A stretch of DNA of 64,000 nucleotides from Eledone cirrhosa (lineage: Eukaryota), in assembly GCA_964016885.1 (NCBI GenBank), contig OZ024741.1, positions 126,480,001 to 126,544,000 of the forward strand. The letters run 5' to 3'. This document shows, one piece after another, positions 1 through 64,000 of this stretch. Within the stretch, counting starts at the first letter, position 1, and the number at the start of each line of letters is the position of its first letter. Under the pieces are notes generated by a model. The model was not told where the DNA came from, made no database searches, and saw only the letters and a program-made list of their open reading frames with translations. The position numbers and the translations under genes are program-made.

Positions 1-1869
1 CTGTGTATTAACCCTGTGAAGGACTGGTATCCCGCCCAGAGGAGTGTCTTTTATTCGTAAGGTTATAGGCGCAGCGTTGTGTTCCTGAGCAAGGAGCTAT
101 ATTTCACGTTGATTTTGTCTACTCAGCAGCAAACGAGTACCAACATTAATTGAGGATTAACCTTACGATGGCAAGCAGCCCGTCCAGGGCTCAGTCTTGT
201 ATTCTCAGTTGTTCACAATCGTAAGGTTTTACATTCGATTCTATGATCAGGCAGTGAGTTGCATGTTTGAGTAAGACACTCTCTTTCAAGTTCTAATCAA
301 TTCAGGTGGAAATGTTTAATAACAATAGCTGAGCGATGGAAAGGGTTAACTCTGCGATAGATTCTGTTTCCAAACTATAGTGAAATAGGGATAAGCTCTG
401 ATCGAATGAGCCCCACCACGGATATTAAATATTAAACATACTTTAACGTTTAAGTAAGTTTCTTAACTAAGCTAACATACTTGATTGATAGAGTCCGATA
501 ACTTTAATATATTAACACTCTACCAAACTTATAAGGTATTCGTAATATTAGGTTGACCTGAGGACCAGCTAAACCTGCATTCATGTTAGATGTAAATTTC
601 CCACACACTATTCTAAGACTGTTTTTGTGTGCATCTATTCAAATAGGGATGGATGAAATTATTCAGAACAGAGGCATATATGCCTCACAAGGTACACTAT
701 ATAGGATAATATAAATTCCTCAAGCAGAGATTTCGTTAACTAATTTGAAGGGTTATCGTTGGGAGCATATTTCAACAACTTCCATTATAATTACACGAAC
801 ACAAATCAAGTGTTAAGAATTACCATCAACTTAGAGAGGAAGTGAAGATATTCATGTACTAACGTAGAACTCAATAAAATGTCACGTAGGATGTACTGGA
901 ATGTTGACATTGCCAAAAATAGACCAAACCGTCTAACACACACACATATATATACACATACATACTTATATTAAATTGACCCTATCAGACACATTCCATG
1001 ATTCCAATGTGAGAGATACGACTGTATTACATTTCGGGTAACACCGGGTGGTGTTACATATGTAATATAATTATTTGTTTCTACTTTTGTTTACAAGGTC
1101 AGCAATTTGAAGGAAAATTCGATTAGATCGACCCCAGTGCGTTACTGGTACTTTATTTTATTTAGCTCGTAAGGATGAAAGACAAATCTAGAGGACCGTT
1201 ATTCTCTGCCGCGAAGCAGCGTGTCCGACGCTCTACTGGGTTGGTTTAATCGACTTTACCCTCCCCAAAATTATTGGCCTTGTACCTAAGTCAGAAACCA
1301 TTATTTAAACGGTATTTGTAACATAACTTGACAAAAGGCTCTTACATCAAATTATTCTAGAAGATTGATTTAAATAAGACCCGATAAAATTGGGGTGGGT
1401 CGTAGAACCAGAGGCAGTTTTGGGCAGGTTGGTATCAAGTTAAACAACTGCTTGGGTTTCTTTTTTCGTAGTTTAGACAGTTTTCCTTGTAGTAGCGATA
1501 AATTACTGCACACACCTAGTATATATTCCAGGTAACATTCCCATTTCTTTGCTTCTTATTAATGTTAGTCTTTTTCTCTTTCCTTTTTCATATCGTTGCC
1601 TCAAAATTTATAGTTTAGTTTGTATTTTAGTAGCTTCCTAAAATTAACTCCTCGGTGTGTCTGTATGGGTGTGTGTGTGGTGGAGGGTGCACCAGTCTGG
1701 CCTTAGTCTATTGATTGAAACTAGTAAAATAATAAAGAAGACGCTTAGCTTACATTGCATCGTAACGTTTCCAAGAAACATAAGTTGTATAGGAAGAACA
1801 GGGATCAGACTCAGCCCACTGTTTTAACAGTATCTATTTTATCGCCCCAGCCAGTAAAAGTGTGGTTAT

Positions 1870-2130
1870 AGGTGGCCTAGTTGGTAAGGATTTGGGATTT
1901 AAGATCATAATGTCGTGGGTTCGATTCCTTGACTGGGTTGTGTTTTTGAGCAAAACACTTCATTTCACGTCGAACTAGTAAACTCAGCTAAAAATGAGTA
2001 CCAGCAATAGCCAGGACTTTAGCCCTGCAATGGACTGGCATGCTGTCCAGAAGAACGTATTATACTCTCAGTTGCTTAACGTCCCGAAAACCGGGAAAAG
2101 CACCGTTCTGGTGTGTCTCCGGGCTCGAGA
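1870..2130 (+). mobile_element. tRNA-derived SINE (cephalopod-type family 2)
   Basis: A-box-like GGTGGCCTAGTTGGTAAG, B-box-like GGTTCGATTCC, then the body TTGAGCAAAACACTTCATTTCACGT shared with copies at ~60-200, 5185-5290, 16895-17010, 19913-20010 (+) and 18000-18140, 19045-19115 (-). Confidence 0.7.
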
Positions 2131-2558
2131 ATAATTACAAAAGGAATCTGACCAGCATTCGGAGCGCCAGCTTATGGGAATGTAATTCGATGCAGTGGAA
2201 CAGTTTACCCGGCAAACACTACTACTCCTGCCATCTATCGTCCAAGTTTAAATGTACTAAATCTTAAAATTTATCACAAACTCCCGAAATGTATATACGA
2301 ACACGAGAAGAAGAAATAAATAACTCAAATAAAGCTGTACAATATTGGACCTGAGACCGCCAGCTATCGGAGACTGGTGTAGTATCATAATCACAAATGA
2401 TAGGAAGTAAAAGATGTATTTGCAGAAAACTTTAATGCCACTTTTTTATAGCTCTAAACAAATTTTCAGCGACTAATAAAACGAAATCTTATGTTCTGCC
2501 ATAATAATTCAGTCAATAGAATTTGTCTGAATAAAACATAGAAATATATCTTATGATC

Positions 2559-2593
2559 TCTCTCTCTCTCTGTCTGTCTGTCTGTGAGAGAGA

Positions 2594-2657
<64 letters not shown>
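2559..2657. repeat. (TC)n/(AG)n microsatellite
   Basis: Directly visible. Confidence 0.95.
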
Positions 2658-2799
2658 AACGCGAGTTATTTAATGTAGGTGTCCCTTTTTTTATTTAGGA
2701 ACTACAAAACAAACAGCACAAACTTATATTTGGTGTTAATTATGGTGTGTGTTAAAAGAGTTTTCTGCTTATATTATGTTTTATTAAATTAAATTAAAA

Positions 2800-2990
2800 C
2801 GGCGATGGATTGGCAGTATCGGTAGAGGGTCGGACGCCATGCTTTGCAGCAAAGAGTTACGGCCCTTTATGATCTGAGTTCAAATCCCGCCGAGGTTAAC
2901 TTTGCCTTTCATCCTTACGGGGTCGATAAAATAAAGTACCAGTAATGCACTGGGATAATTGCTGGCCTTGTGCCAAAAGTAGAAATAATT
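2800..2990 (+). mobile_element. tRNA-derived SINE (family 1, very abundant)
   Basis: TGGCAGTATCGGTAGAG (A box), GAGTTCAAATCCC (B box), core GCCTTTCATCCTTACGGGGTCGATAAAATAAAGTACCAGT, tail GGCCTTGTGCCAAAAGTAGAAA. Confidence 0.85.
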
Positions 2991-4534
2991 ATGTTTTATT
3001 AAATTGCCTAAATATCCTTGCATCTCTCGTCTTTATGATTTTGTCTAGCCTAACATGTAATGCAACTTCTAATGTAAGCCTTAATGTTTACTGTATTTTA
3101 TGTACAAACCTTAGCGGCTTTTAAAGAGATCATTATTGCAGAATTATTATGATTTCGGGCAAAATACTTTGCGGTATTTGTTTGGTCTCTTTAAGTCAAC
3201 TTTGCCTTTCATCCCTCTGGGGTCGACAAAATAAAGTACTATTTAAATATTGGAGTCGATGTAACCGGCTTTCTTCTTCCCACAAATTGCTGGCCTTGTA
3301 TCAAATCCAGGAAGAATTATTTGTCATCACTCATGGATGGATGGCTTGTATAATACTTAGTATTTTATTAAAGAAAAGTATCACGGTGTTTGCCGGTCGT
3401 AAAATTTTGACTGAATAATTGCAATTAATTTAAGGAAAACGTTTTTGCAACAGTTAATTGGCAAAATGTTAAAAAATGACATGAAAAATTTATATTTATA
3501 TGCAAACACATTATCCCTTTTTTAAAAATTATTATTATTATTATTTTTTTAGTAAAGTGAATCCAGGCAAGTAATTAAACGAAATGTTTTTCTATCAATT
3601 AATTTGAATAGCGTTAAAAAAAAGACTTCAAATGTATATTTAACCACCTCGCACACGCACTCACACACACACACACACACTAATGTACTGATGTGTGTTG
3701 AAACTCCCTCGGTTCCGACAACGATTGTCTCAGTTGTTAGATCATCGGAACTGCTTCCTCATGTAATTAACGTGTAAATGGCTGAGGAGCTACATCGTGA
3801 CAATCTCAAAGCCGACCCTTTGAGTTACTAAGTGGACTAAAGCAACGGGAAATAAAGTTTCTTGCCCAAGGATATATATACTTTGTTTTTCATTACCCCG
3901 CAGTTAATACTGTCCGTTGAAGGGCGATTGATCTATACGGTTAATAAAGGGTCATGGGGATGGTGTGCAATATTTGATCTAGCGCTTTGTGATCCGAGTT
4001 CAAGTCCCGTCTCACAAAACTTATGATCTAACGATCGTTTGTTGAAAACCCTAACTCCTATGCTACGGATGTCCATGAAATATCTGTTTCATTTACCTAA
4101 TAGCGTATATATTTCCAAATTTCATTGGCTAATAACCCATCAATTTTGTTGATCCGTTGGTAAGATTTGAACCCGAAAACGACAAAACATGAAAGTACAC
4201 TATTTTCAGTGGATAACCCCAACTGCCGAGACTGTGCACACTAACGCTTCTTTATGCCTGCTCGTTCACGGTTTCCAAGTGAAACAAAAAACACATACGT
4301 ACGCACACGCTATATATCTATATATATTTTTTAGGTATATAAGGGTGCAATTCACTTTTAGCACTCAACGTCATATTACTTCCTAAAAAAAGGCTGACGG
4401 AGTACATTAATAAAGAGAAAAATGCGATATCTAACGTCATTGAAATATGGATAGCGGTTCAATTAATAAAGGACCCTAACATCTTCAACTTCGCATTTCC
4501 CTCTTTTATATATATATATATTATATATATGAAG

Positions 4535-4722
4535 GACTGTAGATTGGCAGTATCGGTAGAGTATCGGACACCATGTTTTGCAGCATAGAGTTATCGCCTT
4601 TTACGTTCTGAGTTGAAATCTCGCAGAGGTTACATTTGCTTTTCATACTTACGGGGTCGATAAAATAAAGCACCAGTAACGCACTGGGGTAATTGCTGCC
4701 CTTGTGCCAAAAGTAGAAACAA
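4535..4722 (+). mobile_element. SINE family 1 copy
   Basis: Colinear with 2800-2990; ends at a (TA)n tract. Confidence 0.8.
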
Positions 4723-5606
4723 TTATATATATATATATATATATTATAACTAGAATGCAATGTACATAACGTTTCGAGATTTAAAAAAAAAAAAAAATAC
4801 AACAGGACTTTGATCAAATAGTTGTAGAAAGCAAAACGTATATATGTAAATATATAATTAAATATAATGTGAAACTTTTAAATCTACACTTCTCAAATAT
4901 ATTCAATGGTTTAATCCTGACCACAGTGGGAAGTGAGCTCCATTGCAATTAATTACAGATTACATAAAATTTAGAAAAAGAAAAATGAATGCATGAATAA
5001 ATACAATTGACAATATTTCTAATAAGATCATATTATTGGTTTTCAACATATTTCTATGAACAGCAGCACAGCTGCACATTTGCTTTCCAACACAACGCGT
5101 TATTTTTTTCCATTTCTTCATTAATATCAATTGATATCTATCTCTAATGTTAAAGCCGAAGGCACGTGAATCATGCATTAACAATGATTGTAAGGCCGTG
5201 GTTTCAATTCTTGGCCCGAATGGAGTACTTTATTCTTGAGTAAAACACTTCACTTCACGTTGCTCGAGTCCACTCAGATGAAAATGTATACCTACTAACG
5301 CCATTTCGAGGAGAAGTCATCAACTCTTAACGCCAATAAAACAGACAAGCATAGACCTGACGAGCCTGCGACCTTATGATGACTTTTTTTTATATTTTGT
5401 GTAAAACGTCGATCATGCCGGTGAGGGGAAAGTTAGAGCGCGCGTGAGAGAAGAGTGGTGGTGGTGGCTAAGCTCAATATAGTCTTTTTAATCTCTCACT
5501 GTAACAAGTCTTTATAGAAAAAGCTGTTAATAGTGTATTTAGGGAAAGTGGTGATGGCGGTGGCAATGCCGAACAATTGTATTTAAATCCTGGACGATTA
5601 TAATTT

Positions 5607-5632
<26 letters not shown>

Positions 5633-5651
<19 letters not shown>

Positions 5652-6060
5652 GAGTATGTCTGTCTGTGTAAATCCCTAAAACTTGAGAAATACCCGCCGA
5701 CCGATTTTTTTCAAACTTTAAACATGCGTTACTTATATTTCTTGAAGTGCAATGGGCTAAAATATTTCTATCTTTTTCTGCCTTAGGCGAAAAACTGCAT
5801 TTTTTAAGGCATTTTTAGGCTTTCTTTTTAGGCGTAACTTAAAAATAATCCAGCCGATTTCCTCGAAATTTGCAGCACACGTTAGTTAGTCACCTCGCAT
5901 TGCTGTGGACAAAGAAATTTCAGATTCCATTAATGGTTTCTAGGAAATTTACGAATTAGCATTGGGCATTACATGCCATTTTCATTTTCAATATAAACGC
6001 TACATAAACATCGTAAGTAGCGTATAATATTTCGTTTTAATTTGGTTTATTTAGCAGAGG
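5633..6060 (+). mobile_element. Possible non-autonomous Helitron-like element, 5' part
   Basis: TATATATAAAA followed by GTCTGTCTG repeat and GACCGATTTTTTTCAAACTTT, resembling 5' ends of invertebrate non-autonomous Helitrons; 3' end not established. Confidence 0.35.
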
Positions 6061-7169
6061 ACACAACACTTATTTATTTTTAAGCAGGACCATTTTCGGG
6101 GGATTGAGGAAATGAGGAGGACCTTAAAGTTTTTGTCGGCGCCCTGTTGACGCTTCGTGCTTTCATCACGCGCAAATCCGGGCCCTGTGTAAGTTGCCGT
6201 GTTATTGACACCGTAAAACTCACGTCTGTGCTACTTCTACTAAGACCCCTTTCGTTGCATCTACACCGCAGTATGAACGCCCTGCGCAAGTACGCCGAAC
6301 AGCGGTTGTGCTAACTCCGCGATGACCCCTTTTGTCGCACCTTTGTTGCTGTGTAAACGCAATGCAACCAGTGTCGCCCAGCGTTTGTACTAATTGCACT
6401 ATGACCCCCTTCTGCTGCAACTACATTGCCACGCTAATTTCGTCATCTCAATATCGCTACTTAAATGTACATCCCTACTTGGTTTTCACACAATTGACTA
6501 CCTCGCTCCTTCAGACTGACCTGTGTTCCCCACCCGTGACGTAATTCGTGAACAGACTCACGACATACATCGATACATCGCCCCACAACACTTATTCCTT
6601 TCGGATACATGATTCTAACACTGCTACTACTGGATTCGGCCTGCTGGTATTCTACGTTTCCAGTAGATGAACAGTCATTCCCTGAGAATAAGGGAATTCA
6701 AAAGTACACAGCTCTATTCCTCATATATTACATATATCAACTAATTTCAGCAGATAACGGGAAAATATTGTGAATTCGTTTTTAGTTGAAAAATATTGGA
6801 GAAATGATTTGGGAAAATAAATACACCGTGGTGCTAACAATTATTCTGAAGCATATAGGTTGGAATGAGATTTATACTGGATTTTAATAGGGAAGACAGA
6901 ACATAGTAGAAATCTAAAATGTCGGCTGTATGGGGAGGAAGTATTAGACGTAGTTGTTTGTCTTGGTCTTGATGGTTGCATTCAGTGTAGATGACTATAG
7001 GAGAAGAGGTGAGTCGGGCGTAACTTAGTGGAGGTATAATGAGAATGGCAATTAGGAAGAGCAGAGGCAATTGTAGTAGCGGTATTAAAGGTAGGGGAGG
7101 ACGAAATAGAACGTCTATGGATCATAGGCTGGAGAATGTTTGTGATTGACCTCAAACCAATCAGAAACC

Positions 7170-7474
7170 ATTATTGAAGTTGACAATTATGTCACGGGTT
7201 TGTTCCCAGTGTGTGTGACATCTTAGACAAGTGTCGTTTACTACAGCTTAAGCTTGACATATGCCTTGAAGGAAATTGTATAGACAGAAACTGTTTGTAA
7301 GCCTCTCGGATGGACTGTACCTGTAATTCAAAGGGCCATCCTTGTCACACAGTGTCAAGCTGAATCTCCCTGAAAATTACGTTAAGGGTACATATGTCAA
7401 TGAAATGCTAAGCCATTTACACATTAATCTCGTGAGCAGACTGTTTTGTTGATAGATAAACTGGAACACTCATC
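7170..7474 (+). mobile_element. Degenerate SINE with common tail (AAGGGTACA...ATTAATCTCGTGAGCAGACTGTT)
   Basis: The same tail recurs at ~3710-3800(-), 10300-10440(-), 10850-10990(+), 17020-17290(+), 17830-18000(-), 21900-22030(-). Confidence 0.6.
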
Positions 7475-7482
7475 CTCTAAAC

Positions 7483-8218
7483 CAAAGGTTCTCAGCGGGG
7501 TGCATATGCACCCCGGGGGCGTTTCGGAACTCCAGGGGGGGCGTTTGGGAGCAAGTTCGCGTTAGGGGGGGGGGGGCGTTTGGAGCGCGGGGGGGGGGGG
7601 GGGTCAGGGGGGCGCTGGAAGGCTCTTTATTTTGGTAAGTTTTATAAGCCATATTTGTATGTCTTTGAGACAGCCAGTGTGAATGCATTTGAATGAGCTT
7701 GCAGACAGCATAACTATAGTCTGACCGCAGCTGTGAGCAGGTGTGCAGGCATGTCCGGTAATTGAGACGTTAACCGGTAATTGAGATCCTAAAAATGGAA
7801 AAACCCACAGTCAACTGGGTCAAAGACACTTTGAGCGCAGCCAGTTAGAATCTTATCTTTCCTTCACCGATAACAATGTATTTCATGTCTGAAATTATTG
7901 ACTCAACCGTAACGAGTTAACACTATGTAGATCTATTTTATTCCCTATTGTATAAATAATATTACAAATAAAAAATAATAAAATAAAAAAACAGAAGCGA
8001 GTAGAACACACATCTAGGACCCACATACAACACATAATCAGATAATACACACATCTTTGGAATATTGTTAATACATTTTTTAGTAATCTACTGATATAAA
8101 AATCAGTAGTATATTGAAAATTGAAAAAATAAGGTGGCGAGGGGGGGGGGGGGGGGGGCGTTTTGTGATTTCGAGGGACAAAAGGAGGCGTTTGGCCTAA
8201 ATGGGTTGAGAACCTGTG
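7483..8218. mobile_element. Non-autonomous hAT-type DNA transposon (MITE), 736 bp
   Basis: TIRs CAAAGGTTCTCAGC / GTTGAGAACCTGTG (12 of 14 match), exact 8-bp TSD CTCTAAAC at 7475-7482 and 8219-8226; inserted in a SINE tail. Confidence 0.85.
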
Positions 8219-8394
8219 CTCTAAACAGACGAACATCCATTCCAGACAATAACGTAAATTCCCAACCCTAATCAGCTTGACAAAATATGTGACAGGACTG
8301 GTCTTAGAGCTTACCACGTAAGAGTAATATAGAGAAAGGCACGGTTAGGCAGATATGCTGCGTTGTGTTTGGAAATGATTGTTTGTATATTGAT

Positions 8395-8592
8395 TTTTAT
8401 TATAGGCACAAGGCCAGCAATTTGGGGGAAGGGGAAAGTATTTTAAATCGACCCTAGTATGTTAATGGTACTTTATTTTATCAACCCCGTAAGGATGAAA
8501 GGCAAAGCTAACCTCGGTGGGATTTGAACTCAGAACGTAAAGGGCCGCGAAGCAGGGTGTCCGACGCTCTACTGAAACTGCTAATCCACCGT
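8395..8592 (-). mobile_element. SINE family 1 copy
   Basis: Reverse complement of the family core and B box (GGGATTTGAACTC). Confidence 0.8.
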
Positions 8593-11147
8593 GTAATATT
8601 AATGATGGGGCATTGGGAGAATCCCGAGAGCATCGATTAAATACCTTGCGGTACTTAATTATCGTTGATTTCAAATCTCATCGAAATCAACTTAGCTTTT
8701 CAACTTTCTGGAGTTTGTATAATAAAATACCAGTCAAATAATGCTATCCTTATAATAGACTAACACATCTTCCTAATCGATATAATAGACAAATAGACTA
8801 GTTCATCTTCTCAATCAATAAAATAAATAGCCTAGCACACACCCCTATCAATATAATAGACTAACCGATCTTCTGAAATTATTGGCCTGTGCCTACATTA
8901 GAAATAACATTAAGAGGTAAATCGATAGATCATCGAAGGAAATGCTATTCCATTCAGGACAATGTTTCTTCTCGGCGGATAAAATAGTTTGTGTCTATTT
9001 CTGGAATCAATATAATTGACTATCTCCCTGCTATAAAGAAGCACATGGGGTGGTAAACAAGTTAGTTCTGAGATTGATTGCGCACAATGTTGATTGCACA
9101 TAATATAATGTCCATTGACAATAACCGTAGAACATGCCGGTAGAAACTAATTTTTTATGACACTGTTTTTTTAAGGATTGATAATTTTGTTTTATTGTTT
9201 TGGCAGAGTTGTTAGAATGTCGGATAGAATGCTTTGTGGTATTTGTTTTGACTCTTTGCTCTCTAAGTTCAAATCCTGCCGAGGTCGATAAAAAAAGTAC
9301 CAGTCTAGTACTGGGGTCGATTTTCCCCCATTGTCTCCGTCACACTTCCATTCTCTCACTTTCTGTATTAAGACATGGAGAGGGGATGGGCTGTGCCAGG
9401 TTTTAAAATGCCCAAGAAACGCAGTATGGCAGACCAGCTCCCATGCGAATCCCCCAGAAGTTACAGGACCATACATACAGTGAGAGAAATGTAGAGCTCA
9501 TTACATCTTCCATAGTTTTTGACTCGCATGATTGCAAAACAATGCATTTTTCTGTCACCCAAGGACAGATTACGGCTACCACCCAGTTAGACTTCGGTAG
9601 AATTTAAACATAGAACACTAAGAGTTAGAACAAATGTCGCAGTGTATCTGCTCTACCAATTCTGCAAATACCGCCGCCTTTGACTTAATCGTATTGACAC
9701 CGAAAGGATGAAAGGTAAAATTGTTCACGACGTTATTGAAACTCAGAGCACAGAGAAACTGAACCAATAGCGCCAGCCATTTTGTCATTCTCTCTAACTC
9801 TGCTGCCAATTGATCACCTAAAAATATTCTTCTGATACATGTTTAAGTGGCAGATAGAAAGTGGATTTTGATGAAGGACTAAAGGTTGTTTTCTGAGAGG
9901 ATTCACAGTTCAGGCATTTGTTGATTTAATAGCAGACTATAATTGACTCAACAAATAACCAATAACCGACAGTTTGTTGGATCATCTATTATCTGAGGAA
10001 ACAGATTGAAAGAAAAGAGATAAAAAGATAATGAAGTGCTATACAAAGCTGCAAGATCAAAACAATAATGGAAGTGCTAAAGAGAATTTCTATAAAAACA
10101 GTAGAAGCAGATTTTTAGAACAAACTAATAAAACATTTTCAGCAACAAAACAAACGTATCAAGAGATGTTATTGTTTGGGATTAGCTAATCATGTGATAT
10201 TCACAGCTGACAGAATCACAAAATAAGGCCATGCTTCATCAACCATTACTGTAAGGTTGTGATTTCTTCAATAAAGTTTGGGTATTATGGAATGGAACTA
10301 CGTCGACTTCAACGATGAGTGTTCCCTTTGTTAAATCAACGAAACAGTCTGCTAATAAAATTAATGTGTAAATGGCCTAGCATTCCACAGAATTCTCAGA
10401 GATTTAGCGTGACCCAGTGTGTGACAAAGCTGGCCATTTAAATTGATACAGACCACGCGACGGGTTTCCAAACAGTTTACGACTCATTAATTTCACTCAA
10501 GGCATGGATCTACCTGAGATTATAATGAATGACACACAGTGAAATCCAGCCTGGGATCTAATGATTGCGAAGCAAGCGAATTTACCATGCGCCCATACTG
10601 AAACTAATTGGATGTCATATTATTTGGCATAATCTTAATGCACTCCCCCCCTCCAAGTATTAAAATTTGCATATGTGTATGTATGCATGAATGCATGTGT
10701 CTATATACGCATACATGCATATGCGCATGTCCGCATGAATGTGTGTATAAAGGAAGGTGGGCGGCTTTGTGCGTTCGGTTCATCCTCAGCAAGATTCCTT
10801 ATTTCAGGTTGCTCCAGTCAACTGGCAAAAATGAATTGTACTTGTAGTTCAAAAGGTCAGCCTTGTCACACTATCACGCCGAATCTTCCTGAGAATTGCA
10901 TTAACATAACATACTTCTATAGAACGCTCAGCCATTTGCACGCTAATTTTCCGACGTTTTCACTTTGTCGAACAATCGTAACCGACAGAGGTACAACTGG
11001 AATCCCCCAAATATTACGCATGCACACATACACAGAAACAGACACACACACACACACAGACACAAACACACACACACGTCTGTGTATATAGTATATATGT
11101 GCGTGTGTATATATATATATACACACGTACATATACTATACACACTA

Positions 11148-12885
11148 CTAAACCCAGCACGCACGGAAATGGGACTAGTCAGTAAGTCCATACTTAGAAA
11201 CATAGTTAAGACCATTAAGACCAAGTCCAACCTGTCCCAGTGGGAGAACAGCAACTCCGTCATTAAGTGGCTTAACTCCTTCAACTCCAAAAAACAAAGT
11301 TCACGCAATTCGACATTGTAAATTTTTACCCGTCGATCTCAGAGACCCTGTTAAACAAAGCGTTGGAATTTGCTACTACTTACACTACCGTCCATGTTTT
11401 AGACAGGGAGATCATCGCACACTGCTGGAAAACCCTCCTCTTCAACAACGGAGTAGCCTGGGCAAAGAAGTCAACCACTTCAGAACTATTCGACGTCTCC
11501 ATGGGATCGTTTGACAGTGCTGACGTATGCGACTTGGTTGGCTTATTTATTTTAGACATATTACGTGTTAGATTCCCGGACTTCCACACGGGAATATACC
11601 GCGACGAGGGCCTGATCTTATCGAGCCATAAAGTGGTCACGGCCTCGACCGGTTCAAAAAAGATTTAACTTCTACTTTTAATGAGTTAGGACTTAGGATA
11701 AAGGTAGCTACCAACCTCTATAGCGTAGATTTCTTCAGACCCTTCCATAAGCTAAACGAAAAACTTAATTACATACACAGGACTCATGTCACCCTCCTAC
11801 TGTTTTTAGAAACTTTGTATATAATATCAATACTGGAATCTGTAACATCTCCTCTAATAAGGCTATCTTTGACAGAGCGGCCCCCTACTATAACACGGCG
11901 TTAGCTAACAGCGGCTTCTCGCAACCAATTACATACTCCCCCACTAACAACAACAGCAATAAGAGAAGAAATCGTAACAATAGACAAACTATCTGGTTCT
12001 CTCCCCCCTTCTCACTCAACGTTACAACTAATGTAGAAAAAAGATTTTTAGCTCTTAGATAGACACTTTCTCATAGGTCAGAAATACCGCTTCATCTTTA
12101 ACAGACAGAGAGTAAAACTAGGGTACTCCTACGCTAAGAATATGAAGGCCCACATCACCAACAGTCCTAAGAGCAGCATCCCACCAGGATGCTCTTTCCC
12201 CAAGCCTGAAGATTGTCCCCTTCAACAGCAATGCAACACACCCGCTGTAGTTTATGAAGCTGTGGTCACTTACAACCGACCAAATCAACCACAGGAGGTC
12301 AAATCCTATGTGGGTATGGCGGAGGGCCGATTTAAGGAACGCTCCCTGAACCATAAGTCAACCTTTAGGTACCCGGACAAGTGATCCTCCACGAAGCTCG
12401 CGAGAACGTATGGTCCCTCAAAGACTCAGGTATAGACTATTCCATTCAATGGAAAGCTATCGCTAAGTCCAAGCCATACGCAAGGGGCAATCCGTCTTGT
12501 GGACTGTGTATTTAAGAAAGGATAAATATTCTAACCAGATTACCCAATAGCGATTGCCTAAATTCAAGAAATGAAATCTTCTCACGTTGTCCACATATCT
12601 GGAAGCACCTCTTGCATAACTACAAAGCTCCGGATTGAATAACAACAACATTCTAATTTTCTAATCAACTCGAACATTTTATTCCGGACTTTCGCAGTTG
12701 TCTTCCCTACACATTTTGCCCGTGGTTTTGTATCGCTTGGGTGAAGTGACGGTTTCTGTGCATGTGCGTTGATACGGTTATTCTACCTGTTCCGTATAAC
12801 CATGACCAGTCCGAGCTGAAGATCCGCGTAAGGTGAAACAATTGTTCTCGGTATGGTGAACTAACTGTTGTGTTACTACTTCTAT
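11148..12885 (+). mobile_element. 5'-truncated, decayed Penelope-like element (Hydra-type, family A)
   Basis: Frameshifted RT fragments LLNPARTEMGLVSK, QFDIVNFYPSIS, FDVSMGSFDSADVCDLVG, IYRDEGL; endonuclease fragments CPLQQQCNTPAVVY, SYVGMAEGRFKER; 3' pLTR with hammerhead; ends in TA-rich tract. Confidence 0.9.
12805..12857 (+). ncRNA. Minimal type I hammerhead ribozyme
   Basis: CCGAG-CTGAAGA-TCCGCGTAAGGT-GAAA-CAATT-GTT-CTCGG; stem I CCGAG/CTCGG extended by ACCA/TGGT; palindromic stem III AACAATTGTT. Confidence 0.8.
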
Positions 12886-13221
12886 ATATAAAATATATAT
12901 ATAGTGTGAATGTTTCTATATATATATATGTAGATAGATTTTATATATATATATATATAAACGGAAAAATTGAAACGAAATTTCATTTCCCACTCTTAGT
13001 ACGGCTGTTACTTAAATATAAGTATGTACACGTACATACATATATGTATACAGACGTACAGTAGTATGTATATATATATACATACATGCACACATATATA
13101 TATGTACGTATAGATTCACCGAACATTTATTATAATGCTCGGTGTTTGTAAACAAACATCCCGTATTAAGCCGTAGTGTCCAGCAACCATCGTTGCTCGT
13201 TTGTTCAACACTGACAAAGGA

Positions 13222-13264
13222 ACGCTGTACAAGTTTCAAGCTTATTAGCTATCGTCAGCAACGT
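13222..13264 (-). ncRNA. Type I hammerhead ribozyme
   Basis: Minus strand ACGTTG-CTGACGA-TAGCTAATAAGCTT-GAAA-CTT-GTA-CAGCGT; stem III palindrome has one substitution. Confidence 0.75.
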
Positions 13265-13643
13265 ATACCTTCCTGCCAGATTGTTGAACGTATATACTTA
13301 CCTTATGCATATTAACGGCTGAGTAGTCCAATTTGCATATCGAGTGGGTTAATCAGCCCCGGGTGCACCGAAAACGATAAACGGAAAAAATGAAACGAAA
13401 TTTCATTTCCCACTCTTACTACGGCTGTTACTTAAATATAAATATGTACACGTACATACATATATGTACACAGACGTACAGTAGTATGTATATATATATA
13501 CATGCATGTACACACATATATATGTACGTATGGATTCACCGAACATTTATTAAAATGCTCAGTGTGTTTGTAAACAAACATCCCAAATTAAGCCGTAGTG
13601 TCCAGCAACCATCGTTGCTCGTTTGTTCAACACTGACAAAGGA

Positions 13644-13686
13644 ACGCTGTACTAGTTTCAAGCTTATTAGCTTTCGTCAGCAACGT
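13644..13686 (-). ncRNA. Type I hammerhead ribozyme
   Basis: Minus strand ACGTTG-CTGACGA-AAGCTAATAAGCTT-GAAA-CTA-GTA-CAGCGT. Confidence 0.85.
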
Positions 13687-13822
13687 ATACCTTCCTGCCA
13701 GATTGATGAACGTACACCCGGTGCACCCGGCTGATTAACCCACTCGATATGCAAATTAGGCTACTCAGCCGTTAATATGCATAAGGTAAGTATATACGTT
13801 CAACAATCTGGCAGGAAGGTAT

Positions 13823-13865
13823 ACGTTGCTGACGATAGCTAATAAGCTTGAAACTAGTACAGCGT
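13823..13865 (+). ncRNA. Type I hammerhead ribozyme
   Basis: ACGTTG-CTGACGA-TAGCTAATAAGCTT-GAAA-CTA-GTA-CAGCGT. Confidence 0.85.
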
Positions 13866-14066
13866 TCCTTTGTCAGTGTTGAACAAACTAGCAACGATGG
13901 TTGTTGGACACTACGGCTTAAAACGGGATGTTTGTTTACAAACACACTGAGCATTATAATAAATGTTCGGTGAATCCATACGTACATATATATATGTGTG
14001 CATGTATGTATATATATATACATACTACTGTACGTCTGTATACATATATGTATGTACGTGTACATA

Positions 14067-14099
<33 letters not shown>

Positions 14100-14104
<5 letters not shown>

Positions 14105-14447
14105 ATATTAATAAATGGAAACTATATTTATAAAACCAGTGGAGATAGTACATTTATAATAAATGTACTATCTCCACTATCCAGGAAGCTCCAACCGTAA
14201 AGGTTGTCTTTTTTCCGGATATGTCAATATTTATTTATAAAACAAATCTGTATTTTATTTGATGAAAGCGCACCATAATTTGCCTTGGTTCCCCTTGAAA
14301 TATGTATAATAAAATAAATATGGTTTTATAAATATAGTTTCCATTTATTAATATATTGTGTATTTACTCCACTAACCTATTGATTGCTTTATATCAGTCA
14401 TAAAAATGTTTAAGCTTGTTGAATCCCAACCAATTAAATATAACCTC

Positions 14448-14450
<3 letters not shown>
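14100..14450 (+). mobile_element. Solo pLTR fragment of PLE family C with inverted 5' piece and mutated hammerhead (14251-14316, TTGATGA)
   Basis: Homologous to 51255-51540 and 57170-57450; 14101-14138 is the inverse of 14321-14358; bounded by (TA)n. Confidence 0.75.
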
Positions 14451-14500
<50 letters not shown>

Positions 14501-14501
14501 T

Positions 14502-14534
<33 letters not shown>

Positions 14535-14550
14535 GTATGTGTGTGTTTGT

Positions 14551-14584
<34 letters not shown>

Positions 14585-14820
14585 AAAGAATAAAAAGTTA
14601 GAAATTACATTTGTTCCTCTGTACTGATTTCCTCATAATATATTAAACAATATAAATGGCATAGTTACCAACGATAGCCAATTGGATTAAACTCTAAACT
14701 GTCTTTTACCTGTCTTACTGTGGAATATAAAATCACATTGAGCTTTCAATTATTATTTGCCTTATATGGTTGTTTTTCAACTCGTCGAAAGTTTTATATA
14801 TATATATATATATATATATA

Positions 14821-15040
14821 GCAGAGTATAAAAGTTTTAATATAGTAGAGCTTCTACAGGACTAGAACTGTTAAAGATATAAATACCACTACTTAATTGG
14901 ACAGCCAGCTCCCTGATGATTTCTCATTAATGTAACAGTTCTAGTTCTGTATAAGCTCTTCTATATTAAAACATTTATACTCTGCTATGTATTGAGTACC
15001 TTACTTACTGCGGTTACCCCCGATTCAACCCGGAATAACT
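14821..15040. repeat. Short inverted-repeat insert between (TA)n tracts, probable pLTR remnant
   Basis: 14821-14873 is an imperfect inverse of 14933-14985; CTGATGA at ~14913; related sequence at 30294-30340. Confidence 0.5.
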
Positions 15041-15300
15041 TATATATATATATATATATATATAACGAAGGAGTTGTGGTAAGGAACCAGATGGACCATA
15101 AGTCCAGAAATAGCCATCGGGTCATTCATATTGTTATATTTTTTTTTGGGGGGGGGGGGGGAGTCATGTTGTTATACTACTATTGGTAGAAATATTTAAT
15201 AAACACACTCGCTGTTTAGTTTGGGTATTTTTCGCCTTAGTATATTACGTATTTCTATAATTAATTTAGCTGGCAATCAATGTTTATTAGTTCAAAATAC

Positions 15301-15645
<345 letters not shown>

Positions 15646-15858
15646 TGCATATATATATATATATATATACATACATAGAGTCTCTGGGAGTTCTTTCATC
15701 ACACATCTGTGACATCATCAGTTGTTGTAATGTATTCTATCTATCTATCTGTGCGTAATAGCCATGATGAAAGAGGTTGTGTGGTGGACGCGCCTGAAAG
15801 GTCTGAGGTCGGGTGACTTTCTCTCCGGCCAACACCTGGTTTACTTCTTCCGATACCA

Positions 15859-15903
<45 letters not shown>

Positions 15904-15905
<2 letters not shown>

Positions 15906-16013
15906 AACGAGTAGGACCCCGACGGCTGAGCTCAAGCCGTTTCGACGGCTAATTCTGTCCAGAATTAACCGTCGAAACGGCTTGAGCTCAGCCGTCGGGG
16001 TCCTACTCGTTCC
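15904..16013. repeat. 110-bp palindrome (54-bp arms, 2-nt loop, one mismatch) containing the 3' half of a hammerhead
   Basis: GGAACGAGTAGGACCCC...CTG TC CAG...GGGGTCCTACTCGTTCC; symmetry continues into flanking (TA)n and (TC)n/(AG)n. Confidence 0.95.
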
Positions 16014-16049
<36 letters not shown>

Positions 16050-16362
16050 ATTACGCCCCGAGACTGCACAAATGTGTATATAAATATAGACATTTTTAAT
16101 ATATAGACATGTAAACATACCAGAAATACAAATTTCTATCCAAATTGAAAAAAAAAAATTTACTCTCGTATCTAGTTGGATCGTCATCGGGTGTGTATAT
16201 CATCCAAACAACTACAATTGCGTATATGCTGGGCTTTTATACCCTTTCGCTCATAGTTGTATTCTAAATTGAACATTGGCACAGTCTCGGTAACTCACTC
16301 TGTATAAATACACATATAAATTTATCATATAAAGTTACTTAAGAAAAGCATAAAAGTCAAAC

Positions 16363-16633
<271 letters not shown>

Positions 16634-19483
16634 CTCCAAACACGATTTTGTTTATTTCTGCATATCACAGATTCCTATTTTATGTGTCTACTACCAACCA
16701 ACAAACAAACAAACCGAACTGTACGATATCATTAAAACCAGTGAACGTGTTTGTCCTACTTAAATCTCCAGTTTATGATGTACTATAAACATCAAGATTA
16801 TGATAGAAGTTTCCTTTTTACTAGTTGCAAAAACCATATATTTTATTTTAATTGATTTTATTTTATTTCAAGATAAATACCTTGTGTGGTAGCACCTGAT
16901 TTAGTGGTTAAGTTGTTCAGCTCATGAGTTCGATACACAGCGGTGCGTTGTGTTCTTGAGCAAGACACTTAATTTCACGTTGTTCCATTTCAATCGGCTG
17001 GTAAAAATAAGGACCAACTTTGTCACAAACACTGGCATGATGAAGCTCCAAGAGAACTATATTAAAATTACCACTGTCTGTGGAATTGTCAGTCACTTAC
17101 AGTACAAGACAAGAAGGTTTGATCCTGTAAATTTGAAAGACCAGCCTTGACTCAAAATGTGCTATGCTGAATATTCATCTGAACTAAATTAAAAATACAC
17201 GTGTCCTTGGACTTCTCAGTTGCCTGCAAGGTAATTTTGCCAGCAGGTTTTCCCGTTGTTCGAATAACTGAAACAACCTTCACACAATATAATACATAGT
17301 TTGACGTTTATGGTTTAAGTACTTTAGCCGTAAATCTGTGAGGAAACGATCTCATGTTTTCAAATTGGTATGGGATTCCTGCCTTTTTCTTGGGCTTTGT
17401 CATACTCTAGCACGACAATAACGTTTAAATGAAGCCCGTTGTAGTTTATTTAAAGAGTTTTAGTACATTTGAAAGGTAACATCTGTTTTTGGCTGAAGGT
17501 GGAGTGTAATTGTCGAGAGATTGATATGAATACTGGTACTTTATCTGACTGAAGGCTGTAGCTTACTGATAAGTTATCAGTGTAGAAACCAAGGTAGACA
17601 TATTTTCGTTAAAATATCTATAGACGCAAACATAGTTGTTCAGTTAAAAGGGTCGCTTTTCACTCACGTGATTTTGGGCTCACTCCCACAGCATGTATCG
17701 TTGGGCAAGTGTCTTTTACTATAACTTCGCATTGACAAATGCCTTGTTAGTGAAACTGCATTGACGGAAACTATCTATATGTAATAATCTTTGTTTGTAT
17801 TTATGTATGGAGGGGTATTTGTAAACTGTACTCCGTTCGTTACGATGAATATTCCAGTTAATACGACCAACGGACCAGTCTGCCCGTGAAATTAACGTGC
17901 AATTGGCTGACCATTCTACAGACACGTGAATCCTTAAAGTAGTTAGTTCTCTGTGAGATTCAGCTTGACTCAGAATATGCCAAGGCTGGCCCTTCGAATT
18001 ACATGTACATTTTTGTCATTTGAATGAACTGGAGCAACGAGAAATAAAGTGTCCAGCTCAAGGACACAACGCACTGCCGGAATTCGAACTCATGACATTA
18101 CGATCGTGAGCCAAATACCCTAATCGCAAAGCCGCACGCCATCAAAGGTATATGTATGTATGCGTATGATTATGTCCATGTATGTGTTTATGTTTACAGT
18201 TTATGCGGTTGGACAAAAGAGATCGATAAAATAAGCACCAGACTTGAAGAATTAAGTACTGGGGTCAATATGGCCGACTAAAAGACTTTTAAGGCGGTGT
18301 CACATGTCTGCTGTCTAATGATTGAAATAAGTATATAAAAAAATAATAATGATATGACTGGTTCTCCAGACTCAAAATTAAAAGGATTTATAAATGTAGT
18401 TCATCTTATAATTTCAAAGAGAATGCGTGGTAGTGAAAGTTGTTAATTGTTATGGTATGGGCGCCATAATGTACAGGGGCGCCATAATGGCATACGGCAT
18501 TTCTTGAGCATTTTAAGCCTGATGGAGCTTATTTTTCACCAGGTCTGAATATAGTGAGAAAGATGTAAAAGAATTGACCCCAGTACTTTTATTTACCTCG
18601 ACAGGATTTGAACTCAAACGCTCGAAACGACTCTGCTAATTTGTCGGCTTGATAATTGTTATAACGTCGTATTAAATACCTAACGGTATTTATTCTTCCT
18701 CTTGTTATTGTCGCTTTCAATTAAAATTACGCCGAGCTCAACTTTACCTCTCATCTATTTAGGGTCGATAAAGTCATATTCCAAGGTGGGATGTTTCGAG
18801 CGTCGAACGGGATTCTTCCTTGTGTTGTTTCTTTCGTCCCATTGTTTTCCGAGTTCACCTATGACGTCACTTATTCTGCAGCTACAACTCCGACAATTTA
18901 CTTATCTCTCTCCATATCCCAATAATTTTGCAGATTAAAAACTATAATCAGTATTACTGGTATTGGATTTATAGGAAATATGAAAATAAATGTATTATCA
19001 AATTAGTCTTGAATTTAGAAAATAATTATATACAATTAACTTCATTCAGCTGAGTGGACTGTAGTCACTTGTATTAAAGTGTCTTGCTCGAGGACGCAAC
19101 GAATGTGAGCCGAACACCGTATAACAATGTTTTCCGTTGTTTTTTGTGGATAGGAAATTGAAATTAATTTATATTTGACTTGGAAAAACATGTATTTCCC
19201 TGGAAATATTGACATAAATGTTGTTTACGAGTTATAGGTTCAACTAGTTTGATAATATCGAATATTGTATATAGAGATGTTAGATACTTCTAAAAAAATC
19301 GTTCAAAATATCTAAGTAAAAATGTTTCGAAATATCGATTAATCAGTATTTTGCAAGCCTTTATGATCGAAACTAACAAATATAGGAAATAGCATTCTTG
19401 TTAATGAAAATACTGAATCGAATTTAAACTTAAATCAAATAGAATTTTATTGAATTTCCTTTCAATATAAACCATAGAAGTAA

Positions 19484-19890
19484 TAATTGTTTCTACTTTT
19501 GGCACAAGGCCAGCAATTAACCAGTACATTACTGGTAATTTATTTTATCGACCCCGTAAGGATGAAAGGCAAAGTTAACCTCTGCGGCATTTGAACTGAG
19601 TTCGTAAAGGGACGTAACTGTGCTGCAAAGCATGGCATCTGACCCTCTACCGACACTGCCAATTCACTTATAATGATTTCTACTATAGACACAACGTTAA
19701 CAATTTGGATGTGGGGCGGGGGGGGGGGGTCGATTAAATCGATGCCAGTAGGTTACTGATACTTTATTTTATCGAAAGGTGAAAGGCAAAGCTTACCTCA
19801 ATGGGATTTGAAATCAGAATGTAAAGAGTCATAACTCTATGCCACAAATCATGATATACGACGCTCTACCGACACTGTCAAGTGACCGCC
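19484..19890 (-). mobile_element. Two adjacent SINE family 1 copies
   Basis: Reverse-complement cores at ~19530-19600 and ~19755-19820, each with tail and head. Confidence 0.75.
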
Positions 19891-22431
19891 CTAAACATAG
19901 ACGCTATAAGAAGGTGCGTGGCTTAGTAGTTAGAGTGTTAAACGCATGGGTTCGATTCTTGAACCGGTGGAACTTTGTGTTCTTAAGCAAGACACATCAT
20001 TTAATGTTGCATTTGATGATAGGACTAGGCCCCTATAAGTAAAACATGCAAGAAACCTCCTGTGCGATATATCCTCATAGGTGGTCAGCTAAACCAGCAT
20101 ATGTGTGAGATGTAATTTTTCTTTTTCTGAAGAAATAATAATAAATGTTACGGAGAATATTCAGAGCCGGTCCCAGAGTATTTGGAGCCCTTTTCTAAGT
20201 TATGCGACCCATTCTCCCCAATGAAACAATTTCAACTACTTCGCCTTCTGGTTACACTAAGAAAATTACTAGGCCTGCATTTTTTACTTACACAGTCCTA
20301 ATTCATTCTCGCCAAATCATGTTACAGGTCATAACACGATATAGCCCTCCCACACCGCTGCCACGCGGCAAAGGAGTTTAGAGATTTATGTACTGATCGC
20401 AGTAAATTATTATATATTTAACTTAATTATACAAATTACTGTATCATTGTGATCTTTTAAGATTTAATAACGCGTCTTTCTGAAGCGGCTGTATAGTTGT
20501 CCTTGATAGTAGCACAGCCCCTGTGTATATAACAATACATGTTAGTTGTAAAGATACTATATTATTGGATTGTTGTTGTAGATGAATAGAAAACTGAAAT
20601 ACTAATGGTTGCCTGGGATATTTTGGCAAGAGAAGTGGGTAATAAAATACGATTATAGTAGTTAAAATACGATTATTTGTCTGCTATTTTGGCAAGAGAA
20701 GTGAAAAATAGATTATGATTTAGAATAGTGAAGGGTGATACTAATGGTTGATTTGGGATATTTTGGCAAAAGGAATGGACAATAGACCACGACTTACAAT
20801 AGTGAAGGATGGGAGATAAAAGATCAGAGCATTGCTGTCAAAGAAAGTGTGATTAGAAAAAATTAGCTGTTAAAGATATTGTATAAAATAAGAGACAAAG
20901 GATGTTTCCGGGGAAATGTGTGAAAGGAAGTTTGTTTATTGAAAGGTGATTATATTGATTCAAATCAAATTCTAATAAAGAAAGGAAACGTGAAACAGAA
21001 TAACGAAGGGTTTACAATACAGAAGAGTTGGCAGTCAAAGCAAGAGAAGTTGGGTTCTCTCACTGTCTCTCTGTTTCTCCCTTTCTCTTTACATACACAG
21101 TGTTTCAAAACTTAATATCTATTTTGGTTCTATTAGTGCTATTCAAAACAATAACTATGGAGATAACCTCTGTGTATGTGTGTGTGCATGTGTGTGTGAA
21201 AGAGAGAATTTTCCTGTGCCTTTATTGTGGTTTTCTCCTGTATAAGGTTCACACCTTGTCTATGCCTTCTAAAAAAACCCATTTAAAAATCAAATAATTA
21301 TTGTCCCTCTGAAACAATGAATTCTTTTTGTGACTAAATATATTCATGTTGTGGAGAGATGCATTTGGCAATCTGTAGTAAGTCTTCTGGACTGTACTAT
21401 TGTTATAATGGGAAGTATGTACGTCTCTATCAATCCACCGCTGGCGTGTTCTTTCACTGTGAAAACTAAGCACTAGGTGTTACAATCTCGCAGGGTGTTG
21501 CTAACTGGTGTATAAACGTTCTGAACAGGTGACGAAAACATATTTGTTGATGAGCTTTGATCCGATCACTCATAGGTCTAGATTGGGCAAGACAGACTAT
21601 TATGGAACGGGAACTGCTATGGACAACAAAATAGTGATGGGAATTTCCATAGGCCCTTGTCTACTGATGGAGTCGTCATGACATATGGTATTTAAACCTA
21701 GCAGAGCCCATCTCCCTCCATGTCTGATAATAGTCGAATTATTACAGACAAATGGAGCGGGACAGGAGTGAAAAAGATGTAGAGGAAGAATCGACACCGG
21801 TATTGAACTGATACTTTATTTACCGATCCCAAAAAACTGAAAGGCAAAGTTGATCTTGGCGTGACTTGAACGGAAGGTGCAGAGAGCGGGGATCATGGAA
21901 TGAGCCAACGTCGGTTTCGACGATGAATGTTCCAGTTGTTCAATTAATGTACTTTTAACGTAATTCTCTTGGAGATTCAGCGAGACAGTGTATATGACAA
22001 ATCTGGCCCTTTGATTTACAGGTACATTCCAGCTAGTTTCCATCAACTCAATTTCCTTTCAAGGCATGAGTGAACCAGAGGCTGTGGAATTGACATTTAG
22101 TTTTGACGCCTCACTATGGGATCGAACCCGACTCCTAATTATTGTGAAGCGAATTAATTATATGGCCATACCGCGTCACACGTGCAAATATATGTATATG
22201 TCCACACATGCATACACACTCACACACATCAAAGTATATTCAAAAGCCACTTATAAAATCTCACTAGTAGTTTTTGGTCGAGTCATAACGACAAGTTCTC
22301 TCAGGGCTGAAGAGAACTCTTGAAACGAATAATCGTGGCACCTTGGGAAAATATTCTCAACTACAGCCTTGGTTTGACCAGTGCCTTGAGAGGAAAATTT
22401 GATAGTTTGAAACTGTGCAGACGTCCGGTAT

Positions 22432-25088
22432 TGCGTTCACAGATTGACTTTGTTAGTTTCAGAAGATCCCGTTAAGGGTGTAAGCAGCGATTCTTAGCTT
22501 AAACTTTAATCTGTTATTTTAATAAATATTTGCTCTACGGTTCTTATATATTTGATATATATTTATCCTTATCAAGCTCTCTTTGGATTTTAGTCTTCAA
22601 ATTTATTATTATTACTATTTGACTCTCTCGGTTAAGCACTCTATTGACTTATATTCATCATGCAGAAACAACATCTGAATATTTCTACAAAGAACATACC
22701 CGTACCAAGCAGGAAAACATACCTAAAACTCCTGATACAGAAAACAGACGCGTTCATTAAAAGGTTGCGTTGGCGTGCCTTTTATTTCGATAATCAGAGA
22801 AAAGCAGACAACAAACAGGATTAATTTGGGTTTAAAACCTATAATAAACCTCCGAGTAACCCAGCATTGCTACCCTTCGAAAATGATGTCTTGGAACTCA
22901 TACGGAGTATCAAATTTCGGAATAGGAGCAATTCCTTCCAGCAGGACCTGAAGAATAGAATTCGTTCTATTAAGTATTATAATGCCGTGCACGTCCATTC
23001 CGACAAAACTGGCAACCTATATCAAGTGGAGCGCAGTACTTACCATCAACTGCTACATAATGCTGTAACTAAGGATTACCGTAAAACTAATCGGAGCGTC
23101 ATTAATGAAATCAACGATGCTGGGTTTAAAATCACCTCTGATCTCAACATCCTGGACCGGACCGAACCTCTGGACCCTATTTCTCCCCACTTTACCCTGA
23201 AGGATCACAAATCCAATTTTCCGAACAACTCCTCTATTGGGTTTGTTAACCATACGAAGTCCGATTTAGGTAGACTTAATAAAAGGATTCTTGATAGAAT
23301 TATACCTGAAATTAGAAGTTTGGCCCCTCTTGCACTGTGGAACAATTCTTTCGCGGTAATTGATTGGTTCAACGGCATATGCAACAAGGAACATTGCCAT
23401 TTTATCCAATTCGACATCAATAATTACTACTCCTCCATCACTTTACCACTTTTCTTAGAGCTATCAATTTCGCTAAAACCCTCACGGTGATTAAGGATTT
23501 CGAAGTTGATGTCATCCTCAATGCCCGTGAGTCGGTGATTAATTTTGACGACTCTATTTGGATTAAAAAATCTTATCGGCCTTTTCCTTCTTTTCTCTGT
23601 CAAGAAAGAATTTCCCAACGAGGGCGGTGGTTTATACCGTGATGATGGTCTTTTGACCATGACAAAGTGCGGCCCACGTGCTTGCGACAGGTTCAGTAAA
23701 GAACTCACAGCCTTCTTTAAAGGCTTCAACCTCTCCATACAGGTTGAGGCCAACCTCTACGTCGTTAATTACCTCGACGGTACCCTCAATTTATCGAATG
23801 GATTGCATTACCCGTATAGAAAGCCGAATGATACGCTTAATTACATAAGTAAGCATTCTAACCATCCTGCCAGCATAACCAAGAACCTGGTAAGAAACGT
23901 TTATTTGAGGCTTTCCCGACTATCTACTAACGAGCATATTTTCAACGACCATTCCACATATTACAATGAAGCACTTGCTCAAAGTGGATTTGTCGATAAG
24001 GTAGCATATACAGAGTACGAGAATAGACCTAGAAGAAATAGATCCCGACGCATTATATGGTATAGCCCACCATATAATATGGAGGTGGCCACACCATTAG
24101 CTAAGATCTTTCTCTCCCTTATTATGAAGCATTTTCCCCCTACACATAAATATAGCAAAATTTTTAATAGAAATACTATTAAAATTTCTTACTCTACGAC
24201 TCCTAACCTTGCACATAACATCACAGCTTCAAATTTAGCTAAACTACCTAGCCGTAGGAACACGTGCAACCCTGTAGTTAGTACTAACTGTAATTGTAGG
24301 AATCGGGTTGACTGCCCCCTATCCGGGAAATGCCTCTCTAGTAACATTGTCTACAAATGTAAGGTTGTAACACCCACGTCCCGTAGGGCCTACATAGGGT
24401 TAACCGCTAATAGATTCAAGCAGCGTCTTTACATGCATACCCATTCTTTTCATAACCCTTTAAGAAGGAATATGACGTCACTTTCAGCTTATATCTGGGG
24501 TCTAAAAGACAACCACACCCAATATAAGTTACACTGGGAGATCTTAGCCAAAGCTAGATCGTATAACGGAAATAAAAGACCATGTGACCTCTGCGCCGCT
24601 GAGGCCCTGGAAATACTCTACGCCAAAGACCACATCTTAAACAAAAAATCTGAGGCAATTTCGGCTTGTAAACATAAATTGCACAAAACTTTCCTGTATT
24701 ACAGCTCCACATTATAACCTAATGGATAGTACGAACTATACGCGGATATTTTACGTCTTGATGTGGTAGCTAAGTATATGTTATGTTTATACCATTACTT
24801 ATTTGTATAGGTATGTTTTGTGAAGGTACGTATACTTTCTCGTACGTATATTTGATTGTATATGTTATGGCGTATATATTATATATTCTGGTTCATATGC
24901 TTTTGGTTATATGTATACGTGAGTTTTGCGTCTGTGTGAGTATGCGGGTTCGTACGTATGTAGGGTGTGTGTATATGTGTACTTTGTGTTTTGGTTGACG
25001 TACGTCTCCGAACATATGTGTATTTACGTGTGTGCGTTTGTTATATACGTATTTATTTATTTATATACGTTTATTTAATTATATGTAT

Positions 25089-25186
<98 letters not shown>

Positions 25187-25869
25187 TTTTTTATTATATA
25201 TTTTTATGTGTATTTGGTGTATACATTCGTATGCGTGCGGGTACTGGCGTTGCGTGGGTTCCGTATGTGCGTGCGGTTTTTTTTTTCGTACGTGCGTGTA
25301 TTTGTATACCTATGGCGAGTGTTTTCGCGTATGCTTTTGTACGTACATATATGGATGGGTGTATGTATTTATTTAATTTCAATTACCTCTGTATCTTATT
25401 TACTTTATTCTTAACTCTGAAGCCGAGAATCATTCGGTTTCCTAGTTAGAATTTTAGTCTACGACTTCAGCTATACCATTTAGGTGGTTTTGTCTTTGCG
25501 TGCAATTGTTCTCCCCGCTCCACATATGACGTATTATCTTCGTTTTTTCCGTTCATTGCCAGAGAACGTCTCTATGAACCACCTAATAGAATATTAGTCT
25601 GCGACTTCTTTTATACCATAAACGTGGTTTTGTCTTTGCGTGTAATTGTTTTTCACCGCTCCAAATAATGACGTATTATATTCGTTTTTTCCAGTTCTTT
25701 GCCAGGGAACGTTTCCAAAAACCCAAGTATCGTTTTCCTGTCTTCCTCCTGTTGCAATATTTTTTGAAATATTTACTTCCGCGTTCACAGATTGACTTTG
25801 TTAGTTTCAGAAGATGCCGTTAAGGGTGAAAGCAGCGATTCTTTGCTTAAACTTTAATCTGTTATTTTA

Positions 25870-25875
<6 letters not shown>
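22432..25875 (+). mobile_element. Near full-length Penelope-like element (Hydra-type, family B) with direct pLTR repeats
   Basis: ~95-bp direct repeat GCGTTCACAGATTGACTTTG...TTTAATAAATAT at 22433-22529 and 25781-25877 brackets the RT-EN ORF and 1.1-kb 3' UTR; ends in (TA)n. Confidence 0.92.
22660..24717 (+). pseudogene. PLE reverse transcriptase / GIY-YIG endonuclease, disrupted
   Basis: Starts MQKQHLNISTKNIP, stop at 22822, SDKTGNLY, LKDHK, QFDINNYYSSI, frameshift ~23450, deletion of the FDVTMGS motif ~23570, YRDDGL, CNCRNRVDCPL, NIVY...YIG, CDLC. Confidence 0.9.
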
Positions 25876-26807
<932 letters not shown>

Positions 26808-27040
26808 GTAAATATACACGGGTGTGTATGATTGTGTATAGAAGATTATATTAATAAGAGGAATTCCAACTTTGTCTGATTTACTCGTTTTATTTACAAT
26901 CCTTTAAAATATATATAATATGGTATTATAATGAAATAGTATGATAGAATATTAAATTCTAAGTGTTAATTGAACAAGTACTTTCATGCTTTCGCAATCT
27001 TCAGGTTCATGATATGTGGTGACAGTCGAGTTTGCAATTT
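26808..27040 (-). mobile_element. ~235-bp hammerhead-bearing unit, copy 2
   Basis: Near-identical to 15410-15645. Confidence 0.75.
26971..27009 (-). ncRNA. Minimal type I hammerhead ribozyme
   Basis: Identical to 15571-15609. Confidence 0.8.
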
Positions 27041-27044
27041 ATAC

Positions 27045-27087
<43 letters not shown>

Positions 27088-27147
27088 AGAAAATGAGGTT
27101 TTTTTAAATGAAAAAACAAACAATGAGATGTCCTACACAACTGAACA

Positions 27148-27332
27148 TATAAGGAAAAGAAATCGAAAATGCAACTGGAATGTTTTTAAGAATATTTATT
27201 TGTTTCCTTTCCCGGTTTCACAGTTCTTATGCTTTTCAAAAGTAGAATTGAGATGGAGAAACGGGTAAAGGAAACAAATAAAATATTCTCAAAAAGACTC
27301 CAGTTGCATTTTCTATTTCTTTTCCATATATA
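27148..27332. repeat. Inverted-repeat pLTR-like fragment with variant hammerhead
   Basis: 27148-27219 is an imperfect inverse of 27257-27330; homologous to 40797-40922. Confidence 0.6.
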
Positions 27333-27334
27333 TA

Positions 27335-28290
27335 CTAGACATGAAAAATGCGCAAGCTCAAAAGTGCCACAGAATGTTATAATAAACCTTCAAAAGTGTG
27401 GGACTAGAGTTGTTGCTAAAAAATATTGTAATCATTATATATCGTACATTCTGTGGCATCCTTTATAAAAATAGCTTAAACCAACGAAGCCTTTATTTTT
27501 ACGCTATTTCACTTAGTTAATTCTTAGAGTGTAACATATAAAAATATGATTTACAACTATAAAATAAATTAATTAATATAATAACAGAGCTGCGGAGCTG
27601 AAATTTAGGAAATAATGGAGTATCGGATCCTGAGTTGGAGCCAGTCAATTTTTGACCGACTCCGCAGCCCTGTATAATACATTTCATATTAAAGTTATTA
27701 ATAAACCTATTTTACACTTCATGCAAATTACCACGAGATATTGATATTAGATATAAGATACAGCGCAATATCTACAGCTGTAAAAGTACGAAAGCGAAGT
27801 AATAATAAGTGGCTTAAGGTAATTCCAATATGAAAGTTTGTAGTGATAAAAATTTGATAATGCAATACGATTGTTAATATTATAGTTCTATGAAAATGTA
27901 ACAATAGATAACTAAATTATTTTACTATTAGTATATTTAAGAAATTATCATTATAGATTTGATCGTTCATATAAGCATCATATTAAGTTTCAACACAATT
28001 ATTTTGTTACTATGAGTATATGATAATAATATTACGTAATTATTTATAGCTGTTATTACATTAAACATAGATGTATTTATTTTTATATGTTACACTCTAA
28101 GAATTAACTAAGTGAAATAGCGTAAAAATAAAGGCTTCGTTGGTTTAAGCTATTTTTATAAAGGATGCCACAGAATGTACGATATATAATGATTACAATA
28201 TTTTTTAGCAACAACTCTAGTCCCACACTTTTGAAGGTTTATTATAACATTCTGTGGCACTTTTGAGCTTGCGCATTTTTCATGTCTAGT
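27335..28290. repeat. Long inverted repeat (~210-bp arms, ~530-bp spacer)
   Basis: 27335-27545 (ACTAGACATGAAAAATGCGC...) is the reverse complement of 28080-28290, with no mismatch seen by eye. Confidence 0.9.
27585..27672. mobile_element. 88-bp hAT-type MITE
   Basis: TIRs CAGAGCTGCGGAG / CTCCGCAGCCCTG; flanks TATAATAA / TATAATAC (7 of 8 TSD match). Confidence 0.6.
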
Positions 28291-61131: not shown

Positions 61132-63519
61132 ATGGATTATTACAACATAACCAATTCAACTAAAGACATTCCTATACCTGGTAAATCTGAATTCACCAAA
61201 CTTCTTATTGAAAAAACTGACTCCTTCGTAAGAAGACTTAGATGGACAGCCTATTTCTATGACCAGCGCCTAAAAGGGAACTTTCATACCAAAGAACATA
61301 ACTTCCTCGATCATCTTTTTAATTCTAGACGAAATCCTCCCTCCAACAAAAATCTAGTACAATTCGAGGAAGAATTAACTAAATTAATAAAAAATCTTAA
61401 ATTCAAGAGATACCCTTACAAAGGACAAGAGCACCTTGTAAATCTCAAGAACACAATCTCTAACCTAAATTCCTCAAAAAATGTTTTAGTCCACTCTGAC
61501 AAAACCAATAACTTATATGGTATTTCCAAGGATAATTATAACAACCTTATCCTAAAGGAACTTAGGAAAAAGTATCGTAAAACCAACCATGAAAATTTAG
61601 AATGCATAAACCTTGAAGCCTATGAGATTATGTCAAAACTTGGCATTGAAAAAAAGACCGAACCATTCCTCCCAAGAACTCCGAGGATAAATCTGAAGGA
61701 TCACAAAAACAATTTTCGCACTGAACTACCTGTTAGATTAATCGCCCCCTCTAAATCTGATCTGGGGGTTGTTAGTAAAGCCATCTTGGATAGAATTATC
61801 CATTGCTCTTCTTTGAACCTAAATTTATGGATTGGTACTTCTGAAGTGATTGGCTGGTTCAACAAATTGGATAATAAAAACAAACTAAAATTTATTCAAT
61901 TTGATATTGCCAGCTACTATTCCTCCATTTCGCCTTCACTTCTCAATAATGCTCTATCTTTCGCACTTAAATATTCTGACATCACCACAGATGAACTTCA
62001 CATCATCCTCACCGCACGTAAAACCATCCTAGAGTTCAACAACGAATATTGGACCAGAGCCGATACCTCTAACAACTTCGACATCACAATGGGAGCATCC
62101 GATTCATCCCAATTGACTGATTTAATTGGTATCTTCATTTTGAACTCTTTGAGTCGGAAAATTCCTCAACTTCGCGGTGGAATTTATCGTGACGATGGAC
62201 TCTTTACTATCCTAAATTGCAATATAGTTAACCTTAATATTATTAAGAACAATATACGTAATCTCTTTAACCAACATAACCTAAAAATTGAATTTGATAA
62301 TAGTATCAAACTAGCTAATTTCTTGGATGTATCTCTTAATCTTGACACTGGCCTATATTACCCTTACCATAAAAACAATGAGAACCTAAATTATGTTAAC
62401 TTTAAATCTAACCATCCTACCAATATCAAGAATGCTATAGTTAATAATATTGGAAAAAGAATATCTAACATATCTTCTAATAAAAACATCTTTGATGCTA
62501 ACTCCAATTACTATAATAACGTACTTTCTAAAGCCGGCTATCCAGATAAAATCAAATATAGTAAAGAAACAAATTCTAGAAAAACTTACAGTAGAATAAT
62601 TAATCATGACCATTCCAATAATTTTAATAAAAGACCTAGATACAAAAACATAATCTGGTATAATGCTCCTTTCTCCATCTCTATTAATAACAATATTCCT
62701 AAATTATTTTTTAGTGCCTTAAATAAATGCTTCCCTCCCTCACATATCTATAGTAAAATATTTAACAAACACACCATCAAATTTTCGTATTCTACATCCT
62801 CCAATATTTCCAACATCATCTCTAAACACAACAATAAAATACTAAATACTAAATCTCTTCCTTCCAATATTGAATTTCATAATAACAGTAATAGTACTCC
62901 CGACGTCATTGTAAACCCTAGGCTAACTTCTGTAAACCCAAATACAACGTCAAACACAACTTCGCTAAATGTTCATAATCCAACTCTAAATCAAGAAACT
63001 ATTATTCCTATTATTCCTATCGCAAACAACTTCTCCAATCCAATTCCTTCTATAGATAACACTAGGTCACTCATTAATAATCTCTCTAATTGCAACTGCC
63101 GCATTAAAAATAAATATCCTCTCAACAACCATTGTCTCGATAAAAACTTAATTTATGAATGTAAAATTATAACTAGCACCAATTCCTTCACTTATTTTGG
63201 CTTCACTTCCACCTCTTTTAAAGCTCGTCTCTATAATCATCATTCATCTTTCAAATACAAACTTAAAAGAACCAACACTGCTCTCTCAGAACTCATATGG
63301 TCCTTAAAAGACAAAAACATTAAATATACCATCTTTTGGAAGAAGGTTTCTTCTGCATCCTCATACTTGAACAGCTCTCTATCTAAAATCTGTAATCTCT
63401 GCCTAAATGAAAAATTTACCATTATCTCTAACCTAGATTCTATAATAAATAGACGTACAGATTTGTTTTCTATCTGCCTGCATAAATTCCATAGAACTGT
63501 TCACAAAGTATACAGTTAA
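61132..63519 (+). CDS. PLE reverse transcriptase + C-terminal GIY-YIG endonuclease (795 aa from the likely ATG; frame open from 61072)
   Basis: MDYYNITNSTKDIP aligns with the family B start; RRLRW, SDKTNNLY, LKDHK, QFDIASYYSSI, FDITMGASDS, YRDDGL, NFLDV, SNHP, CNC, LIY...YFG, CNLC. Confidence 0.93.
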   Translation: MDYYNITNSTKDIPIPGKSEFTKLLIEKTDSFVRRLRWTAYFYDQRLKGNFHTKEHNFLDHLFNSRRNPPSNKNLVQFEEELTKLIKNLKFKRYPYKGQEHLVNLKNTISNLNSSKNVLVHSDKTNNLYGISKDNYNNLILKELRKKYRKTNHENLECINLEAYEIMSKLGIEKKTEPFLPRTPRINLKDHKNNFRTELPVRLIAPSKSDLGVVSKAILDRIIHCSSLNLNLWIGTSEVIGWFNKLDNKNKLKFIQFDIASYYSSISPSLLNNALSFALKYSDITTDELHIILTARKTILEFNNEYWTRADTSNNFDITMGASDSSQLTDLIGIFILNSLSRKIPQLRGGIYRDDGLFTILNCNIVNLNIIKNNIRNLFNQHNLKIEFDNSIKLANFLDVSLNLDTGLYYPYHKNNENLNYVNFKSNHPTNIKNAIVNNIGKRISNISSNKNIFDANSNYYNNVLSKAGYPDKIKYSKETNSRKTYSRIINHDHSNNFNKRPRYKNIIWYNAPFSISINNNIPKLFFSALNKCFPPSHIYSKIFNKHTIKFSYSTSSNISNIISKHNNKILNTKSLPSNIEFHNNSNSTPDVIVNPRLTSVNPNTTSNTTSLNVHNPTLNQETIIPIIPIANNFSNPIPSIDNTRSLINNLSNCNCRIKNKYPLNNHCLDKNLIYECKIITSTNSFTYFGFTSTSFKARLYNHHSSFKYKLKRTNTALSELIWSLKDKNIKYTIFWKKVSSASSYLNSSLSKICNLCLNEKFTIISNLDSIINRRTDLFSICLHKFHRTVHKVYS

Positions 63520-64000
63520 TATTCAATTCTTTATCAATTTAGAATCTTTTCTCAAAGGCACATATACATACACCTCTTTAAAATATACCCATCTACCTTA
63601 CTTTAAAGGGCATTATACACTCTATAATACTTGTTTACTCATTACCCTCATTCTATCTCCACCTTGTAAAATCATAACATATACATTTGTTGTTTTGACG
63701 TTAGAATATTCATCCGCAATCATTATTATTTTTTCTCTCTATCATAAATCTTTTTAATCTCAATTTCATCCTTAATTTATTATTTTTTTCTCCCCATCAA
63801 CGAACTCATTATTAATACATATTAACTCTTTATTCGCATATATTATCAATTCCTTCAATATACAAACTTTAACTCCACATTATTTTTCTCAAATCCTTCT
63901 ACACACAAACCTTAATAATTTTTCTCTTCGTTAATTTTGAAATTGCCACAATATCTTATCAACATACATTTCTTTTTTTGACGTTAGAATATTCATCCAC

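Follow-up and report, generated by a model that had tools for sequence, protein, structure and literature searches.

How did a short hammerhead repeat come to lie as a tandem run joined to an inverted copy between two (TA)n tracts, and what kind of enzyme put it there? The window, by which we mean the whole 64,000-nt stretch of DNA analysed, lies on a 416-Mb contig of a 3.0-Gb genome. Its G+C content varies from 9 to 43% in 2-kb steps, and TA microsatellites are abundant. The sequence at 12957-14076 is one insertion of a 420-nt non-coding hammerhead repeat, whose two arms meet 5' to 5' and whose outer ends both abut (TA)n. The features are listed below, where P and D stand for the proximal and distal fixed 3' ends of the repeat.

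11130-12881, plus strand: decayed, 5'-truncated Penelope-like element (PLE) with RT and GIY-YIG remnants, a separate insertion in the same TA tract
12883-12957: left (TA)n target tract
12957-13714, minus strand: direct arm of 758 nt, 1.8 units of the 420-422-nt repeat; its 3' end at 12957 is D and runs into (TA)n
12957-13016, minus strand: tail of about 59 nt between P and D, found only at this end of the insertion, with a predicted hairpin that is kept in a distant 469-nt family
13222-13264, minus strand: type I hammerhead motif 1, predicted cut between 13228 and 13227, stem III palindrome broken by a point change
13644-13686, minus strand: type I hammerhead motif 2, predicted cut between 13650 and 13649, A at position 10.1 where the family has U
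13715-13718: head-to-head joint with four extra bases; these and the beginning of the plus arm make a short fold-back
13719-14076, plus strand: inverted arm, 0.85 unit, with its 3' end at P (14069-14076)
13823-13865, plus strand: type I hammerhead motif 3, family-typical, predicted cut between 13859 and 13860
14069-14108: right (TA)n target tract
40943-42594, plus strand: array of the sister subfamily, 3.4 units of 478 nt, ending at P

Numbered from the predicted cleavage site, the minus arm (13714 to 12957) covers unit positions 356 to 420, 1 to 420 and 1 to 273. The plus arm (13719 to 14076, 358 nt) runs from position 280 round to 217, and its P end is blurred by TA microhomology over 14069-14076. 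The original prediction described two tandem units followed by an inverted one. This layout is correct, but the second tandem unit is not complete and has only 338 nt. The inverted unit was said to start at the palindrome GGTGCACC, which is indeed there but is present in every unit and is not a product of the inversion. The inverted arm and the array near 41 kb do stop at the same position, both ending at the CATACTTA site. The left end at 12957, which the prediction lacked, is the second fixed 3' end, D, about 59 nt beyond P. Kinship with the 478-nt unit was borne out by BLAST identities of 73-75% and, for representative units, by 355 identities in 417 aligned columns with 64 gap columns.

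Copies of the repeat are dispersed, with matches on many contigs. Exact matches in the genome number 24,001 for a degenerate core pattern of 31 nt, none for its reversed control and 25,925 for an independent 29-nt tail pattern; both figures count units, not insertions. Unit lengths in the family are 420-433 and 466-538 nt, and units of the same array group together on a tree. The proposal of two diverged subfamilies was right about the divergence but not about the number, since at least four unit-length subfamilies exist, each with its own dispersed copies. The repeat is made of non-coding tandem units, at least two of them consecutive and each with a type I hammerhead, as in non-LTR retrozymes. 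None of the units holds an ORF with RT and GIY-YIG endonuclease, by which an autonomous PLE is recognized, and the five PLE proteins of the window gave no tblastn match to the repeat units at E<=1.

Two further families carry related hammerheads. A distant homologous family has units of 466-469 nt, 4,094 pattern matches, a canonical G10.1-C11.1 pair and a GUC triplet. Its arrays (L220:79-1307, L326-L345) reach 31 units and follow the same two-end rule as the 420-nt family; in one 14-unit array (L339:806-7711) unit variants alternate along the array, pointing to local duplication or a mixed template. The second family, of 310 nt, has 9,827 pattern matches and is homologous to the 420-nt repeat in the hammerhead only. 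Its tandem copies (L099:7203-8897, L166-L195) share the U.U hammerhead architecture described below, with compensated stems I and II, and have ends 26-31 nt apart; the family is probably very young, because its copies are near-identical.

A motif scan found one type I hammerhead per unit, three in the 12957-14076 insertion and three in the 41-kb array, with the core CUGANGA / GAAA / UH, three stems and ends in stem I. The family-typical motif has a 6-bp stem I, CUGACGA, U.U at 10.1-11.1, a 4-bp stem II, GAAA, a palindromic 6-nt stem III/loop and a GUA triplet. As had been noted from the two loci, the third stem I pair is U-G in the 12957-14076 insertion and G-U in the 41-kb array, and N7 is C and U, respectively. 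Across units this pair is U-G in 126 (71 loci), G-U in 47 (26 loci) and A-U in 15 (12 loci), with U.U in 5 units (3 loci), U-A in 2 and C-G in 1 as the rarer states. Positions 10.1-11.1 are U.U, not paired, in all 99 locus calls. U.U is likewise present in the neighbouring PLE and in the 310-nt family; in the homologous 469-nt family, G-C stands at these positions. This G10.1-C11.1 pair is described as highly conserved in hammerheads (PMC4209133). The Rfam hammerhead models gave no match at gathering score in the window and none at E<=10 in 12600-14500. Rfam miRNA-family matches, far below gathering score and on TA-rich hairpins, were rejected.

Self-cutting as a double hammerhead appears feasible from predicted folds, in which the double hammerhead has -19.4 kcal/mol; the best dimer fold reaches -20.7 and the monomers 2 x -8.1. 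In the predicted monomer fold, C3-G5 is paired to loop III, which counts against activity, and eight of nine predicted Xenopus retrozyme dimers are reported to be without cleavage (bioRxiv 10.64898/2026.07.22.740005). Because of the U.U at 10.1-11.1, the C3-G5 pairing and the Xenopus dimer result, we treat cleavage by the predicted hammerhead as a possibility. Further hammerhead motifs in the window lie on the minus strand at 15568-15612, 26968-27012 and 51968-52018, the first two with U.U at 10.1-11.1.

Conservation was measured in 67 loci picked by the tail pattern, regardless of the hammerhead. No variant common to at least three loci was seen at any of the 11 core positions, at the eight stem II positions or at the U.U pair. 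Minor alleles amount to 1.1% in the core, 14.6% in unit positions 7-107, 7.7% in 274-383 and 5.2% in 170-213. N7, loop II and stem I pair 3 are variable, and the 43-nt hammerhead window as a whole ranks only 56 of 420 for conservation. Compared with the 469-nt family, the core is identical at 11/11 positions, the other hammerhead positions at 59%, the tail at 75% and the rest of the unit at 50-61%. The prediction that selection keeps the ribozyme thus gains support for the core, which has no shared variants, a minor-allele share of 1.1% where the two long spacer segments have 7.7-14.6%, and full identity in the distant family. A comparison of hammerhead and unit had been suggested as a check, and here the core is invariant but the whole 43-nt motif does not stand out. 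The companion claim that the spacer drifts is too simple as it stands, given this rank, the higher identity of the tail than of the non-core hammerhead and a compensatory switch in the stem that encloses the tail. At one pair of that stem, 67 units have G-C, 51 have A-U and 5 have other combinations; the switch is probably one event.

In eight hand-picked hammerheads from two families, 100% of 95 cells are paired and 7 of 12 pairs are altered on both sides, with few independent events, as six of the seven double changes stem from the single split to the 310-nt family. Three features recur in the predicted circular folds of three families: a rod surrounds the hammerhead, P is preceded by a long hairpin, and the tail contains a further hairpin. 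For the repeat itself the predicted circle is 67-68% paired, with z of -7.7 and -10.3 against up to 40 shuffles, values that are inflated by TA-rich hairpins; the sense strand folds better than the antisense strand (-7.7 vs -6.4 and -10.3 vs -5.2). RNAalifold on the tail region returned two short hairpins with one of eight pairs changed on both sides and lost the outer stem because the distant family was misaligned; it lends no support to the tail structure. From the conservation of core and tail, the switch in the tail-enclosing stem and the common circular folds, we conclude that the ribozyme core is kept and that the RNA structure around P and D is kept too.

The 3' ends were surveyed in the 30 best BLAST loci, the first 100 core-pattern and first 100 tail-pattern places on one contig, and ten further BLAST places. 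From this census 17 overlapping loci, 20 already-covered tail-pattern loci and two arms seen twice were removed, and 8 of 218 arms failed the length/identity filter. D was defined as unit positions 258-277 (mostly 273) and P as 205-222, where TA microhomology blurs the end; together the two windows make up 9% of the unit. The lower bound of D was moved from 262 to 258 for trimmed alignments, by which two pairs of the second sample became P-D. The 3' junctions, proposed earlier as a check for randomness, are non-random: among 208 arms from 127 loci, 100 end at D, 77 at P and 31 elsewhere, so that 177 of 208 end at P or D. Longer TA stretches within the unit seldom serve as ends, and target homology alone therefore does not select the end sites. 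The flanks are mostly TA tracts; clear non-TA duplications among the listed unpaired arms are of 11 nt (L002) and 9 nt (L083).

The inverted joints are all head-to-head (63/63). After removal of 2 local duplicates, the 61 inverted pairs comprise 43 with one arm ending at P and the other at D, 2 P-P, 1 D-D, 14 in which an end lies at neither site and 1 at an edge. Among classifiable independent pairs, 43 of 46 are P-D (p=2e-10 against 0.5). By sample, P-D pairs make up 25/28 of the first, which was chosen by the hammerhead, and 18/18 of the second, which was biased against short P-P pairs because it was picked mostly by the tail pattern. A third sample consisted of 27 of 30 loci from a relaxed hammerhead pattern, one duplicate and two loci of the 310-nt family being excluded. 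Here 18 of 41 arms end at D, 15 at P and 8 elsewhere, and all 8 classifiable pairs are P-D, and 4 of 12 pairs have an end at neither site and are unclassifiable. Of 12 joints, 11 are head-to-head, and the sole exception is a tail-to-tail joint inside a rearranged locus. The P-D rule thus holds for 51 of 54 classifiable inverted insertions, with three exceptions (2 P-P, 1 D-D).

The same rule was seen outside the 420-nt family. In the 469-nt family the homologous ends lie about 70 nt apart, all 14 classifiable pairs are P-D (of 19 seen, one duplicate, two at edges and two with another end were left out) and single arms end at D in 4 of 4. The 310-nt hammerhead family has 5/5 P-D pairs, and two ORF-bearing PLE families of the window have two ends each, 61 and 83 nt apart. 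Among unpaired arms of the repeat, the 5' end has a TA tract no more than 12 nt away in 15 of 44 that end at D and in 1 of 25 that end at P (Fisher p=0.006); about 8 of the 25 P arms carry a short inverted D piece that was missed by the filter.

The 5' ends are scattered over the unit. Only the expected number lies within 10 nt of the predicted cut site (10/210, expected 10), 158 of 208 arms run across that site, and the sampled arms showed neither enrichment of 5' ends at the cut site nor a fixed ORF joint. The best explanation is that the predicted hammerhead cleavage site does not set the insertion boundaries. Both arms of an insertion have one haplotype. Within a subfamily, divergence from arm to arm is roughly half or less of that from locus to locus (2.25 vs 3.79%, 0.82 vs 5.36% and 3.87 vs 7.35%) and is about that of tandem neighbour units. 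For 20 of the 40 pairs, the partner arm ranks within the closest 5% of units; the median rank is 0.04, and that of the 12957-14076 insertion is 0.12. Gene conversion could be another source of this likeness. Of the rare variants in neighbouring units, which bear on a rolling circle versus a linear multimer, 25 are common to both units and 222 are not.

In LINE-1 twin priming, a head-to-head inversion results when both target strands serve as primers on the same RNA; the position of the second site varies, and there is hardly any overlap between the arms. The present insertions have two fixed sites, and the sequences of their arms overlap. If twin priming took place in its simple form on a linear RNA, either arm should have its 5' end where the other was primed. 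This is not seen, which counts against two-strand priming, and among the inverted pairs neither the classical twin-priming geometry nor a fold-back geometry is enriched.

Taken together, these insertions were probably made from a non-coding hammerhead tandem repeat that a PLE enzyme copied in trans, with two-strand priming at D and P on one RNA. The copying enzyme would be a TA-targeting, likely Hydra-clade, Penelope-like reverse transcriptase-endonuclease. It would introduce a nick into each strand of a (TA)n tract. A single RNA would then serve as template for two cDNAs that start at D and, about 59 nt upstream, at P and are afterwards joined head-to-head. In either arm the 3' end of the sense RNA faces outwards, so that each can be read as first-strand cDNA for which one of the target strands was the primer. 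D would be the first-primed site, since simple TA-flanked insertions end there, and the template would be an uncleaved multimer or circle, as it must exceed one cleaved monomer in length. The hammerhead may cut slowly, as a double hammerhead paired via the palindromic stem III (cf. PMC4209133), and so might release monomers or circles. The original prediction had read the inversion as a sign of PLE-mediated insertion, and the fixed 3' ends (177/208), the tail, the head-to-head joints and the TA targets agree with this.

Biochemical work on an anole PLE protein bears on the scheme (PMC11167929). That protein acts on both strands, cutting and extending each, and its two internal start sites delimit the tail; insertion proceeds without need for hammerhead cleavage, and uncleaved RNA is used. 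In bulk, the start sites are equal between the strands, which counts against one site per strand (PMC11167929). The P-D rule suggests that there is one start site per strand in each event, with D first.

The strongest competitor keeps the same element and the same PLE enzyme but has both ends begin at D, one of them being trimmed to P when the intermediate is resolved, or has the inverted arm arise by self-priming on the antisense template. Genomic ends would look alike under two priming sites and under one priming site with trimming, which counts against our preferred explanation; moreover, the tail of PLEs has been ascribed to endonuclease resolution (PMC8557442) and self-priming is another possible route (PMC8557442, PMC3846280). 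Unpaired TA-flanked insertions nearly all end at D, as trimming would have it, and in two pairs (L061, L074) the arms start at one position with a palindromic overlap of 16 nt. Mirror-image joints of this kind are exceptional, however: the two 5' starts lie within 30 nt of each other in 9 of 43 pairs, where 6.2 are expected, and 43 of 61 joints show an overlap or insert of -5 to +6 nt. Both tail boundaries are, in addition, start sites of reverse transcription in vitro (PMC11167929). We consider this account unlikely.

It is considerably less probable that the arrays are not mobile units but terminal-repeat (pLTR) debris of an autonomous PLE, amplified locally by unequal crossing-over. Xenopus retrozymes have been derived from pLTRs, with local amplification proposed (bioRxiv 10.64898/2026.07.22.740005), and the alternating 14-unit array of the 469-nt family would fit such a process. 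From D, however, the arms of the repeat pass directly into the next unit and not into an ORF; their 5' ends are uniform over the unit where a fixed ORF joint would be expected; even short inverted arms span unit boundaries; the units lack protein similarity; and the subfamilies, at least four in number by unit length, are dispersed on their own. Very improbable is a DNA-level satellite spread by extrachromosomal circles or replication fold-back with an inherited or incidental hammerhead look, which suits the TA-rich, hairpin-rich unit but not the polarity (fixed 3' ends, random 5' ends, head-to-head joints only), the invariant core with 7/12 pairs changed on both sides across families, or the better fold of the sense strand.

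For copying in trans by a PLE enzyme, the PLEs of the window are of interest. Among the PLE remnants is an 816-aa ORF at 61069-63519, with tblastn relatives at 11288-12617, 22651-24690, 32793-33050, 34404-35593, 45093-45863, 56702-56989 and 59052-60221. This intact ORF carries the motifs RW, DKT, a CxCx5C-like linker, CxxC and CxH, by which, following PMC8557442, the element likely belongs to the Hydra clade. Pfam returned no family for four of the five window PLE proteins and a weak RVT_1 match for that at 37357-38766. The near-intact Hydra-clade-like element at 57821-64000 has an inverted upstream arm, hammerheads at 60857 (plus) and 58017 (minus), many copies that are 97-99% identical, and two ends 83 nt apart. 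The neighbouring PLE at 11130-12881 is similar to this Hydra-clade-like ORF, has its own hammerhead motif at 12811-12851 and stops at the proximal of its family's two ends, which are 61 nt apart. A different PLE type at 35906-40157 and 46256-48031 has a DKS motif, a CxxC linker, a long Asn-rich N-terminus and rearranged inverted copies.

No autonomous PLE homologous to the repeat unit was found by tblastn. Nor did blastn show one among eight stretches of PLE sequence in the window and 69 loci, and pLTR searches on two of the PLE families gave no partner for the repeat. Of two relaxed hammerhead patterns used in the search for a partner, one gave the 310-nt family only among the 100 places listed and the other mostly point mutants of the 420-nt family. 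Three mixed insertions join an arm of the repeat to an arm of another element, with complementary ends in L150 and L132 and P plus P in the 41-kb array; they were left out of the argument because later insertion with deletion explains them equally well. In L150 (2038-3450, TA-flanked), an inverted end of the 61069-type PLE and part of its ORF adjoin a 478-type arm that ends at P, the result of a template switch or of insertion with deletion. At L083:4666-7404, a PLE ORF is interrupted by a repeat array in antisense orientation, with a target duplication of 9 nt; the compound was later duplicated in inverted orientation.

The repeat is a non-LTR retrozyme-type element with PLE-like insertion anatomy, and its kind is already known. 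Non-coding tandem hammerhead repeats have been described as non-LTR retrozymes (PMC7229834) and proposed to be non-autonomous PLE derivatives (bioRxiv 10.64898/2026.07.22.740005). With the animal elements of these two reports the repeat shares non-coding tandem units some hundreds of bases long, a type I hammerhead in each of them, dispersal in thousands of copies, a highly self-paired predicted circle and co-occurring PLEs. It differs in unit size (420-540 nt, against 170-400 nt in PMC7229834 and 51-972 nt in bioRxiv 10.64898/2026.07.22.740005) and in its U.U at 10.1-11.1, and its hammerhead and circle are predictions from sequence. The fixed 3' ends, tail and inverted arms do not figure in the retrozyme descriptions available from the same two sources.

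These are features of PLEs, for which tandem and inverted copies with a tail at one end are standard (PMC8557442, PMC3846280) and of which the Hydra clade targets (TA)n (PMC8557442). The likeness extends to partial tandems, an inverted 5'-truncated arm, two fixed ends, a hammerhead with palindromic stem III and Hydra-clade-like (TA)n target choice (PMC8557442, PMC3846280, PMC11167929, PMC4209133). Unlike PLEs, the repeat has no ORF, its tail is about 59 nt against 30-40 nt, the two fixed ends are located 214-273 nt past the cut site, and there is no pLTR homology among the PLE stretches compared. Non-autonomous Chlamys PLEs such as MRC1 are likewise non-coding, multicopy and head-to-tail and are mobilised in trans, as the present repeat probably is; in contrast to it, they have the 3' sequence of an autonomous family and belong to a clade described as lacking canonical hammerheads (PMC8557442).

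The subfamily as framed in the original prediction is ordinary, and its value lies in the P-D rule. How the tandem and inverted structures of PLEs and their tail on one side arise has been called an unresolved matter (PMC8557442), and animal retrozymes have been tied to PLEs by co-occurrence and by similarity to pLTRs (PMC7229834; bioRxiv 10.64898/2026.07.22.740005). Here, a hammerhead repeat that has no ORF bears the full PLE insertion signature. What was a qualitative description, a tail on one side, becomes a rule for each insertion (51/54), by which an open question on PLE integration can be addressed directly in the existing in vitro system. In a literature search mostly confined to papers outside subscription, we found none on cephalopod hammerhead retrozymes, PLE tails in retrozymes or the pairing of start sites per insertion; the U.U form or the repeat family may figure in the supplements of PMC4209133 (hammerhead variants) and PMC8557442 (PLE families).

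As a tentative extension, which we rate somewhat below an even chance, PLE integration may be an obligately asymmetric two-strand reaction, in which a dimeric enzyme on one RNA starts the first strand at D and the second at P. The tail would then be the footprint between the subunits, and retrozymes would be RNA parasites selected to present the tail structure and a U.U-closed hammerhead. If this is true, tens of thousands of insertions in several families, with tails of 26-83 nt, would record the rule, and the recognition code of the enzyme could be read from them.

Other TA-flanked elements are present in the window. Palindromic mini-elements lie at 14100-14460, 14814-14992, 15868-16049, 27326-28297, 31021-31084 and 40212-40759. 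The sequence at 14158-14490 belongs to a family with another hammerhead type, in which C3 is mutated here; intact copies are at 51341, 55203 and 57258. Small TA-flanked hairpin elements without a hammerhead (40798-40945 and 27088-27331 in the window; L221-L245) have two ends about 61 nt apart, with one of each in 11 of 25 loci and the others unclassifiable. Since the same joint occurs in many copies, the hairpin element seems to move as a unit.
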